A stretch of DNA of 64,000 bases from an uncultured Christensenella sp. Its GTDB lineage: Bacteria > Bacillota > Clostridia > Christensenellales > UBA1242. The translations under genes were made by a program, and so were the position numbers. The number at the start of each line of letters is the position of its first letter. Position 1 is the stretch's first letter. This document shows positions 1-64,000 of the stretch, piece after piece. The stretch is taken from the NCBI GenBank assembly GCA_949293905.1, contig CASFFG010000001.1, positions 64,461-128,460 on the forward strand. The letters run 5' to 3'. The notes beneath the pieces were generated by a model. That model ran no database searches and had not been told where the DNA came from. It worked only from the letters and a program-made list of their open reading frames with translations.

Positions 1-1187
1 CGGATAGTGTGCTATTTGACGGAGAAGAAGAGAATACTAATTTAACAATTTATGTTTACGACAATACAAATATTTTTGAAGGTCTAGAGATTGGAACGGT
101 TATAAGATTTATACCTTCAAATGTTTATAAATCCGACCTGTTTTATTCAAATACGCCAAATAGTTATTTATACACAAACAATTTAAAATATAGTGTAACG
201 GTTAGCATGAACAATCTTGCAATAATAGGTCAAGATTTAACGCTTGCAGAAACTTTGCGTGAATATATTAAGGAAAATCTAGGAAATGGGTTGACGAATG
301 AGAATGTAGAGATTGCATATTCCGCACTTTTCGGGGATAAAGCATTACTTAGTGATTCTCAGTATAGCGCGTATAGGTTAAGTGGAGTTGCACATTTGCT
401 CGCGGTGTCTGGGTTGCATGTTAGTATAATTGTTGGGATTATTTATTGGCTTTTAGACAAACTAAAAATTAAGGGCTGGTATAAGGTTTTAATCGTAGGC
501 GTAATTTTATTTGCATATGCGTATTTATGTGATTTTGCTGTTTCAGTCATTCGCGCTACAATTATGGCACTAGTTATGCTTATTGCACCACTTATGCATA
601 GAGAATATGATAGTTTGTCGTCTATATCATTTGCTGGAATTATAATATTTTTAATAAATCCACTTGCAATATTTGATGTTAGTACTATAATGAGTTTTTC
701 GTGTGTTTATGGAATTGCCCTAATGTATAAACCCATTTATAATGTTTTATCAAAAACTAAAATTTCAACGAAAATTGCACAAAGTCTTGCTATGAGTTGC
801 TCAACTACAGTCGCTTTAATTTTCATTATGGCATACTTTTTCAAAACGCTAAATGTAATTTCGCTTTTCGCAAACATTATTTTAATTCCAATTTTTACTC
901 TTGCATTCATGGTGGTATTTGTGATTTCGTTATTGTCGCTAATTGTTCCGGGCATAACTTATCTATTAGTTGTGATAAATCCAATTTTTGATTTTATCAA
1001 CCTTATTGCGACAGTTTTAGGAAATCTTCCAATCGCAAATTTCTTAACTATCGAATTAAACTATATAGTGATTTTCTTATATTTTGCTATATTGTTACTT
1101 ATAAGTCGAATATGTAGAGCAGAGTATGAACATAGGATAATGATGGTGCTCCCAATAGTTGCATTATTAGTGGTATGTTTGGTATAA
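1..1187 (+). CDS. comEC: ComEC/Rec2 competence channel protein, C-terminal part (5' end outside the window)
   Basis: The frame is open to the left edge. Polytopic membrane protein with the ComEC core motif LSGVAHLLAVSGLHVSII, followed by holA as in other Firmicutes. Confidence 0.8.
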   Translation, partial: DSVLFDGEEENTNLTIYVYDNTNIFEGLEIGTVIRFIPSNVYKSDLFYSNTPNSYLYTNNLKYSVTVSMNNLAIIGQDLTLAETLREYIKENLGNGLTNENVEIAYSALFGDKALLSDSQYSAYRLSGVAHLLAVSGLHVSIIVGIIYWLLDKLKIKGWYKVLIVGVILFAYAYLCDFAVSVIRATIMALVMLIAPLMHREYDSLSSISFAGIIIFLINPLAIFDVSTIMSFSCVYGIALMYKPIYNVLSKTKISTKIAQSLAMSCSTTVALIFIMAYFFKTLNVISLFANIILIPIFTLAFMVVFVISLLSLIVPGITYLLVVINPIFDFINLIATVLGNLPIANFLTIELNYIVIFLYFAILLLISRICRAEYEHRIMMVLPIVALLVVCLV

Positions 1188-1194
1188 TAGATAC

Positions 1195-2109
1195 ATGAAA
1201 TTCATGGAATTTAGTAAATCTTTAAAAACTGAGATTGCCCCTTTATATAATTTAAAGGGCGGAGACATTTTTCTTATTAAAACTGCTATAAATAATTTAA
1301 AATCAACATTAATCACTGATTTTGAAGAATTTAACTATGCTAGATTAAGTGGTGAAAAATTAAAAAAAGATGAATTGATAGCGCAAATTGAAACTCTTCC
1401 TATTGCTAGTGATTATAGATTGATAGTGGTAGAAAATCCTAATATAGAGATCGTGAAATTTTTAAATTCATACAAATTTGATAATGAATCTTGCGTTATT
1501 TTAACTATTAATGCAGATAAATTGACCGCGGGAGAGATGGTCGATTGCGATGCACTTGATAGAAAGGATATAACAAAATATGTACTTAATTATTTAGCGA
1601 AATCTAAATTATCAATACAAGAAAGAGCGCTCGATTATTTGATTGATGCAACAAACGGTGATATGGCACGAATTAGAAATGAGTTAGATAAAATTATTGC
1701 TTATTCTACCGATTTAGAACTAATTGATATAGATGTTGTATCTAAGTTAGTCGCAAACTCTACCGAATATGCGACATATATGCTTACAAGCGCTATTGAT
1801 GAGAAAAACTTAACAAAATTTCAAACGATTTTATCCAATATGACGAAATCTAGTAGCGTCGCGGAAATTTATTCATATATGGGGAGATTCTTTAGGCGCA
1901 TGCAATATATTGCAATATCTAAGGACGATGCGAAATTGACTAAAATTCTAAATATAAAACAATATGCTATTGATATGTCTAGGAAAAACATTAAAAAAAA
2001 TGGGGTAAAGTATTACATTGATTTATACCAAAAATATGTTGACCTTGATTATTCTATCAAGTCAGGTAAGATAACTCCCGAGCATGCTATGTATGAGTTG
2101 GTGTTTTAA
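1195..2109 (+). CDS. holA: DNA polymerase III delta subunit (HolA-like)
   Basis: 304-aa soluble protein directly after comEC (conserved comEC-holA synteny). No diagnostic motif verified. Confidence 0.65.
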   Translation: MKFMEFSKSLKTEIAPLYNLKGGDIFLIKTAINNLKSTLITDFEEFNYARLSGEKLKKDELIAQIETLPIASDYRLIVVENPNIEIVKFLNSYKFDNESCVILTINADKLTAGEMVDCDALDRKDITKYVLNYLAKSKLSIQERALDYLIDATNGDMARIRNELDKIIAYSTDLELIDIDVVSKLVANSTEYATYMLTSAIDEKNLTKFQTILSNMTKSSSVAEIYSYMGRFFRRMQYIAISKDDAKLTKILNIKQYAIDMSRKNIKKNGVKYYIDLYQKYVDLDYSIKSGKITPEHAMYELVF

Positions 2110-2774
2110 TGGATTATACATTACTTAAACCGACTAAAATAGTATACTCCCGTAGGCGCTCAATAGCATTAATAGTGAATAGTAGGGGAGAACTTATTGT
2201 CCGCGCCCCTTTGCGTTGTAGAGATAAGGATATTTATGATTTCATATTTAAAAAGGCTGACTGGATTAGAGAAAAAAGAACCGAAATTAAGTCCGGACCA
2301 TATACTCCATTAACTCCAAAAACAGGTGAAAAAATTCCAATTCTAGACAACATTTACGAAATAAAGTTAGGACAAATTTCAAGGGTGAAAATTATTAACA
2401 ATAATATATGTATTCCAGGAGAAAATTCAAAACAAAAGTTAGTAAACTTTCTTGTCCGTTATGCGAAAAACTATTTAACAAAACGGGTAGGGGAACTTGC
2501 AACTATATTCAATTTTAAATATAAAAGTATAAGACTCACTTCTGCACATACTCGTTGGGGTTCATGCAACTACCAAAATTCATTGAGTTTTACTTATAAA
2601 TTAATTTTGTGCCCGAGAAAAGTAGTAGATTACATCATTATTCATGAACTTTCACACACGATTGAGAAAAATCATAGTAAAAAATTTTGGGCACTAGTAG
2701 AGAAATGCATGCCCGACTACAAAGATAGTGAACGCTGGCTAAAAGACAATCGCGCAATAATTTACTTTATTTAA
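2109..2774 (+). CDS. YgjP-like (DUF45/M48-type) zinc metallohydrolase
   Basis: HELSH zinc motif followed by HSKKFW near the C-terminus. TAATG overlap with the holA stop. Confidence 0.8.
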   Translation: MDYTLLKPTKIVYSRRRSIALIVNSRGELIVRAPLRCRDKDIYDFIFKKADWIREKRTEIKSGPYTPLTPKTGEKIPILDNIYEIKLGQISRVKIINNNICIPGENSKQKLVNFLVRYAKNYLTKRVGELATIFNFKYKSIRLTSAHTRWGSCNYQNSLSFTYKLILCPRKVVDYIIIHELSHTIEKNHSKKFWALVEKCMPDYKDSERWLKDNRAIIYFI

Positions 2775-2843
2775 AATTTCACAATGTAGTTTTAATTTTT
2801 ATCTAAACATGTGAAAATCTAGATTTTTGTTCAAATTATAATT

Positions 2844-3044
2844 TTATATAAATAATTGATAAATTTGAATGTTTAGAATTTTGGCAATTTTAAAAAGCGT
2901 AACAATACTAAAATTTTTATTATTTGTCATTATTTTATTTAAAGTACCTAAACTTATTTTACAAATTTTGCAAAACTTGATTTTAGTCAAGTTCTTTTCT
3001 TTTATATAGTTTTCTATTAGTTTTATATTTATATTATTCCCCAT
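2844..3044 (-). CDS. Small XRE-family helix-turn-helix regulator
   Basis: 66-aa protein with an HTH-like segment (LTKIKFCKICKISLGTLNKI). Divergent from a second XRE gene. Confidence 0.55.
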   Translation of the reverse strand: MGNNINIKLIENYIKEKNLTKIKFCKICKISLGTLNKIMTNNKNFSIVTLFKIAKILNIQIYQLFI

Positions 3045-3074
3045 ATTTCATCCCTGTTACGGAATAATTATATT

Positions 3075-3090
3075 ATCCCTATATAGGGAT
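3075..3090. promoter_or_regulatory. Perfect 16-bp palindrome ATCCCTATATAGGGAT, candidate operator between the divergent XRE genes
   Basis: Read directly in the 99-bp divergent intergenic region. Confidence 0.4.
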
Positions 3091-3143
3091 TGTCAAGACT
3101 TTTTTGCATATTTTGGAGTATTCTATATAAAAAGGAATAATAT

Positions 3144-3347
3144 ATGAAAAAATTTGCTGAAAGATTGAAAGAATTGAGGATTGAAAAAGGGCTATCCATC
3201 CAAGCTCTAGCGAAAGAAGTAAAAATCGGTTCATCCTCAATTTGCCGATGGGAAAATCAACAAGCCGATGTAAAAGGCTCTCAACTTATAATTCTTGCAA
3301 AATTTTTTAAAGTTTCAGTGGACTATTTATTAGGGTTAGAAGATTAG
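3144..3347 (+). CDS. Small XRE-family helix-turn-helix regulator
   Basis: 67-aa protein. RLKELRIEKGLSIQALAKEVKIGSSSICRWEN is a classic Cro/C1-type HTH. Confidence 0.7.
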   Translation: MKKFAERLKELRIEKGLSIQALAKEVKIGSSSICRWENQQADVKGSQLIILAKFFKVSVDYLLGLED

Positions 3348-3473
3348 TATATGCTAGATTTTGTGACCATATAATTGATTTTTACTTATATGATTTATTA
3401 AGATTATTAAATATTTGTATTTTATTTCTTCATAATTATTTAAAAAATTGCAAATACATTAAAAGATAAAGCA

Positions 3474-3501
3474 TTAAAAATTCCAAGGTAAACACTTGGA
3501 A
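3474..3501 (-). terminator. Rho-independent terminator downstream of tRNA-Thr(CGT)
   Basis: 7-bp stem TTCCAAG/CTTGGAA followed by a T-run on the minus strand. Confidence 0.6.
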
Positions 3502-3511
3502 TATTTTTATT

Positions 3512-3587
3512 TGGAGCTACTGGGCGGACTCGAACCGCCGACCTGCTGATTACGAATCAGCTGCTCTACCGACTGAGCCACAGTAGC
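3512..3587 (-). tRNA. tRNA-Thr (anticodon CGT), CCA encoded
   Basis: The reverse complement folds as a cloverleaf: GCTACTG acceptor, GGTTCGAGTCC T-arm, anticodon loop TTCGTAA. Confidence 0.9.
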
Positions 3588-3595
3588 ATATGCCT

Positions 3596-3624
3596 ATAAT
3601 AGCATAATTTATTAAAATTTTCAA
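3596..3624 (-). promoter_or_regulatory. Sigma-A-type promoter for tRNA-Thr(CGT): TTGAAA-17-TATTAT with TGn
   Basis: Read on the minus strand. The -10 box ends about 8 nt before the tRNA 5' end. Confidence 0.5.
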
Positions 3625-3775
3625 TCATTTTATGCAGATTTCTTCAAAATTTGTATTTGTTTTATATGAATAATAGCAAGGAATAGATATAAAATTAAAA
3701 AATTTGATTACATCAATTTAGTAAGCGAATGTATTTAGTTGCAATTTTTTTGCCAATTTGATATTATAAAATAGA

Positions 3776-5113
3776 ATGGCAGTAAAAATTGTAGCAATAA
3801 TTTTTTTGTTGATTATGTATATAGTCATGGAATCAGTCATGATTATTTTTGAGCGTGATAAACCACGAAATATGATAATCTGGACAATTATTTTTCTATT
3901 TACATCACTCGTTGGATATCTCATATATATGATATTTAAAATTGTAAATTACAAAAATAAAATATCTTTAAAACTGAAACAAAATGAAGATGCGATTTAC
4001 AAAAAGTTAATTGAAAATAAACTATCGACCTATGAATATAGGGAATATAACGAGTTATTTCACTTTAACAAAATAGGATTTAGTGCGAGACTAACTAATA
4101 ACAACCAAGTAAAGACATATAACAATTTTAAAACTTTTTTAGATAAACTGATAGGCGAAATAAATTCAGCAAAAAATTATATTTTGATTGAGATTACATC
4201 AATAAACTTTAAAGAGTATAACGATTTAAAGTCCGCATTAATAAATAGAGCGAAAGCGGGTGTTTTAATTAAACTTGTGTATGAAAAGAATTTAGGCAGC
4301 AAGGTTATTAAAGAACTAAAAGCAGAAGGTATAAAGTTATATAAATTTAGTAAATATCCGCGCGTCTCTAACTATTATAGAAATTTAAGAAATATAATCT
4401 CTATTGATGGAAACACTTGCTTCTCTTGTGATTTGAATATAAAGAAGAAACAGTTAAGAGATAATGTAGAAACTTTAAATTTATTCTTAGAGTTAAAAGG
4501 TAACGTAGTACAAGATATAGATGTTGCAGTGCGTCAAGATATAGTCTTCGCTAGTGGTAAGTATATCGAGTACGAAGAAAGGCTTATGCAAATAACAAAA
4601 ACTGAAACAAAAATACAGTATGTTATTAATGAGTTTTCCCGCGATTTAGAGTTGTCGATTATTAAAGCGATAAGTTTATCAAAATCTTCAATTCAACTTC
4701 AACTAGACGAATACATTCCGTCCGAATGCATAATGTCTCTTTTAAAATTTGCTATACATTCTAATATTGAAGTAAAATTGATGGTTCCTCTAAAAACATA
4801 TAAGCATAGTAAGTACTTTGCATCGCGTGCATATGCAAAAGAACTTGCACTAACGGGCGCAAAGGTATACCTGTTTGACGGATATATTCGATATAATTCA
4901 ATAGTCATTGATGACAAATATGCAATTGTGGGTTCGTACACAATAAACCGTGACCAAATTAATAATTGTATGCAAAACATTATTATAGTAGAAGATGATA
5001 AAGTCGTAAATTATCTTAATAATATGTTTAATAATGCGGTAGAGAATAGTTATAAGATTTCTAATGCAAAATACATGTTATTACGCGAAAAATTCTTTAA
5101 AAACTTCATTTAA
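3776..5113 (+). CDS. Cardiolipin synthase / phospholipase D family homologue with degenerate HKD motifs
   Basis: Two N-terminal TM helices plus two PLD-like repeats. The positions that align to HxK(x)4D read RNLRNIISIDG and RYNSIVIDD. Confidence 0.7.
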   Translation: MAVKIVAIIFLLIMYIVMESVMIIFERDKPRNMIIWTIIFLFTSLVGYLIYMIFKIVNYKNKISLKLKQNEDAIYKKLIENKLSTYEYREYNELFHFNKIGFSARLTNNNQVKTYNNFKTFLDKLIGEINSAKNYILIEITSINFKEYNDLKSALINRAKAGVLIKLVYEKNLGSKVIKELKAEGIKLYKFSKYPRVSNYYRNLRNIISIDGNTCFSCDLNIKKKQLRDNVETLNLFLELKGNVVQDIDVAVRQDIVFASGKYIEYEERLMQITKTETKIQYVINEFSRDLELSIIKAISLSKSSIQLQLDEYIPSECIMSLLKFAIHSNIEVKLMVPLKTYKHSKYFASRAYAKELALTGAKVYLFDGYIRYNSIVIDDKYAIVGSYTINRDQINNCMQNIIIVEDDKVVNYLNNMFNNAVENSYKISNAKYMLLREKFFKNFI

Positions 5114-5127
5114 TCTAAGGAGAAGAT

Positions 5128-5964
5128 ATGGTTTTTGGTGTGGCTGGTGTACCCACTAATTACAAAGGTAAATTCGTAAACCTTTTTGATTGGTTACGCG
5201 GAATGGGGCTTAACGGTTACGAAATTCAGTGTACATATGGCTTTAAAATTAGTGAAGAGAATAGGAAAATTATAAATGCCGAACAAAAAAACGGCATGTA
5301 TTTTTCCATGCACGCACCATACTATATAAATCTAGGAAGTCTTAATAATGCAGTTGTCGGCCGTAGTAAATCTAACATGAAAGAAGGGATTGAACTCGCA
5401 AAACTCATCGGTGTAAATCGTATAATTTTTCACCCAGGTGGTGGGCATGAGAACACCATTGAAGGCAGGAAAAGAGCGATTGACCAGTTAGTTGATGCCG
5501 TCAATGAGTTTACTAGCGAAATAGATATGGGAGATGTCCGCTTATATCCCGAAATAGGCGGAAAGACAGCAAGCCTTGGTTCAATAGATGAAATTATCGA
5601 GATATGTAAGAGATGCGAATATTGTTATCCATGTATTGATATAGCACACTTACACGCCCGCGAACATGGTAGCATACAAACAAAACAAGATTTAATCGAT
5701 AGACTATCAAAAATAAAACGTGAAATTCCAGAGAAATTTAAGCATATTCATTTTCATGCATATACTATTAACTACGGAGATAAAGGAGAAATTAAACATC
5801 TTAAACATGGCGAAAGTATGCCGAACGGGGACGAGGGCAAACCTAATTTAGACGATTTTGTCGCAGTACTGAAAGAAATGAAAATCGAACCGTGGGTTAT
5901 AAGTGAAGCGCTTGACACACAGGAATTAGGTGCAAAATATATGCACGATAAGTATGTTTCATAA
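5128..5964 (+). CDS. AP endonuclease family 2 (endonuclease IV-like) TIM-barrel protein
   Basis: MHAPYYINLGS ... IIFHPGG ... IDIAHLHA pattern resembles Nfo/xylose-isomerase-like barrels. Confidence 0.55.
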   Translation: MVFGVAGVPTNYKGKFVNLFDWLRGMGLNGYEIQCTYGFKISEENRKIINAEQKNGMYFSMHAPYYINLGSLNNAVVGRSKSNMKEGIELAKLIGVNRIIFHPGGGHENTIEGRKRAIDQLVDAVNEFTSEIDMGDVRLYPEIGGKTASLGSIDEIIEICKRCEYCYPCIDIAHLHAREHGSIQTKQDLIDRLSKIKREIPEKFKHIHFHAYTINYGDKGEIKHLKHGESMPNGDEGKPNLDDFVAVLKEMKIEPWVISEALDTQELGAKYMHDKYVS

Positions 5965-6794
5965 TGCAAAAGAGAGAATTTGTTCTAGATAAAGATAAAG
6001 AACTTATTAAGGCAGTGATTGACGAACTGCCCTTTCTTTCGCGCTTTGAAATTGAAAAAATCCTTAAAAACAAAGATATCAAAGTCAATAATTTAAGAGT
6101 ACAATCTAATTTAAAACTGAATTCGGGCGATAAAATTACTATTTTCTATTACGAAAGGGAGCAAAAAGAGTGGTATACTTTGGTTTATGCTGATGAAAAT
6201 ATACTAATTGTAAATAAGCGCGCGGGGATTGAAGTTGTGAGCGAAACTGAACGCGATTTAGTCCATGTTTTATCTCAAAATTATACCAACATTATTCCAG
6301 TACATAGAATAGATAGAAATACGGAAGGTCTAGTCATCTTTGCGCAAAATTCCACTAGCGAAAAAGAACTTTTGTCCGCCTTTAAAACACGAAAATCTAT
6401 TGTCAAGGAATATGCACTTCTAGTTCACGGTAGAGTAGACATCTCGAAAATTAAACGCACTGTCTATTTAAAGAAGATGGACAATTTAAGCAAGGTTTGG
6501 ATTAGCGAAGTAAAGACGAGCGGATACGAACCAATCTCTACCGAATTTAGCATACTAGAATATAGGGGTGATAAAACATTGATGACAGCTCGCCTAATTA
6601 CAGGGAAAACTCATCAAATTCGTGCGCATATTGCATATTATGGCTATCCAATCGTGGGCGACCAGAAATACGGCAAAGACAATGAAAAACAAATGCACTT
6701 GACCGCAAACTATCTTGCTTTCAACTTTCCTAAGCAATCACCACTAAAATATCTAAACAGTAAAACTTTTGAAATTATTCCAACATGGATTTAA
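5964..6794 (+). CDS. RluA-family pseudouridine synthase with N-terminal S4-like domain
   Basis: Catalytic motif HRIDRNTEGLVIFA and GKTHQIRAH. Confidence 0.85.
   Translation: MQKREFVLDKDKELIKAVIDELPFLSRFEIEKILKNKDIKVNNLRVQSNLKLNSGDKITIFYYEREQKEWYTLVYADENILIVNKRAGIEVVSETERDLVHVLSQNYTNIIPVHRIDRNTEGLVIFAQNSTSEKELLSAFKTRKSIVKEYALLVHGRVDISKIKRTVYLKKMDNLSKVWISEVKTSGYEPISTEFSILEYRGDKTLMTARLITGKTHQIRAHIAYYGYPIVGDQKYGKDNEKQMHLTANYLAFNFPKQSPLKYLNSKTFEIIPTWI
6336..6349 (+). repeat. Exact copy of the 14-nt arm ATCTTTGCGCAAAA inside the rluA-family CDS
   Basis: Identical to the paired arms at 32066-32079 and 32086-32099. Encodes part of VIFAQN. Confidence 0.6.
6528..6567 (+). repeat. Direct repeat copy 1 (inside the rluA-family CDS)
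   Basis: 36 of 40 nt identical to 9916-9955, counted by eye. Confidence 0.85.
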
Positions 6795-6919
6795 TTTTCA
6801 TTTGTTTTATATCGTTGTTTTAATATATTTTTTGATATTTTTATATTTCCATTTGTATGAATTTTTAAATTTTATTTTCATGGATTGATACTTATATAGT
6901 ATTAATAAATTTTTTGGTA

Positions 6920-6948
6920 TTGACTAAATGAGTATTTGGTTTTATAAT
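6920..6948 (+). promoter_or_regulatory. Sigma-A-type promoter TTGACT-17-TATAAT upstream of the 980-aa ORF
   Basis: Consensus hexamers. AGGAG lies 5 nt before the ATG at 6970. Confidence 0.6.
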
Positions 6949-6969
6949 TGAGAAAACTTAGGAGAAACT

Positions 6970-9912
6970 ATGCTTTTACAAAATCCAATTTTAAGTAGAA
7001 TTCATACTCATTTAACAGAAATAAATGATAATCTCTTACACGGAAATGATTTAGTTACAGATTGTAAAGTATACAATGAAAAGAAAGATAATAAAGTTAA
7101 GTTCATATTAACCGATTTTTCACCGAGAATTACAACCCAGTCAAGTATAATTTTAAAAGATTTTATTTATGACGGAAAACTTGAATTTGAATTAGACCTA
7201 AAAACTGGAAATATAGTTATAAATGAATTTCCAACATTGCAAAACAAAGGCGCGTATGCCGAACGACAAGATAGAATTTTCCTTTTTACAAGCGATTTGG
7301 CGAACCTTGTAAAGAAACAAGCAGAAAAATTCATAGAAGCGGACGAACTAAATTTAGTTTTTAAATCGCAACTTGCACTTGTTGCTATTGACGATAAAGT
7401 AAGTAGCGTTTTTCCTAATATCATAAATTCTCGCACATACAACTCATTAAAAAATTACATGCAGGCGATAGATAAAGAAATTAAAGATATTGAAACTCGC
7501 GTAAAAACTGAGAAAGCACATAAAGATAGAGTTTTGCATAATCAAGAATTCGCTATTAATAAAAAGACAAAAGTTATGGGTATATCTCCGCTAGATTACA
7601 CTAATCAAGATGAATTTGACCAAGCAATGCGTGAGAAATTATTAGAATATTACAATAAAAATGTAAAAAACATAAAAAGACACTTAAAGGCGATAAAAAC
7701 CAAATATATTGACTTGTTAGTAAGTTATAATATGAGCAGAAAGAATGCAGAGCGCATATTTAAAGTTGATATATCGGCGGGTGGTGTTAAGGATTTAATT
7801 GAAAGATATAATCGTGAGCAAGGATACAAATTCAGGAGAAGTGTAAGATATGATTGCGGTGAACTAGCGAAAACATATACTCCCGCAGACGATATAGATC
7901 ATAGAACAGATGCGCACGAAGAAGCATATGTCTTTTTCTTATATAATTTTGTAGGATTTTTTAACGAAGAATTTGATTACGATAACTATGCATTCGAAAT
8001 AAAATGGAATGAAATATCTCTTTTAAAAAATCAGTACTTAGAAGATGAGGACGATAATGATGGTGAACTAAAACACCCTATATTTAATAAATCTAATTTT
8101 TATACAAATGGAAATACCTCACCAGATAAAATTAAAAATACAGTCGCAAAAGGCTGGGAATTACTCGCTGATTATATAAAACTAGAAGATAAACTTAAAG
8201 TATATACTCAGTTATTAGCAAAGGTGGAACAGGGTGAAGATGTTTTATTGAATTTTTCTAAAACCGATTCATCGTTTGGAATGTTGCATTTATTGCCTAG
8301 TTGGATAAGATTTTCTAGAAAATATAGAAATCATGATACAACGACGGTAGATTTGGGTGATAACTACCATATGATTATGGTAAAACCGGGTACAACAGAT
8401 ATTGATTTATATAAGTTAAGAAATTTTACAGTAAAAAATGGTTATGAATTTGGTAAAAGAGGAGAAGATCGTCAAGAAGTATTAAATAGATTAAACAGAC
8501 TTAAACCCGAATTAAAGGAAAGGGTTGAAAAACTAATTGTAACAATTCCCAATAGTTTGAGCCCAAAATCAATTAAACAAATAACGGATTGGATAAAAGT
8601 GGTAGGCGTAAGAGTGATTTACTTATGCGAAGGTTTTGATGCTATATCGAAGTTAAAGTCCGCTCGTTTTTCGCAAGAAATTGATAAGATAAAAAGCGAA
8701 GGAGTAGAAAAATATGAAGAAGATTTTAAAAAAGGACAATGCTCAATATATGGACCGACTAGAAATAAAAGATATGAAGATATTGTGATAGATAGAGATT
8801 ATTACAACAAGTTCATGGCAACAACTCCACATAATATCACATTATTCCATAAACTCATTGCAAAATGGTTCTTAAACAACATTATCTATAAGGTTGAAAA
8901 AGAAACCGAAATTTTCCAAAAAGAATTCCTACCTAGGTTCTTAGAAGATGCATTAAATGAGGGTGAAAAAAGTAGTGAATTTTCTAAAAATGAAATTCAA
9001 TCTACCATAGAATTTACTTTACAGACCGAACTTAATAACTGCAAAAATGAAAACGGAGATATCGATTACAGTAAATTTAATATTTCGAATTTTGAAAAAC
9101 TTTTATTTGATGGGGAAGATATATTATTACAATGTATAAAAGATGGTAAAGACTACAAAGGTAAGAATATTTATCTAGCACCATCATTGTTATTCTACAA
9201 ACCTTTGAAAGGTTATAATTATGTTGAATTTCCTAAAACAGTCGAGTTTAGCTCCTGTTTATCTTGTTTAGATGATGATTTAGAACCAGACCTTAGAAGT
9301 TTGGTTAATCATATTGCTCTTGCCTTTGGAGATGCGAGAGTGTACGACATAAGGAAACTAATTGATCATCTTTCAAACTTTGTTGGTTTATCCAAGGACG
9401 AGCTAAAAAATAAAATTGAAGATTCATTAAAACCATTTAAGCTAGACACTAAATATTCTTTAAAAAACCATGAGAGATACAAAAAATATATAAGCAAGCA
9501 AGAAGAAGCAACAAATCGACGAGTTATGCAAGATGTTGTGGCTGAGTATCTTGATTACTTAAATGAAAAGTATAATAAAAACATTAATGGAAGAGATACG
9601 ATATGCGATGATATTGAAAATGTTATCGGCGACAAGAAAGAATTTATTATAACATCATTTAATGGAGAGATTCAGGATAAGAGGGAAAAGGTAATAAATG
9701 ACATAACAAAATTGTATATTCCAGAGATAGTGGAAAAAAATATTCATCAAAATGTAATTGAATTGTATCGTAGAAATAATTGGAAAGTTAAAATATCCAA
9801 GGAAGATTGCGTATCGATTTTACAAAAATTTATAGTAGATTACTTGTCAAATAATAAAGAAGCATTAGAGTTGTATGATTTTGCACTTGCAATAGTGAAT
9901 ATACCATTTTAA
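6970..9912 (+). CDS. Large orphan cytoplasmic protein (980 aa), function unknown
   Basis: Long uninterrupted ORF with its own promoter and SD. No signal peptide, TM segment, Walker A or other motif I recognise. Confidence 0.8.
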   Translation: MLLQNPILSRIHTHLTEINDNLLHGNDLVTDCKVYNEKKDNKVKFILTDFSPRITTQSSIILKDFIYDGKLEFELDLKTGNIVINEFPTLQNKGAYAERQDRIFLFTSDLANLVKKQAEKFIEADELNLVFKSQLALVAIDDKVSSVFPNIINSRTYNSLKNYMQAIDKEIKDIETRVKTEKAHKDRVLHNQEFAINKKTKVMGISPLDYTNQDEFDQAMREKLLEYYNKNVKNIKRHLKAIKTKYIDLLVSYNMSRKNAERIFKVDISAGGVKDLIERYNREQGYKFRRSVRYDCGELAKTYTPADDIDHRTDAHEEAYVFFLYNFVGFFNEEFDYDNYAFEIKWNEISLLKNQYLEDEDDNDGELKHPIFNKSNFYTNGNTSPDKIKNTVAKGWELLADYIKLEDKLKVYTQLLAKVEQGEDVLLNFSKTDSSFGMLHLLPSWIRFSRKYRNHDTTTVDLGDNYHMIMVKPGTTDIDLYKLRNFTVKNGYEFGKRGEDRQEVLNRLNRLKPELKERVEKLIVTIPNSLSPKSIKQITDWIKVVGVRVIYLCEGFDAISKLKSARFSQEIDKIKSEGVEKYEEDFKKGQCSIYGPTRNKRYEDIVIDRDYYNKFMATTPHNITLFHKLIAKWFLNNIIYKVEKETEIFQKEFLPRFLEDALNEGEKSSEFSKNEIQSTIEFTLQTELNNCKNENGDIDYSKFNISNFEKLLFDGEDILLQCIKDGKDYKGKNIYLAPSLLFYKPLKGYNYVEFPKTVEFSSCLSCLDDDLEPDLRSLVNHIALAFGDARVYDIRKLIDHLSNFVGLSKDELKNKIEDSLKPFKLDTKYSLKNHERYKKYISKQEEATNRRVMQDVVAEYLDYLNEKYNKNINGRDTICDDIENVIGDKKEFIITSFNGEIQDKREKVINDITKLYIPEIVEKNIHQNVIELYRRNNWKVKISKEDCVSILQKFIVDYLSNNKEALELYDFALAIVNIPF

Positions 9913-9915
9913 TAT

Positions 9916-9955
9916 GAACTAATCTCTACCGAATTTAGTATACTGAAATATAGGG
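9916..9955 (+). repeat. Direct repeat copy 2: relic of an rluA-family gene fragment
   Basis: Translates in frame as ELISTEFSILKYRVE-stop, versus EPISTEFSILEYRGDK in the intact gene. Confidence 0.8.
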
Positions 9956-10194
9956 TAGAGTAAATACAAGGATAGTGCAATTAGTTGGACTATTAACATA
10001 GAATACTAAAAATTTATAAATTAAAAGTTTGTTTAATAAAACTAAACAATTCTTAAAATAACAAATAATATTAAAATTTATTAATTTACTTTTAAATCTT
10101 ACTAAAATACATTAAAAAATGAAAAAATAGATATAATTTAAAAGCATGCAATACAGATAATTTGATATATTTTAAAAAACTTTATTAAAAATTA

Positions 10195-10223
10195 TTGACA
10201 TTTATTTTAGATTATAGTAAAAT
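10195..10223 (+). promoter_or_regulatory. Sigma-A-type promoter TTGACA-17-TAAAAT for the tRNA array
   Basis: Lies 15 nt upstream of tRNA-Pro. Confidence 0.6.
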
Positions 10224-10237
10224 TTAAAAGTAATCGT

Positions 10238-10313
10238 CGGGGTGTAGCGCAGTTGGTAGCGCACGTGATTTGGGATCATGGGGCCGGGGGTTCGAGTCCC
10301 TTCACCCCGACCA
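10238..10313 (+). tRNA. tRNA-Pro (TGG)
   Basis: CGGGGTG/CACCCCG acceptor, anticodon loop TTTGGGA, GGTTCGAGTCC T-arm, CCA encoded. Confidence 0.9.
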
Positions 10314-10321
10314 TTACATAA

Positions 10322-10398
10322 GGGCCTTTAGCTCAGTTGGTTAGAGCAACCGGCTCATAACCGGTCGGTCCGCGGTTCAAGTCCGTGAAGGCCCACCA
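10322..10398 (+). tRNA. tRNA with CAT anticodon, probably tRNA-Ile2 (lysidine) rather than elongator Met
   Basis: Loop CTCATAA. The overall sequence resembles ileX-type tRNAs by recollection. CCA encoded. Confidence 0.8.
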
Positions 10399-10416
10399 GC
10401 ATAAAACTAAAATTTT

Positions 10417-10493
10417 GGCCCGATAGCTCAGTTGGTTAGAGCGCCAGCCTGTCACGCTGGAGGTCGTGGGTTCGAGCCCCATTCGGGTCGCCA
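10417..10493 (+). tRNA. tRNA-Asp (GTC)
   Basis: Anticodon loop CTGTCAC, discriminator G, CCA encoded. Confidence 0.9.
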
Positions 10494-10510
10494 TTTAGTT
10501 TATGCTATCC

Positions 10511-10586
10511 GCCTCGATAGCTCAGTCGGTAGAGCAAAGGACTGAAAATCCTTGTGTCACTGGTTCGATTCCGGTTCGAGGCACCA
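10511..10586 (+). tRNA. tRNA-Phe (GAA)
   Basis: Anticodon loop CTGAAAA, CCA encoded. Confidence 0.9.
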
Positions 10587-10671
10587 GGGAAGATTGCAGA
10601 GCGGCCAAATGCAACGGACTGTAAATCCGTCGACTTCGTCTTCGGTGGTTCGAATCCACCTCTTCCCACCA
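10587..10671 (+). tRNA. tRNA-Tyr (GTA), long variable arm
   Basis: Starts immediately after the tRNA-Phe CCA. Anticodon loop CTGTAAA. 85 nt. Confidence 0.9.
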
Positions 10672-10698
10672 ATCCTTATGGATAGGATAATTAATATT

Positions 10699-10735
10699 GC
10701 TAGTGTGGCTCAACGGTAGAGCAGCTGACTTGTAA
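10699..10735 (+). pseudogene. 5' half of tRNA-Thr(TGT), truncated after the anticodon loop
   Basis: 37 of 37 nt identical to 10846-10882. Identity stops after CTTGTAA. Confidence 0.85.
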
Positions 10736-10845
10736 GCATCATCATAAGATGAAATGAGAAAATTATGAAGATATTTAGAAGTCGTTCTAAACTATCAAAA
10801 ATTGTTGATGCTGGTTACATCGTCAACTGCTAAAAAATTAAATAT

Positions 10846-10920
10846 GCTAGTGTGGCTCAACGGTAGAGCAGCTGACTTGTAATCAGCAGGTTGGGGGTTC
10901 GATTCCCTTCACTAGCTCCA
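10846..10920 (+). tRNA. tRNA-Thr (TGT)
   Basis: Full cloverleaf, anticodon loop CTTGTAA, CCA encoded. Confidence 0.9.
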
Positions 10921-10923
10921 TAT

Positions 10924-10951
10924 ATACCGCGTAATGCGGTATTTTTATTTT
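10924..10951 (+). terminator. Rho-independent terminator of the tRNA array
   Basis: Stem ATACCGC/GCGGTAT followed by TTTTTATTTT. Confidence 0.7.
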
Positions 10952-11045
10952 ATATTTAAAAATTTTTATATATAATTTAATAAAAATTTATAGTTATTAA
11001 ATATCAAAACTAACAGAATGTACGCTTTTGTCGCTTTATTATAAA

Positions 11046-11059
11046 TTTTTGCGCAAAAA
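11046..11059. promoter_or_regulatory. Perfect palindrome TTTTTGCGCAAAAA just upstream of the -35 box of the 11116 gene
   Basis: Shares the TTTGCGCAAA core with the recombinase-associated arms. Confidence 0.3.
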
Positions 11060-11068
11060 AATTCGGTA

Positions 11069-11097
11069 TTGACATTTAAGTTTATGTATGTTATAAT
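11069..11097 (+). promoter_or_regulatory. Sigma-A-type promoter TTGACA-17-TATAAT
   Basis: Consensus hexamers. A GAGGT SD precedes the ATG at 11116. Confidence 0.6.
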
Positions 11098-11115
11098 GTT
11101 TTTGCGAGGTAAAAA

Positions 11116-11589
11116 ATGAAACTTAAACATTATGTGCAATTTTATAAATATATTAATGGTAAAAAATATTTTAAAGTAGAAGAAATTGAATCTAGAGATG
11201 TCTCTAAATTATCAATTGATGACGATGTTTTTACACTAGTAATATTTGATAGAATGATTGACGAAACTAATTATAAAGGCAAAGTATATCCTGTAGAAAG
11301 TGAGAAACTAAACCAGGAGTTATATTATGTTGGATATTTCTATTCGCTTGAAGATATAAAAGAAATTTATGGCAAATTTATTTATGATGAATTTGTATCA
11401 AATGAATATATTGGCGAAATTGTATGTCAAGTTGGGTTTAGTACGTGTGTTAAAAAAGATCAAGTAGAAAGAAAACTTGGGCATTTAATTACTCCTCCAC
11501 ATATTAAATTTAAAGATTTAGAAGAATTAAAAGCACGCAGAGAAGAAGTTAAAAATGCAAAAGGTAGTAGTGACATAGCGGAAATATAA
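11116..11589 (+). CDS. Hypothetical protein (157 aa)
   Basis: ORF with promoter and SD. No recognisable motif. Confidence 0.6.
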   Translation: MKLKHYVQFYKYINGKKYFKVEEIESRDVSKLSIDDDVFTLVIFDRMIDETNYKGKVYPVESEKLNQELYYVGYFYSLEDIKEIYGKFIYDEFVSNEYIGEIVCQVGFSTCVKKDQVERKLGHLITPPHIKFKDLEELKARREEVKNAKGSSDIAEI

Positions 11590-11609
11590 AAACTAATATG
11601 CAAATTTAT

Positions 11610-11638
11610 TTGAAAAAACTTGTTGCATTTGATATAAT
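11610..11638 (+). promoter_or_regulatory. Promoter TTGAAA-17-TATAAT ending 6 nt before the ATG at 11645 (leaderless configuration)
   Basis: Hexamers and spacing counted directly. No SD. Confidence 0.55.
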
Positions 11639-11644
11639 AACAAT

Positions 11645-12688
11645 ATGATAGAAAATTGTAAAAATTGTGGCGGGAAGTTGGTTTTTAGCCCAAAAGATAA
11701 AGGCAATATTTGTGAAAATTGTAGGTCAATTTTCCCTATACAGTATAACTATAACTTTAAGAAAAAACCTTTTGAAGAAAATGTGGAATTAAAGGTTGAC
11801 AATTTTGCGCGCTCTCTTAAGAATATAAAATGTAATTCGTGTGGCGCTAATATGATGCTAAATAAATTTCAAACCCAGGCGACTTGTCCTTATTGCGGAA
11901 GTACAACGATAGAAGAAAGTAGTAAGAAGCGCCTAATGTATATAGATTCAATTATTCCATTTTCTTTTGGTAAAGCGGAAGCCTTAAAGAGATTAAAAAA
12001 AGAAGTGGCAAAGAAATTTTATGCGGATAAGAAAATCTTTAAAAATGTCAGTGAAAACGAAATTTACGGAGCATATGTCAACACATTTGTTTTTGATTTC
12101 AATACCGCAACGAGATATAGCGGAGTACTTTCCTATACAAAAAATATCAAAGACAGAGAAGGGAATTCTAAAACAATAACTGAACATAAAAATATTTCTG
12201 GTATCTTTGATAAAACCTATCGAAATTTAACAGTGGAAGCAAATTCTAATTTAGAGCAACGCGATCTACTTAGCGTAATGCCATTTGAGTATGGCTCTGC
12301 GGTTGATTTTCAAGACGATTTCATGCATGGATATTTATTGGAATATGAAGACAAAATGTTTAATGATTGTGTAGACTATGCAATGCATTTTATTGAAAAA
12401 GATGTAGAAAGGGAACTTTTGAAAAAGTACCAATGTGATAGCGTAGTTCATCTCTCATTGCATACGGATTATCTAGATAAAAAATACAACTATTGTTTGC
12501 TTCCAGTTTATTTCATAAGCAAAGTTGAAAAGAATAAAAAATACACCGTGATTATGAATGGACAAACTGGTAAAGTTGGACGATTGCCTAAAAATAAATT
12601 TAGAGTATTTTTAACTATTCTATTGTCACTTGGAATTTTAGTCGGATTTGTGCTATTAATATTATTTATGACAGGCAATATATCTTAA
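11645..12688 (+). CDS. Double zinc-ribbon protein with a C-terminal transmembrane anchor
   Basis: CxxC...CxxC appears twice (CKNCGG..CENC and CNSCGA..CPYCG). Hydrophobic tail FLTILLSLGILVGFVLLILFM. Confidence 0.65.
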   Translation: MIENCKNCGGKLVFSPKDKGNICENCRSIFPIQYNYNFKKKPFEENVELKVDNFARSLKNIKCNSCGANMMLNKFQTQATCPYCGSTTIEESSKKRLMYIDSIIPFSFGKAEALKRLKKEVAKKFYADKKIFKNVSENEIYGAYVNTFVFDFNTATRYSGVLSYTKNIKDREGNSKTITEHKNISGIFDKTYRNLTVEANSNLEQRDLLSVMPFEYGSAVDFQDDFMHGYLLEYEDKMFNDCVDYAMHFIEKDVERELLKKYQCDSVVHLSLHTDYLDKKYNYCLLPVYFISKVEKNKKYTVIMNGQTGKVGRLPKNKFRVFLTILLSLGILVGFVLLILFMTGNIS

Positions 12689-12703
12689 TTAGTATAAAAA
12701 TTT

Positions 12704-12727
12704 ACGAGCGATCGCTCGTTTTTTTAT
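12704..12727 (+). terminator. Rho-independent terminator
   Basis: Palindromic stem ACGAGCGATCGCTCGT followed by a T-run. Confidence 0.75.
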
Positions 12728-13044
12728 TTAAAAAATTGACTAAAAGTAGATAAAAATGCTAAATTTTTTGTTAAATTTTTAATAAAATTGAAAATTTTTG
12801 CAAATTTTAGCAAGAAAACTGCCAATTTTTGTTAATTTTCTAACTTTTTTGTGTAATTTCGTGCAACTTTATGCCATCTTCTTGCAAAAATTAATTAAAT
12901 TTATAAGAATTATCAATTTTTAGTCAAAAAATCAATAAAATTTACATAAATTTAGCGATTTTTAAAAAATTTAATTAATTTTTTATTAATGATGTAAGTC
13001 GATTTTTTATAAAAATTAAAATCAACAAACAACTACAAAATTCT

Positions 13045-13076
13045 ACTGCATTTCAACAAATGTAGTTATTTTTTTT
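13045..13076 (+). terminator. Terminator-like hairpin 40 nt upstream of spoIIAA
   Basis: 9-bp stem ACTGCATTT/AAATGTAGT (one G-T pair), loop CAAC, then TATTTTTTTT. Confidence 0.4.
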
Positions 13077-13115
13077 AAAATCTAATCCTTTAAAATTTAA
13101 TTAAGGGGTGAAGAA

Positions 13116-13427
13116 ATGCAAATAAAATCACGGATTGTAAATAAGACATTATATGTACTTTTGTCTGGCGAACTAGATGAATACACTGCGAAATCAGTAC
13201 GAAAAAATTTAGATACACTTTTCGATACCGAGAAAGATTATGTCCAAATAGTTATGGACTTGAGCGAACTAACTTTTATGGATAGTACGGGTGTGGGTGT
13301 ATTGATAGGGAGATATAAAAAGATGAGAGAATATAACAAACCTATCTTTATAACGAATCCATCTAGGAATGCTGAACGAATTTTTAAAATGTCTGGCTTA
13401 TACGAAATAATGCCAAAAATAGTTTAA
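13116..13427 (+). CDS. spoIIAA: Anti-sigma-F factor antagonist SpoIIAA (STAS domain)
   Basis: FMDSTGVGVL phosphorylation-site motif. First gene of a spoIIA-type operon. Confidence 0.9.
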   Translation: MQIKSRIVNKTLYVLLSGELDEYTAKSVRKNLDTLFDTEKDYVQIVMDLSELTFMDSTGVGVLIGRYKKMREYNKPIFITNPSRNAERIFKMSGLYEIMPKIV

Positions 13428-13438
13428 AGGAGAATAAA

Positions 13439-13867
13439 ATGAATAATTCTATGGAAATTAAATTTAAAGCGATAGCAGAAAATGAAGCGTTTGCACGCAA
13501 TGTAGTTGCCAGTTTTATATTACCACTTAATCCAAGTTTGAGCGAATTATCCGACATAAAGACGGCTGTTAATGAAGCGATAACGAATGTAGTCGTTCAC
13601 GCATATCCTAATAAGGTTGGATTCGTAACTATGAAAATTTCTATTGTTGGCAGTAAGGTCAAGATTTCGATTTCGGATAACGGTGTGGGTATACAAGATA
13701 TTGAACGTGCATTGACTCCTTTTTATACAAGCAAACCAGACGAAGAGCGCAGTGGCATGGGCTTTACTGTTATGGAAAGTTTTATGGATAAATTGGAAGT
13801 CAAAAATCAAAATGGGTTGGTTGTCAATATGGAGAAAGAAATTGAAGAGTCTGTAGTGGGGCTTTAA
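13439..13867 (+). CDS. spoIIAB: Anti-sigma-F factor SpoIIAB (serine kinase)
   Basis: HATPase-like N-box (NEAITNVVVHAY) and G-box (DNGVGI). Operon position. Confidence 0.9.
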   Translation: MNNSMEIKFKAIAENEAFARNVVASFILPLNPSLSELSDIKTAVNEAITNVVVHAYPNKVGFVTMKISIVGSKVKISISDNGVGIQDIERALTPFYTSKPDEERSGMGFTVMESFMDKLEVKNQNGLVVNMEKEIEESVVGL

Positions 13868-14590
13868 ATGCTGACTAATGATGAAACTAGTAAACTCTTA
13901 ACACAGGCAAAACAAGGTAACGATTTGGCAAAAGAAAAATTATTAACATTTAATTCCCCATTAATAAAAAGCATCGTAAAACGCTATCTAAATAAAGGGA
14001 TAGAATATGATGACTTATATCAACTAGGGGCGCTAGGATTTGTTAAGGCGATAAAAAATTATGATCCAAATTTTAATGTTAAGTTTACGACATACGCCGT
14101 TCCTATGATTGCTGGTGAAATAAAGAGATTTTTGCGTGATGATGGCTCAGTTAAGGTGTCAAGGAGTGTAAAACATAATGCTATAAAAATGAAAAATTAT
14201 ATATGTGAATATAATCAAAAATTTAATACCAATCCAACTCTAGAACACCTTTCTAAACATTTTGATATGCCAATCGAAGATATTGTTTTTATTCTAGATG
14301 CGAATACTTCTACTTTATCGCTTAACGAGCATTTCAATGCAGACGATGACTCGACAACAATCATGGACAAACTTACGGACAATTTCACACCAGAGAATTA
14401 TTTTGATAAACTTACAATTAGAGATATGATAGAAAAATTGTCCGCAAGAGAGAAGCAGATTATAATAATGCGATACTATTTAGACAAAACACAGAGCGAA
14501 ATTGCAACGAGTTTGGGTGTTAGTCAGGTTCAAGTAAGTAGGATAGAGAATAAGGTTTTAAAACAATTAAGAGATGAAATTGATATTTAA
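13868..14590 (+). CDS. sigF: Sporulation sigma factor F
   Basis: Sigma-70 regions 2-4 (YDDLYQLGALGFVKAI, TQSEIATSLGVSQVQVSRIE). Third gene of the spoIIA operon. Confidence 0.9.
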   Translation: MLTNDETSKLLTQAKQGNDLAKEKLLTFNSPLIKSIVKRYLNKGIEYDDLYQLGALGFVKAIKNYDPNFNVKFTTYAVPMIAGEIKRFLRDDGSVKVSRSVKHNAIKMKNYICEYNQKFNTNPTLEHLSKHFDMPIEDIVFILDANTSTLSLNEHFNADDDSTTIMDKLTDNFTPENYFDKLTIRDMIEKLSAREKQIIIMRYYLDKTQSEIATSLGVSQVQVSRIENKVLKQLRDEIDI

Positions 14591-14620
14591 AAAAAAGTGA
14601 TTTTAATCACTTTTTTAATT
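14591..14620. terminator. Bidirectional terminator between sigF and the convergent lipoprotein gene
   Basis: Stem GTGATT/AATCAC flanked by A-run and T-run. Confidence 0.55.
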
Positions 14621-16273
14621 TTTTGCACTATCAATGTTATCATGCATCTTATCATCGTTATTTATATTATAGATTGGATTTTCAACACCAGTTTCTGGTC
14701 GTAATTTTTTAAAAAATTTGGCAAATGAATTTTTGAAATCTTTAAATTTCGCGGATAATGTAGGAGCATCTCCTGTCTTATATGTGTCGATATTTTTCGA
14801 TATATAAAATTTAAATTTCTTTTTTTCAAGTTTTTTGTTATTCTCTATATCTTGTGTATTATTATCCGTATCTACACCGTTTGTAGTATTCTCATTTGTT
14901 CTTGCATTAGGGTTGTCATGATAATAATTTGGCTGACCCATAGGAAGTTCATTATAAGGATTGTTGTATCCGTTCGCATACGGAGCGTTGTACATTCCGC
15001 GGTTCATGTTGTTTAGCCATGCTGTGTTAAAGAAAGAGTCAATGTTTTTCTCGTTTGAGTTATAGAATGTATCAATATTGCTTTTACTGATATTGGGAAG
15101 ATAGTTATCAACATTAGAAAGCGTCTCGTTGTCTGCATTTTCAGTTGTATTAGTAGGATTATTAGCATTATCGGTATTTTCACTTATATTTCCGTCCTTA
15201 TCTATTAAATAATCCTTAATAATAGGAGTTTCATCATTTCGTTTAAATCCATATAATATTCTACCAGTGTTATTAGGTGGAATGATATTATTTGAGTTAA
15301 AAATTTGGTTCATCATATATAGCGAATTAAGACCATTTTGAAGCATTTCGTTTCCATTTATTAAATTATCTAATACTATTAGATATTTTAAGTTCAAAGC
15401 ATCTATTTGATTGCCCGAATTTTTCATAATGTTGGAAATGTCACTCAAACTAATATTTAGTTCTGTTGTAATAGTGCTTAACTGTCGTCCTAAGTTCTTT
15501 AATTGACTTGATTGTTCGCTGATAAATATGCGTTGTTCTGGAGTTAATTCAATTTCATTATTGTTTAATTTATTTATCAAATTTTGTGTTTCAACAATAG
15601 CGCTTGTAATTTCTTCTTTTAACTCACAAAATTCTTCGCAACTTTCATCTATATCGCTAGATAAAGAATATAAAGTTGATATTGATTCAAGAGTCTCTTT
15701 GTCTGTAATAGAATCTTCGTCCTGTTCATCGTTATTAGTTTCTTCGTCATCTGTTTCGTCGGTAAGTTCAGTATCATTGTCATTGTTTTTGTCTGTTACT
15801 AAATTATCATTACTCTCATTATTTTCAACTATGTTTTTGTTATCGTTGTTAGTATCGTTAAGTGTGTCATCGCTAATGTTAATGTTCTCGTTATCTAATG
15901 AATTTTCTTGCGAACTATTTGTAGAATCGGCGTCAATTTTTTTTTCAAGATTGCTTTCATTGTTATATAAAGAAATTGGCGGAATGTCTTTTTCATCTTC
16001 ATAATAAGGTAGGGTCATAATTCCGTTCTCTTGATTATCACTTGCTGTCAATATTGTGTTATCGGGTGTAGAAAAAGACAGGTTGTATTTGTTTAATAAT
16101 GTACGCTCAATTTTATCTTCATTTACATTTGAGTATTCATTTAATTGACTCGTAAATACATTTAAATTCTCTTGTAAAGTATCTTTTCCAATATCTGCAA
16201 CAGTGTTGTTACAGCCAGAATATAATAAAGCACTGACTCCTAATATTGATAAGATTGGAATAAATTTTTTCAT
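14615..16273 (-). CDS. Secreted lipoprotein with long N/D/E/T-rich low-complexity regions
   Basis: Signal peptide MKKFIPILSILGVSALLYSGC with a lipobox cysteine. Confidence 0.7.
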   Translation of the reverse strand: MKKFIPILSILGVSALLYSGCNNTVADIGKDTLQENLNVFTSQLNEYSNVNEDKIERTLLNKYNLSFSTPDNTILTASDNQENGIMTLPYYEDEKDIPPISLYNNESNLEKKIDADSTNSSQENSLDNENINISDDTLNDTNNDNKNIVENNESNDNLVTDKNNDNDTELTDETDDEETNNDEQDEDSITDKETLESISTLYSLSSDIDESCEEFCELKEEITSAIVETQNLINKLNNNEIELTPEQRIFISEQSSQLKNLGRQLSTITTELNISLSDISNIMKNSGNQIDALNLKYLIVLDNLINGNEMLQNGLNSLYMMNQIFNSNNIIPPNNTGRILYGFKRNDETPIIKDYLIDKDGNISENTDNANNPTNTTENADNETLSNVDNYLPNISKSNIDTFYNSNEKNIDSFFNTAWLNNMNRGMYNAPYANGYNNPYNELPMGQPNYYHDNPNARTNENTTNGVDTDNNTQDIENNKKLEKKKFKFYISKNIDTYKTGDAPTLSAKFKDFKNSFAKFFKKLRPETGVENPIYNINNDDKMHDNIDSAKN

Positions 16274-16463
16274 AATTTCACCTCGAAATTAGTTTGTACA
16301 AACATATTTAAAATATTTAAAATTTTAAAAAATTTTTTAAAAAGATGTTAAAAATAACTAAAATTCAATAAAATTACAGCAATTTTTATCCAATTTTTGA
16401 AATTTTTTAATTTTTTATAAATCAAAAGCGATTAAAATTTTATATCTTGTCTATCATTACTGC

Positions 16464-16910
16464 ATGGATAAAAATAAGCGTAATACTAATTATAAGTTGT
16501 ATGTGGAGTCAAAAGTTCCTAAGACAAAAGCATGGCCGTCGCTTTTTAAAGCGTTTTTGCTTGGTGGTATAATCTGTGCTATAGGGCAAGGTTTCTTCGA
16601 CTTGTACTCATATTTTTTTCCTAATCTTGCAGAAAGCGAAGTGGCCACATGTATGCTTATGACCATTATTTTCATCACATGCTTATTAACCGGAATTGGT
16701 GTCTATGATGTGATTGGTGCCTGGGGTGGAGCGGGTTCTGTCATTCCAATAACAGGCTTTTCAAATTCAATTTCAAGTCCTGCTATTGAATTCAAAAAAG
16801 AAGGTATAATTTACGGTATATGTGTTAAGATGTTCACTATTGCAGGGCCAGTGATTGTATGTGGAGTAGTCGGTTCAATCGTGTCCGGAATAATAGGACT
16901 ATTTATTTAG
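16464..16910 (+). CDS. spoVAC: Stage V sporulation protein AC
   Basis: AFLLGGIICAIGQG and ITGFSNSI motifs typical of SpoVAC. Followed by spoVAD and spoVAE. Confidence 0.85.
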   Translation: MDKNKRNTNYKLYVESKVPKTKAWPSLFKAFLLGGIICAIGQGFFDLYSYFFPNLAESEVATCMLMTIIFITCLLTGIGVYDVIGAWGGAGSVIPITGFSNSISSPAIEFKKEGIIYGICVKMFTIAGPVIVCGVVGSIVSGIIGLFI

Positions 16911-16918
16911 GAGTTATT

Positions 16919-17998
16919 ATGCAAACTATAAAAATGAAAAATAAAGTTTATCTCCTAGATGGGTACAGCATGGTTGGTCCGCTAGAGGGAGCAGGTCCGC
17001 TAAAAGATTATTTTGATTACACTTTAAAGGACGATACTTTAAAAGAAAAAACATTTGAAAAAAGTGAAAGGAAACTATTGCTAGATATCATTAAAGGGGC
17101 TATAGAGAAAAGCGGGCTAAGTTTTAAGGATATTGACTTTTTCTTTGGTGGAGATTTGCTTAATCAAATAGTTAGTTCATCGTATACAGCGCGCGAATTA
17201 TCTATTCCGTTTATAGGTTTATATTCTGCTTGTGCGACAATGGCAGAGTCACTTGCGCTTGCTTCAATTTTTGTAGACAACGGGCTTGCAGATAATGTTG
17301 TGGCAGGGACATGTACTCACTTCAGCAGTGCGGAAAGGCAATATCGTTTCCCACTAGAACTCGGGAATCAGCGTCCACCTACAGCACAATGGACAATAAC
17401 TGGCGGTGGAGCAAGTGTTATTTCAAATAAAAAGAGTAAGATAAGGGTTAGCGCCGTAACTTTTGGTAAAGTTGTGGATTATGGTATTAGTGATGTAAAT
17501 AATATGGGTGCCGCTATGGCGCCTAGCGCTTGCGATACAATTCTAAATCATTTAAATTCTATGGGCAAAAAAGTGAACGATTATGATTTTATTGCAACTG
17601 GCGATTTAGGGAAATTAGGTAGTGAAATTTTAATTGACTTAATGGAATATAACGGAGTAATTTTAGGAAGAAACTATGCAGATTGCGGGTGTATGATGTT
17701 TAACAAAAATCAGCATGTTTTTATGGGCGGAAGCGGGGCTGGCTGTAGTGCAAGTGTACTTAACTCGTATATTTTACACAAACTAAAAAATGGTGAATTT
17801 AGGCGAGTATTACTAGTTTCTACCGGCGCGCTGATGAGCACAACAACATCGCAACAAGGGGATACTATACCAGGGATAGCGCACGCCGTTGAACTTGAAT
17901 ATGTGGAAGAAGATAAAAATAAAATCGATAGCAAAAATTCAATTAAGAAGAATTTAGTTACCAATTCAAAACGCAAGAAAAGGAGAGAAAATGATTAA
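16919..17998 (+). CDS. spoVAD: Stage V sporulation protein AD (thiolase-like fold)
   Basis: Start moved to the ATG preceded by AGGAG. The 16859 extension overlaps spoVAC. Operon position. Confidence 0.85.
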   Translation: MQTIKMKNKVYLLDGYSMVGPLEGAGPLKDYFDYTLKDDTLKEKTFEKSERKLLLDIIKGAIEKSGLSFKDIDFFFGGDLLNQIVSSSYTARELSIPFIGLYSACATMAESLALASIFVDNGLADNVVAGTCTHFSSAERQYRFPLELGNQRPPTAQWTITGGGASVISNKKSKIRVSAVTFGKVVDYGISDVNNMGAAMAPSACDTILNHLNSMGKKVNDYDFIATGDLGKLGSEILIDLMEYNGVILGRNYADCGCMMFNKNQHVFMGGSGAGCSASVLNSYILHKLKNGEFRRVLLVSTGALMSTTTSQQGDTIPGIAHAVELEYVEEDKNKIDSKNSIKKNLVTNSKRKKRREND

Positions 17999-18368
17999 TA
18001 TATGGGATTATGTAATATCTTTTTTAGTTGGCGGATTTATTTGTTTTTTAGGGCAAATTTTGGTAATTAGAACAAAAATTACCACAGCGAGAATACTTGT
18101 GCTGTTTTTGATTATAGGAATGATTTTAGAAGTATTTAACGTATATGCTCCGTTTAAGGAATTCGCAAAAGCAGGAGCAAGCGTTCCGATAATTGGTTTT
18201 GGTGCAAGTTTGGCACGAGGCGCTATTATGGCGACAAAAGAATACGGAATAATTGGCATTTTTACTGGCGGATTAACTGCCGCGAGTGGCGGAATTTCTA
18301 TGGCAATATTTGCATCATTCATATTTGCACTAATCTTTAATAGTAAGACCAAGCGTGGCGGGCATTAA
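17991..18368 (+). CDS. spoVAE: Stage V sporulation protein AE (AEb-type)
   Basis: Small 4-TM protein paralogous to SpoVAC (GGFICFLGQ, IIGFGASL). Confidence 0.85.
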   Translation: MINIWDYVISFLVGGFICFLGQILVIRTKITTARILVLFLIIGMILEVFNVYAPFKEFAKAGASVPIIGFGASLARGAIMATKEYGIIGIFTGGLTAASGGISMAIFASFIFALIFNSKTKRGGH

Positions 18369-18423
18369 TTGTCGTATAATAGCGATTTAAAATAAAATTG
18401 GCATTTTATAAATATATTGATAT

Positions 18424-19071
18424 ATGAGAAAATTTAGCAAAAGGAAAGTTAGAATAATTATATTTCTTCTTTTTGCTATTATTTTTTTGTTAGTATATTA
18501 TTTTAGTGTTACCAGTCCCATAATAAAGACATACACTTCGGCTGAAACGCGCGAGTTGACCGAAAAGGCAGTAAATATAGCAGTGAGCAGTGTTGTAAAT
18601 AGAACGCTAAGTTACGATTCACTAATTGATGTTAACTATACAACTACCGGAGAAATAGCATCATTTTCAGCGAATCAATATGAGATAAATAGTATAACGC
18701 GTGAAATAATCAAGGAAACACAATATCAAATGAACACGCTTGGGGAAGATGGATTACGCATAAATATAGGAACATTTACGGGGATACCTTTCTTTATTGG
18801 GCGCGGGCCAAAAATTACGCTAAAACTCGTACCTGTGGGTGATGTAAGTAGTCAGTTTTCTAGTGAATTTAGTTCGGTGGGAATTAATATGACTAAACAT
18901 ACTCTCTATCTTTACATAAATGTTCATGTAACCATTATTTTACCAATTCATGCGTATGAAATATATTCTACGGCTCAAGTATTGCTCGCTGAGAGCATAA
19001 TTGTAGGTAGAGTACCCGAAGTATATTTAAATGGTGGTAGTTTAGGTCAGGCGCTCGATTTAGTGCCATAA
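18424..19071 (+). CDS. yunB: Sporulation protein YunB
   Basis: N-terminal TM segment. C-terminal end VPEVYLNGGS resembles the B. subtilis YunB end by recollection. Confidence 0.7.
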   Translation: MRKFSKRKVRIIIFLLFAIIFLLVYYFSVTSPIIKTYTSAETRELTEKAVNIAVSSVVNRTLSYDSLIDVNYTTTGEIASFSANQYEINSITREIIKETQYQMNTLGEDGLRINIGTFTGIPFFIGRGPKITLKLVPVGDVSSQFSSEFSSVGINMTKHTLYLYINVHVTIILPIHAYEIYSTAQVLLAESIIVGRVPEVYLNGGSLGQALDLVP

Positions 19072-19152
19072 AATGTAAGGAGATAATAGGAGATATAACA
19101 ATTAAAAATAATATAATAATTCAAAATATCTAACATAAGGTTTAAAAAACAA

Positions 19153-19181
19153 TTGAATAAAAGTGTTTGTTGTGATATAAT
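19153..19181 (+). promoter_or_regulatory. Promoter TTGAAT-17-TATAAT ending 6 nt before the ATG at 19188 (leaderless configuration)
   Basis: Counted directly. No SD. Confidence 0.55.
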
Positions 19182-19187
19182 AACTAC

Positions 19188-20288
19188 ATGTTATATTTCG
19201 ATAATGCTTCAACCACTAAAATATCGAAGTCCGCGTTAGATACATACACTAAATCTAGCGAACTTTTTTACAATCCTAGTGCATTATATTTGCCAGCCGT
19301 TAAGGTTAGTAAAGAGTTAGAAAATGCACGGAATTTCTTTTTAAAATACTTCAATGCAGATAAAGGTTCGACTTTTATTTTTACAGGTTGTGCAACCGAA
19401 TCTAATAATTCAGTATTAAAAAGTGCTATTACTCGTAAGGATAAGAAATACATTTTTAGCGCAGGCGAGCATAGTTCAGTGCATAATACGGCTAAGTATT
19501 ACCAAGAGTTAGGATATAATGTAGTATTTATCCCGCTCAAATCTAATGGAAGTATTGATATTTCTAAATTAGAATGCGAGTTAGACGATAGCGTTGCACT
19601 TGTGTCATGTATACATGTTAGTAACGAAACTGGTGCAATTAATGATATTAAAGAGATAGTACGAATGGTTAAGAGTAGGTGTAGAAATGCGTTAGTGCAT
19701 GCAGATGGCGTTCAAGCAGTTGGAAAAATTAAGATTGACTTGACAGATTTAGGGGTTGATTATTATACAATTTCTGCACATAAAATACATGGGCCAAAAG
19801 GCATAGGTGCGCTATACATAAAGAATATTAACAAATTTAAGCCATTCATTATTGGCGGGGAGCAAGAAAAAGGTTTGCGCGCTGGTACTGAAAATATTCC
19901 CGCAATATTAAGTTTTAAAACAGCGCTTGAAGAACTTAAAATTAAGGACTATACAAAACTTAAAGAAACAATAATATCAAATTTAAACTGCGATTATAAA
20001 TTAGTTTCGACTGATAATTGTGTTAGCAACATCATCTCTATTTGTTTCAAGGGTGTGCGTGCGGAAACTATTCAACACATGTTAGAAGGATACGACATTC
20101 TCATAGGAACAGGGTCGGCATGTAATAGCAAGGCTGGATTAAATAGAGTCGTTTCTCAATTAGTACCGCGTGAATATGCTCAAGGTGCCATTAGACTTAG
20201 TTTTGAAGATGTTACCATAGAAGAATGCAAACAGGTGGCGGAAGAATTGTCGTCTGCTGTTAATCAATATATTAAAAGGATAAAATAA
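19188..20288 (+). CDS. Class V aminotransferase-fold cysteine desulfurase (NifS/IscS/NifZ-like)
   Basis: PLP-lysine motif SAHKIHGPKGIGALY. Coupled to thiI. Confidence 0.85.
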   Translation: MLYFDNASTTKISKSALDTYTKSSELFYNPSALYLPAVKVSKELENARNFFLKYFNADKGSTFIFTGCATESNNSVLKSAITRKDKKYIFSAGEHSSVHNTAKYYQELGYNVVFIPLKSNGSIDISKLECELDDSVALVSCIHVSNETGAINDIKEIVRMVKSRCRNALVHADGVQAVGKIKIDLTDLGVDYYTISAHKIHGPKGIGALYIKNINKFKPFIIGGEQEKGLRAGTENIPAILSFKTALEELKIKDYTKLKETIISNLNCDYKLVSTDNCVSNIISICFKGVRAETIQHMLEGYDILIGTGSACNSKAGLNRVVSQLVPREYAQGAIRLSFEDVTIEECKQVAEELSSAVNQYIKRIK

Positions 20289-21430
20289 TGAATAATGTAA
20301 TATTAATACGCTTTAATGAGATACATTTAAAAGGTGGAAACAAGAAATACTTTACAAAATTATTAGTAAATAATATAAAATATGCTCTACACGATTTTGA
20401 ATGTAAAATAGAGAATATTCAAAACAGGATTGTTATTCGCGATTATACAGATGAAAGCGGAATTATTGAAGCGTTAAAATGTGTTTTTGGTATACATTCC
20501 ATATCTCCTGCTATAGAGTTAGATAATGACCCTAAGTTGATTAGTGATTTTGTGGCTACAATTAAGGTGGAAGGTGGTTTTAAGTGTGATGTCAATCGTG
20601 CGGATAAAACATTTCCTATTAAGTCAAATGATTTTAATGCAGACTTAGGTGAAATCGTATTAAGTAATAACAAAAATGCATATGTAGATATTCATAATCC
20701 TGATACTGTCATACATGTGGACATTCGTGAAAACGGAAAGACCTTTATTTTCCACGAAATTATTTATGCATATTCAGGTTTACCGCTAGGGGAGAATAGA
20801 GACGGGTTATTGCTATTAAGCGGAGGGATAGATAGTCCTGTCGCAGGATTTTGTATGGCAAAACGCGGGTTAAGACAAGATATATTACATTTTGATAGTT
20901 TCCCATATACTAGTCCACAAGCAAAAGAAAAAGTTATAACTCTTGCAAAAAGTATAAAAAAATTTATTGGTGCAAAATATATGTATATTTGCTCTATGAC
21001 TAAATTACAAGAAGAGTTTCATGTGTCGTGTGCTAGCGAATACGCAATTAATTTATTAAGAAGGTCAATGATAAGAGTAGCAAACAAACTTTGTGAAAAA
21101 TATAAATATAAAACCATAATTACAGGCGAAAGCCTTGGTCAAGTTGCAAGCCAGACAATAGAGAGTTTAACCACGACGAACGCTGTGGCTGAATATCCGG
21201 TCCTTCGTCCATTAATTAGTTTTAATAAAGATGAAATTATCGAAATTGCTAAGGAAATAGGCACATACGAAACAAGTATATTACCATATGAAGATTGTTG
21301 TACCGTATTTTTACCTAGAAACCCTGTAATTAAGCCTAAGATAAAAGAGGCTGAATTTGAAGAGAGTAAAATCAACTTGGATTATTTAATATCGGCAGTA
21401 ATAGATAATATTGAAATTATTAAGTTATAA
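20288..21430 (+). CDS. thiI: tRNA 4-thiouridine synthase ThiI
   Basis: PP-loop SGGIDSPVA. THUMP-like N-terminal part. Confidence 0.85.
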   Translation: MNNVILIRFNEIHLKGGNKKYFTKLLVNNIKYALHDFECKIENIQNRIVIRDYTDESGIIEALKCVFGIHSISPAIELDNDPKLISDFVATIKVEGGFKCDVNRADKTFPIKSNDFNADLGEIVLSNNKNAYVDIHNPDTVIHVDIRENGKTFIFHEIIYAYSGLPLGENRDGLLLLSGGIDSPVAGFCMAKRGLRQDILHFDSFPYTSPQAKEKVITLAKSIKKFIGAKYMYICSMTKLQEEFHVSCASEYAINLLRRSMIRVANKLCEKYKYKTIITGESLGQVASQTIESLTTTNAVAEYPVLRPLISFNKDEIIEIAKEIGTYETSILPYEDCCTVFLPRNPVIKPKIKEAEFEESKINLDYLISAVIDNIEIIKL

Positions 21431-21582
21431 AACTATATATAGTGTATTATACATACTACATACACAATTATTTGATTAAATTATTAATTGTGTATCCTTT
21501 TTATATTAAAACTTGCTTGACAATTATACCTTATATATTATATAATTAAATTGTTGCAAAGGCGACGAAAAGGTGGGAAATT

Positions 21583-23190
21583 ATGCAAATATATAGTATG
21601 CTTATGGTAAGCACACCTGTCGCATGGATTTTATCAATAGTTATGTTAGCAATCGGTGTTGGAGTAGGTTCTGGCATATTTGCGATTGTTATGAATAAAA
21701 AATCTAAATCAGCAAATGTAAAAGCAGATAAAATTCTCGACGAGGCTTACAAACAAGCGGAACAAATTAAAAAAGACGCTGAACTCGCGAAAAAAGAGCA
21801 AGTTGAGCAAACTTATAGCGAGATTAGTCTATTAAAATCTACTTTTGAACAGGAAAATAAAGAGCGTAGAGAAGAGTCCAAACGCAATGAAGAAAGATTA
21901 TTTGCGCGTGAAGAACTTCTTACTAAGCGAGAAACTGCACTAGATAAAAAAGTAGAAGAATTAGAACAAGCAAAAGAGCGCGTGCAAAATCAAATTTCAG
22001 CGCTTAATTCAAAAGAAGAAGCATTAGATGATTTACAAGCAAGCATAGTAAAAGAACTTGAAAAAGTTAGTGCTATGACTAAAGAAGAAGCCAAACAGGT
22101 TATAATCGATAGATATACAGAAGAAGCAAAAATTGACGCAATTAAAATTGCGAAGGAAATTGAAGATAAAGCCAAGGAAGAAGCGGATAAAAAGGCTAGA
22201 AACATTATAACTCTTGCTATTCAAAAATGCGCAGTTGATAATACTAGCGAAGTTACAACAAGTGTTGTTGCTCTCCCTAGTGAAGAAATGAAAGGCCGTA
22301 TCATTGGTAGAGAAGGACGAAATATTCGTGCGTTAGAAGCAGCAACGGGTATTGATTTCATAGTAGATGATACACCTGAAGCAATTACTTTATCAGGTTT
22401 TGACCCAGTTAGAAGAGAAGTGGCTCGTATATCGCTAGAAAAATTAATTTTAGATGGTCGAATTCACCCCGCGCGTATTGAAGAGATAGTTCAAAAGGTA
22501 CAACGAGATGTTGAAGAAACTATTAAAGAAGCTGGTGAAAATGCCTGCTTCGACGCGGATATTCACAACATTCACCCTGAAATTGTAAAAGTTTTAGGTA
22601 GATTAAAATATCGTACAAGCTATGGTCAAAATGTACTAAATCACTCACTTGAAGTATCATACATCGCAGGCATGCTCGCTGCAGAAGTGGGAGCGAATGA
22701 AAAGGTCGCTAGACGCGGTGGACTCTTACATGATTTGGGTAAGGCTGTAGACCATGAAGTAGATGGCACTCACGTTTCAATCGGTGTAGAACTTGCTAGA
22801 AAATATAAAGAGAGCGAAGCGGTAATTCATTGTATTGAAGCGCACCATAATGATGTTGAACCTAGGACGATTGAGGCTGTTTTAGTACAAGCGGCGGACG
22901 CAATTTCTAGTGCACGTCCAGGAGCAAGACGCGAATCAATAGAAAACTATATTAAGAGATTGCAGGAACTTGAATCTATAGCTAATGGATTTAATGGAGT
23001 AGAAAAGACTTACGCTATCCAAGCGGGTAGAGAAATTCGTGTTATGGTTAAGCCTGAGCAAATCAGTGATGAAGAAGCACAAATTTTAGCCCACGACATA
23101 GCAAAGGAAATCGAAGCAAAACTCGAATATCCAGGGCATATTAAAGTAAATGTAATTCGTGAATCTCGTTTCACTGATACTGCAAAATAA
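21583..23190 (+). CDS. rny: Ribonuclease Y
   Basis: N-terminal TM segment, coiled coil, KH domain ([15 protein letters not shown]) and HD domain (LLHDLGKA). Confidence 0.95.
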
Positions 23191-23203
23191 TATAAAAAAA
23201 TAA

Positions 23204-23232
23204 AAAAGCGAGTCGTTTTGACTCACTTTTTC
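23204..23232 (+). terminator. Rho-independent terminator after rny
   Basis: Stem around GAGTC/GACTC followed by a T-run. Confidence 0.6.
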
Positions 23233-23287
23233 TTTAATCTTCTTGTTTCATATCTTCAAATAAAATTCAATAACATGTAATCTTTCC

Positions 23288-23316
23288 TTGACAATAAAAT
23301 TTAAGTATTGTATAAT
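23288..23316 (+). promoter_or_regulatory. Consensus sigma-A promoter TTGACA-17-TATAAT for tRNA-Trp
   Basis: Perfect hexamers. The -10 box ends 10 nt before the tRNA. Confidence 0.7.
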
Positions 23317-23326
23317 ATAAAGATAG

Positions 23327-23401
23327 AGGGGAGTGGCTCAACGGTAGAGTAGTGGTCTCCAAAACCATTGGTTGCGTGTTCGAATCGCGTCTCCCCTGCC
23401 A
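23327..23401 (+). tRNA. tRNA-Trp (CCA)
   Basis: AGGGGAG/CTCCCCT acceptor, anticodon loop CTCCAAA, CCA encoded. Confidence 0.9.
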
Positions 23402-23406
23402 AAAAT

Positions 23407-23850
23407 ATGAAAAAAGTTGTGATTTATACTGATGGAGCGTGCAGTGGAAATCCAGGCGCTGGCGGTTGGGGCGCCGTTCTTTTTTATAAGGATAATATGC
23501 GAGAAATTAGCGGATATTCCCCAAATACCACTAATAATCAAATGGAGTTAACTGCAGCAATCAAGGCACTCGATATGTTAAAAGTCCCATGCGAAGTTGA
23601 CCTATATAGCGATAGCGCATATTTAATCAATGCGTTTAAAGAAAATTGGGTAACTAGTTGGCAATTAAATGGTTTTAGGACTTCAAATAAAAAACCGGTG
23701 CAAAATGTTGAGTTATGGCAACAATTAATAGAATTTAACAATATGCATAAAATCAACTGGATAAAAGTAAAAGGTCATGCAGATAACAAATATAACAATC
23801 GCTGCGATGAACTCGCAACAGGTGAAATTGCTAAACACCAAAATGATTAA
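23407..23850 (+). CDS. rnhA: Ribonuclease HI
   Basis: MKKVVIYTDGACSGNPGAGGWG matches the RNase HI N-terminus. The 23368 extension overlaps the tRNA. Confidence 0.9.
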   Translation: MKKVVIYTDGACSGNPGAGGWGAVLFYKDNMREISGYSPNTTNNQMELTAAIKALDMLKVPCEVDLYSDSAYLINAFKENWVTSWQLNGFRTSNKKPVQNVELWQQLIEFNNMHKINWIKVKGHADNKYNNRCDELATGEIAKHQND

Positions 23851-23861
23851 ATACCTGTGAC

Positions 23862-23895
23862 AAAAAAGGAAGAATTAAATTTTCTTCCTTTTTTA
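23862..23895. terminator. Bidirectional terminator at the + to - gene-orientation switch
   Basis: Stem AAGGAAGAA/TTCTTCCTT flanked by A-run and T-run. Confidence 0.65.
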
Positions 23896-23910
23896 ATAAA
23901 GTTTATTTTT

Positions 23911-25677
23911 CTATAACTCTTTGCGTCTAAATATTAAACCGCTTAATAGGTTAAATACGAGTACGAATAGAACTATCATAACTATCGTTAAAGTTAAACC
24001 CGTACCAGCATAAATTTTTGAGCCGAGTAAGAGATAGAAGAAATTAGAATTATTAGCGTAAATACTACTTCCAAATAGGGCATATAGAGATATATGTGAG
24101 AACGGATAGTATGTAAGCCAACTATTAACTCCGGTTACAAATACAGGGAGTAATGTATTAATTAGATATAATACTAAAAGAATTGTTACACTTAATAAAT
24201 CCGATTTTAACAGGCATGATAGGAACATCGCAATAGATAAATATACCATAACTTCAAATATTAGGCTCAAGATGTAAATTAGAATCATACAAATTGGGTG
24301 CATAGTAATTGCTGTCGTTCCATTAAATATAGTTAAAATTTCCAAACTTTCGAAACTATATACAGCACCGCCGACTAGAATTGCGATTATTGAACTAAAT
24401 ATAATCATAATTATTGACATGATTAATATTGCTAGAAACTTTCCAAATAAAATGCTTAACCTGCTTACTGGGCGTATAGCATAATATCGCATAGAGCCTT
24501 CTTTTATTTCCCCGGCGATAGAATGGCAACCTGCCATGACTGCGTAAACTATAATTACAAATGAAAATAATTTTAGAATAAAATATGCGTAATCATAAGC
24601 GTTAGTCTCTGTATTTGAAGTCACACTGATAGTGAGAGGGTGAGCGTAATCAGTATCAATCTTATTATTGTCAAACAAATAAGAATATTTAATTAAATTT
24701 GAATTTGCATTATATTCGCTATCTTGATTTAAATATAGTAGATTCATTTGTTGAGTTGTGCTAGTTAGAGAGAATGCTCGCGTCATAAGTTCGTAATCTA
24801 CTAGTTGCGAATATACATAACATGTAGCGGTATATTTATTACACAATTCAGCCATTTCATTAATTTTATCTTGATTTAAATTTACACCATCGTTGTCATT
24901 TAACGCTTCATTGTATAAATTGTTAATTTCAACTAAAATTAAGCTTAACCTAGCCTGTAGAGTAGAGTATTTTGTTGTAGAAGAACTAGTAGAAGTGTAG
25001 TTTAATTTAAATCCCTCATTTAAGTTGGAATAAATAAATGAATTTAAACATTTTCTTAGAGTAGGGAGATATTGATTTTCAAATTCTTCGCAAATATTTG
25101 CGGGGTCGTTTGTAACTGTGCTTAGTAGTGTACTTGAAACGCTATAAACATTATTGAAATCATATGAATTTTGTTCAGTCGTAATGATTGGGTAACTGCC
25201 TCTGCTACCATAAGTATAACCATTTGTTACAGTATAATATAAAGTTCTATAAGACGAAAGTACACCATTTCTACGGCTTTCCATTTCAGCATCATTCACG
25301 GATAAATTAGGATTTCTAGAAGGAGAGTAGTCCGCATATAAATCTAGCCTATCTATAAATTCTCTATAAAGATAGTTTACATAGGTGTTGTACGTCATGC
25401 CATTTATTTCATAGTTATCAATTTTACTAATGGTGGTCGAAACTAGATTATCTGCTTCGTCTTTATATCCGTCGTTAGTAGATGTTTCAGTCCCAACAAA
25501 GCGTCTATAATTCTCTATTACGCTGTAATTTTGGTAAGTATTATCCGTTGTGCTATAAGATGTAGGATTATAAATAAAGACGCCTAAAACGAGAATAACG
25601 GCAAGCAAAACTGCTAGAATGTATATTCCAGGTTTGGCGACAATCTTTTTTAATTCAGCACTAATAACTTTAAACAT
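23911..25677 (-). CDS. ABC-2-type transporter permease with a large extracytoplasmic domain
   Basis: N-terminal TM segment, about 330-aa loop and a C-terminal multi-TM bundle. Follows an ABC ATPase. Confidence 0.7.
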   Translation of the reverse strand: MFKVISAELKKIVAKPGIYILAVLLAVILVLGVFIYNPTSYSTTDNTYQNYSVIENYRRFVGTETSTNDGYKDEADNLVSTTISKIDNYEINGMTYNTYVNYLYREFIDRLDLYADYSPSRNPNLSVNDAEMESRRNGVLSSYRTLYYTVTNGYTYGSRGSYPIITTEQNSYDFNNVYSVSSTLLSTVTNDPANICEEFENQYLPTLRKCLNSFIYSNLNEGFKLNYTSTSSSTTKYSTLQARLSLILVEINNLYNEALNDNDGVNLNQDKINEMAELCNKYTATCYVYSQLVDYELMTRAFSLTSTTQQMNLLYLNQDSEYNANSNLIKYSYLFDNNKIDTDYAHPLTISVTSNTETNAYDYAYFILKLFSFVIIVYAVMAGCHSIAGEIKEGSMRYYAIRPVSRLSILFGKFLAILIMSIIMIIFSSIIAILVGGAVYSFESLEILTIFNGTTAITMHPICMILIYILSLIFEVMVYLSIAMFLSCLLKSDLLSVTILLVLYLINTLLPVFVTGVNSWLTYYPFSHISLYALFGSSIYANNSNFFYLLLGSKIYAGTGLTLTIVMIVLFVLVFNLLSGLIFRRKEL

Positions 25678-25694
25678 ATTTCTCCTTATGTATT

Positions 25695-26627
25695 TTAAAC
25701 AATACTCGTAGATGGTCTTTCCTTGTGTAATAACTCAAAATAAAGTTCTTCTAATGTCTTTTTAATCTTTTTAATTTTATAAATCTTAACTCTCTTGTAT
25801 GTTAAAAATGAGATGACCGTTGCGATATTTGCTTCCTTTAAAGGAAGAATGACCGAATTTGCAACGACTTTGCTATTAATCTTATATTTTTTCTTTAATA
25901 GCATTGATGCGTAGTTTGGATAGTTGCAAACTAATTGTATGCGTTGCTTTGATTCAACAATTCCGCTAAGTTCTTCCATACTCTTGTGTTCAATCATTCG
26001 ACCGTTATTAATAACCCCAATCACATCGCATAGTTGCTCTAATTCTGCAAGATTATGGCTAGAAATAATTATCGCTATATTTTCTTTTTTTGCTAACGCT
26101 AAAAGAATGTTTCGAATTTCAACTATACCATTTGGGTCCAATCCATTAGTAGGTTCGTCTAAGATTAAAAGTTTTGGCTTATTTAGTAGTGCCTGAGCGA
26201 TTCCTAGACGCTGTTTCATTCCTAACGAATAGGTAGAAACTTTATCTTTAATACGATTTTCCATACCTACAAGTTTAACTATCTGGTCTATTCTACCTAA
26301 TGCCTTTTTACCATAAAAACTAGCAAATAATTTTAAATTCTTTAATCCAGATAAGTAGGGGTAGAGTTGTGGGATTTCGACCACTGCACCGGCATTGGAA
26401 ATTGCATGTGTAAAACTATTTTCTATACTAAATCCGCATATTCTAACTATTCCATGAGTTGCGGGGGTTAGTCCAGTAATCATTCTAATAGTTGTTGATT
26501 TTCCAGCGCCATTAGGTCCAACAAAACCAAATATCTGCCCAGGAAATACGGAGAAGGTCACATTATCAACAACCTTTTTATTCCCGTACACCTTAGTTAA
26601 ATTTTCAATTTTTAAAACAGGTAACAT
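25695..26627 (-). CDS. ABC transporter ATP-binding protein
   Basis: Walker A GPNGAGKST, signature YSLGMKQR, Walker B LLILDEP. Confidence 0.9.
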   Translation of the reverse strand: MLPVLKIENLTKVYGNKKVVDNVTFSVFPGQIFGFVGPNGAGKSTTIRMITGLTPATHGIVRICGFSIENSFTHAISNAGAVVEIPQLYPYLSGLKNLKLFASFYGKKALGRIDQIVKLVGMENRIKDKVSTYSLGMKQRLGIAQALLNKPKLLILDEPTNGLDPNGIVEIRNILLALAKKENIAIIISSHNLAELEQLCDVIGVINNGRMIEHKSMEELSGIVESKQRIQLVCNYPNYASMLLKKKYKINSKVVANSVILPLKEANIATVISFLTYKRVKIYKIKKIKKTLEELYFELLHKERPSTSIV

Positions 26628-26638
26628 TTAAACTCCCA

Positions 26639-27880
26639 TTAATTCTTAGTTTTGTTTAATTTATTCATAAAAATGTAAGTAAAGAGCAAATCCATAAAAA
26701 TCGTAGTCCCAGAAAGTAGTATTGAGTAGAAATTAGAATAATTTGACCAACTGGCGAAATTGTCAATACCGATAGATGTATTTAAAATGATAACGATAAT
26801 AAATAATACTACATAAAGCACTATTGATAATATTATACGCTTCTTTAAATTCAATTTTAATGGAGCGAATTCGTATTTTAATCTCAGTTTGTCCATATTA
26901 AATATTAATATAGCAGGGTAGAAGATGGAGAAACCTATTCCAAGGATTAAAACAACATAATAACTCGGGCTAGTGCCCGTAAATGATGTGATTATAGAAG
27001 ATATTATTAGAGTTAATATCATATATGCAGATGTAACTAGCGATTTTGAAACTAAATTTTTTATTGTTCGCTTAGAAGATACGTATTCAGGTACAGTTTT
27101 TAAGTCCTTATAGTCGACATATTCTATTTCATCATCTTTTTTGTTTACCTGATATTCAATCGGTTGAGTAGATGATTTATCGCTATACAATGACTTAAGT
27201 TTGGCTTTATATTCATTAGACAAGGTATGTTTTTCAGTAAACTTTGAGACCTCTTCACTACTAGCAAAATTCTCAACACTTTGTTCATTCTCATTTTTTA
27301 ACAAACTTGAATTATTTAAATTTATATCAGTTTCTGTGGCATTGTCAATGGAGTTCGACGAGAATATTTCGTTTGTAGGGAGAACACTAGGGAGAGGTGA
27401 ACTATCATTAGAGGCATTAGATTCGGCAAGAATGTCCATGATAGAAACATATTTGTCATCTTTCTTACTAGTTTCAAAATTTTCATCAAAATGATTCTCA
27501 GTTTTTGGAACAGACGAAGTAACAAATTTTTCTTCGCGTGACGCATAATCTTCATCTTTTATAGGTTCGTTTGTATCTTCGTTATCGCCCGACATTATAA
27601 GTTTTACTAATTCGTCAAAAGATGGAAGGGTAGAGACTTGTGCCTTTCCGTTTGCTGTGATTTTATAGTAATGACGTTTTCCACCAATGTCACTATCTTC
27701 CCAATACGAAGAAATAAACTTAGATTTCTCTAATTTTTTTAAAATAGTATATAAAGTTGGCTGTTTAATAATAATATGGCCGTTAGATGCAGTTTCTATT
27801 TCCTTAGTAATTTCTAAACCATATTTATCCCCATTATTTAATTGGAGTAGAATTAAAGGTATCAAATCCGCAGTTTTCAT
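26639..27880 (-). CDS. PadR-family regulator fused to a C-terminal membrane domain
   Basis: The N-terminal winged helix (GLEITKEI...QPTLYTILKKLEK...YYKITANG) is PadR-like. C-terminal TM helices. Confidence 0.75.
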   Translation of the reverse strand: MKTADLIPLILLQLNNGDKYGLEITKEIETASNGHIIIKQPTLYTILKKLEKSKFISSYWEDSDIGGKRHYYKITANGKAQVSTLPSFDELVKLIMSGDNEDTNEPIKDEDYASREEKFVTSSVPKTENHFDENFETSKKDDKYVSIMDILAESNASNDSSPLPSVLPTNEIFSSNSIDNATETDINLNNSSLLKNENEQSVENFASSEEVSKFTEKHTLSNEYKAKLKSLYSDKSSTQPIEYQVNKKDDEIEYVDYKDLKTVPEYVSSKRTIKNLVSKSLVTSAYMILTLIISSIITSFTGTSPSYYVVLILGIGFSIFYPAILIFNMDKLRLKYEFAPLKLNLKKRIILSIVLYVVLFIIVIILNTSIGIDNFASWSNYSNFYSILLSGTTIFMDLLFTYIFMNKLNKTKN

Positions 27881-27886
27881 AAAATT

Positions 27887-27915
27887 ATTATATAATAATT
27901 TTTCTTATTAGTCAA
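27887..27915 (-). promoter_or_regulatory. Promoter TTGACT-17-TATAAT ending 6 nt before the padR-like ATG (leaderless configuration)
   Basis: Read on the minus strand. No SD. Confidence 0.55.
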
Positions 27916-27984
27916 TAGTTATCTAAAATTAATGAAAATTTGTACAAAAAAGAATAAGGTGAAATCCTTACTCTTAAAGAAAAA

Positions 27985-28569
27985 CTAAAATTTATTGCGA
28001 ATTAATCCTACAACTTTTCCTAAAATAACACACTGGTCAGTAACTATAGGGCGCATAAACGAATTTTCAGGCTGTAATCTAAAATATCCATTTTCGCGAT
28101 AAAAGCGTTTAACAGTGGCTTCATTTTCTATAAGACAAGCAACAATTTCCCCATTGTTTGCAACAGATTGCTTTGAAATGACTACATAATCGCCGTCGTA
28201 AATTCCAACATTAATCATGCTATCACCTTTAACTTGTAAAATAAACATATTATTCCCAACAAAGAGATTTTCATTTACTAAAACTTTGTCTACATAGTGT
28301 TCTTCAGCAAGTATAGGTTGCCCGGCAGCGATAGTTCCTATTATTGGAATAGTAATACTTGGCGGAGTTTCTTCATTAAGTTCTATCGCTCTATTTTTAT
28401 TAAAATCTCGCGAAATTTTACCTTCTTTTTCCAATTTCCTTAGATGGTACATAGCACTAGATGTTGAATCAAAATTTAGACTCTTACAAATTTCACGCAC
28501 GGTAGGGGGATATTTATTTTCTCTCATGAACGATATAATAAAATCGTATGTCTTTTGGGTATTATTCAT
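27985..28569 (-). CDS. lexA: LexA repressor
   Basis: N-terminal winged HTH. Cleavage and catalytic motifs IAAGQP, VKGDSM and ATVKRF. Confidence 0.95.
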   Translation of the reverse strand: MNNTQKTYDFIISFMRENKYPPTVREICKSLNFDSTSSAMYHLRKLEKEGKISRDFNKNRAIELNEETPPSITIPIIGTIAAGQPILAEEHYVDKVLVNENLFVGNNMFILQVKGDSMINVGIYDGDYVVISKQSVANNGEIVACLIENEATVKRFYRENGYFRLQPENSFMRPIVTDQCVILGKVVGLIRNKF

Positions 28570-28623
28570 ATAATTCTCCTAACACAAATTTAACATAAAA
28601 TCAAACAAATGTCAAACATTTCT

Positions 28624-28637
28624 CAAACATTTGTTCG
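28624..28637. promoter_or_regulatory. LexA (Cheo) box upstream of lexA
   Basis: Minus-strand CGAACAAATGTTTG versus the Gram-positive consensus CGAACnnnnGTTCG. Confidence 0.6.
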
Positions 28638-28729
28638 ATAAATTAAAAATTTTATTTAGAAAATTTTAAAAAGAAAGATTTATAAGAGTATGTAGATATA
28701 GTGTATTATATTATTAAAATACACAGTAT

Positions 28730-29776
28730 CTAGTTATTATTAAGTTTTACTTTGCCCGCGACTGATTTGCGAATATCATCACTAATGGCAGCGTAGTGTT
28801 TTTTAGTAGTATTTACATCTTTATGACCAAGTACTTCTGCGACTATATAAATATCTTTAGTTTCATTATATAAATTCGTGCCGTATGTCGAGCGGAGTTT
28901 ATGCGGAGTAATATTTTTAAGCGGAGTGGCGACTTTAGCATATTTCTTTACTAAATATTCCATCGCGCGTACCATCATACGCTTTCCTTGACTAGAAATA
29001 AATAGCGCGCGTTCTTCTTTTGGTAAATTTAATGTATCTCGATATGCCAGGTACTGCTTTAATGCTTCGGCTGTTTCCTCACCAAAGTATAAAATTACTT
29101 GATTACCACCTTTTCGAGTTACTCTAAACGAATTTAGGTTAAAATTTATATCGTCAACATTAAGTCCAACACATTCACTAACACGAATACCAGTTGTGAG
29201 AAACAGTGAGAGAATAGCATTATCTCTAACCTTAAATTTTTCATTGTATTTTTTCTGGTGTTCGCTAAATCCAGATAGAGTATCGCACGAATACATTAGT
29301 TCGGTGGTCTCTTGTGGTTCAAGACGAATTATCGGCTTTTCGTGTAGTTTAGGACTTGCAACTTTACTAGCCACGTTGGCTTTAAGCATATCTTTATTGA
29401 AAAAATACTTAAAAAAGGCACGTATTGTTGAGAGTTTCCTTAGTTTCCCTCGCTCACCATTTGTAATGATTTTTCCATTTTCTTTATCGTAATAGGATAG
29501 AGATGCCATAAAACGCTCAATAGTTTGGGAATCCAAGGTGTCAATATCTGCGAGCGTTATACTTTTAATCTCACGACCAACAAAATTCGTTTCATAGGTA
29601 ACTAAATAAGAGAAAAATGTTTTTAAATCTACCGCATAATTAAGTCGAGTGAGTGGAGTAGTGGTGTCTTGTATTCCAATAAAAAATATTGAACAAAACG
29701 CAGGTAAATCGGCTAACATTTCGTTTAATTTACGCATATTATTACGGTTTCTATCCAAATAGTAATTAGATGACAT
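28730..29776 (-). CDS. Tyrosine recombinase, long (348 aa) Xer-like; possibly a single-recombinase XerS/XerH type
   Basis: Catalytic residues present: TGIRVSE (Arg), HKLRST (His/Arg), LGHKDV, KKHY (Tyr). The length and N-terminal domain resemble XerS by recollection. Confidence 0.8.
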   Translation of the reverse strand: MSSNYYLDRNRNNMRKLNEMLADLPAFCSIFFIGIQDTTTPLTRLNYAVDLKTFFSYLVTYETNFVGREIKSITLADIDTLDSQTIERFMASLSYYDKENGKIITNGERGKLRKLSTIRAFFKYFFNKDMLKANVASKVASPKLHEKPIIRLEPQETTELMYSCDTLSGFSEHQKKYNEKFKVRDNAILSLFLTTGIRVSECVGLNVDDINFNLNSFRVTRKGGNQVILYFGEETAEALKQYLAYRDTLNLPKEERALFISSQGKRMMVRAMEYLVKKYAKVATPLKNITPHKLRSTYGTNLYNETKDIYIVAEVLGHKDVNTTKKHYAAISDDIRKSVAGKVKLNNN

Positions 29777-29782
29777 AATTAT

Positions 29783-29811
29783 ATTATAATATATCTTTGC
29801 GTAAAAAACAA
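29783..29811 (-). promoter_or_regulatory. Promoter TTGTTT-17-TATAAT ending 6 nt before the recombinase ATG (leaderless); the spacer is occupied by arm a
   Basis: Counted on the minus strand. No SD. Confidence 0.5.
29793..29806 (+). repeat. Arm a: ATCTTTGCGTAAAA
   Basis: Lies 17 nt from the recombinase start codon. Followed by AA. Confidence 0.8.
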
Positions 29812-29860
29812 ATGATTTTTTATGAATTTTATTAAAATTTTATTATGAAATTGTATTTTG

Positions 29861-29889
29861 TTGCAAAAAATAGACGCATGTGCTATAAT
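29861..29889 (+). promoter_or_regulatory. serS promoter TTGCAA-17-(TGc)TATAAT
   Basis: Consensus-like with an extended -10. Only about 25 nt to the ATG. Confidence 0.6.
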
Positions 29890-29913
29890 CAATACAATTA
29901 AGAGGTAGAGAAA

Positions 29914-31200
29914 ATGATTGACATTAATTTTTTAAGAACTAACCCAGATATTGTGAAAGAAAACATAAAAAAGAAGTTTCAGGACCATAAATTGCATTTA
30001 GTAGATGAAGTTATTGATATGGATATTAAAGTTCGTGCTTTAAAAAAGGAAGGAGATGACCTTCGCGCAAAAAGAAATACTCTATCAAGCCAAATCGGTG
30101 CGCTCATGAAAGAAAAACGAGTTGATGAAGCAAATAAAATCAAAGCAGAAGTCGTATCGAACAATGAGCGAATTGCGACTATTGAAAAGGAAGTTAGCGA
30201 CTTAGACGCGAAAATAAAGCACGCTATGATGAGCATTCCAAATATTATTGCAGATGATGTCCCTATTGGAAAAGATGATAAATCAAATGTCCAAGCACAA
30301 ACCTTCTTAGAGCCAAAAGTCCCAGATTTTGAGATTCCTTATCATACTGAAATTTTAGAAAAATTAGACGGAATTGATGTTGATAGTGCTAGGCGCACAT
30401 CAGGTCAAGGGTTTTATTATCTAACAGGGGATATTGCGCGTCTTCATAGTGCAATTTTAGCATACGCTCGTGATTTTATGATTAATAAAGGTTTTACTTA
30501 TGTCATACCGCCATTTATGATACATGGTAGTGTTGTCGAAGGCGTAATGAGTTTCGAAGAAATGGGGAATATGATGTATAAAATAGAAGGGGAAGACCTT
30601 TATCTTATCGGTACTAGTGAACATAGCATGATAGGGCGCTTTATGGATACCATTATTCCAGAAAATAAACTACCAATTACTCTAACATCATATAGTCCAT
30701 GTTTTAGAAAAGAAAAAGGTGCACATGGCATAGAAGAGCGTGGAATTTATCGTATACATCAATTCGAAAAGCAGGAAATGATAGTTATCTGTAAACCAGA
30801 AGATAGCGAAAGTTGGTATGAGAAAATGTGGAACTATACGGTAGAACTCTTCGTATCCATGGAAATTCCGGTTAGAACATTAATATGCTGTTCAGGAGAT
30901 TTAGCAGACTTAAAATATAGAAGTCTAGATGTCGAAGCATGGAGCCCTAGACAAAAAAAATATTTCGAAGTTGGCTCATGTAGTAATCTTTCAGACGCTC
31001 AGGCGCGTAGATTAGGCATTAGATATAAAACCGAAAAAGGAAATGTATTTGCGCATACATTAAATAATACGGTTGTAGCACCGCCTAGAATGTTAATTGC
31101 TTTTGTAGAAAATCATCTACAGGCGGACGGAAGCGTAACTATTCCTGAAGTTTTATGGCCATATATGGGAGGAACAAAAGTAATAACTCCTAAAAAGTAA
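29914..31200 (+). CDS. serS: Seryl-tRNA synthetase
   Basis: N-terminal coiled-coil arm plus a class II core (FRKEKGAHG, GSCSN). Confidence 0.95.
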   Translation: MIDINFLRTNPDIVKENIKKKFQDHKLHLVDEVIDMDIKVRALKKEGDDLRAKRNTLSSQIGALMKEKRVDEANKIKAEVVSNNERIATIEKEVSDLDAKIKHAMMSIPNIIADDVPIGKDDKSNVQAQTFLEPKVPDFEIPYHTEILEKLDGIDVDSARRTSGQGFYYLTGDIARLHSAILAYARDFMINKGFTYVIPPFMIHGSVVEGVMSFEEMGNMMYKIEGEDLYLIGTSEHSMIGRFMDTIIPENKLPITLTSYSPCFRKEKGAHGIEERGIYRIHQFEKQEMIVICKPEDSESWYEKMWNYTVELFVSMEIPVRTLICCSGDLADLKYRSLDVEAWSPRQKKYFEVGSCSNLSDAQARRLGIRYKTEKGNVFAHTLNNTVVAPPRMLIAFVENHLQADGSVTIPEVLWPYMGGTKVITPKK

Positions 31201-31210
31201 CATATAAAAG

Positions 31211-31249
31211 ACTAGCAAGTTAAACTTAAATTCGCTTGCTAGTTTTTTT
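31211..31249 (+). terminator. serS terminator
   Basis: Stem ACTAGCAAG/CTTGCTAGT followed by TTTTTT. Confidence 0.7.
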
Positions 31250-31259
31250 ATATAAGATT

Positions 31260-31273
31260 TTTTACACAAAGAT
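31260..31273 (-). repeat. Arm b: ATCTTTGTGTAAAA (one mismatch), reverse orientation
   Basis: The plus strand reads TTTTACACAAAGAT. Confidence 0.7.
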
Positions 31274-31295
31274 AATGTTTGTTTATTAGATAAAA

Positions 31296-31493
31296 TTAGT
31301 TTAGTCCACGCTGTTTCGATATTTCATAAAGGCAAACGGTGGTGGCATTAGCGACATTTAATGAATCTATACCTTTTCGCATATTTATTTTTACTAAATG
31401 ATTGGCCTTGTCTTGCCAATATTTTGATATACCAAAAGTTTCATTCCCTATAACCAACACTGTGGGCTTTTTAAAGTCACACTCGCTAATCAT
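31296..31493 (-). pseudogene. C-terminal relic (65 codons) of a SpoU/TrmH-family RNA 2'-O-methyltransferase
   Basis: VLVIGNETFGIS...LNVANATTVCLYE matches SpoU motifs 2 and 3. The N-terminal two thirds or so of a typical family member are absent. Confidence 0.7.
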
Positions 31494-31518
31494 AATGAAT
31501 ATAACAATATAGTTAGTT

Positions 31519-31532
31519 TTTTACGCAAAGAT
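31519..31532 (-). repeat. Arm c: ATCTTTGCGTAAAA, reverse orientation
   Basis: The plus strand reads TTTTACGCAAAGAT. The in-frame stop that opens the relic ORF lies just outside it, in the flanking A-run. Confidence 0.8.
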
Positions 31533-32012
31533 GTAATTATTTGATAATAAGATAAAATGTGACATGTTTTTGAAATATTAAATGGTATAAATGATAGAAT
31601 ATAACAATAAGTATAGTAAACCTGAGAGATGATAGGGAATTTCGCAATTTATTCAAAACAACTTAAAAGGCATATCACCACAAAATGCTCTCAGGCGAAT
31701 TGATTAAAATTTAGTTAAGTAATTATTCACATGGATTTACAATTTTTTACTCAATCAATACCAATTTTATAAATGGCCTAAAATCTGCGCTGAGACAAAT
31801 TGAAATAAGTTAAAATAAGGTATTGGTCATGTAGATTTTAAAAATTAAGTTAACCGGGCAACAATCTTTAGTCAAAGTGAAATTGCATGCTGATACAATA
31901 AACTTATAAAAACAATAAATACGAAAATTTATAAAAATAAACCAAAATTTATTATGTGGACAATTAAAACTAAATCTTGTCGAATAATGTCAAACTATAT
32001 AGATTAATTTAG

Positions 32013-32050
32013 AATCTGTGGACAAAAATCGGGTTTTCCACAGATTTTTT
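32013..32050 (+). terminator. Terminator-like hairpin in the ORF-free region
   Basis: 10-bp stem AATCTGTGGA/TCCACAGATT, 14-nt loop, then TTTT. Confidence 0.45.
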
Positions 32051-32065
32051 GCTCAAAATCGTCAT

Positions 32066-32099
32066 ATCTTTGCGCAAAAGAAGAGTTTTGCGCAAAGAT
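32066..32099. other. Perfect 14-6-14 inverted-arm site ATCTTTGCGCAAAA-GAAGAG-TTTTGCGCAAAGAT; candidate recombination core (dif-like) site
   Basis: Read directly. This is the architecture of tyrosine-recombinase core sites. Confidence 0.55.
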
Positions 32100-32465
32100 G
32101 TATGTATAAAAATCTACACCACTCCGCTTTTGTCCACAAATATATTTTCTCTACCTAACTAAGATTTTAGTAACATATAGGCTCAAAATTAAGCGACAAA
32201 TTAATTCTTATATAAGTAAACTTTGTTCTTGCAATCCAAATAGCATTACAATTAAATGGAATTGTTCCAGAGCAAATAACTAAAACATTTGTTTATCAAA
32301 ACACTGATTTATGTCAACATACTAGATTAAGTTAATCTTAATATAAATTAGTTGCTATAACCAAAACCAGCAATAAATTTATCTAATTAGTCTTACTAAT
32401 GTAATTCATTGTCACGCAAATTTACTCTACACTACTCTACTGCGCTTTATATATATTTGTATTAT

Positions 32466-32479
32466 ATCTTTGCGTAAAA
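32466..32479 (+). repeat. Arm e: ATCTTTGCGTAAAA
   Basis: Lies 70 nt beyond the stop of the ynbB-like gene. Confidence 0.8.
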
Positions 32480-32549
32480 AATTCATTCTAACTTATTTCG
32501 TTAAAATGAATGTAAACTATATTACCTCGAACTAAATATTTTTAAACAA

Positions 32550-33791
32550 TTAGTCTACGAGAGTTTTAATCGCATTCATAAGTCCAAGTTTTCCATGTTT
32601 ATATGTCAAACAACCTTGGAGATATCCTGCATAAGGTTCGCGCATCGGTCCGTCGCAACTTAGTTCAATACTACTTCCTTGATTAAAACTACCGCTAGCC
32701 ATGATGATAAGGTCTTCGTAACCGTCCATCTCTCCCGCTTCTAAAATTGAGTCACTATCTATCGCACTACATGCTTGAATTGCGCGAGCAAAATTAACTA
32801 ATTTGTCTCTATCTTTAAATTCAATAGTGCAAACGATATCACTAATTGGTTGGTTTACACTAGGAATAGTTTTATATCCTAAAGATGAAAGAACGCTTGA
32901 AGTTAGACGAACCAATTTCATGCTTTCTCCTACAACATGCGGAGCCATAAAGACGCCTTGAAAGAACGCCTTATAACCAGGTTCATAAGAGCCATTATCT
33001 ACACTTAACGCAGGGCTCATCATCTTATATGAAATTAACTCAATTAATTCACTCTTCCCCGCTATATATCCGCCAGTTGGCGCTATTCCTCCTCCCATGT
33101 TTTTAAGTAAAGAACCAATAACTAAATCTACTCCTACATCAGTAGGCTCTCGTATTTCAGTAAATTCGCCATAGCAATTATCTACTACGATGTATGCGGA
33201 AGTAACTTGTCTAACATATTTTACCAAACTTTTTATTTGGTCGATGGTGATTGCGTTTCTAAGGGAATACCCTCGTGAACGTTGGATATAAATCACTTTT
33301 GGTGTATATTTTTTTATCGCACTAAGGATATCAGGTACATTAAAATCATTGTTTATTAAATCTATTTCATGGTAGCTGATTTTATAGTCTTTAAGTGAGC
33401 CAATATCTCGCCCTTCTTCCCCGAAAATAACTCGTTTTAGAGTGTCATATGGAGTACCGCTTACACAAAGCATATTATCGCCAGGTCGTAAAATTCCTAA
33501 AAGTGATTGACTTATTGCTTCAGTTCCGCAACTAATCAAAGGAGAAACGAATGCACTCTCGGTATGAAAAATTGAAGCAAAAACTGCACTTATTTTTTCC
33601 TTACCAACATCGTTATGCCCATAACCAGTACTCCCAATAAAATGGTACGATTGAATATGATTTTCATTAAAAGCATTAAGTACTTTAAGTTGATTTTTTA
33701 GTTCAATCTCATCAATAGCATTAAAAAGATGCGCAATTTTTTTTTCGCTATCATTTACTAGTTTTAAGATATTTTCATTAATTTCTATCAT
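32550..33791 (-). CDS. Methionine gamma-lyase-family PLP protein (YnbB / aluminium-resistance-type)
   Basis: GSTGYGHND...LRPGD...GTPYDTL pattern. Position downstream of miaA. Confidence 0.7.
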   Translation of the reverse strand: MIEINENILKLVNDSEKKIAHLFNAIDEIELKNQLKVLNAFNENHIQSYHFIGSTGYGHNDVGKEKISAVFASIFHTESAFVSPLISCGTEAISQSLLGILRPGDNMLCVSGTPYDTLKRVIFGEEGRDIGSLKDYKISYHEIDLINNDFNVPDILSAIKKYTPKVIYIQRSRGYSLRNAITIDQIKSLVKYVRQVTSAYIVVDNCYGEFTEIREPTDVGVDLVIGSLLKNMGGGIAPTGGYIAGKSELIELISYKMMSPALSVDNGSYEPGYKAFFQGVFMAPHVVGESMKLVRLTSSVLSSLGYKTIPSVNQPISDIVCTIEFKDRDKLVNFARAIQACSAIDSDSILEAGEMDGYEDLIIMASGSFNQGSSIELSCDGPMREPYAGYLQGCLTYKHGKLGLMNAIKTLVD

Positions 33792-34684
33792 TCTCTCTCC
33801 TTTAAAAATTCGACTATAGATTCTTTCGCTTCATTTAAAGTGCAGAGTTTTAGTTCTGGAATAGTCTTTAAAAAAGTTAATTGTCGTTTACAATAGTTGC
33901 GTGAATGTTGTTTTATAAGATTTACTGTATCGTCTAGATTAGTTTTATTTTGAAAATAATCGAACCACTCTTTGTATCCAATACTATTCATTGATTGCAT
34001 GTCCTTAGTTGCTCCACTATCTATTAGTTGTTCGACTTCTTCTTTTAGCCCTAAGTTCATCATATGGTCTACACGCTCATTTATCTTTCTATAGATTTGT
34101 TCTCTATCATCGACTATTCCAAGTGCCAGGACATTAAAATTAGTTAAAATACTATCCATTTTAACCTCATCTATCCCGCTCTCTTCTAGTTCAAGATAGC
34201 GAATTACCCTCTTTAGATTATTTGGGTGGACTGAATTTGCCTTAATGGGATTTTTATTTTTTAGAATGTCGTGTACATAATTATTCCCATATTTTTCAGC
34301 CAATTTTTGATACTTTTCTCTAAATTCGAGATTGGATTTTTCACCTAAACTATAACCACTAATGAGGGCTTTAATATAAAGACCGGTTCCACCGACAACA
34401 ATAGGTAGTTTCCCACGAGATGTAATGTCAAGTATAGCCTGCTCACAATCCTTAATAAATTCACCGACATTATAATTTTCATCAAAATTTTTAATATCTA
34501 TAAGGTGATGTTTAATCTCTTCGCGTTCACTTTTCGTTGCTTTTGCACTTCCAATATCAAGTCCCTTATAAATCTGCACGCTATCGGCTGATATTATCTC
34601 ACCATTAAACTCCTTTGCAATATTTAGTGCAAGTCCACTCTTTCCGCTGGCAGTAAGCCCAGTTATTATCACTATCTTTTTCAT
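33788..34684 (-). CDS. miaA: tRNA dimethylallyltransferase
   Basis: P-loop GLTASGKS. mutL-miaA synteny. Confidence 0.9.
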   Translation of the reverse strand: MKKIVIITGLTASGKSGLALNIAKEFNGEIISADSVQIYKGLDIGSAKATKSEREEIKHHLIDIKNFDENYNVGEFIKDCEQAILDITSRGKLPIVVGGTGLYIKALISGYSLGEKSNLEFREKYQKLAEKYGNNYVHDILKNKNPIKANSVHPNNLKRVIRYLELEESGIDEVKMDSILTNFNVLALGIVDDREQIYRKINERVDHMMNLGLKEEVEQLIDSGATKDMQSMNSIGYKEWFDYFQNKTNLDDTVNLIKQHSRNYCKRQLTFLKTIPELKLCTLNEAKESIVEFLKERE

Positions 34685-36585
34685 ACTATTCTTTTAAACC
34701 ACTTCTCAATCTGTGCGCGTGAAATAACAGTTATAACAGGTCTTCCATGTGGACAAAGAAGAACTGGATTTTTTAAGTCTAAATCACGTAGTAACTCTTT
34801 AATTTCTTGTTCGCTTAACGTCATTCCTGATTTCACACTTGATTTGCATGCTTTCTGCATTAAATAGTGCCTAATCTCGTTGTCCATGCTCGGTTTTAGG
34901 TTTTTCATATCGTGTATTAAATCATCTACGAAATCCTTTAAATTAATATCTTTTAACTGCATAGGAATAGAATTGATAATTATCTTATTGTCGCCAAAAC
35001 TATCCACATCAAAACCTAATTTACTAAGTTCATCTTTCAGCGATAGAATAAAATCAACTTCCTGCACGCTCATCTCTTGTACGTAAGGAATTAGTAAATC
35101 TTGAATAATAACATTTCTATTGTTCACCATTTCAGTAAATTTATCATAATTTAATCTTTCATGTCCAGCATGGAAATCAAGCATAAGCACTTTATCTTCA
35201 TATTCTAAAATAACAAATTCATTAAATAGTTGTCCAACTATCTTATAGTTTAAAACATCTTCAATATTCGTGTAATGAGAATTTTCTCTGTCTTCTTTGA
35301 TGTCGTTTGATGTTTCGTTTACTTCGTTGATTTTAGTATTAAATTCGATTTCATTATTGTGTTTTAGATTTGTTGCAGAATCTTCATATAAATTTTTTGA
35401 TTTTTCGGTGTTCTTTAAATCAAATATTGTGATTGGTGAATATTCTGTTTGACGGAAAGTATAATTTTGATTTATCTTAATATTCGTCGGCTCTAATTCA
35501 ATTTCTTTTAATGAATTTATATCGGTTTTTATTAGATTTTCACTTAAATTTTCACCCGTTTCAGGTTGAATCGAATTATTACTAAAACTAGGTGTAGGAT
35601 TAATGAAATTATAGATAGCAGAACGAACTGCAGTATAAACTAAATCATAAATTTTACTAGGATTAGAGAATTTTACATTCATTTTGCTCGGGTGAACATT
35701 TACATCAACGTCAACTTTAGGCATATCTAAATTTAGGACATATACAGGGAATTGTCTAGTCATTAGATATTCTTCATTTGCCATATAGACTGCTTTTGAA
35801 ACAATTTCATCTATAACATAGCGCGAGTTTATCATTAGAGTTTGATAAGTTGTATTTGGTTTACTGTAGCCTACTTTTGAAACATAACCATATAGATGAA
35901 GATTTCCTATTGTTTTATCTACGGGCATAATATTTTGTGTAAATTCTTCACCATATATACAATATATTGCATCTAAAAGCGTGTTACCATGCGTTTGATA
36001 AATAATTTTTCCATTGGCAGAATATTTAAAATTAACGGTTGGGTGCGCCAAAATGTAGCGTGAAATTATATTGGTTATTTGATTTTCTTCTGTTTTAGGT
36101 TTTTTTAAGAACTTTCGTCTAGCTGGTGTATTATAAAACAAATTGCTTATTTCAATTTTAGTACCTATATCGATAGTAGAAGGAGAAATAATAGAAAATT
36201 CTCCTCCATTTACTTCCAGCGTATAGGCACAATCTTGATTTTTTGTAGTAGATACTACTTTTGCTCTGCTCACATTTGATATGCTGGCAAGTGCCTCTCC
36301 CCTAAACCCGAGAGTTCCAATCTCATCTAAATCGGTTAAATCTTTGATTTTACTAGTGGCATGAGGAAGGAAGGCCTTAACCAAATCGTCCTTCTCTATA
36401 CCTCTCCCATCATCTTTTACTTGAATATAATCAATTCCGCCATTTAAAATTTCGATAGAAATATTTTTAGCACCCGCGTCAAGCGAGTTATCTATAAGTT
36501 CTTTTACGATTGAAAAAGGGCTCTCGACAACTTCTCCCGCCGAGATTCGATTAATTATCATGCTACCAAGAATATTAATTGCCAT
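34681..36585 (-). CDS. mutL: DNA mismatch repair protein MutL
   Basis: GHKL ATPase motifs (IAAGEVV-like SAGEVVESP, ELIDNSLDAGA, DDGRGI). Confidence 0.95.
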   Translation of the reverse strand: MAINILGSMIINRISAGEVVESPFSIVKELIDNSLDAGAKNISIEILNGGIDYIQVKDDGRGIEKDDLVKAFLPHATSKIKDLTDLDEIGTLGFRGEALASISNVSRAKVVSTTKNQDCAYTLEVNGGEFSIISPSTIDIGTKIEISNLFYNTPARRKFLKKPKTEENQITNIISRYILAHPTVNFKYSANGKIIYQTHGNTLLDAIYCIYGEEFTQNIMPVDKTIGNLHLYGYVSKVGYSKPNTTYQTLMINSRYVIDEIVSKAVYMANEEYLMTRQFPVYVLNLDMPKVDVDVNVHPSKMNVKFSNPSKIYDLVYTAVRSAIYNFINPTPSFSNNSIQPETGENLSENLIKTDINSLKEIELEPTNIKINQNYTFRQTEYSPITIFDLKNTEKSKNLYEDSATNLKHNNEIEFNTKINEVNETSNDIKEDRENSHYTNIEDVLNYKIVGQLFNEFVILEYEDKVLMLDFHAGHERLNYDKFTEMVNNRNVIIQDLLIPYVQEMSVQEVDFILSLKDELSKLGFDVDSFGDNKIIINSIPMQLKDINLKDFVDDLIHDMKNLKPSMDNEIRHYLMQKACKSSVKSGMTLSEQEIKELLRDLDLKNPVLLCPHGRPVITVISRAQIEKWFKRIV

Positions 36586-36592
36586 ATAAGTC

Positions 36593-39154
36593 CTACTTTA
36601 CCATATCAATCAATCGAGAAAGTGTGTCAAATGCAACTAGTGGTGTAAGATTGTTTATATCTATACTTTTTAAGATATCTACGAGTTCACTATCTTTTTG
36701 AACAGTGTTGGAGATTTTTTCGCTTTCAAATTTGGTTATCAATTCTTTTGCCCTATTAACTATTTCACTAGGAAGTCCAGCAAGGCTAGCGACTTCTATA
36801 CCATAACTTCGAGTTGCGCTTCCGCGCATAATTTTACGCAAGAAAACTAACTTCCCGCCGATTTCCTTTATAGATATGCAGAAATTTTTAACTCCTTCGT
36901 ATATTCCTTCTAGCTGCATTAGTTCGTGATAGTGAGTTGCAAACAAAGTTTTTGCATTAAGTTTCTTTGAAAGGTATTCAACTACAGCCCATGCAATGCT
37001 TAATCCATCGAAAGTCGATGTCCCACGCCCCACTTCATCTAGTATAATTAGACTATTGTTTGTAGCAAAGTTAAGAATGTTTGCTACTTCTATCATTTCA
37101 ACCATAAAGGTAGACTGACCAACTGCCAAGTCATCGCTCGCTCCAATACGCGTAAAGATACGGTCAACTATGCAAATATCCGCACTTTTTGCCGGGACAA
37201 AACTTCCAATATGTGCCATATACGTAATGAGTGCTACTTGCCTCATAAAGGTAGATTTCCCAGCCATATTAGGACCAGTTAAAATCATCGTTCGTTGGTC
37301 GCTATTATTTAATAAGCAATCATTAGGAATAAAATCACCCGTATGTTGCATTTTCTCGACGACAGGGTGTCTTCCTGCTTCAATTTTTATAGTACTGTTG
37401 TCTACTATATGCGGACGACAATAGTTGTTTGCGACTGCAACTGTTGCTAACGAATATATACAGTCAATAGTAGCGACCGCAACTGCAACGCGTTGCATTA
37501 CAATAGTGTTATTTACTAGTTGTGCTTTAAGTTGAGAATATATCTCTTCCTCTAATTTTAGCGCTTGTTCATGCGAAGTTAAGACTTCTTCTTCAAATTG
37601 TTTTAATTCTTCAGTGATATATCGCTCATTATTAGAAATGGTCTGTTTCCTAATGTAATTAAAAGGGACTAAATCGCTAAACTGCTTGTTAACTTCAATA
37701 TAATAACCAAAGACTTTGTTATACCCTACTTTTAAATTCTTAATTCCGGTAGTTTCGCGTTCTCGTGCTTGGATTCCCAAAATTACATTTTCCACATTTT
37801 GTTTTAAATTTCTTAACCTGTCTAGATTAGCATTAAATCCAGTACGAATATATCCTCCGTCTTTCATAAGAGCAGGCGGTGCTTCACTTATAGTAGCGGT
37901 AATAAGATTTACGATTTCACTTGTATCAAGCAATTCATTAGATAGGGCAATTAAATTCTTATTATTACTTGCAATAATCTGTCTTTTTAATTCCGGAATT
38001 TGATTTAGTGAATTTGAAAGAGCGATACAGTCTTTTGGCGATATATTTCCGTATGAGATTTTACCTACTATTCGCTCAATATCCTGAATATTTGAAAGAA
38101 TATATTTTAAATTAGTTCGAACAATCGAATTTTGGATTAGTGCTTCTACCATATCAAGTCGGTTATTGATTTCTTTCTTCTCTTGTAGTGGTTGTCTAAC
38201 CCAACTACGCAACATTCTCGCTCCACCGCTTGTGCATGTTTCGTCTAACACCCATAATAGCGAACCAGTTTTTGAACCTTCACGCATAGTCTGCTCAATT
38301 TCTAAATTTCTGCGTGTATTAGTATCAATATACATATATTGATTATCTTTTAATAGTTTTGGTAATTTTAGATGTCTTAATTCTCGCTTTTGAGTTTCTT
38401 TAAAATATTCTAAAAGTGCACCAATAGGATATATTAAATTCCTTGCGTAAAAATCATATCCTTTAAGAGAAGTTAAGTTATATTGTTTTAGTATAGCATT
38501 TTCCACATTTGTTGGATTGAACGCCCATTCATAGTATTCTGTAAACTTATACTTATCATTGGACTGCACTACCGGTAGTTCGTGAGCAATTTCAAGCATA
38601 CTATGATTGCATATAATCTCGCTAGGCATTATACGCATAATTTGGTCATTAATATATCCCCTAATGTTTTCGCCAGTGTAATCTCCAACATTAAATTCCC
38701 CAGTTGACAAATCACTATAGGCATAAGATATAGTGTTCTTGCTTAAATGAATACACATTATATATGTATTTTTACCTTCATTAAGCATACTAGATTCCAT
38801 TACTGTTCCTGGTGTAATTATTCTAACAACTTCACGCTGGACAATCTTATTGACTACATTATTTGTCTGTTCACAAATAGCGACTTTATATCCGCGCTCA
38901 ATCAATTTTTGCGCGTAACCTTCATAAGCATGATAAGGCACTCCACACATCGGCGCGCGCTCGTTTAAGTTGCAATCTTTACCAGTTAAAGTTAAATCAA
39001 GTTCTTTTGAAGCAATTTTTGCGTCTTCAAAGAACATCTCATAAAAGTCACCAAGACGGAAAAAGAGAATACAATCTTTGTATTGTTCTTTAATAGTCAA
39101 ATATTGTTCAATTACAGGTGATGGTTTATTTGGATTGTTTGTTGTCTTTTTCAT
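36593..39154 (-). CDS. mutS: DNA mismatch repair protein MutS
   Basis: FYEMFFEDA mismatch-binding motif. Walker A GPNMAGKST. Confidence 0.95.
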   Translation of the reverse strand: MKKTTNNPNKPSPVIEQYLTIKEQYKDCILFFRLGDFYEMFFEDAKIASKELDLTLTGKDCNLNERAPMCGVPYHAYEGYAQKLIERGYKVAICEQTNNVVNKIVQREVVRIITPGTVMESSMLNEGKNTYIMCIHLSKNTISYAYSDLSTGEFNVGDYTGENIRGYINDQIMRIMPSEIICNHSMLEIAHELPVVQSNDKYKFTEYYEWAFNPTNVENAILKQYNLTSLKGYDFYARNLIYPIGALLEYFKETQKRELRHLKLPKLLKDNQYMYIDTNTRRNLEIEQTMREGSKTGSLLWVLDETCTSGGARMLRSWVRQPLQEKKEINNRLDMVEALIQNSIVRTNLKYILSNIQDIERIVGKISYGNISPKDCIALSNSLNQIPELKRQIIASNNKNLIALSNELLDTSEIVNLITATISEAPPALMKDGGYIRTGFNANLDRLRNLKQNVENVILGIQARERETTGIKNLKVGYNKVFGYYIEVNKQFSDLVPFNYIRKQTISNNERYITEELKQFEEEVLTSHEQALKLEEEIYSQLKAQLVNNTIVMQRVAVAVATIDCIYSLATVAVANNYCRPHIVDNSTIKIEAGRHPVVEKMQHTGDFIPNDCLLNNSDQRTMILTGPNMAGKSTFMRQVALITYMAHIGSFVPAKSADICIVDRIFTRIGASDDLAVGQSTFMVEMIEVANILNFATNNSLIILDEVGRGTSTFDGLSIAWAVVEYLSKKLNAKTLFATHYHELMQLEGIYEGVKNFCISIKEIGGKLVFLRKIMRGSATRSYGIEVASLAGLPSEIVNRAKELITKFESEKISNTVQKDSELVDILKSIDINNLTPLVAFDTLSRLIDMVK

Positions 39155-40485
39155 CTAACTATTACTCCCGAGAGTTTGTGATTGCGGACATCTTCGACCT
39201 TAATATCTGCAAAATAATTTTGATTATTGTATCTATATGTTGGAATATAAATCTCTTTCCCGCCGTCAGTTATTCCAACCGCCACCCCATTAATTTGCTT
39301 AATAAGGCAGTTATATGTTCTATTAAAATATTTTTTTACTTGGTCCTTCTGTATTAATTTCTGTTGTCGAAGGAGTTTATTTACTCGTATACTTTTAGTA
39401 CGCTCATCAATCTGGTCCAAAAACTCAGCAGCAGGTGTCCCTGTGCGTTTAGAATACATAAAAGCGAAAATCTGGTCATATTTTACCCGTTTGATCAGTT
39501 TCATTGTTTGATTGAAATCACGCTCAGTCTCCCCTGGGAAGCCAACTATAATGTCAGTAGATAGAGAAATATTAGGTATAGCATGCTTTACTTTCTTAAT
39601 AATTCTCATATAATGCTTTATATCGTAATGTCTATTCATTCGAGCGAGAACTTTGCTACTACCGGACTGAACTGGTAAATGTAGTGCTTTGGCAACCTTT
39701 GGTTGAGTCTTCATAACATTTATCAAGTCATCGCTAAAATCCATAGGGTGAGAAGTCATAAATTTAATTTTAAAATCTCCTTCTATGGTGCACAACTGAT
39801 TTAAAAGTGTACTAAAGGTCATCTTCTCTTCTAAATCTTTTCCGTACGAGTTAACATTTTGTCCAAGTAGTGTAATAAATTTATATCCTTGATTTTGGAC
39901 TAGGTCTTTAACTTCGTCGTATATTTCTTTAACTGGTCTACTTTTTTCTCGTCCGCGGACATACGGAACTATGCAGTATGTGCAAAACTTATCACAGCCG
40001 TATATAATGTTGACATAAGCATTAGTTTTATCATCACGTACGCTTTTGACATTGTCCATACTTGCAACTGGCGTTTCCATTATATCAATTATGCGTTTAT
40101 GCGTTTCATCAAATTTCAAAAGATATTTATCTAGCATATTTATATTATGAGTACCAATTATAATATCTACGAAAGGAAGTTTTGTCTTTAAATTATATTT
40201 TCCATTCTTTTGTTGAGGCATACAACCACATACGACGATAATCTTGCTTTTATCCGCTTGCTTTACTTTTTTAAGTGCCATGATGTTGTTGTACGCTCTA
40301 TCTTCTGCCCCTTCACGTATACAGCAGGTATTAAAAACTACGACATCGGCATCTTCAATGTCGTTAGACTCAATCATTCCTAAATTATAAAGTAGACCAC
40401 GTATTTTTTCGGACTCATGGACGTTCATTTGACAGCCATAAGTAACGACATGGAATTTCTTTCCCCAAAAATCAACTGAACTCAT
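39151..40485 (-). CDS. miaB: tRNA-i6A37 methylthiotransferase MiaB
   Basis: Radical-SAM CDKFCTYC, N-terminal UPF0004 cysteines and a TRAM end. Confidence 0.9.
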   Translation of the reverse strand: MSSVDFWGKKFHVVTYGCQMNVHESEKIRGLLYNLGMIESNDIEDADVVVFNTCCIREGAEDRAYNNIMALKKVKQADKSKIIVVCGCMPQQKNGKYNLKTKLPFVDIIIGTHNINMLDKYLLKFDETHKRIIDIMETPVASMDNVKSVRDDKTNAYVNIIYGCDKFCTYCIVPYVRGREKSRPVKEIYDEVKDLVQNQGYKFITLLGQNVNSYGKDLEEKMTFSTLLNQLCTIEGDFKIKFMTSHPMDFSDDLINVMKTQPKVAKALHLPVQSGSSKVLARMNRHYDIKHYMRIIKKVKHAIPNISLSTDIIVGFPGETERDFNQTMKLIKRVKYDQIFAFMYSKRTGTPAAEFLDQIDERTKSIRVNKLLRQQKLIQKDQVKKYFNRTYNCLIKQINGVAVGITDGGKEIYIPTYRYNNQNYFADIKVEDVRNHKLSGVIVR

Positions 40486-40492
40486 ACTTTAT

Positions 40493-40521
40493 ATTATAAT
40501 ATATTGTGGTATTTTTTTCAA
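40493..40521 (-). promoter_or_regulatory. Promoter TTGAAA-17-TATAAT ending 7 nt before the miaB ATG (leaderless configuration)
   Basis: Read on the minus strand. No SD. Confidence 0.5.
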
Positions 40522-40578
40522 CTAAAAATTACAAAAATACTCATTATTTATCAATTTGTGCAAATAATAATTACGATT

Positions 40579-42831
40579 ATGAACAAGTCAAAAAAAGGAA
40601 AATTAAAACGCATAATACTTATTTTTAGCATAATGATAATTGCCTTATTTCTTTCTATAAGTTTAGTTGTCTTTTATTTCTATAACAAGTACGAACTTGA
40701 TGTTGACGCGTTGACTAGAGTAAATAATGGTGTTTTGATATACTCATCATCGGGGAACGAATCAACTTTATACAATACAAATAGGTCAATAGTTGAATTA
40801 GATACCCTACCTGATTACGTTAAAAATGCCTTTATAGATGTGGAGGATAAACGATTTTACTCACATAATGGCTACGATTTAATGCGCATAATTAAGGCTA
40901 GTTTAGTCAATTTAACAACTAAATCGAAATCTCAAGGAGCATCTACAATCAGTCAACAGTTAATCAAAAATGCACTTTTATCAAATGAAAAGACATATCA
41001 GCGAAAAATTGAAGAATTAGTTTTATCCATTAAAATGGAAAAGGAATTTAGCAAAGATGATATTTTAGAGATGTATTTAAATACAATCTATTTTGGTGCT
41101 AACGCTTATGGAATAGAAAATGCTAGTAAAGTTTATTTTAATAAATCTGCAAAAGATTTAACTCTAAATGAAGCATGCTGTTTAGCGGGTATTATTAAAT
41201 CTCCTAAAAAGTACTCTCCTATTTTAAACTATGATAATTCTATAAACAGGCGGAATTTTGTTGCTTCAAAAATGTTAGAATATGGAGATATAAGCGCAGA
41301 TGAATATAACACTGTAATTTCAAGTAATTTAGAAGTTGCTAAAAGTAATGATCTAGACCATAGTTATGAAAAAGAAGCAATATTTGAAAGTTGTGATTTA
41401 TTAAATATTAGTGAACGCGAATTAATAAATCGTGAATATCAAATAATCACATTTAAAGACGATGAAATTCAAAATCTAGTTATCGAATCTAACAATTCCG
41501 TTCTTAATGAAACCAGTTCTCTTAGTAGTAATCTTGATAGTCTCACTATGCTAGTGTCAAATGACGGAAAAATGCGTGCCTATTATGCGAATAGCAATTA
41601 TGACTTGCACAATCTACGCCGTCAATCTGCATCAATATTAAAACCATTGGCGGTGTATCTCCCAAGTATAATACACAATATATTGACTCCGGTAACACAA
41701 ATTTTAGATGAAGAGATTGATTATAATGGATATTCTCCCAAAAATCCAGATAACAAATTTCACGGTTATGTAAGTGCAAGAGATGCACTAAAAAACTCAT
41801 TAAACATACCAGCAGTAAAACTTCTAGATAGCGTTGGACTTAATAACGCGCGTGAAACATTGACTAAGTTAGGCATAAATCTAACCGAAAATGACATGAA
41901 TATGTCACTAGCCCTTGGTTCGACGTATCAAGGAATAAACTTGATTAATATACTTTCTGCATATACAATTTTAGCAAATTTAGGTGAGTACCGCCCTATA
42001 AGTTTTGTTGATAAGATACTGGATAAGGACGGTAATATAGTTTATTCACACGAAGATTTTAGTGAAAGAATATTTGAAAAGGAAGATACTTACATTTTAA
42101 CTGATATGTTAAAAGATGTGGCAAAATCTGGTACTGCGAAGAGACTAAATTCACTTAATATACCGATTGCGAGCAAAACTGGTACAGCATCGAATAATGG
42201 AAACAAAACCGATTTATATAATGTAGCCTACACCACTGATTATACCACTCTAACATGGATAGCAAATATAAAAGACAATACTTTACCGAATGGAATGTAT
42301 AGTTCGGTAGAACCTACTGAAATAACAAAACGAATATTTAAAAAAATTTATGAAGACGATAGTCCTACCGACTTCGAACAGCCCGAAAAGGTAGAAAGGT
42401 TGGCATATGATTTAATTGAACTTAATGAAAATCACAGAGTGATCTCCCCTAATCATGATATTCAAAGGTATATAGGCTATGACTATTTTAAAGTTGATTT
42501 TCCACCTGTAAAAATAGACGCAAATGACGATATAAAATTAGAAGTTAAAATAGAGAATTCTTATGCATATATAACCTTTAATGCGGAAAAATACAAGACA
42601 TACGAAATATATAGAACTTTTGATGCTACAACTGAGTTGTTAAATAGAATTACTAATAGCACGGGTAAAATTGAGGTGCAAGATAAAGATATTTTTAGTC
42701 ATAGCACTATAAAATACTATGTAAAAACTGGAGAATGTAAATCAAATGAAGTTCAAATTAAACCAAAAGATTATCTAATTAATAAATTAAATAATGAGTT
42801 TTTATCTGGGAAAAAACGCTTTTCAGTTTAA
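40579..42831 (+). CDS. Class A penicillin-binding protein (glycosyltransferase plus transpeptidase)
   Basis: GT51 motifs EDKRFYSHNG and GASTISQQ. Transpeptidase motifs SILK, SLN and KTGT. Start moved to MNKSKKGK before the TM anchor. Confidence 0.9.
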   Translation: MNKSKKGKLKRIILIFSIMIIALFLSISLVVFYFYNKYELDVDALTRVNNGVLIYSSSGNESTLYNTNRSIVELDTLPDYVKNAFIDVEDKRFYSHNGYDLMRIIKASLVNLTTKSKSQGASTISQQLIKNALLSNEKTYQRKIEELVLSIKMEKEFSKDDILEMYLNTIYFGANAYGIENASKVYFNKSAKDLTLNEACCLAGIIKSPKKYSPILNYDNSINRRNFVASKMLEYGDISADEYNTVISSNLEVAKSNDLDHSYEKEAIFESCDLLNISERELINREYQIITFKDDEIQNLVIESNNSVLNETSSLSSNLDSLTMLVSNDGKMRAYYANSNYDLHNLRRQSASILKPLAVYLPSIIHNILTPVTQILDEEIDYNGYSPKNPDNKFHGYVSARDALKNSLNIPAVKLLDSVGLNNARETLTKLGINLTENDMNMSLALGSTYQGINLINILSAYTILANLGEYRPISFVDKILDKDGNIVYSHEDFSERIFEKEDTYILTDMLKDVAKSGTAKRLNSLNIPIASKTGTASNNGNKTDLYNVAYTTDYTTLTWIANIKDNTLPNGMYSSVEPTEITKRIFKKIYEDDSPTDFEQPEKVERLAYDLIELNENHRVISPNHDIQRYIGYDYFKVDFPPVKIDANDDIKLEVKIENSYAYITFNAEKYKTYEIYRTFDATTELLNRITNSTGKIEVQDKDIFSHSTIKYYVKTGECKSNEVQIKPKDYLINKLNNEFLSGKKRFSV

Positions 42832-44514
42832 TTATTCAACGGTTACGCTTTTTGCTAAATTCCTAGGCATATCTGGGTTGTATCCCCGCGCCAACGCTAT
42901 ATTATAACTAAGTAATTGAAATGGGATTATGCTAAAAATTGGAGTAAAATCTTCATTGGCTTTTAGACTTTTTAAATAACTAGACATATCTATTACGCTA
43001 CCACCACGCGAAGAAATCTCATTAATTGCGTTATTTAATTTAGTTATATCTTTAGATGAATTTAAAGATAAAATATTAGTTGAACTATCTATAAGGGATA
43101 ATGTCCCATGTTTTAATTCGCCCGCATACATAGGAATTGTGTAAATATAATCTATTTCGCGAATTTTAAGACTTGCTTCTAGAAGAGTAATATAATCAAT
43201 ATCCTTGCCGATTAAAATCATATATTTGCAGTCCTTTAATTTTTCAACAATATCGGTTAAATCAATATTATCTATAAATTCTTTTAACATATAACAAAGT
43301 CGTTTTATATCTATTTTAAAATGTTTATCAGTTAACCTTTTCGCAAGCATCATAAAAACTAATATTTGTGAGCAATATGTTTTCGTGCTGGCAACTGCAA
43401 GTTCTTTTCCCGCCTTTGTCGTAATTAGATAGTCAGCAAATTTCGTTATTGTGCTAGTTTCTTCGTTCGTAATAATTAAAATTTTTCCTTTAAAGCGTTT
43501 AATATTATCCGCCACCTTAATACAGTCAGCAGTCTCCCCACTTTGACTAACGATTATATGTAAATGATTATGTGCTATTTTAGTATCGACTACATAATTT
43601 GACGCTAGAACGCTCTCACAATCAAATTTCTTTAATCGCTTAAACAAATATTCCCCCACCAGGCACGAATGATATGCCGTCCCACACCCTATGAATGTGA
43701 GTTTTTTATATTTTTTTAAAATTGATGACATTTTAAGATTTTCTAAATATTTATAAGTATTGTAAATTGATTTAGGAATCTCATTAATTTCTTTTAGCAT
43801 AAAATGCTCATATCCGTTTAGACTTAAATTTTTAATAGAATTTTCGTGCGGTGTAAATTCGATTTTATTTTCAGTAAGGGATATAATTTCCTTTCCCTTT
43901 ATTTTAATAACATCTCCGTCAACTAGTGAATACAGACCCCCTTTAGGTAAACTAGATACATCGCTAGATATGTAAATTTCATCGCCCGAGATGACTATGT
44001 TTAGTGGGCTAAAATGTTTTACAAGATATATGCTACCATCAGTGTATCCTATTATTAATGAAAATGAGCCTTCAAGAACATTAAATAATTTTTTAACGCG
44101 GTCATCTGCATCTCCACTTAAATTAGATAATACATTTGCTATTACTTCGGTATCTGTGTTTGAATAGAATGGGATTTTATTCTTCTCTAATTCATGTTTG
44201 ATTCTATCTGCATTAGATATTATTCCATTATGTACAAGCGTAAAATTTTTATCATGACTAATATGTGGGTGTGTATTTGATATATTAACTTCGCCATTAG
44301 TCGCCCAACGAGTATGACCAAATGCTATCGAGGCATTTGTACTTATTGGCTTCATATTGTCTAGTGTGCCGACCGCTTTATTTAACTTAAATTTCCCATT
44401 TTCGAAATATGCTATACCGCAAGAATCATACCCGCGATATTGGAGCAACTTTAATCCACTAAAAACTTTATCGTACGATTTCTTATTAGATATTGCACCA
44501 TATATTCCGCACAT
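42832..44514 (-). CDS. glmS: Glutamine--fructose-6-phosphate aminotransferase
   Basis: N-terminal MCGI nucleophile, two SIS domains, C-terminal LAKSVTVE. Confidence 0.9.
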   Translation of the reverse strand: MCGIYGAISNKKSYDKVFSGLKLLQYRGYDSCGIAYFENGKFKLNKAVGTLDNMKPISTNASIAFGHTRWATNGEVNISNTHPHISHDKNFTLVHNGIISNADRIKHELEKNKIPFYSNTDTEVIANVLSNLSGDADDRVKKLFNVLEGSFSLIIGYTDGSIYLVKHFSPLNIVISGDEIYISSDVSSLPKGGLYSLVDGDVIKIKGKEIISLTENKIEFTPHENSIKNLSLNGYEHFMLKEINEIPKSIYNTYKYLENLKMSSILKKYKKLTFIGCGTAYHSCLVGEYLFKRLKKFDCESVLASNYVVDTKIAHNHLHIIVSQSGETADCIKVADNIKRFKGKILIITNEETSTITKFADYLITTKAGKELAVASTKTYCSQILVFMMLAKRLTDKHFKIDIKRLCYMLKEFIDNIDLTDIVEKLKDCKYMILIGKDIDYITLLEASLKIREIDYIYTIPMYAGELKHGTLSLIDSSTNILSLNSSKDITKLNNAINEISSRGGSVIDMSSYLKSLKANEDFTPIFSIIPFQLLSYNIALARGYNPDMPRNLAKSVTVE

Positions 44515-44515
44515 A

Positions 44516-45187
44516 CTATCTCCTAATCAGTTTCATTATTTTATTATGATAGCGGTTGCTATCCCTACTCATTAAAACCTTTATGGTCAAATTATTATTG
44601 TCTGGCACAAAATCTATTGTATTTACTAAATTTTCACTATTAAATTCGATTTCAGTATTAGGACAAAACTCTTTAAATAAATTCCCTACTAACTCATAAT
44701 GAGTACAACCAAGAACAAGTTTATTAAGTTTTAATAATTTGTATTTACCTACATGCTGTTTGACTAATTTTCGAATTAATTTGTCGTCATCAATGTGTTG
44801 CTCTATAAGTGTTGCCAGAGTCCTATCTACGATAACATCTAAATCTGGTCTATTTTCCTTAGTCAAGTTAGTTGCAAGATATTTGTCCTTAGAATTAAAT
44901 TGCATGACATATACATTTTTATAATTTCTTATGTCTATACTAGATGATGCGGTATTACAAGCAATGATAATTATATCCGCCATATATTTTTCTTTTAATA
45001 ATCGTATAAGGTAATCAACTCTATTTTTTATATTTCTTTTTGTTCGTGTACCATATGGCATAAATAAATTGTCCGCGTAATAAATATAATTGCCTGTCTT
45101 AAATTTCGATATTAACGAGTTTAAGACACTAATTCCGCCAATTCCGCTATCTAGCACTGCAATAGTTGGTTTTAATTTATCTAACAT
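44516..45187 (-). CDS. murI: Glutamate racemase (short form)
   Basis: DSGIGG, ACNTAS and GCTHY catalytic-cysteine motifs. Confidence 0.8.
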   Translation of the reverse strand: MLDKLKPTIAVLDSGIGGISVLNSLISKFKTGNYIYYADNLFMPYGTRTKRNIKNRVDYLIRLLKEKYMADIIIIACNTASSSIDIRNYKNVYVMQFNSKDKYLATNLTKENRPDLDVIVDRTLATLIEQHIDDDKLIRKLVKQHVGKYKLLKLNKLVLGCTHYELVGNLFKEFCPNTEIEFNSENLVNTIDFVPDNNNLTIKVLMSRDSNRYHNKIMKLIRR

Positions 45188-45269
45188 ATATAAATATTTA
45201 TTGTTTTGCTAAATATTTTGTTAATTTATTAAAAGTTTTAAATATTTTTAAGAAATAGTGTCAAAGGGC

Positions 45270-45298
45270 TTGCAATTTAGGTAAATGTTTGATATAAT
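45270..45298 (+). promoter_or_regulatory. rpsT promoter TTGCAA-17-TATAAT
   Basis: Consensus hexamers. Confidence 0.6.
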
Positions 45299-45319
45299 TA
45301 GACTCAAATGGAGGTTTGT

Positions 45320-45571
45320 ATGGCTAATATTAAATCGGCTAAAAAACGCATCGAAGTTATCGACAGACAAACTGTGGAAAATAAGTCTTATAAGACAAAA
45401 ATCGCAACTTATGTGAAGAAATATAAAAATGCTGTTGATAATAATGCAGAGAATACCGCTGAACTTTTGAGCGAAACATTCTCATTAATCGATTCGGCTG
45501 TTTCTAAGGGTATTTTACAAAAATCTACCGCTAATAGAAAGAAAGCTAGATTAAGCAGTTATAAAAAGTAA
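45320..45571 (+). CDS. rpsT: 30S ribosomal protein S20
   Basis: MANIKSAKKR N-terminus preceded by GGAGG. The 45308 start is an upstream extension. Confidence 0.95.
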   Translation: MANIKSAKKRIEVIDRQTVENKSYKTKIATYVKKYKNAVDNNAENTAELLSETFSLIDSAVSKGILQKSTANRKKARLSSYKK

Positions 45572-45584
45572 TTAAGAATATAAA

Positions 45585-45616
45585 ATACGGGATTAAACTT
45601 ACTCCCGTATTTTTTA
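45585..45616 (+). terminator. rpsT terminator
   Basis: Stem ATACGGGA/TCCCGTAT followed by a T-run. Confidence 0.7.
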
Positions 45617-45787
45617 TTGTACTTTACAAAATATAATAGTATTTTATGATTTTTTGTTTCAGTTTGTATCTAAAATTCAGTTTTAAGAATTTAATGTTCA
45701 AATATTATATTTATAGTTAAATTAAGAATTTTAATTTATCTAATAAAATTTTAATTAAGTATAAGAAAATTATATAAAAAAAACTGA

Positions 45788-46465
45788 CTAGTCTAAGTCA
45801 GTTGTTGTCTGTTTTGATAAATTCTTAATTTGATTGAGAGTCTGCTCTTCTTCTATTTCAACAATCGCATAATCAATTACCATTACATCAGCCCTACGAA
45901 CATGTTCGGCAAATTCTCTTAAGAAAGGAACGCTCTTAGTTTTAATCAATGCCTTTTGAAGCCTTTGAGTATTACTATTTGGGATTAGTGCGAATTTATA
46001 AATTAGATAAGGATTTTTTGATTTTAAAATCAATGATTGAACATCTTCAAGTTTTGATTTATCGATATCCCTAACATACATTAAAAGGTATTCAAGTGCG
46101 TTTAATTCGATTAATCTAGCAAAAATGCGTTCCCTATCTTCACCATTAACAATATTTTTGGCGAAAAGATATAAAGCATACCCACTTTCCCTACTTAAAA
46201 CTTGGTTTAAAAGGCGAGATGTAACGTCACTATCCCTATAAGCATTAGCAAAACAATATATGGATATTGCCCCGCTATTCTCGACTTTTGAAATAAATTT
46301 TTCTTTATTAATTCCTTCTACTTCGTTTAAAATTTGAGCATATTCTTCGACCGAACATAAACTTAATAATCTGTTTTCAATTTTTATAAATTCATGGTTC
46401 CTGCCTGCTCTCGAATAACATTCATTTAATTTGTCGATATTTTCTTTTAAAGTTTTTTCTAACAT
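45788..46465 (-). CDS. Hypothetical helical-repeat protein (225 aa)
   Basis: About five degenerate ~30-aa repeats centred on aromatic-x-F-A (IYCFANA, LYLFAKN, IYKFALI, LREFAEH). Confidence 0.55.
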   Translation of the reverse strand: MLEKTLKENIDKLNECYSRAGRNHEFIKIENRLLSLCSVEEYAQILNEVEGINKEKFISKVENSGAISIYCFANAYRDSDVTSRLLNQVLSRESGYALYLFAKNIVNGEDRERIFARLIELNALEYLLMYVRDIDKSKLEDVQSLILKSKNPYLIYKFALIPNSNTQRLQKALIKTKSVPFLREFAEHVRRADVMVIDYAIVEIEEEQTLNQIKNLSKQTTTDLD

Positions 46466-46485
46466 GTTTTTCTCCTTATATATTT

Positions 46486-47166
46486 TTAATTTTCTTGTTC
46501 GGCTATTGGTTGTTCAATCGGTTGAGGTTCATTAGTTAACTTGCGCTTTCGCTTAATGCCGTCAACCAATAGATAGATACTTGTAATCATAATTATAATT
46601 CCAACTATCACTCCCATCAAGCCATTATAGAAACTCATATCACCTGTTGCATTAAAAGACAGCAAAGCGATTTGAGTAAGCACGATATTATTAAAAGCAG
46701 TCGCGAAATTAGTTAGTTTATATTCTTTTATGAGAACAGATTTCCCGCGTGCCTTTACTACCCCTATGATTGATACTACGATGCTATAAGTAGAGAATGC
46801 GGCAATTGCAATGGCGATTATCATGTTGTAATGGAAGTTAGTCGGCATAAACATCTGGAAAACGGAGTATATGATATAGAATACACTCGATGCTGTTAGC
46901 ACTGCTCCGCCCGTAATGTACCTATTTAAAATAATGTTTTCGTCTTTCAATTTAAGACCGCGTGAACATATATCTTTAACCGCCCCTATGCATAATCCGT
47001 ACAATGCAATAGCAATAAGATACCACGATTTAAACACAACACCAACGCTAATTTTAAAAACGAAATAAAACAAGTTTTTTAAAAATGCCAACTTGCCATA
47101 AGCCACTAATTTATTTTGCTCGGGTATTGCTCTAAACCACTTAAAAACATTCATAGTAAGACTCAC
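46486..47166 (-). CDS. Hypothetical polytopic membrane protein
   Basis: About six hydrophobic segments. The true start may be the internal ATG (MNVFKWF). Confidence 0.55.
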   Translation of the reverse strand: MSLTMNVFKWFRAIPEQNKLVAYGKLAFLKNLFYFVFKISVGVVFKSWYLIAIALYGLCIGAVKDICSRGLKLKDENIILNRYITGGAVLTASSVFYIIYSVFQMFMPTNFHYNMIIAIAIAAFSTYSIVVSIIGVVKARGKSVLIKEYKLTNFATAFNNIVLTQIALLSFNATGDMSFYNGLMGVIVGIIIMITSIYLLVDGIKRKRKLTNEPQPIEQPIAEQEN

Positions 47167-47269
47167 TTTAGTGTACCATAAAGATAAGAAAAATACAAGA
47201 CATATTTTGAAAATTGTGTTGAACTTTTCAATTATCTTATGTGAAAATCATAATTTTCATATCCAAAAC

Positions 47270-47298
47270 GACAAAAAAAGCAGTTTTCTAAACTGCTT
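47270..47298 (-). terminator. proS terminator
   Basis: Stem GCAGTT/AACTGC followed by a T-run on the minus strand. Confidence 0.65.
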
Positions 47299-47299
47299 T

Positions 47300-48733
47300 T
47301 TAATATTGTTTTCCAAAGTATAAGCGATACTTACTCTTCTTCCCGCAATATATACATTTATGATTTTCATCATATGAGTGAATTACACGAGCGGTGATGG
47401 TTGTCTTTTCCTTAATTTCTCTCTCGCAATTTGAGTCTCCACAATGATAAGCCAATGCTACCTTTTTATTATTTACTTCATTAACTAGTTCATTAAAATC
47501 TTCCGTTTCTACGATAGAAGAATTTAAATTGTCTTCCGCTTGCTTTAACATATTTGATTGAATTTCTTTTAATAAATCATCAACTTCTACGGCTAAATTA
47601 TTTAAATTTAATTGTATTTTTTCATGAGTATCTCTTCTAACTGCGGTTGCAACTCCATTTTCAATATCGCGAGGTCCAACTTCAAGGCGTAAAGGAACAC
47701 CCTTCATTTCGTATTCATTAAATTTCCAACCAGGAGTATTATTTGAATTATCAAATTTTACGCGTATGCCAGCATTTGATAGTTCTTCTTTAATATTTTC
47801 ACACTTTTCTAAAACACCGTCTACTTTACTGGCTATTGGAATTAAAGCAACCTGAATAGGTGCAATATTTGGAGGCATTCTTAGTCCGCGTTCATCTCCA
47901 TGCACCATTACTAGAGCGCCTATTAGACGAGTACTGACTCCCCAACTGGTAGAATATCCGTACTCCAAGACTCCGTCTTTGTTTAAAAATCTAATATCGC
48001 TCGCTTTAGCAAAATTTTGTCCTAGATTATGAGATGTGCCCGCTTGCAAACATTTTCCGTCTTTCATTACTGCTTCCATTCCATATGTTTCTACAGCACC
48101 TGCAAATTTCTCATTTTCCGTCTTTTTGCCCGTGAGCGTAGGGATAGCCATTAAGTTGCGCAGGCAATTTTTATATACATTAAGCATAGTTTGAGTGTCG
48201 CGAACCGCATCTTCCATGCTCGCTTGCACTGTGTGCCCTTCTTGCCACAAAAATTCACTGGTACGAAGGAAAGGACGAGTCGTTTTCTCCCATCTAACTA
48301 CATTGCACCACTGATTCATTACTACTGGCAAATCACGATATGACTTAATCCACTTTGAGTACATGGCACAGATTATTGTCTCACTAGTTGGTCGAATAAT
48401 GAGTTTTTCATTTAACTCTTCCCCGCCTGCATAAGTTACAACAGCAACCTCGGGCGCAAAACCTTCTACATGTTCTGCTTCCTTTTTTAAATAACTTTCA
48501 GGTATGAACATAGGGAAATACGCGTTTTGTACGCCTAATTTTTTAAATTCAGTGTCTAGATAGTGTTGAATATTCTCCCAGATAGCATAGCCATACGGTT
48601 TAATAACCATAGTGCCCTTAACTGGACCATAATCAACCATATCCGTCTTTAAAATAACATCAGTATACCACTGAGCGAAATCCGTATTAATGTCTGCAAT
48701 ATTATTTACAAATTGTTTATCTTGTTTAGCCAT
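47300..48733 (-). CDS. proS: Prolyl-tRNA synthetase (short archaeal/eukaryote-like type with a C-terminal Zn-binding domain)
   Basis: 477 aa with class II motifs. No bacterial-type INS editing domain. Confidence 0.9.
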   Translation of the reverse strand: MAKQDKQFVNNIADINTDFAQWYTDVILKTDMVDYGPVKGTMVIKPYGYAIWENIQHYLDTEFKKLGVQNAYFPMFIPESYLKKEAEHVEGFAPEVAVVTYAGGEELNEKLIIRPTSETIICAMYSKWIKSYRDLPVVMNQWCNVVRWEKTTRPFLRTSEFLWQEGHTVQASMEDAVRDTQTMLNVYKNCLRNLMAIPTLTGKKTENEKFAGAVETYGMEAVMKDGKCLQAGTSHNLGQNFAKASDIRFLNKDGVLEYGYSTSWGVSTRLIGALVMVHGDERGLRMPPNIAPIQVALIPIASKVDGVLEKCENIKEELSNAGIRVKFDNSNNTPGWKFNEYEMKGVPLRLEVGPRDIENGVATAVRRDTHEKIQLNLNNLAVEVDDLLKEIQSNMLKQAEDNLNSSIVETEDFNELVNEVNNKKVALAYHCGDSNCEREIKEKTTITARVIHSYDENHKCIYCGKKSKYRLYFGKQY

Positions 48734-48929
48734 TATCTTCGTCCTTTTCTTCTTTTTTCATTTCTTTCTTAATCATTATAATCTTTCCTTTCGCTTTTTC
48801 CAACTCTTTTAAGCAAGATTTTGCGAGTTTGCACCCTTCTTCATATAGTTTTAAACTTTCATCAAGAGTAGTCCCATTTCCCAAAATCTTGGCGATTTCT
48901 TCAAGTCTTTTTATATTTTTCTCTATCAT
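48726..48929 (-). CDS. xseB: Exodeoxyribonuclease VII small subunit
   Basis: LEEIAKILGNG..LDESLKLYEEG pattern. Follows xseA. Confidence 0.85.
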   Translation of the reverse strand: MIEKNIKRLEEIAKILGNGTTLDESLKLYEEGCKLAKSCLKELEKAKGKIIMIKKEMKKEEKDEDNG

Positions 48930-50095
48930 AAATTCTCCTTACTTTTTACTTCCGCTTTTAGTTTTAATGAATTTGTCCTAATATCTACCACATCTCCTAG
49001 TTTTACATTGTTGCTTATCGGCTTATCGTTTAGCGATACATATGAGTATCCCGACTTTAAAATTTTTACTGGATTTAGTCTATCTAGTGTATTTAATAAA
49101 ATATCTACCTTGTATCTAGCGGTGTCAACCGAATTGTCCATTGCCCTATCTACTTTATCAATAATGGAATTTAAATATAAAATTTGGTCATTTACTAGAG
49201 TTGACATCTCATGTTCAATATCAGCAGTAAGTAAACTAACATTGTCTGTATATTCTCTTAGCATACTATCTATTTTATTTTGGATAGACAAAAATATGTC
49301 TTTAACATATCTAATTAAATCTGCATTATTGTAAGTTACGAGTTCAGCGGCGGCACTTGGTGTTGGTGCGCGTAAATCGGCAACAAAATCAAGTATGCTA
49401 AAATCAGTTTCATGCCCGACTGCGCTAATTAATGGTGTATTACAAATGTAGGCTATGCGCGCGAGTTTTTCATCATTAAACGGCATTAAGTCTTCTAAAC
49501 TCCCACCACCACGGGCGACAATGATTACATCTACATCGGAAAAATTATCAAAATAATTGATACCTTCTATAACCTGCTCAACTGCAAGATTTCCTTGTAC
49601 TTGTGCGTCATAGACATATATATTAAGATTAGGATTTCTTCTCAGTGCTATATTTTTTATATCCTGCAACACCGCGCCAGTTTTACTTGTGACCACCCCT
49701 ATTGATTTAATAAATTTAGGCAGTGGAATTTTATGTTCTTCGTCAAACAGCCCTTCAGCACTTAACTTTTCCTTCATCTCAAGGAATTTCTTGTATAGTT
49801 CGCCCTGCCCGCAAAGTTCAATTGTAAGTGCATTAAACGAGAGTTTACCCATTTTAGCGTAATATTTTATATTACCCTTACACTGCACCGAATCGCCAAT
49901 TTTGAACTCTTTTTTTGCGCCGAATTGAATACATGAGAGCATTGTCTCATTATCTTTTAGTGTAAAATATGCGATACCTCGCGTAATAGAAAAACTAGAC
50001 AACTCGCCAGTGACCATAATATCTTCTAAAATGACTTCGTTGTCTACTAAATCTTTAATTATTCTATTAACTTGGCTAACGGTAAATACTTTCAT
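48926..50095 (-). CDS. xseA: Exodeoxyribonuclease VII large subunit
   Basis: N-terminal OB fold, catalytic ARGGGSLEDL and C-terminal coiled coil. Confidence 0.9.
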   Translation of the reverse strand: MKVFTVSQVNRIIKDLVDNEVILEDIMVTGELSSFSITRGIAYFTLKDNETMLSCIQFGAKKEFKIGDSVQCKGNIKYYAKMGKLSFNALTIELCGQGELYKKFLEMKEKLSAEGLFDEEHKIPLPKFIKSIGVVTSKTGAVLQDIKNIALRRNPNLNIYVYDAQVQGNLAVEQVIEGINYFDNFSDVDVIIVARGGGSLEDLMPFNDEKLARIAYICNTPLISAVGHETDFSILDFVADLRAPTPSAAAELVTYNNADLIRYVKDIFLSIQNKIDSMLREYTDNVSLLTADIEHEMSTLVNDQILYLNSIIDKVDRAMDNSVDTARYKVDILLNTLDRLNPVKILKSGYSYVSLNDKPISNNVKLGDVVDIRTNSLKLKAEVKSKENL

Positions 50096-50098
50096 TAA

Positions 50099-50479
50099 TT
50101 ATTTAATATCTTTTACAATATCGGCTAAAACTCCGTTTACGAATTTTGGGCTCTTGTCTGTCGAGAACTTTTTAGCAAGTTCGACTGCTTCATTTATAAT
50201 AACTTCTTTTGGGTTTTCCTTAATATATTTCAATTCAATTAGTGCAACAATGATAATTGCTAAATCAATTTTATATACCCTATCAATAGTATATCCTTTC
50301 AAATGAGCGGAAATTAAATCGTTAATCTCAGTATAGTGAAGGGCAAAATTCTCTAATATTTTTTTAGTAAATTCCAAGCCAACTTGGTCAGCGTTAGAAA
50401 AAATATCTTCTTCACTTGGATTAAAAAATTTTGAATAGATAGTTTTAAATGCAAGTTCGCGCATTTCAGTGCGTTTCAT
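50099..50479 (-). CDS. nusB: Transcription antitermination factor NusB
   Basis: R(E)LAFK..Y N-terminus and VNGVL C-terminal motif. Confidence 0.9.
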   Translation of the reverse strand: MKRTEMRELAFKTIYSKFFNPSEEDIFSNADQVGLEFTKKILENFALHYTEINDLISAHLKGYTIDRVYKIDLAIIIVALIELKYIKENPKEVIINEAVELAKKFSTDKSPKFVNGVLADIVKDIK

Positions 50480-50511
50480 CTTTCCCTCCTAACGACAAAA
50501 ACTCTCTCGTA

Positions 50512-50868
50512 TTAGAGAGAATTTTTATCTGCGTCCATTATATGAACATTAATTGCTTTTATTGTAATAGGTAGTAGCGATGTTATACTATTTTTAACAT
50601 TTTGCTGAATATGGTATACCACATCGCTGACTTCACAATCTACATCTACAACTACATAGATATCAATTAATATTCCTAGATTAGTATATTTAATCTTAAC
50701 ACCTTTCCCTATATTTCGATTAAATAACTTTTTAAAACTAAGTTTAGTAGGCTGATAAACATCTATAACGCCCTTAATTTCCTTTGTTGCAAGGCTAACG
50801 ATAGACACTACCATGCTCTTATTTATATATGTATTATTATCCCCATTTATATTTTTTAATTGTGCCAT
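50512..50868 (-). CDS. Asp23/Gls24-family alkaline shock protein
   Basis: Size and position (between the spoIIIA operon and nusB, as yqhY in B. subtilis). Asp23-like pattern. Confidence 0.75.
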   Translation of the reverse strand: MAQLKNINGDNNTYINKSMVVSIVSLATKEIKGVIDVYQPTKLSFKKLFNRNIGKGVKIKYTNLGILIDIYVVVDVDCEVSDVVYHIQQNVKNSITSLLPITIKAINVHIMDADKNSL

Positions 50869-50917
50869 AACTTAAATTCCTCTATCGTATTATATCACAA
50901 TTAAATAAATTTAGCAA

Positions 50918-51403
50918 TTATTCTGACGGTATAATAATGATTTTATCAATTTCTACTCCAAGTTGTTCTGTCACTATTGATGTAATTTGAGCGACTTCTG
51001 CCTTTTCTAGTTCTGCACTCTGGACGAATACATTTACATTATTTGTTGACATTGTCACTATCGCATCGCTAAAACCTTTCCCGCGAATAATTCCTTCGGT
51101 CACTAATTCTTTTTCCATTTGGGAGATTAGCGCTAATTTGTTATCTTCTGCTTCTTGTTTTGCTTCTTCACTAGAAGATGTGCTAGCAATTATTGAGTCG
51201 TAGAACTGAATCTCTTGTGTTCTAGTGGCTTCGCGCTCGGTTCGGTAGGTTGTGTAAAAATTTGCCGATGTCGTACTAGTTGTTGTACTACCGCCACTAG
51301 ATATTGTATTATTTAATGCAACATTAACATACCCTGTAATTAAAAGTAATGCTATCATAGCCGAAATTATAACGATTTTTTTCTTTTTTGACATAGTTTT
51401 CAT
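50918..51403 (-). CDS. spoIIIAH: Stage III sporulation protein AH
   Basis: N-terminal TM segment. FYTTYRTERE and the C-terminal YscJ-like part resemble SpoIIIAH. Last gene of the operon. Confidence 0.85.
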   Translation of the reverse strand: MKTMSKKKKIVIISAMIALLLITGYVNVALNNTISSGGSTTTSTTSANFYTTYRTEREATRTQEIQFYDSIIASTSSSEEAKQEAEDNKLALISQMEKELVTEGIIRGKGFSDAIVTMSTNNVNVFVQSAELEKAEVAQITSIVTEQLGVEIDKIIIIPSE

Positions 51404-51411
51404 AATCCCTC

Positions 51412-51861
51412 CTAATCACTTGATAAAATCTCTATATTTCCATTTTTTACATCTATCACTGCTTCTACAGCGTGTAGAATTTTCATCTTAGTTGCTGTAT
51501 CGCTCGCTCCACTAGCGGTTATAATCACTCCTTTTATCTCTGGGAAATTCTCTATTGTTATTTTAGAGTCAGTAACCGTTGATTCGCTCATGTTAAGTGT
51601 TATCATCACTTTTACATTTGATACACCCCCTATGTTAGACAATATGTCTTGTAAATTATTTTCTAAATCTTCGACATATGCTGTGATAGTTAATTCGTTC
51701 GTGCTTTGTGAGTCGTCTGTGCTTGTCCCATTAGATGAAATGTTCGACATATAGATGAGAAGTAATATTACAATAAATATTATGGCGACATAGACTTCAA
51801 TATGCTTAATATTTTTGAGTTTAGCGAGCCATTTAATAGTTTTTTTCTCTTTCTCATTCAT
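51412..51861 (-). CDS. spoIIIAG: Stage III sporulation protein AG
   Basis: Operon position. EIKGVIITASGA motif. Confidence 0.85.
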   Translation of the reverse strand: MNEKEKKTIKWLAKLKNIKHIEVYVAIIFIVILLLIYMSNISSNGTSTDDSQSTNELTITAYVEDLENNLQDILSNIGGVSNVKVMITLNMSESTVTDSKITIENFPEIKGVIITASGASDTATKMKILHAVEAVIDVKNGNIEILSSD

Positions 51862-52330
51862 GAAATTTTATCTCCTCGTTACCTAAAGTCGAATACTTAT
51901 TCACGGTTTCACTAATGAATTCATACTTATTTATATGCGACTTGTCCGGCGAAATTTCCGCATTTTCTAAAAAAACTTCACATGAAATAATAATTAATTC
52001 GTTAGATTCTACCGAATAAGTAATTTTTATGTCGATATTTTTAAATCCGTTTTCACTTAGGTCATTCTCAATTGAACTTTCTATCGCTCGTATGCGCTCG
52101 GAGAATATGTAATTAGTTATATTTTCCTGTACTTCATATTCTTCGAAATTTAAATTTATCTCCTTATTTGAATTAATAAAATTTATCAGCGGACTTAAAA
52201 TTACGGCGACAACAAATATAGAGAAAATGCTTTTTACATACTTATTTATACCCCCCGACGGAAGAATTATATCTATGACTATCCCGCAGATAACTATGCC
52301 TAATATACTTAATATATATCCACTCATCAC
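51854..52330 (-). CDS. spoIIIAF: Stage III sporulation protein AF
   Basis: Operon position. Two N-terminal TM helices. Confidence 0.8.
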   Translation of the reverse strand: MMSGYILSILGIVICGIVIDIILPSGGINKYVKSIFSIFVVAVILSPLINFINSNKEINLNFEEYEVQENITNYIFSERIRAIESSIENDLSENGFKNIDIKITYSVESNELIIISCEVFLENAEISPDKSHINKYEFISETVNKYSTLGNEEIKFHE

Positions 52331-53553
52331 ACCACCACATTTGCCGTAGTCATAGCAAGTCCTATAGAAATAAGATACATGAACCCTATCGCTATAATTG
52401 CGCTGGATAGCATGGTTATTGATTTTGATGTTGACATTAAGAAGTTTGAAGTCTTGCTATTTCCCATAGGTTGCAAAATTGCAGAAACTAGTTTTAATAG
52501 TAAACTGAATACTACTATTTCAAGCAACGGCGAGATTATAGTTGAAATTATTAGTAAAATCCCAACAAGCCCTACCGAATTTTTTATTAAGATTGTACTT
52601 GACAAAATTAAATCCATACCGTCTGAAAGATACCCTCCCATGACAGGGATATAACTTTTTATTGTATATTTTGTAGTTCTAATACTAAGACTATCAAAAC
52701 TACCTGCGCTTATACCTTGTATTGTAAATACCGCGAAAAACAAGGTGAAAACTAATCCAACACACCACTTGAAAAGGCTGGATATAAAACTATTAAACTT
52801 ATCTAGTTTTATATTATTGCTAAGGTTAGTAATTAGACCGAAAACAAAACTAATAGTAAATAAAGGAATTATTATATATGAAAAGAAATCGGCTGTGTAT
52901 GTTGATATTATTGACACTACTGGTTGAAAAATCCCCACGCTTGCGTTCGCTCCAAGTCCTATCATAAGAGCAAGAATAATTGGGAAAAGCACATTGATTT
53001 GACTAACCATGTTATTAACAGATTTTGTTGTTAGCGTACTCAGGCTGGTTATCATACCAATAATTAGCACGGCGACAGCCAAAAAACAAACTAAGTGTAT
53101 TAAGTCGCCTGTTGATTTTTCGTTAAATTTGCTCTTTATACCACCCAATAAATTAGATATTACGCCAATCGCTACGACAAGAGATAAAAGTGGTATGTAC
53201 TTTAAAATCATCTCAATAAACATTGAAAATATGCTTGCAAAAAATGATGAGTACGAGAGTGCATTTTCTCCTGATAAAATTGAGTAAACTTTATCTTTAA
53301 TGTTTTCTATTGAAAATATATTTGTTTGATTTTCGTTCAACTCTGCTATTATTGCGTTGAAACCCGAGAAATCGATTTCGTTTAATTCTTCTATCACACT
53401 CGAGTTTAACTCTTCGCTAATTTCTTCCAACTCATTATTAGATGAGCAAAACACTTCTAATGGAGAGATTATTGAAAATAATGATATTAAGAGCACTAAT
53501 GCAATTAATGTTGCACGATTAAATCGTCCCTTTTTTAAAATCATGGTCTTCAT
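52327..53553 (-). CDS. spoIIIAE: Stage III sporulation protein AE
   Basis: Signal sequence plus a polytopic membrane protein of about 400 aa. Operon position. Confidence 0.85.
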   Translation of the reverse strand: MKTMILKKGRFNRATLIALVLLISLFSIISPLEVFCSSNNELEEISEELNSSVIEELNEIDFSGFNAIIAELNENQTNIFSIENIKDKVYSILSGENALSYSSFFASIFSMFIEMILKYIPLLSLVVAIGVISNLLGGIKSKFNEKSTGDLIHLVCFLAVAVLIIGMITSLSTLTTKSVNNMVSQINVLFPIILALMIGLGANASVGIFQPVVSIISTYTADFFSYIIIPLFTISFVFGLITNLSNNIKLDKFNSFISSLFKWCVGLVFTLFFAVFTIQGISAGSFDSLSIRTTKYTIKSYIPVMGGYLSDGMDLILSSTILIKNSVGLVGILLIISTIISPLLEIVVFSLLLKLVSAILQPMGNSKTSNFLMSTSKSITMLSSAIIAIGFMYLISIGLAMTTANVVV

Positions 53554-53936
53554 AATAGCGCCACCACCATATCTATAACATTAGTGATTATTGGTAACGC
53601 AAGAAGAAGAATAATGAGTTTCGCTACAAATAAAATCTTATCCGCTATACTACTCGCTCCTGCATCTACGCAAATATTCGCGCTAAATTCAGCCAGGTAT
53701 CCTATCGCAATGATTTTAAATAGCGGAGTTAAAAGTGCAGTATTTACATTAGTTGACGAAAAAATAGCATAAAAAGAAGATATGACAGTGGTTAGTGTAT
53801 CGACTGCCATGATTATTATTAATACACTGCCTGCGATTGAAATAAATACCGCTATCTCTGGGCGCGTCTGTTTGACTAACATGTGTGCAAAAACGGTTAT
53901 CAATCCCACCGCTATAATCTTTATTAATTCGGTCAT
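53550..53936 (-). CDS. spoIIIAD: Stage III sporulation protein AD
   Basis: 128-aa 4-TM protein. Operon position. Confidence 0.85.
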   Translation of the reverse strand: MTELIKIIAVGLITVFAHMLVKQTRPEIAVFISIAGSVLIIIMAVDTLTTVISSFYAIFSSTNVNTALLTPLFKIIAIGYLAEFSANICVDAGASSIADKILFVAKLIILLLALPIITNVIDMVVALL

Positions 53937-53942
53937 AATCTC

Positions 53943-54131
53943 CTAAAAATTAAATAACGCTCGCACTGTGTCGAACAAATCACGTACTAAATCGATAACC
54001 ATGAGTAAACTAATTATTAGTCCCGCCAATGTAGTAATTGATGCAATTTCTTCCTTACCGCAATATTTTAAAATTTGATTTACAATAGATGTAATTAGAC
54101 CTATGCCCGCAAGTTTAAATATGATTTCCAT
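53943..54131 (-). CDS. spoIIIAC: Stage III sporulation protein AC
   Basis: 62-aa 2-TM protein. Operon position. Confidence 0.85.
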   Translation of the reverse strand: MEIIFKLAGIGLITSIVNQILKYCGKEEIASITTLAGLIISLLMVIDLVRDLFDTVRALFNF

Positions 54132-54140
54132 AAAATCCCC

Positions 54141-54614
54141 CTAAATTAAAATTATAGATAAAGCAAGTGCGAAAAGTAAGGATAGTTTTATTATCATTGG
54201 ACATAGTTTTTGCTTGTCCTGTTTGGCGATTTCTAATTTACCTTCAAGTGAAAACAAAAATGAATCGACCTGCTTAATTTCGTTTTCCGCGTTATATTTG
54301 CCTATATTCTTTACTATTGAAAGCAATTCATTTTTTTCATCATCATCTAGAATTTTGATTTTAGATATATCTAAATTGTTGGTTTTTAAGTATGACTTAT
54401 ATTCTTCAATAAAGATTTTAAATTGTTTTTTTGATTTTACATTTTCTAAAAATTCGCCAATTTTATTTTGGTTAAATGATAAATTTATTTTAAATTGCTT
54501 TAAAAACTCGCAAAGATTGGAATAAAAATCAAATTTTTCATTATACTGCTCTACTACCGCACGAGCAATTAGCATTATTACGCTGATTAATATCGCAATT
54601 AATATCCATTTCAT
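54141..54614 (-). CDS. spoIIIAB: Stage III sporulation protein AB
   Basis: Operon position. TM segments at both ends. Confidence 0.8.
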   Translation of the reverse strand: MKWILIAILISVIMLIARAVVEQYNEKFDFYSNLCEFLKQFKINLSFNQNKIGEFLENVKSKKQFKIFIEEYKSYLKTNNLDISKIKILDDDEKNELLSIVKNIGKYNAENEIKQVDSFLFSLEGKLEIAKQDKQKLCPMIIKLSLLFALALSIILI

Positions 54615-54616
54615 AT

Positions 54617-55540
54617 TTACCTACAATAAATACAATTCAGTTTTTCGTCATAAATATTTTTTAATGTTCCCGGGCCTTCATCACTAGACAATACAATATA
54701 TCTAGAGAAAAATTTTTCATCTAAAATTTTATCAAAATTTGCCTTGCGTTTTAACTGGTTTATGTCCTTTGCGTGAATTGTTGCGATTACGCTCACTCCT
54801 GAATTGATTGCTTCAATAATACAATCTAGGTCATTATCTAAATCCAATTCGTCAGTTACTATAACATCTGGACGCATGCTCCTAATTCCATTTTTAAAAG
54901 CAAATTTTTTACTACAATTTGTGGATATATCAACAAAACCACCTATATCTAGTGCAGGCTCTCCATTTACAACCGAACAAATTTCATTTCTCTCGTCCGC
55001 GACAAGCACATTTTTTGCTAAGTTATGTGAATACAGTTGATAGATAAAATCGCGGATAAAAGTCGTTTTACCCGCTCCAGGTGGAGATATGATTAAACAA
55101 TTTTTTACATCGCTATCTACCATAAATTCATAGGCTGGCAAACTGCAATTCTTAACAATATGTGGTATTCGTATATTTAACGCTTGGAACTCTTTAATCG
55201 TCACGATTTTATTCCCATCTGTAACAATATTCCCACACAGTCCAACTCTAATGCCCTTAGGTAGCGTTATGTATCCGTTAATAATGTTTTCATTATACGC
55301 ATAGATTGAATTTTCGCTCGCCCGCTTAATAAAGTTTTCTATCATGAGAGTGTTACATTTTACGAATTCACCACTTTCGTCCTTTAAATAGAATTTTTTA
55401 TTCCTTACAACTATTATTAAATTTTCATTCGCGCGCATGCGAATTTCGGTTATATCATTAAAACTGAAATTTTTTATAATCAAGTTATATATATCTCTAT
55501 CTAAATATTCTTTTAACATACATAAAATTATTAATTGCAA
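54617..55540 (-). CDS. spoIIIAA: Stage III sporulation protein AA (secretion-type ATPase)
   Basis: Walker A SPPGAGKTT and Walker B VIVTDEL. First gene of the operon. Confidence 0.9.
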   Translation of the reverse strand: MQLIILCMLKEYLDRDIYNLIIKNFSFNDITEIRMRANENLIIVVRNKKFYLKDESGEFVKCNTLMIENFIKRASENSIYAYNENIINGYITLPKGIRVGLCGNIVTDGNKIVTIKEFQALNIRIPHIVKNCSLPAYEFMVDSDVKNCLIISPPGAGKTTFIRDFIYQLYSHNLAKNVLVADERNEICSVVNGEPALDIGGFVDISTNCSKKFAFKNGIRSMRPDVIVTDELDLDNDLDCIIEAINSGVSVIATIHAKDINQLKRKANFDKILDEKFFSRYIVLSSDEGPGTLKNIYDEKLNCIYCR

Positions 55541-55605
55541 CTAATTAAAATGCATAAAAAAAATCAATACTGCAATAGTATCGATTTTTCGCTAAAATTT
55601 TTAAA

Positions 55606-56184
55606 TTATAAACGCTCCATATATTCGCCAGTACGAGTATCCACTCTAACTCTATCGCCTTCGTTAACGAATAGTGGAACTTGGATAACATAACCTGTTT
55701 CCAAAGTTGCAGGTTTTCCGCCTGTCTTTACAGTATCGCCACGAACACCTGGTTCTGTCTTAGTTATCGTCAACTCAACAAAAATAGGTGGTTCTACGCT
55801 AATTGGTTGCCCATTATAGAATTGAACATTACAATTTGTATTTTCTACAACAAAATTAAGTGCGTCTTTAACTGTTTCATAGTTAAACGGAATCTGGTCA
55901 TATGTGTCATTATCCATGAAATAGTATAGTCCTCCCTCGTTGTAAAGATACATCATTTCTTTGCGCTCAATGCTAATGTCATTAATTTTTTCGGAAGGGT
56001 TATATGTTCTCTCAATTACCTTTCCTGTTAAAACATTCTTCAATGTCGTACGAACGAACGCTGCTCCTTTACCTGGTTTTACATGTTGGAAGTCAACTAC
56101 CAAATATAAACTAGGTTTTTTAGGGTCGGTAGAACTCCCATCGTCAAATATTACACCTTTTCTAATATCTCCTGCTGTTATCAT
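55606..56184 (-). CDS. efp: Elongation factor P
   Basis: [18 protein letters not shown] motif. Confidence 0.95.
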
Positions 56185-56239
56185 TTATATCTCCTTAGTT
56201 TTGCATATTATAGCATATATTTTAGTTTTTTTCAATCTA

Positions 56240-57106
56240 TTATAACAAGTAAATTTCCATTTTTGCCATAAAATTACTAATTTTTAATATAGCGCAAGCG
56301 TCTTCTTTACTATTTAATAGATAATATCCGTTTGGATAGTTAAGATTTAAAACTTGGCCATTTAAAAGTTTTTCTGTCTGTTTCTCGTCCAAATCTAAAA
56401 CTTTTAAATCTAGGCAGTCTCTAATTTTTAATATTTTATCTTGAATATTTGTTTTATCTAATTCGTCAATTTCATGCGAGTCTTTAAGCGAAAATTTACC
56501 GATATTTGTTCGAACTAAATTGGTCATAGTAGCACATGAATTAAGTTCTGTCGCAATATCTCTCCCAATTGAACGAATATAAGTGCCACTCCCACATGTT
56601 ATATTTAGTGTTAGTTCTCCGTCAGCGTATGAAACTATATCAATACTCTCGATTTTTACTATTTTTGGCTTTAACTCAAAATCGATGTTTTCACGCGCTA
56701 AATCATACGCACGCTTACCATTGATTGACTTAGCACTATATTTTGGTGGAACTTGCTCAATATCGCCTATAAATTTTGGCAAGACAGACTCAATCTCATT
56801 TCTTGTTGGGATATTTGGACTTGTTGCAACTATTTTACCCGTTATATCTAGAGTATCAGTTGATAAACCAAACTTGAATGTTGCTAGATAAGTTTTACTC
56901 TTTTCTTGCATGAAATCAAATAATTTCGTTGCTTTCCCTATCGTTACAAGAAGTAAACCGGTTGCCATAGGGTCGAGTGTCCCCAAATGCCCCACTTTCT
57001 TAATGTTTAATAAATGCTTAACCTTATTAACAACATCAAAACTAGTCCAATCCTTTGGCTTGTTTATAGGTAAAATACCTTTAATCATCGCTAGGTTCTT
57101 CTCCAT
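56240..57106 (-). CDS. truB: tRNA pseudouridine-55 synthase TruB
   Basis: GHLGTLDPMATG catalytic motif. Confidence 0.9.
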   Translation of the reverse strand: MEKNLAMIKGILPINKPKDWTSFDVVNKVKHLLNIKKVGHLGTLDPMATGLLLVTIGKATKLFDFMQEKSKTYLATFKFGLSTDTLDITGKIVATSPNIPTRNEIESVLPKFIGDIEQVPPKYSAKSINGKRAYDLARENIDFELKPKIVKIESIDIVSYADGELTLNITCGSGTYIRSIGRDIATELNSCATMTNLVRTNIGKFSLKDSHEIDELDKTNIQDKILKIRDCLDLKVLDLDEKQTEKLLNGQVLNLNYPNGYYLLNSKEDACAILKISNFMAKMEIYLL

Positions 57107-57452
57107 CAGTCGAATATTTAATAGTTTTTAATATATTATCAATCTTGTTACCATACTCAATAGAACTATCTTTATAAAATTCAAGGCGTGGAGTAACTCT
57201 AAGTTTAATGCGTTTAGATACTTCCCCACGGATAAATCCTCCTGCACCTTTAATTCGGGCTAAAACTTCGTCAGGTGGGGTATTTCCTATTGAACTAATA
57301 TAAACTCGTGCATGCGCTAAATCTGGTGTAGTATCAACGCTAGTTACACTAATTATTGCGTCTATCTGCGGATCCCTAAGTTCAGTAGCAATAATGTTGT
57401 TTATGACTTTTTCAAGTTCACTATTAATGCGCTCTAATCGAATACTTTTCAT
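57081..57452 (-). CDS. rbfA: Ribosome-binding factor A
   Basis: R...ELEKVINNII...ITSV-type pattern. infB-rbfA-truB synteny. Confidence 0.9.
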   Translation of the reverse strand: MKSIRLERINSELEKVINNIIATELRDPQIDAIISVTSVDTTPDLAHARVYISSIGNTPPDEVLARIKGAGGFIRGEVSKRIKLRVTPRLEFYKDSSIEYGNKIDNILKTIKYSTDGEEPSDD

Positions 57453-59920
57453 TATTCTTCTATCCTTTTAAGTGAATAACACTCAATTCTATCACCGACT
57501 AAAACATCATCAAAGTCAGTTTTAATACCGCACTCTCTATCCTTGCCTGCTTCCTTTACATCGTCTTTAACAATTTTCAACGAGCGTATAATGGTATCTG
57601 CAACAATATCATCTCCGCGATATATTCTAGCATGTTCACCGCGAACAATTTTCCCATCACGAACGAACGAACCAGCCACGATTCCTGCATTTGATAATTT
57701 AAATACAGCCATGACTTCCGCTCTTCCAAGATAAACTTCTTCGTATTTAGGTTCTTTCATACCCTTAACTACGCGTTCTATATCGTCTAATAGGTCGTAG
57801 ATGATTTTATATGAATGAATCTCTATTTTCATGCGCTCTGCGGTAGATTTTACCTTGCTATCTTGCCCAATATTAAACGCAACTAACATCGCATTTGACG
57901 CTTTTGCTAAAATTAAATCACTTTCGCTGACTGCACCAACTCCACTATGGAGAATATTTATCTTAACTTCATCATTAGCCAATTTCATAATTGACGAACG
58001 AATTGCTTCGAGCGAGCCATTGACATCTGTTTTAAGAATGATATTAAGCACTTTTACATCTTTTTCACTAGTCTTTTGCAGTAAATCTTCAAGGGTATTT
58101 CCGCCACTATGCTTAATCAATTCTTCTTTTTGTTTTGTCTTTCTCTCTTGAACAATCTGTTTAGATAGTTTTTCATCAACTACTGTGAACGTCTCTCCCG
58201 CTATTGGAACTTCGTTAAAGCCTAAAACTGTTACTGGCATAGACGGGGTTGCGACCTTAACTGGTCGATTATTTTCGTCAATCATTGCCTTTACTTTACA
58301 TATAGATGTTCCAGATACTATCGTGTCCCCAATTTTTAGCGAACCATCAAGGACTATGAGAGAAGCAACCGCGCCACGACCTTTATCTAGGCGAGATTCA
58401 AGGATTGTACCCATAGCTGGGACATTAGGATTTGCTTTAAGGTCTTGCACATCGGCAACTAGTAATATTGTTTCTAACAATTTATCAATGCCTTCACCAG
58501 TATGTGCAGAAATTTTACATATTATAGCATCTCCGCCCCATGCTTCAGGAAGAACGTTGTGTTCAGCGAGTTGTTGCATTATTCTATCTGGGTCGGCTTG
58601 CGGTTTATCCATTTTATTGATTGCGACAATCATTGGAATACCCGCAGATTTGATATGGTTAATCGCTTCAACCGTCTGTGGCATAACTCCGTCGTCTGCT
58701 GCTACAATTAATATCGCAATATCAGTTACTGACGCCCCACGCGCACGCATCGCAGTGAATGCTTCATGCCCTGGCGTGTCAATAAATGTGATGTACTTAT
58801 CGTTGACATTTACTCTATAAGCACCGATTGCCTGTGTTATTCCACCCGCTTCACCGAGGGTAACTTTTGTCTTTCTAATATAGTCTAAAAGGCTAGTTTT
58901 ACCATGGTCAACATGACCCATAACAGTTACGATAGGTGGGCGAACTTGTGCGTCGGTATCATCATACGAGCGAATATCATTTTGAATATCTTTAAGTTTT
59001 TCTTCGCTGGTCTTATCGAGTTTTTGATTAAGTTCAATTCCCATATCGCTAAATACTAGCGCAGCGGTATCGAAATCAACTACCGAATTTATAGTCACCA
59101 TCATGCCTAGTTGCATAAATTTCTTAATAATTTCACTAACTGGGCGACCGCTAGATTCACTGAGAAGTTTAATTGTAATGTTGTCTGTAGTGATTGTAAC
59201 AGGGCCTTGTGGACGCTCAACTACTTGTTCGACAACTTCTTTTTTCTTTCTAACTTTGCGGTTTAGAATTCTATCGTCTAGACCTTCATCAATCATTCCA
59301 CGCTTAATTAAATCGCGTTTAGTGTACGAGCGTTTCTCTTCTCTATGCTCTGTTTCCTTCTTTTTATAATTGTTTCTAGCAGGGCTAGCGGTAATAATAG
59401 GTTGAGCATAATTAATTGCTGGGCGTTTATTATCCTTATTAAATTGTGGTTTTTGTCCTGGTTTAAAGTTAGGATTATTAGTTCTAAAATTTGGACGCTG
59501 TGCATTTTGAGTTTGTTGATTTTGACCCTGGCGATTATTATAGTTATTAAAAGGTTTACGCTGGTTAAACTGCTGGTTTTGTCCCTGTCTATTAGGGGAT
59601 TGTTGATTCTTATTTTGTTGTAGATTTGGAGATTTTTGTTTTGGCTTATTTTCTTCTTGCAAGATTGGCGGATTTGTTTTCTCCCCTTCTGGCGTGGAAA
59701 CTATAGAAGGAGTATCTTCCTTCTTCTCTTCAATATTGTTCTGTGCGTTTTTAGATAGAAGAGATGTTTCCTTCTCTTTCATAGAACGCGTTAAAGTCGA
59801 CATTTCATTTTTTAAATAATAAAACTTTTCAGCAAGCGACATAAATAATTTGTCTTTAACCATGCTGGTTAATTGTTTAATCGACTTATTAAATTCTTGA
59901 TTTTTAACTTCGTTAGCCAA
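57452..59920 (-). CDS. infB: Translation initiation factor IF-2
   Basis: G-domain GHVDHGKTSLLD, DTPGH and NKMD. Q/N-rich low-complexity N-terminal region. Confidence 0.95.
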   Translation of the reverse strand: MANEVKNQEFNKSIKQLTSMVKDKLFMSLAEKFYYLKNEMSTLTRSMKEKETSLLSKNAQNNIEEKKEDTPSIVSTPEGEKTNPPILQEENKPKQKSPNLQQNKNQQSPNRQGQNQQFNQRKPFNNYNNRQGQNQQTQNAQRPNFRTNNPNFKPGQKPQFNKDNKRPAINYAQPIITASPARNNYKKKETEHREEKRSYTKRDLIKRGMIDEGLDDRILNRKVRKKKEVVEQVVERPQGPVTITTDNITIKLLSESSGRPVSEIIKKFMQLGMMVTINSVVDFDTAALVFSDMGIELNQKLDKTSEEKLKDIQNDIRSYDDTDAQVRPPIVTVMGHVDHGKTSLLDYIRKTKVTLGEAGGITQAIGAYRVNVNDKYITFIDTPGHEAFTAMRARGASVTDIAILIVAADDGVMPQTVEAINHIKSAGIPMIVAINKMDKPQADPDRIMQQLAEHNVLPEAWGGDAIICKISAHTGEGIDKLLETILLVADVQDLKANPNVPAMGTILESRLDKGRGAVASLIVLDGSLKIGDTIVSGTSICKVKAMIDENNRPVKVATPSMPVTVLGFNEVPIAGETFTVVDEKLSKQIVQERKTKQKEELIKHSGGNTLEDLLQKTSEKDVKVLNIILKTDVNGSLEAIRSSIMKLANDEVKINILHSGVGAVSESDLILAKASNAMLVAFNIGQDSKVKSTAERMKIEIHSYKIIYDLLDDIERVVKGMKEPKYEEVYLGRAEVMAVFKLSNAGIVAGSFVRDGKIVRGEHARIYRGDDIVADTIIRSLKIVKDDVKEAGKDRECGIKTDFDDVLVGDRIECYSLKRIEE

Positions 59921-60227
59921 TATTTTCTCCTTTAATCTCTATTGTTTTCCTTTCATTTATTATTCCACGGGCAAGGTTTTCGTCCGTAATTGCAAGTATT
60001 TTAATATCTTCTATGTTGGTGAGTTCACTGAGCAAAACATTAGTTATGATATATGGGCAATTATGTTTAACGGCAACATTTTTAGCAAGGTTTTTTAGGT
60101 TTTCGCTGGCAGTGAAACAAACTAAAATAACATATAATTGCTCTCGTGCACGCTTTATTGAAGTCTGCCCCGTTATTATCGCGTGTGACTTGCGGGCAAA
60201 CCCGATATAACTAATTACTTTGTTCAT
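59913..60227 (-). CDS. ylxQ: L7Ae-family RNA-binding protein YlxQ
   Basis: Size and position between ylxR and infB. Confidence 0.75.
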   Translation of the reverse strand: MNKVISYIGFARKSHAIITGQTSIKRAREQLYVILVCFTASENLKNLAKNVAVKHNCPYIITNVLLSELTNIEDIKILAITDENLARGIINERKTIEIKGENIG

Positions 60228-60465
60228 ACTCTCCTAATTCTTCATATATTTTAGAACCTACATTGCATTTATATGCTTTATTTAATAGATGTTTTTTTAT
60301 AGTTAGCGCGATACATTCTGGCTTCTTACACACATATGCCCCGCGCCCACCAAGTTTAAAATTCTTATCAATCAAGTATTCGCCGTCTATTCGAGCAATT
60401 CGAATCAAGTCATACTGCTGACTTTCAGTTCTACATGCGACACATCTTCGCTCTCGTTTAGACAT
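60211..60465 (-). CDS. ylxR: YlxR (DUF448) RNA-binding protein
   Basis: RRCVACR...GRGAYVC motif. Confidence 0.85.
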   Translation of the reverse strand: MSKRERRCVACRTESQQYDLIRIARIDGEYLIDKNFKLGGRGAYVCKKPECIALTIKKHLLNKAYKCNVGSKIYEELGEYEQSN

Positions 60466-60472
60466 ATTTCAC

Positions 60473-61600
60473 CTACTCATCTATATCATTAAAGAAATCG
60501 TCGTCAAGAATAATATTTGCATTTGATGTAGATAGTACATCATTAGACTTTGCTTCAGTTACATGAGTTGCTGCTGGTTTAACATCAATTTTGTAACCTG
60601 TGAGTTTAGCCGCAAGGCGCACATTATGTCCGCCCTTACCTATCGCAAGCGAGAGTTTGTTTTCAGGGACTAAAACATTTGCAATGCCTGCCGCGGTGTC
60701 AACTGTAATTTCGCTAACTTCGGCCGGACTAAGCGCAGATACGATATAATCGGCTGGATTATCGCTATAATTGATTATATCAATTTTTTCACCCTTTAAT
60801 TCATTAATAATATTATTAATTCTCGAACCTTTATTTCCTATGCAAGCGCCGACTGGGTCTAGGTTTGGAACAGTTGTGCTAACAGCAACCTTAGTTCTAA
60901 GTCCCGCTTCACGAACTATATTTACAATTTTTACTTCGCTGTTGTTTAGTTCAGGTACTTCCATTTCGAGTAGGAGTTTAACGAAATTTGCGTGTGTACG
61001 CGAAACTTGAACAACTGTTCCGCGGAAATCGTCGCGGATATGACGAACATAGACTTTTACTCTATCGCCTGGCTTAAAATTATCATTAGGGAGCATATCC
61101 CGTTTTGTCATAAGTCCTTCAAGCGTAGTACCGCCAATTTCAAGATAAACATTTTCTAAATCTAGGCGCTTAACATTTGCAACAATGAGTTTACCTTCTT
61201 TCTCAGCAATATCCTTATAAATTGATTGTTTTTCAATCTCTTTAATCTTTTGGGTAATCACTTGTTTTGCGGTTTGTACAGCGATACGATTAAAATCTTT
61301 CGTACTCTCTTCTTGCATAACTAAATCGCCAATTTTATATGCATGTTTAATTTGTTTAGCATCTTCTAGACTAATTTCTTTTTCTTCGTCTTCAACATTT
61401 TCAACGACTGTTCTATACGAATAAATTTTAATTGTATTTTTCTCTGGATTTAATTTAACTTGGGCATTTTTTGCCATTCCGCTATTCTTCTTATATGCGG
61501 CCGTGAGCGCTTGCTCTAACGCCTGAATAAACACTTCTTGGTTAATTCCTTTTTCCCTTTCTAAATCTTTTAACGCTTCGAAAAAATCCTTGTTAATCAT
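60473..61600 (-). CDS. nusA: Transcription termination/antitermination factor NusA
   Basis: S1 and two KH domains (GACIGNKGSRI, AIGKGGHNVRLA). Confidence 0.95.
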   Translation of the reverse strand: MINKDFFEALKDLEREKGINQEVFIQALEQALTAAYKKNSGMAKNAQVKLNPEKNTIKIYSYRTVVENVEDEEKEISLEDAKQIKHAYKIGDLVMQEESTKDFNRIAVQTAKQVITQKIKEIEKQSIYKDIAEKEGKLIVANVKRLDLENVYLEIGGTTLEGLMTKRDMLPNDNFKPGDRVKVYVRHIRDDFRGTVVQVSRTHANFVKLLLEMEVPELNNSEVKIVNIVREAGLRTKVAVSTTVPNLDPVGACIGNKGSRINNIINELKGEKIDIINYSDNPADYIVSALSPAEVSEITVDTAAGIANVLVPENKLSLAIGKGGHNVRLAAKLTGYKIDVKPAATHVTEAKSNDVLSTSNANIILDDDFFNDIDE

Positions 61601-61615
61601 TTCTTTTCTTTCTCC

Positions 61616-62068
61616 TTAAAACTCTATATATGGTGTAATATATGCGATGTCAGTAGCATTTATAGTAATATTTTCATCATCGACATTAAATTGTGTACTA
61701 TTATCATTATGGTCAATAAGGGTTGCTGTAAACTCTTTTCTACCGTCAATAGTGCGATATAATTTAACGTTCACTAATTTGTTCTTATATTTATTAAATT
61801 GCCAATCAAATTTAAGCGGTTTATCCAGTCCATAACTGGAAACATCAAGTAAATATGGTGCGTCATTCGTTGGATTTAGTTCATCTAATTTGTCTGCGAT
61901 TAAATCGTTGACTGCAACACAATCATCAATCGTTACACCGCCGTCTTTGTCAATATACACGATAAGGTGCATACCATCGGCACGTTTTACATATTCGACT
62001 TCAACTAGTTTAATATCATCTGTAAATAATGGTTTAATACCTTCAAAAACTACATCTGCTACTTTCAT
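61616..62068 (-). CDS. rimP: Ribosome maturation factor RimP
   Basis: Position upstream of nusA. Start set at the ATG (MKVADV) preceded by GGAG. Confidence 0.85.
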   Translation of the reverse strand: MKVADVVFEGIKPLFTDDIKLVEVEYVKRADGMHLIVYIDKDGGVTIDDCVAVNDLIADKLDELNPTNDAPYLLDVSSYGLDKPLKFDWQFNKYKNKLVNVKLYRTIDGRKEFTATLIDHNDNSTQFNVDDENITINATDIAYITPYIEF

Positions 62069-62091
62069 TAACACTCCTTTAAAACTAAGTT

Positions 62092-62112
62092 AGGAGTGGC
62101 ACCGCCACTCCT
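62092..62112 (-). terminator. GC-rich hairpin between the PolC-like gene and rimP
   Basis: Stem AGGAGTGGC/GCCACTCCT. Only a weak T-run on the minus strand. Confidence 0.35.
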
Positions 62113-62171
62113 ACTCTCTACTTTTATTATATCATAAGAAATTAAATTAATCAATAGTTTTTAGCAATTTT

Positions 62172-63695
62172 TTACATTAATTTAATAAAAACTTTTGCAG
62201 TCGCAGTTGCGTCGTTTACCGCTCTATGCGCATTGTTTAGTATTATATTCAACTTATCTACTATCGTGCCTAATTTATAGTTCTTTAAACCTGGAAGTTT
62301 TTTATGCGCCATTTCAAGCGTATCCATAAGCGGATTATCAAAATTATATGATAATTTCTTAGCGGCACTATAGATAAACCCTATATCAAACGAGATATTA
62401 TGTGCGACTAATGTGCTTCCATAACAAAATTTATAGAAATCAGGTAGTACATAGTTAATAGTTGGTGCATCTTTTAGCATTGCATCTGTTATTCCTGTTA
62501 ATTGTACGATTTCATTATGTAGTTTTTTATTTGGATTTACGAATGTAGAGAAAATCTCGGTAATTCTCCCATTTTCTATCTTACACGCGCCTATTTCGAT
62601 AATTTCATCTTTGTTGGCTTCTAGTCCTGTAGTTTCTAAGTCGAATACGACAAATGTACCCGGAAAAGTCTTTTCTTCTTCATCGAAAAGTCCTGCTTGC
62701 TCGTAGTCTACATACTTAGATGGGAAAACGGTATGATAATTCTCATTTACTTGCTTATATGCCTGTTTTTTCTCTTCACGACTATACTCACATCTAGCGA
62801 TACTAGTCGCAGTAAAACCAAATCTATCGTTTCTCAACCTAAATGAACCAAAACAACATACTTTCATATTAGGTTCGATTAAATCGCCTTTACTCTCGTC
62901 CGCTTGTTTAGGGAAAATTACGACTGATAAAAATTTTTGATTAAGTTTTAAATTAATCCTATAATATGCATGCTCAATTTCAGTTTCTACCCCATTACGC
63001 TTAGTTTTTCTAATGTAGTGCGAACGAAATACATTTACTACTTCACCACAAATTGCAACATTTTCCATAGGAGTATTTATTGTAGAAAAATCGCTAGCAA
63101 GAGTATAATCATTCTTCCCTATAATATTTACTATATTAGTTAGCGAATAAAAGTTCTTATCTTGGGCTTGACGGATAGAATAATTTAATTCCATGTTGTC
63201 TTCTATGTAACTTTTTTCTCTTTCTTCACTATTTTCTTTCTTTTCAAAAACTACTGAAAAATCGGCTAAAAAACTTTCTTTTAGTTTATCAGCAACCATT
63301 TTTTCACGGTTAAGTGAGACGGCATAATCGTACGAACTTTGAGATATTTTAAGGTGAATTACGACATTTAATGAGTTAATGTCAACCGATATATCATCAA
63401 AATTAAAGTTTCTAGATATTGAGGGAAAGTTGTTGATAATTGTTGTGTAAGTATAGTTTGCTATTGCGCGTTTATCAAGCGGACAACTAACAAAATTTAG
63501 CGAAAATTTAACAAAATCACCAACTAATTTTTTTACTTCGTCAAGTATTCGTGCCTTATTTTCTTCAGTGGGTTTAAAACAATCTGGATTGTATAAAAAA
63601 TTCATCGTACATGTATTATTTTTCTCAGTGTACACAGCATCTTTAAATTTTAAGCCTTCGAAAAGTTCGCTAAGATGATCGATTGAATTTTCCAT
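62172..63695 (-). CDS. PolC-derived protein: PolC N-terminal region, OB fold and DnaQ-like 3'-5' exonuclease; no PHP or polymerase domains
   Basis: Exo motifs FVVFDLETTGL, VAHNISFD and HRAVNDATA. Ends just after Exo III. Occupies the polC position between rseP and rimP. Confidence 0.75.
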   Translation of the reverse strand: MENSIDHLSELFEGLKFKDAVYTEKNNTCTMNFLYNPDCFKPTEENKARILDEVKKLVGDFVKFSLNFVSCPLDKRAIANYTYTTIINNFPSISRNFNFDDISVDINSLNVVIHLKISQSSYDYAVSLNREKMVADKLKESFLADFSVVFEKKENSEEREKSYIEDNMELNYSIRQAQDKNFYSLTNIVNIIGKNDYTLASDFSTINTPMENVAICGEVVNVFRSHYIRKTKRNGVETEIEHAYYRINLKLNQKFLSVVIFPKQADESKGDLIEPNMKVCCFGSFRLRNDRFGFTATSIARCEYSREEKKQAYKQVNENYHTVFPSKYVDYEQAGLFDEEEKTFPGTFVVFDLETTGLEANKDEIIEIGACKIENGRITEIFSTFVNPNKKLHNEIVQLTGITDAMLKDAPTINYVLPDFYKFCYGSTLVAHNISFDIGFIYSAAKKLSYNFDNPLMDTLEMAHKKLPGLKNYKLGTIVDKLNIILNNAHRAVNDATATAKVFIKLM

Positions 63696-63824
63696 GCTAA
63701 TATTATATATAAAAATGTCGTAACTGTCAAGTCACGACATTATCTCAAATGCTAAATCATTTTTAGGAAATTCTTTTAATTACACCTGTTTTATGTTTTA
63801 TATTTTGGAAAATATTTGATAAAC

Positions 63825-64000
63825 TCACAGGACAAATTGCAATATGTCAACAATAATTACAAAACCGAGCAAGACCAAAAGTCCTACATTGTTTATGATG
63901 TTTACTATCTTTTGATTAATTGGCTTGCCCCTAATCCACTCAATAAGTACGAATACCATTTGACAACCGTCGAGCGCTGGTATTGGTAATAGATTAAATA
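63825..64000 (-). CDS. rseP: RseP/RasP-type site-2 metalloprotease, C-terminal end (partial; continues beyond the window)
   Basis: My own translation reads PIPALDGCQMVFVLIEWIRGKPINQKIVNIINNVGLLVLLGFVIIVDILQFVL-stop, typical of an M50 C-terminus. Confidence 0.7.
   Translation of the reverse strand, partial: FNLLPIPALDGCQMVFVLIEWIRGKPINQKIVNIINNVGLLVLLGFVIIVDILQFVL

Follow-up and report, generated by a model that had tools for sequence, protein, structure and literature searches.

A putative dif palindrome and conserved, solitary candidate half-sites beside a XerS-like recombinase gene at the replication terminus of an uncultured Christensenella sp.

The closest described parallels of the locus analysed here, which lies within a 64-kb stretch of DNA (hereafter the window) from an uncultured Christensenella sp., are Xer systems built around a single recombinase. 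XerS/difSL of streptococci and lactococci pairs one tyrosine recombinase of ~350 aa with a linked site at the terminus (PMC5357621, PMC2965235), and XerH/difH of Helicobacter and Campylobacter likewise has a single long Xer recombinase, a site near its gene, arms that end in A/T tracts (AGTTATGAAAA) and, in structural work, a 6-bp central region (PMC5357621, PMC5241119). The present locus shares these features, and the inner A4/T4 tracts that end its arms read TTTCCGAAAA, compared with CTTTGCGCAAAA in difSL. It differs from XerS/difSL in several respects, however: difSL is a 31-bp imperfect site with unequal arms (PMC5357621), whereas the site here is a perfect 14-6-14 palindrome of identical arms; the best NCBIfam match of the recombinase, the XerS equivalog NF003462 (full-length, model positions 4-354 of 360), scores 178.6 bits and falls short of the cut-off of 267 bits; the site and the recombinase gene, xer, are 2.3 kb apart in this genus, with serS in between and only a predicted half-site left at the promoter; and the locus additionally has an accessory region and conserved satellite half-sites. 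XerH itself shows only weak sequence similarity, confined to the catalytic domain (PDB 5jjv, E = 2e-8), and satellite half-sites have not been described for XerH/difH.

Additional recombinase-binding sequences have precedents in other settings. The XDS of Bacillus subtilis, the subject of work by Karaboja in 2021 (cited in PMC11840125), are reportedly dif-like, XerD-binding terminus sequences at which XerD unloads Smc-ScpAB; they are spread over a large terminus region. They resemble the solitary arms here as extra near-terminus sequences bound by a recombinase without use in recombination, and they provide a known case of Xer acting outside recombination while bound beside dif; the half-sites of this locus, for which binding is predicted, instead lie 0.3-2.3 kb from dif, with one of them in the xer promoter. 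In TnpI/IRS of Tn4430 and Tn5401, a core is accompanied by extra TnpI-binding repeats, with autoregulation in Tn5401, and the third FRT repeat is a further accessory copy of a recombinase motif. Resolution systems also use the psi and cer accessory sequences (10.64898/2026.02.23.706985). The locus described here would resemble these systems in joining a core to additional recombinase motifs or a one-sided accessory region, and in placing the recombinase at its own promoter. Their accessory elements lie within about 60-200 bp of the core, in contrast to a variable 310-1011 bp here, and the present site is chromosomal rather than carried by a transposon or plasmid.

We consider it probable, at roughly three chances in four, that the 14-nt arm ATCTTTGCGYAAAA represents a half-site of the adjacent XerS-like recombinase, that its paired copies form dif, and that the solitary copies are conserved half-sites rather than cassette borders. 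The first-pass annotation of the window had reported six clustered arms, and all were recovered at the same positions and on the same strands: a (29793-29806, +), b (31260-31273, -), c (31519-31532, -), dL (32066-32079, +), dR (32086-32099, -) and e (32466-32479, +), five of them exact and b carrying one mismatch (ATCTTTGTGTAAAA). Re-reading the sequence also bore out the arm continuations, which are GTAAAAAA in the four solitary arms and GCAAAA in the paired arms dL and dR, and the intervening lengths of 1453 (a-b), 245 (b-c), 533 (c-dL) and 366 bp (dR-e). Chance does not account for the clustering, as had been argued from an assumed G+C content of about 30% (computed, ~31%): 6 exact matches occur in the window where 0.01 would be expected, a number reached in none of 100 shuffles, and 13 matches with up to two mismatches against 3.3 expected. 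One exact copy had been overlooked (6336-6349, +). It lies within a pseudouridine-synthase-like CDS, where it encodes I-F-A-Q-N, and we rejected it as a distant satellite in favour of a coding coincidence because the same codons are not arm-like in three orthologues. Comparison extended to about 30-38 Candidatus Onthoplasma-like species. In the window and in 48 loci, arms were restricted to the ynbB-xer interval, and neither the rest of the window nor ~0.8 Mb of related flanks yielded conserved arms.

The paired arms dL and dR compose the perfect palindrome ATCTTTGCGCAAAA GAAGAG TTTTGCGCAAAGAT (32066..32099), in which the 6-nt spacer is asymmetric; the palindrome occurs once in the window. Over the 64 kb covered, cumulative GC skew reaches its maximum at about 30-32 kb, turning from positive to negative, and genes converge at serS|ynbB, with ORFs on the + strand to the left and on the - strand to the right. 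On the basis of this skew polarity and gene convergence, the window spans the replication terminus, and an origin, which a cluster of DnaA-box-like motifs had suggested, was rejected. The palindrome was present in every related locus of sufficient length, with the 14-6-14 layout throughout and the spacer in fixed orientation, and together with arms a and c it is conserved in fixed orientation across ~30-38 species, while the surrounding intergenic DNA has diverged. Three loci (L015, L016 and L017) have both palindrome arms altered while their satellite arms are still canonical, a concerted change that could reflect hairpin or cruciform constraints. Conservation continues into the ynbB-side flank of dif (32100..32140), where ATGnATATAAA, a CAC-rich box and TTGTCCACA (32130-32138) keep a fixed offset in about 30 species. 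The palindrome combines three hallmarks of Xer/dif sites, namely inverted arms with a centre in the range of 6-8 bp, a terminus position and a cognate Xer-group recombinase, and for annotation purposes it would mark both the terminus and dif of this lineage.

Prophage junctions indirectly suggest that the palindrome would be a working dif, because integrase-less microvirus prophages have inserted there with arm and spacer duplicated. Two related loci (L017 and L039) carry Microviridae prophages of 5.3-5.8 kb that lack an integrase and encode an F capsid protein (573 bits), a Chp2-type scaffold, a pilot protein and Rep. Each has the full palindrome at one border and an arm with the identical spacer at the other, and the hybrid sites, which consist of arm, spacer and a foreign arm, lie at position 521 in L017 and position 1633 in L039. 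Such arm-plus-spacer duplication is the apparent signature of elements exploiting Xer. Gokushoviruses integrate at dif through host Xer (PMC7062461), and the arrangement of an integrase-less Microviridae genome with a bacterial dif at one end and a hybrid dif-like site at the other is shared with known IMEX and gokushovirus prophages (PMC7062461, PMC3091885). The host differs from those of known IMEX in being a reduced-genome Clostridia lineage with an apparently single XerS-like recombinase instead of XerCD; in addition, the phage-borne attachment site of L017 copies 46 nt of the host ynbB-side flank, and the window itself has no such element. A capsid-based scan retrieved 79 microvirus relatives, only one of which (L291) contained the arm, in the same prophage junction as L039; a free-phage attachment site was not recovered from this set. 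Viral contigs scanned with bare 14-mers gave, among the matches listed, chance hits only, with no microvirus and no partner arm. The two insertions would represent temperate microviruses that exploit a XerS-like system in uncultured gut Clostridia. With its position at the skew apex, its conservation and its use by these elements, the pair dL/dR bears out the earlier proposal of a dif-like site, and the accompanying proposal that the arms are sites of the adjacent recombinase is likewise supported, the arms being best explained as its recognition half-sites.

The only Xer-like gene in the window (28730..29776, -) encodes this recombinase of 348 aa. Models for XerC, XerD and XerA rank after XerS (E = 1e-52 to 1e-46 across XerS, XerC, XerA and XerD), the Pfam Phage_integrase score is 116 bits, and the nearest solved structure is XerD (1a0p), in alignment with which the R, HxxR, H and Y motifs are present. 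The gene adjoins arm a, as first noted, with its ATG at 29776 only 16 nt away. An anchored alignment of 38 species places arm a, as a putative operator, inside the xer promoter (29778..29812, -), which comprises a -35-like TTTGTT (29812-29807) directly before the arm, a spacer made up of the arm and a further 4 nt, and a -10 TATAAT (29788-29783), with the ATG 6 nt further on in a leaderless layout; in about 11 species the ATG follows the -10 box by 6-7 nt, again a leaderless spacing. The consensus reads TTTgTT, TTTTACGCAAAGAT and aTtgTAtAAT in succession, and the arm is invariant, at 1.5-2.7 bits per position compared with 0-1 bit in the flanks. A promoter scan returned a 10/12 match at the same promoter, using a -10 hexamer 5 nt nearer the ATG. 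Even in L011, L013 and L042, where the region is rearranged, arms are retained at the promoter. Arm a would span about -30 to -17, and since a monomer bound in the promoter spacer would block RNA polymerase, the recombinase probably represses its own gene, as position and conservation suggest. The locus likely exemplifies Xer autoregulation by way of a half-site. The alternative of operator sites raised in the first-pass annotation would hold for arm a, where the likely regulator is the recombinase itself.

Arm c, the satellite on the serS side, recurs without mismatch and always oriented alike in 30/30 genus loci, at 310-1011 bp from the palindrome. Where insertions part it from serS, it stays near dif. 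On its dif side TTGACA or TTGATA is often adjacent, and a strong hairpin lies outside it in about half of the species; given these promoter-like and terminator-like elements, its role may be purely transcriptional. Arm b lies 8 nt past the serS terminator hairpin (-11.6 kcal/mol), and with about 40 adjoining nt it duplicates arm c and its own adjoining 40 nt or so (direct repeats D12 and D14), making b an apparent window-specific duplicate of c that would have been created with the insertion of a SpoU fragment. That fragment (31296..31493, -; 65 aa) covers PF00588 positions 88-142 of 142, with matches to the C-terminal part of RlmB/TrmH, in agreement with the truncated SpoU-methyltransferase proposed for this segment. 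Neither the fragment nor any homologue of the b-c segment occurs in the other loci compared. Arm e, the ynbB-side mirror image of c, is absent from most species; equivalents occur only in L004 (with one mismatch), L021, L028 and L040 (doubled, 40 nt apart). A hairpin of -7.0 kcal/mol stands beside it, downstream of ynbB; hairpins are given here as energies, since a strict criterion of a T-rich tail under-counts terminators whose T-tract is part of the stem.

Between arm c, at its outer edge, and dif lies an accessory region (31533..32065) that is indeed free of genes, as had been claimed. It contains a module of ~60 nt (31775-31835, with a degenerate copy near 31640-31700), which is confined to this interval in all loci, and three DnaA-box-like motifs (31955-31963, 32017-32025 and 32034-32042); its last ~130 nt show 72-79% identity across loci in constant orientation. 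A non-coding RNA was considered for this region and dropped: Rfam, run on the whole window at gathering thresholds and on 31200-32560 in E-value mode, yielded tRNAs and one sub-threshold chance hit only, and RNAalifold predicted for the module and the conserved block either no structure or an invariant 5-bp stem without covariation.

Several other explanations of the arms were weighed. That the solitary arms are dif-derived halves of old hybrid attachment sites, left when an integrated element decayed, is unlikely, although integration at the palindrome is real, the L017 and L039 hybrid sites supply the expected arm, spacer and foreign arm, arms c and a point towards each other from either side of serS, as the halves of a split site would, and b itself may have originated in this way, given a window-specific b-c segment between directly repeated arms. 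True hybrid sites retain the spacer, whereas the six nucleotides beside the solitary arms (AACAAA, AACTAA, AATCTT and AATTCA) match neither GAAGAG nor CTCTTC. Moreover, in 30-38 species arms a and c keep their exact sequence, syntenic position and orientation amid diverged DNA, which argues for selection and not decay, and arm a keeps a constant offset within promoter elements; the proposed scars or pseudo-sites of Xer-exploiting elements are not supported on that account. A reading in which the arms are operators of another DNA-binding protein, such as the adjacent PadR-like one, with the palindrome as main operator or as a hairpin or terminator, appears very unlikely. Arms a and c do lie at promoter-like elements, a PadR-family gene and lexA are in the neighbourhood, and the joint change of the palindrome arms in some species is what a symmetric dimer or a stem-loop would lead one to expect; against this, the junctions of the integrase-less prophages with the chromosome fall precisely on arm plus spacer, and a tyrosine-recombinase core site would account for the asymmetric 6-bp spacer, the position at the terminus and the linkage to xer, which in distant relatives is direct adjacency. 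Solitary half-sites would be poor targets for dimeric regulators, the palindrome lacks the T-tract of an intrinsic terminator, and lexA has a SOS-box-like motif of its own.

The preference of the first-pass annotation extended to a shufflon-like or cassette system in which the recombinase inverts or excises the segments between the pairs a/b, c/dL and dR/e. Inverted and direct arm pairs around short segments beside a tyrosine recombinase gene invite this reading, and many MAG contigs break near the locus, which could reflect heterogeneity but is equally explained by strain variation or prophage insertion; exact-protein look-ups found no match for ynbB or serS and, for xer, two short contigs that both end before dif. 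We regard the idea as highly improbable. The solitary arms have no spacer matching that of dif and no second arm, candidate partners agreeing at only 4-5 of 14 positions (chance level), and the conserved 130-nt block, serS and xer hold one relative orientation in about 30 species, with no change of orientation of any segment. The segments consist of housekeeping serS or non-coding DNA, contain neither alternative promoters nor alternative coding ends that could be shuffled, and are not repeated elsewhere as mobile segments would be. A MITE- or REP-like origin, with c/dL and dR/e as two abutting elements, is given almost no weight: inverted 14-nt repeats do border two non-coding segments of 533 and 366 bp, yet these segments are unrelated to each other and to the rest of the window, target-site duplications are absent, and both the window and the ~0.8 Mb of related DNA have arms at this locus alone, with no dispersed copies other than the coding coincidence.

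Returning to the arms as half-sites of the recombinase encoded at 28730-29776, two monomers would occupy each dif, two dif sites would synapse, and strand exchange would take place at the spacer, by analogy with the family. XerS binds single half-sites as a monomer (PMC2965235), which makes occupancy of the solitary arms plausible, and selection on arms a and c is indicated by their being exact and syntenic in 30-38 species while the flanks diverged. Most likely, each satellite would hold one recombinase monomer near dif, arm c closing the gene-free accessory region roughly 0.3-1 kb on the serS side and arm e mirroring it across dif in a few lineages. We prefer an architectural or accessory role for the satellites, which would organise or insulate the dif complex. 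As the main alternative, they may serve in the manner of XDS, as a roadblock to SMC or transcription or as a site of unloading; the XDS-like trait seen here, at the level of sequence, is the presence of exact arms without a partner within 2.3 kb of dif, and the locus is possibly a compact counterpart of the Bacillus XDS. Recognition of the arm by a different DNA-binding protein is conceivable. The spacing of arm c from dif (310-1011 bp) is loose for a fixed nucleoprotein architecture.

Tentatively, and with more doubt than confidence, the satellites, one-sided accessory region and symmetric dif may together constitute an undescribed control architecture for single-recombinase Xer, in which a half-site doubles as an auto-operator. 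If so, a higher-order complex would assemble next to dif from extra monomers, perhaps together with DnaA or another factor, and would supply the asymmetry, resolution selectivity or insulation from SMC and transcription that XerCD obtains from two recombinases and FtsK. Single-recombinase Xer systems pose the question of how direction and timing arise when the same protein binds both arms. Because the arms here are identical, asymmetry is confined to the spacer and conserved flanks, and strong selection maintains the extra half-sites within a reduced genome of 0.8-0.9 Mb whose coding density exceeds 0.9, this question becomes testable by mutating short elements.

Distant relatives, whose Xer is about 50% identical (L043-L046), carry the full site 100-290 bp upstream of xer, and this xer-adjacent site is a module of the XerS/difSL type. 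Two distant loci (L045 and L047) also have a single extra half-site each, an exact match to the arm of their own dif.

Searches of the 64-kb window bore out the six copies of the 14-nt arm described in the first-pass annotation, with their positions and strands, the lengths of the segments between them, and the distinction between solitary arms reading GTAAAAAA and paired arms reading GCAAAA; five copies are exact and arm b carries one mismatch. Exact matches to ATCTTTGCGYAAAA number six, compared to 0.01 expected from shuffled sequence, and at up to two mismatches the arm pattern has 13 matches (3.3 expected). The paired arms dL (32066–32079, +) and dR (32086–32099, –) form a perfect palindrome, ATCTTTGCGCAAAA-GAAGAG-TTTTGCGCAAAGAT (32066–32099), which we read as dif. 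One further exact copy, overlooked previously, lies at 6336–6349 within a pseudouridine-synthase-like coding sequence, spanning the codons for I-F-A-Q-N. Because the equivalent codons in three orthologues (72–76% identical proteins) read ATCTTTGCATTGAA, ATATTTGCTCTCAA and ATTTTTGCGCGCAA, and are thus not conserved at the DNA level, this copy is a coding coincidence. Prophage junctions excepted, arms are essentially absent outside the xer–dif locus, both in the rest of the window and in ~0.8 Mb from 48 loci of related species, collected by a protein-guided scan. Strong selection acts on this 14-nt element, which is restricted to the locus.

GC skew is positive until ~24 kb and negative past ~32 kb, with a cumulative maximum at 30–32 kb, and nearly all long ORFs lie on the + strand at the left and the – strand at the right, with serS (+) and the ynbB-like gene (–) at the point of convergence; the window therefore spans a replication terminus, with the palindrome exactly at the switch. 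The 348-aa product of xer (28730–29776, –) finds its best match, spanning the full length, in the XerS profile (178.6 bits, short of the 267-bit cut-off), followed by the XerC, XerA and XerD models. Among solved structures XerD is the nearest, the protein has the catalytic motifs, and no second Xer-like gene was found in the 64-kb window. The surrounding genes are lexA, a PadR-like gene, serS, miaA and mutL. An SOS-box-like motif, CGAACAAATGTTTG, occurs upstream of lexA (~28605–28640, – strand), which appears to have its own operator, distinct from the arm motif. The source organism falls in the Candidatus Onthoplasma group, the Christensenellales family UBA1242, characterized by reduced genomes of 0.8–0.9 Mb and a coding density >0.9 (PMC12306168). 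The 1.35 kb without genes around the palindrome is notable for a genome so reduced.

The gene order common to related loci is mutL-miaA-ynbB / palindrome / serS / xer-lexA-padR, and a 14-6-14 site is present in every sufficiently long one. Palindrome arms are nearly invariant within the genus, and the 6-nt spacer (GAAGAG, GAAGTG, GAAGGC, GAAGGG or GTGTTG) is always asymmetric and in the same orientation. Perfect symmetry occurs at 24 of 30 sites despite four different arm sequences, indicating that both palindrome arms change in concert, which suggests gene conversion inside the palindrome or selection for symmetry. Solitary arms are canonical while the palindrome arms co-vary (L003–L041; e.g. 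position 7719 in L015, 7720 in L016 and 5860 in L017). In distant relatives, with Xer proteins ~50% identical, the arms differ (ATCTATGCG.. and ATCTATTCG..), and in L043–L046 a complete site lies 100–290 bp upstream of xer. The single extra half-site found in L045 and L047 is identical to the dif arm of the same species; in both L045 (10198) and L044 (10204), the xer coding region itself carries, ~200 nt in and at a shared position, a half-site that matches that species' dif arm.

Two related loci carry inserts between ynbB and the palindrome, of 5.3 kb in L017 (521–5893) and 5.8 kb in L039 (1633–7496), each with a Microviridae set comprising F capsid (573 bits), Chp2-type scaffold, pilot protein, Rep, ORF5 and a small HTH repressor, and neither with an integrase gene. 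These prophages are gokushovirus-like and sit at the dif of a XerS-like host; L291 shows the same prophage junction as L039. On the ynbB side, the L017 and L039 inserts are bordered by an arm, the species' own spacer and unrelated sequence, and on the opposite side by the whole palindrome; such borders are the signature of elements borrowing the host Xer system. Integration of gokushoviruses at E. coli dif via host Xer has been shown experimentally (PMC7062461). The repeat in L017 spans 66 nt with a single mismatch, begins directly after the Rep stop codon, and takes in 46 nt of the conserved host flank on the ynbB side; that of L039 is identical in arm and spacer only, the flank being similar at the motif level. 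Insofar as the phage attachment site copies or resembles it, this conserved flank may be part of the functional site. The paired arms constitute a terminus-located site that is the integration point of phages probably dependent on Xer.

Arm a (29793–29806, +) lies 16–120 nt upstream of xer, with at most one mismatch from the canonical arm in 38 species. With the arm as anchor and xer downstream, the consensus across these species is TTTgTT / TTTTACGCAAAGAT / aTtgTAtAAT, with an information content of 1.5–2.7 bits at arm positions and 0–1 bit in the flanks. A TATAAT box begins 4 nt past the arm, often with TG before it; arm a occupies the xer promoter spacer, at ~–30 to –17, a classical position for repressors. 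A promoter scan at arm a gave a 10/12 match, using a –10 hexamer 5 nt nearer the ATG. The ATG follows the TATAAT box by 6–7 nt, a leaderless-mRNA spacing, in ~11 species, including that of the window (29776–29788), and in these xer is probably transcribed without a leader; the spacing was recorded in L003, L004, L012, L022, L023, L029, L033, L036 and L049. In the remaining species the xer leader is longer and includes a Shine-Dalgarno sequence. At the promoter-spacer position, L011 retains an arm with two mismatches, with two more arms upstream; L013 and L042 carry a degenerate arm in the spacer and a perfect one directly upstream of TTGACA. For serS, a separate good promoter lies downstream (TTGCAA-17-TATAAT). 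The simplest reading of arm a would be that the xer product autorepresses xer.

Arm c (31519–31532, –) is exact and in one orientation in all 30 genus loci, 310–1011 bp from the palindrome on the serS side, and in loci with insertions (L017, L018, L024, L040) it remains near dif, not near serS. On its outer side, about half of the species have the serS terminator, a strong hairpin of A-tract/stem/T-tract form (–7 to –12.5 kcal/mol); such a hairpin was found at none of 26 a-type arms. On its inner side, TTGACA or TTGATA is frequent 6–10 nt away, with a plausible –10 box. The ynbB-side arm e (32466–32479, +) is limited to the window, L004 (where it has one mismatch) and L021, L028 and L040, the last three bearing it as doublets spaced 40 nt apart. 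Arm b (31260–31273, –) and the SpoU-fragment segment have no counterpart in any related locus. Arm b with ~40 nt is a diverged direct duplicate of arm c with ~40 nt (31260–31560), and the duplication brackets a 65-aa C-terminal SpoU-methylase fragment. The interval from c to dif contains one to four tandem copies of a ~60-nt module, AAATGCGCTGAGACGAATTG-N9-AAAGATGAnnAATTGGTCAT (31775–31835 in the window, with a degenerate copy at ~31640–31700; also L003–L041), found nowhere outside this interval in the loci or window. DnaA-box-like motifs (TGTGGAYAA ... TTTCCACA), invariant in ~30 species, adjoin dif at fixed offsets, with a further TCCACA at +34 on the ynbB side. Those of the window (TGTGGACAA, TTTTCCACA, TTGTCCACA) lie on both sides of dif, at 31955–31963, 32017–32025, 32034–32042 and 32130–32138; strict TT[AG]TCCACA matches in the 64-kb window number four, three of them within 180 bp of the palindrome. 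The cluster is located at the terminus, not the origin. Because the accessory-region motifs returned no Rfam family, consensus RNA structure or covariation, they are more likely to be protein-binding DNA than RNA genes.

The comparative data do not support the cassette or shufflon arrangement raised in the first-pass annotation. No second arm was found beside the solitary arms, the 14 nt past a 6-nt gap matching at 4–5 positions, the chance level in A+T-rich DNA; the adjoining 6 nt (AACAAA, AACTAA, AATCTT, AATTCA) never match the dif spacer, which genuine hybrid sites at the L017 and L039 junctions retain. The ~130 nt adjoining the palindrome on the serS side (72–79% identity) keep a single orientation throughout, and the relative orientation of serS and xer is constant in all related loci. 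The two ORF-less segments have no kinship to each other or to any other window sequence. These findings, with the confinement of arms to the locus, argue against invertible cassettes, MITEs and a dispersed repeat family; added to the exact conservation of arms a and c, they speak against decaying scars too.

We propose that the XerS-like recombinase would bind every arm, resolving chromosome dimers at the palindrome, repressing its own promoter through arm a, and occupying c, and e in the loci that have it, as satellite sites. The role we favor for these is an architectural or accessory one beside dif, by analogy with cer/psi, whose one-sided accessory region may be likened to the c–dif region, and with TnpI sites, in which extra repeats are bound by the recombinase itself. 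Monomer binding to single half-sites is known for XerS (PMC2965235). The main alternative is that the satellites form an XDS-like station stopping or unloading SMC or transcription ahead of dif; B. subtilis XerD reportedly does so at dif-like XDS sites, and for archaea the same paper reports that a large intergenic region with dif forms a domain boundary (PMC11840125). The system appears to work like the single-recombinase XerS/difSL and XerH/difH modules. In XerS/difSL the site lies just upstream of the recombinase gene (PMC5357621), as in L043–L046. By the tests run, however, the window system is not a member of XerS/difSL, since its XerS score is under the cut-off and its site, a perfect 14-6-14 palindrome, differs from the imperfect 31-bp one of that module; in the window the site also lies apart from the recombinase gene. 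Precedents exist for microvirus integration at dif and for non-recombining Xer sites. A search of the accessible literature did not find, in reduced-genome Clostridia, the combination of a fully symmetric dif, a candidate half-site operator in the xer promoter, and an accessory region of locus-specific modules and DnaA-box-like motifs bounded by a conserved satellite half-site.

Unlike all other species, L019 (1–12720) has the serS-xer-lexA-padR block (plus ~3 kb) inverted relative to mutL-miaA-ynbB; neither arm nor palindrome was found at the junction, and the arrangement could be either a genuine inversion across the terminus or an error of MAG assembly. The contigs of L007, L018, L020, L022, L028 and L030 break off no more than a few hundred bases from the palindrome or arm a, which could reflect strain-level variation at the locus, such as prophage occupancy.

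Follow-up and report, generated by a model that had tools for sequence, protein, structure and literature searches.

A probable dif-type recombination core linked to a single Xer-family recombinase gene in uncultured gut Clostridia

The window analysed here is a 64,000 nt stretch of DNA from an uncultured Christensenella sp., in which 1,056 bp (31494–32549) between convergent genes contain no ORF of at least 50 aa. The first-pass annotation, made from the sequence alone, had described this as an ORF-free stretch of about 1 kb, lying 2.3 kb from a long Xer-like recombinase gene, and both descriptions hold, the start of the recombinase gene being 2,290 bp from the palindrome that is the subject of this report. 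The minus-strand genes on one side of the gap are miaB, mutS, mutL, miaA, and a Met_gamma_lyase-family gene. On the other side are a 65-aa SpoU-methylase fragment and then serS on the plus strand, beyond which the minus strand carries the recombinase gene, lexA, a PadR-family gene, and two ABC-transporter genes. Running towards these ABC genes from the other direction, on the plus strand, are RNase Y, thiI, nifS, and spoVAD. The 65-aa ORF (31296–31493, minus strand) is the nearest gene to the left of the gap; it matches only the C-terminal third of SpoU/TrmH-type RNA methyltransferases and is therefore a gene fragment, and in relatives its position is taken by other small genes. The PadR-family gene (26639–27880, minus strand) encodes a 413-aa protein whose PadR domain, about 80 aa at the N-terminus, precedes a long stretch of low conservation, 35–55 % identical among relatives compared with 82–91 % for the recombinase. 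A known non-coding RNA in the gap was considered and rejected, there being no match to any Rfam family there (best E = 0.16, 14.8 bits against a gathering score of 45).

Within the gap, at 32066–32099 and without assigned strand, is the candidate recombination core ATCTTTGCGCAAAA-GAAGAG-TTTTGCGCAAAGAT, made up of a left arm (32066–32079), a 6-bp centre (32080–32085), and a right arm (32086–32099). Two perfectly inverted 14-nt arms around a 6-bp spacer, each arm with a palindromic core, had been noted previously, and on re-reading of the sequence this is indeed the arrangement, with TTTGCGCAAA inside each arm. The centre is asymmetric, GAAGAG on the plus strand and CTCTTC on the minus strand. 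This is the only 14-6-14 inverted repeat with one mismatch or fewer in the window. In 60 first-order Markov simulations of the window there were no perfect 14-6-14 sites, and sites with up to two mismatches arose 1.05 times per simulated window. The 34-bp site is therefore real and non-random, and such a site is likewise unique within each of the related loci of approximately 21 kb.

The source organism belongs to uncultured gut Clostridia labelled as Candidatus Onthoplasma or as Christensenella-like. Scanning species-representative genomes for relatives of the recombinase identified 48 loci. In about 31 genomes a 14-6-14 site is present at the same syntenic position, 2–4 kb upstream of the recombinase gene, confirming that the site is conserved in relatives. 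Linkage of site and gene extends to about 36 genomes, down to 49–54 % recombinase identity, and the same layout of two inverted 14-nt arms around a 6-bp centre is kept throughout, within the 6–11 bp that the centre of a dif-type site may span. At the distant end of this range, five relatives have diverged, near-symmetric sites with 0–2 differences between the arms. In L041 the site is ATTTATTCGTAAAA-cctgca-TTTTACGAATAGTT, 287 nt upstream of the recombinase gene; in L043 and L044 it is 185 nt and 178 nt upstream, respectively; and in L045 and L046 it is 2.6–3 kb upstream, with serS in between. Since diverged sites stay near diverged recombinase genes, the gene and the site behave as a linked module.

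Comparison of the arms in 35 genomes (30 close relatives plus the window, and the five distant relatives) shows perfect symmetry in 24. The 20 distinct site sequences show 16 double changes that are symmetric and 17 changes on one side only; the paired changes include G7T in L013 and L015, T4A in L014, C10T in many genomes, and two changes in L046. As the arms are identical or nearly identical and often co-vary, one protein species probably reads both of them. The central region is asymmetric and semi-conserved, reading CTCTTC, CACTTC, CCCTTC, GCCTTC, CAACAC, or CAATAC in the orientation of the gene.

The presumed enzyme for the site is the 348-aa Xer-family tyrosine recombinase encoded at 28730–29776 on the minus strand (Pfam Phage_integrase). 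Alignment to XerD shows all six catalytic residues to be intact: R in GIRVSE, K in TRKGGNQ, HxxR in PHKLRS, H in LGHKD, and Y in KKHYA. Within the genus the protein is 82–91 % identical, which exceeds MutS, MutL, MiaA, LexA, and most of the neighbouring products. It had been suggested that this might be a XerS-like system, a single recombinase acting on a site next to its own gene. The single recombinase with a linked site is supported, the XerS identity is not. The NCBIfam XerS model (NF003462) aligns over the full length and is the best-scoring model, but at 178.6 bits against a cutoff of 267; XerC scores 164 against 335, XerA 158 against 220, and XerD 157 against 330. With about equal scores on four models, all of them below the cutoff, the recombinase belongs to a distinct Xer lineage and cannot strictly be called XerS, XerC, or XerD. 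The closest PDB entries are XerD (1e-21), XerA (3e-16), and XerH 5jjv (2e-8).

That the enzyme falls below every NCBIfam Xer cutoff leaves some room for the site being the recombination target of another host recombinase encoded elsewhere, XerC/XerD for example, with the neighbouring gene linked to it by chance or for another purpose. This is improbable. Identical arms argue against a heterodimeric XerC/XerD, the linkage of gene and site persists in about 36 genomes and tightens to less than 300 nt in three distant relatives, and a copy of the arm is found in the promoter of this very gene. In addition, neither a dif of the Bacillus (B. subtilis) type was detected in the window, nor any paralogue of the recombinase in the window or the related loci.

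The converging gene orientation reported for the region is confirmed, genes being on the plus strand up to 23.85 kb and on the minus strand from 23.9 kb, with the exceptions of serS and the PBP1A gene. A tRNA gene (23327–23398) is positioned exactly at this orientation switch; another is at 3515–3587, and a cluster of six is at 10238–10917 on the plus strand. The switch at about 23.9 kb is 8 kb away from the palindrome. Bulk GC skew in the window stays positive as far as about 24 kb and is negative beyond about 32 kb. Motifs resembling DnaA boxes near the palindrome had raised the possibility of an origin of replication, which is rejected based on the converging genes, the positive-to-negative skew, and the absence of dnaA and dnaN from the approximately 25 annotated genes of the window.

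Taken from the window alone, GC3 skew per gene was too noisy to locate the strand switch, and orthologues from up to 40 loci were therefore pooled. The pooled coding-strand GC3 skew is −0.13 to −0.23 for the block of five genes that starts with the recombinase and ends with the ABC permease, −0.03 to −0.13 for seven flanking genes co-oriented with replication, and +0.08 for the oppositely oriented serS. This is the pattern expected if the 6-kb block from the recombinase to the ABC genes is on the lagging strand, placing the leading-strand switch near the palindrome and not at the orientation switch 8 kb off, although gene-specific effects may contribute to the separation. A terminus-type region is therefore supported by the window and the related loci together, with the position of the strand switch known to within a few kb, and the palindrome would thus have the location of a dif site, in non-coding DNA at the terminus or skew switch. 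In one relative (L017:1-12720), serS, recombinase, lexA, PadR, ABC, ABC come first and then, on the opposite strand, rnhA, the Met_gamma_lyase-family gene, miaA, and mutL, indicating that a block of about 8 kb beside the site is inverted relative to the window, or possibly an assembly artefact.

Overlooked by the first-pass annotation, the 14-nt arm also recurs outside the palindrome. Allowing up to two mismatches, there are 11 copies in the window against 1.6 expected, a number reached in none of 100 shuffles. Four solitary arms, at 29793 (plus), 31260 (minus), 31519 (minus), and 32466 (plus), are no more than 2.7 kb away from the palindrome and the recombinase gene. Two of these edge the ORF-free region with their tails outward and their ATC ends towards the palindrome: arm a (ATCTTTGCGTAAAA; 32466–32479, plus strand), about 70 nt beyond the Met_gamma_lyase-family stop codon, and arm b (ATCTTTGCGTAAAA; 31519–31532, minus strand), at the serS side. 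In nearly all relatives arm b is just beyond the serS stop codon, sometimes doubled, and equivalents of arm a are single in L002 and doubled in L019, L026, and L038. In these last three genomes the arms bounding the gap are doubled symmetrically, in the pattern −− ... +− ... ++. A degenerate extra arm, b' (ATCTTTGTGTAAAA; 31260–31273, minus strand), is in direct orientation to arm b, and the two copies (31260–31273 and 31519–31532) bracket the SpoU fragment.

Several other origins for these arms were considered. The bounding arms are oriented opposite to the product of integration and are therefore not simple relics of phage. The palindrome had been suggested to be possibly just the junction of two MITE copies, which is excluded, as the solitary arms are short conserved half-sites and not mobile elements. 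An invertible segment bounded by the inverted arms is likewise rejected, since the segment is flipped in no locus. Two dispersed arm-like matches that might have been counted as XDS-like sites are not supported, the one at 6336 encoding a conserved pseudouridine-synthase motif and the one at 11045 being without the invariant C3. The latter falls in the palindrome AATTTTTGCGCAAAAAAATT (11041–11062), directly upstream of a strong promoter-like site, TTGACA-17-TATAAT, for the ORF at 11116–11589; resembling the arm core but without C3, this palindrome may be a separate regulatory site. Variable accessory genes are present beside the solitary arms in five relatives (L015:6342-8368, L022:6174-7178, L036:8604-9926, L024:741-2218, and L016:663-1556), encoding unknown proteins of 359, 273, and 253 aa and small proteins starting MSY(N/Q/H)KLVRDKIP, which suggests a local insertion hotspot.

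The remaining solitary arm, c (ATCTTTGCGTAAAA; 29793–29806, plus strand), fills the spacer of a promoter-like site for the recombinase gene at 29783–29811 on the minus strand, with a −35 of TTGTTT (29811–29806), a −10 of TATAAT (29788–29783), and the ATG at 29776. An overlapping alternative, TTTACG-16-TATAAT, was returned by a promoter scan. At most loci the arrangement is conserved as TTGTT, TTTTACGCAAAGAT, 3–4 nt, and TATAAT. In the window and in L001 about 7 nt separate the end of the −10 from the ATG, with no recognisable ribosome-binding site, pointing to a leaderless or near-leaderless recombinase mRNA; in other relatives the leader is longer and includes a GGAGG-type site. In L011 (1374–1425) and L040 (2499–2550) the recombinase-proximal arm is flipped and abuts a promoter of canonical form, TTGACA-17-TATAAT, and is not in the promoter spacer. 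The operator position of arm c suggests autoregulation, and it probably lets the recombinase repress its own gene, making arm c a putative autoregulatory operator.

Perfectly symmetric arms are unusual for a dif site and would equally suit a dimeric regulator. The palindrome might then be mainly an operator for a dimeric transcription factor, possibly with the recombinase acting as a repressor only, the arms forming a small regulon around xer and serS with no role in dimer resolution. What speaks for this is that operators typically have perfect dyad symmetry, that solitary copies of the arm exist, and that in most genomes one of them is exactly in the recombinase promoter spacer. The palindrome itself, however, is between convergent genes in an ORF-free gap and not beside a promoter and its gene, its spacer is asymmetric and semi-conserved, and linkage to a catalytically intact recombinase persists in distant relatives. 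Furthermore, the prophage junctions described below show strand exchange at the palindrome spacer. An operator as the main function is therefore held to have only a slight chance of being correct, and a recombination core linked to the recombinase remains the preferred reading.

Around the core there are further conserved elements. Box 1 (TTGTCCACA; 32130–32138, plus strand) resembles a DnaA box and is 38 nt outside the arm in about 30 genomes, and between it and the arm the alignment shows a G-rich element (GCGGAGTGGTGTAG; 32114–32127, minus strand; consensus RGRGYAGTG). On the other side is an inverted GTGGA pair (32017–32042, without assigned strand), comprising TTGTCCACA at 32017–32025 on the minus strand and TTTTCCACA at 32034–32042 on the plus strand, and beyond this is box 4 (TTGTCCACA; 31955–31963, minus strand), at +136 from the palindrome start in the orientation of the locus. 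The DnaA-box consensus is TTATCCACA. In about 30 genomes, motifs of the TTNTCCACA or TGTGGANAA type keep constant distances from the palindrome (−38, +58, +74, and +136). Their density is 3.2 per kb close to the site, compared with 0.10 per kb elsewhere, and four of the eight box matches in the window are at the palindrome locus. The distant relatives have no GTGGA boxes. In the window the inverted pair forms a hairpin (32013–32050) followed by a T-run, but as the terminator stem of an RNA this candidate is rejected: in relatives, pairing stops at the boxes, so boxes for a protein are more likely than an RNA stem.

Evidence that DNA exchange takes place at the centre of the site comes from prophages of the Microviridae, which are present at the site in five contigs (L015, L037, L219, L220, and L221) representing four insertions in different host lineages; L086 has the same prophage as L037. 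The prophages in L219, L220, and L221 were identified by a metagenome scan with a Rep alignment. In L015 and L037 the genome-specific left arm, with the identical spacer, occurs a second time, 5.3 and 5.8 kb, respectively, from the palindrome, and is followed by unrelated sequence. The prophage genes encode an HTH repressor, a small DNA-binding protein, a Chp2-type scaffold, capsid F (E = 4e-172), a pilot protein, and a rolling-circle Rep that is unrelated to the host recombinase. Pfam and PHROGs place every annotatable ORF in one of these classes, and no recombinase or integrase was found in the prophages. These are elements without a recombinase of their own that carry a dif mimic and are flanked by a dif site and a hybrid dif site, as is the case for IMEX.

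At the Rep-proximal end a full palindrome is present in five of five prophage contigs. The left junction, on the contig in all except L219, is made up of an arm, a spacer identical to that of the host, and a degenerate arm, for example AACTTACGCAAAAT in L220, and homology stops at the boundary of spacer and right arm in four of four contigs with this junction (L015, L037, L220, and L221). The five spacers are all different and each is equal to that of the host-type site: cacttc in L015 (L013-like), caatac in L037 (no host type listed), cccttc in L219 (L012-like), ctcttc in L220 (L004/L006-like), and gccttc in L221 (L036-like). Empty sites are seen in close hosts, in L013 for L015 and in L012 for L219. 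The left junction in L220 (1–60) has a phage-type flank before the arm, spacer, and degenerate arm, with the host palindrome 5.37 kb later; it is therefore an intact attP or a tandem copy and not a host/phage junction, which suggests tandem prophages or the co-assembly of free and integrated forms. Two independent MAGs, L016 (1–100) and L018 (1–120), have contig ends 57–80 nt outside the palindrome, consistent with branching of the assembly graph, such as from a mixed population with and without prophage.

A free form of such a phage is available in GenBank. PQ007018.1, a complete circular microvirus of 5,160 nt from rodent faeces, has an attP directly past the end of its Rep gene, GTGTGGATAA-actaGGGTAGTG-tggaaagttgtctttgt-ATCTTTGCGCAAAA-cgcttc-acaatgtaaaaaaa. 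With the prophage junctions, the empty sites, and the free phage, attP, attB, attL, and attR have all been observed, and this comparative evidence supports DNA exchange at the central region in vivo. Searches of IMG/VR with the arm plus spacer, a 16-mer, the Rep protein, and the Rep alignment returned chance matches, distant microviruses without the arm, or the L037 prophage. The flanks of the phage attP in L037, L220, L221, and PQ007018.1 are unlike those of the host, yet they have GTGGA at −37 or −38, and they also have a G-rich element at the matching position (GGGTAGTG, GTGGAG). As the box is kept in an otherwise unrelated flank, it is likely to be part of the functional site and is probably needed for recombination.

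It could be argued that the prophages entered by RecA-dependent homologous recombination through a host-like stretch that they carry, the palindrome being a structural element such as a hairpin or terminator. The duplicated stretch in L015 is 66 nt and nearly identical, and the palindrome could fold as a 14-bp hairpin. However, the shared stretch in L037 and L221 is only about 26 nt, essentially the arm and spacer, and the break in homology is at the boundary of spacer and right arm at all four left junctions, with four different spacers. The phages also retain a degenerate second arm, AACTTACGCAAAAT in the case of L220, and the solitary arms, which cannot form a hairpin, are nonetheless perfectly conserved. 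There is in addition experimental precedent for Xer-dependent integration of gokushoviruses (PMC7062461). Entry by RecA is considered very improbable, the least likely of the explanations raised here, and site-specific exchange at the core by a host recombinase is preferred.

Taken with the linkage to the gene, the co-changing arms, the terminus-like behaviour of the region, and the attP of the free phage, these integrase-less prophage junctions support the original suggestion of a dif-like core, and in this uncultured clade of gut Clostridia (Candidatus Onthoplasma and Christensenellales-like MAGs) a Xer system with a single recombinase is likely to use the 34-bp site as its dif-type core. 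In the mechanism proposed, two monomers of the 348-aa recombinase would bind the two identical 14-bp arms, and strands would be exchanged at the edges of the asymmetric 6-bp centre (CTCTTC). Since the arms are identical, the centre alone gives the site its direction. On a chromosome dimer, recombination between the two copies of the site at the terminus would resolve the dimer, a reaction that FtsK or SpoIIIE normally controls. Because integrase-less phages have inserted at exactly this site in related genomes, the neighbouring recombinase very probably unlinks joined sister chromosomes there. Temperate microviruses without an integrase would use the same reaction, with an attP consisting of a perfect left arm, the host spacer, and a degenerate right arm.

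It is possible, although doubtful, that the core is the centre of a larger conserved terminus element, comprising the DnaA-box-like boxes at fixed offsets and the outward-tailed half-sites that edge the gap. If so, Xer recombination here would need help from a further DNA-binding component, which might be DnaA or an additional domain of the recombinase, and the same locus could organise the terminus, for example by unloading SMC or arresting forks. Accessory functions at the terminus are indeed suggested by the conserved flanking boxes and the solitary arms.

Single-recombinase Xer systems are known from few lineages (XerS, XerH, XerL, and archaeal XerA), and this would be one more, in spore-forming gut Clostridia, for which no such system was found described in the literature searched. 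Having identical arms and direction in the centre only, the site is a good model for how a homodimeric recombinase orders strand exchange. The prophages extend the hijacking of dif by microviruses to Firmicutes-type hosts; in a 2022 paper, microvirus prophages are listed only for Bacteroidales, Hyphomicrobiales, and Enterobacteriaceae (PMC9753089). Hosts are thereby assigned to gut microviruses of this lineage, and the pair of attP and dif is a natural recombination assay.

Among known systems, XerS/difSL is similar in having one long recombinase (348 aa here and 356 aa for XerS), a linked module of gene and site near the terminus (PMC5357621), and arms with an A/T-rich TTT-sCG-AAAA appearance, TTTGCGYAAAA compared with TTTCCGAAAA. 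However, difSL is a 31-bp asymmetric site with an 11-bp centre directly beside the gene (PMC5357621), whereas here the layout is 14-6-14 with identical arms and a 6-bp centre, the site is 2.3 kb from the gene with serS between, and there are extra solitary arms and GTGGA boxes; neither the site layout nor the sub-cutoff model score is that of XerS. Likewise, the 28-bp, 11-6-11 dif of XerC/XerD differs from this system, with its identical arms, sub-cutoff scores, and single recombinase gene in the window and loci. XerH/difH of Helicobacter and Campylobacter, XerL/dif of Legionellales, and XerA/dif of archaea share a single recombinase and a site near the terminus that is palindromic in part or in full around a 6-bp centre, often close to the gene. 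The Thermococcus dif is in a large intergenic gap between convergent genes (PMC11840125), and the Legionella XerL/dif system was, as here, revealed through the att site of a mobile element (PMC9765430). Sequence relatedness to these is low, however (E = 2e-8 for XerH 5jjv and 3e-16 for XerA), and the host phylum and arm sequences are different.

The solitary arms have a resemblance to the XDS of B. subtilis, which, as summarised in two reports, are solitary dif-like XerD-binding sites near dif that are not substrates for recombination and that unload SMC (PMC11840125, PMC11894783). It is a resemblance only, the arms here being known by sequence, position, and conservation, and they are within 0.5 kb of the dif-like core and in the recombinase promoter, whereas XDS are scattered over the B. 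subtilis terminus. The prophages most resemble IMEX, including the gokushoviruses of Enterobacteria that integrate at dif without an integrase, experimentally demonstrated in E. coli to depend on host Xer (PMC7062461), and the proviruses of Bacteroidetes, for which integration at dif via host Xer has been inferred (PMC3091885). In common are a size of about 5.2–5.8 kb, the lack of an integrase, flanks of one intact and one hybrid site, and an attP beside Rep (PMC7062461, PMC3091885). They differ in having a Clostridia host with a single recombinase instead of XerC/XerD, and in an attP that also copies the GTGGA box about 38 nt outside the core. On these comparisons the system is best described as a single-recombinase Xer/dif system, and is not XerS/difSL or XerCD/dif in the strict sense.
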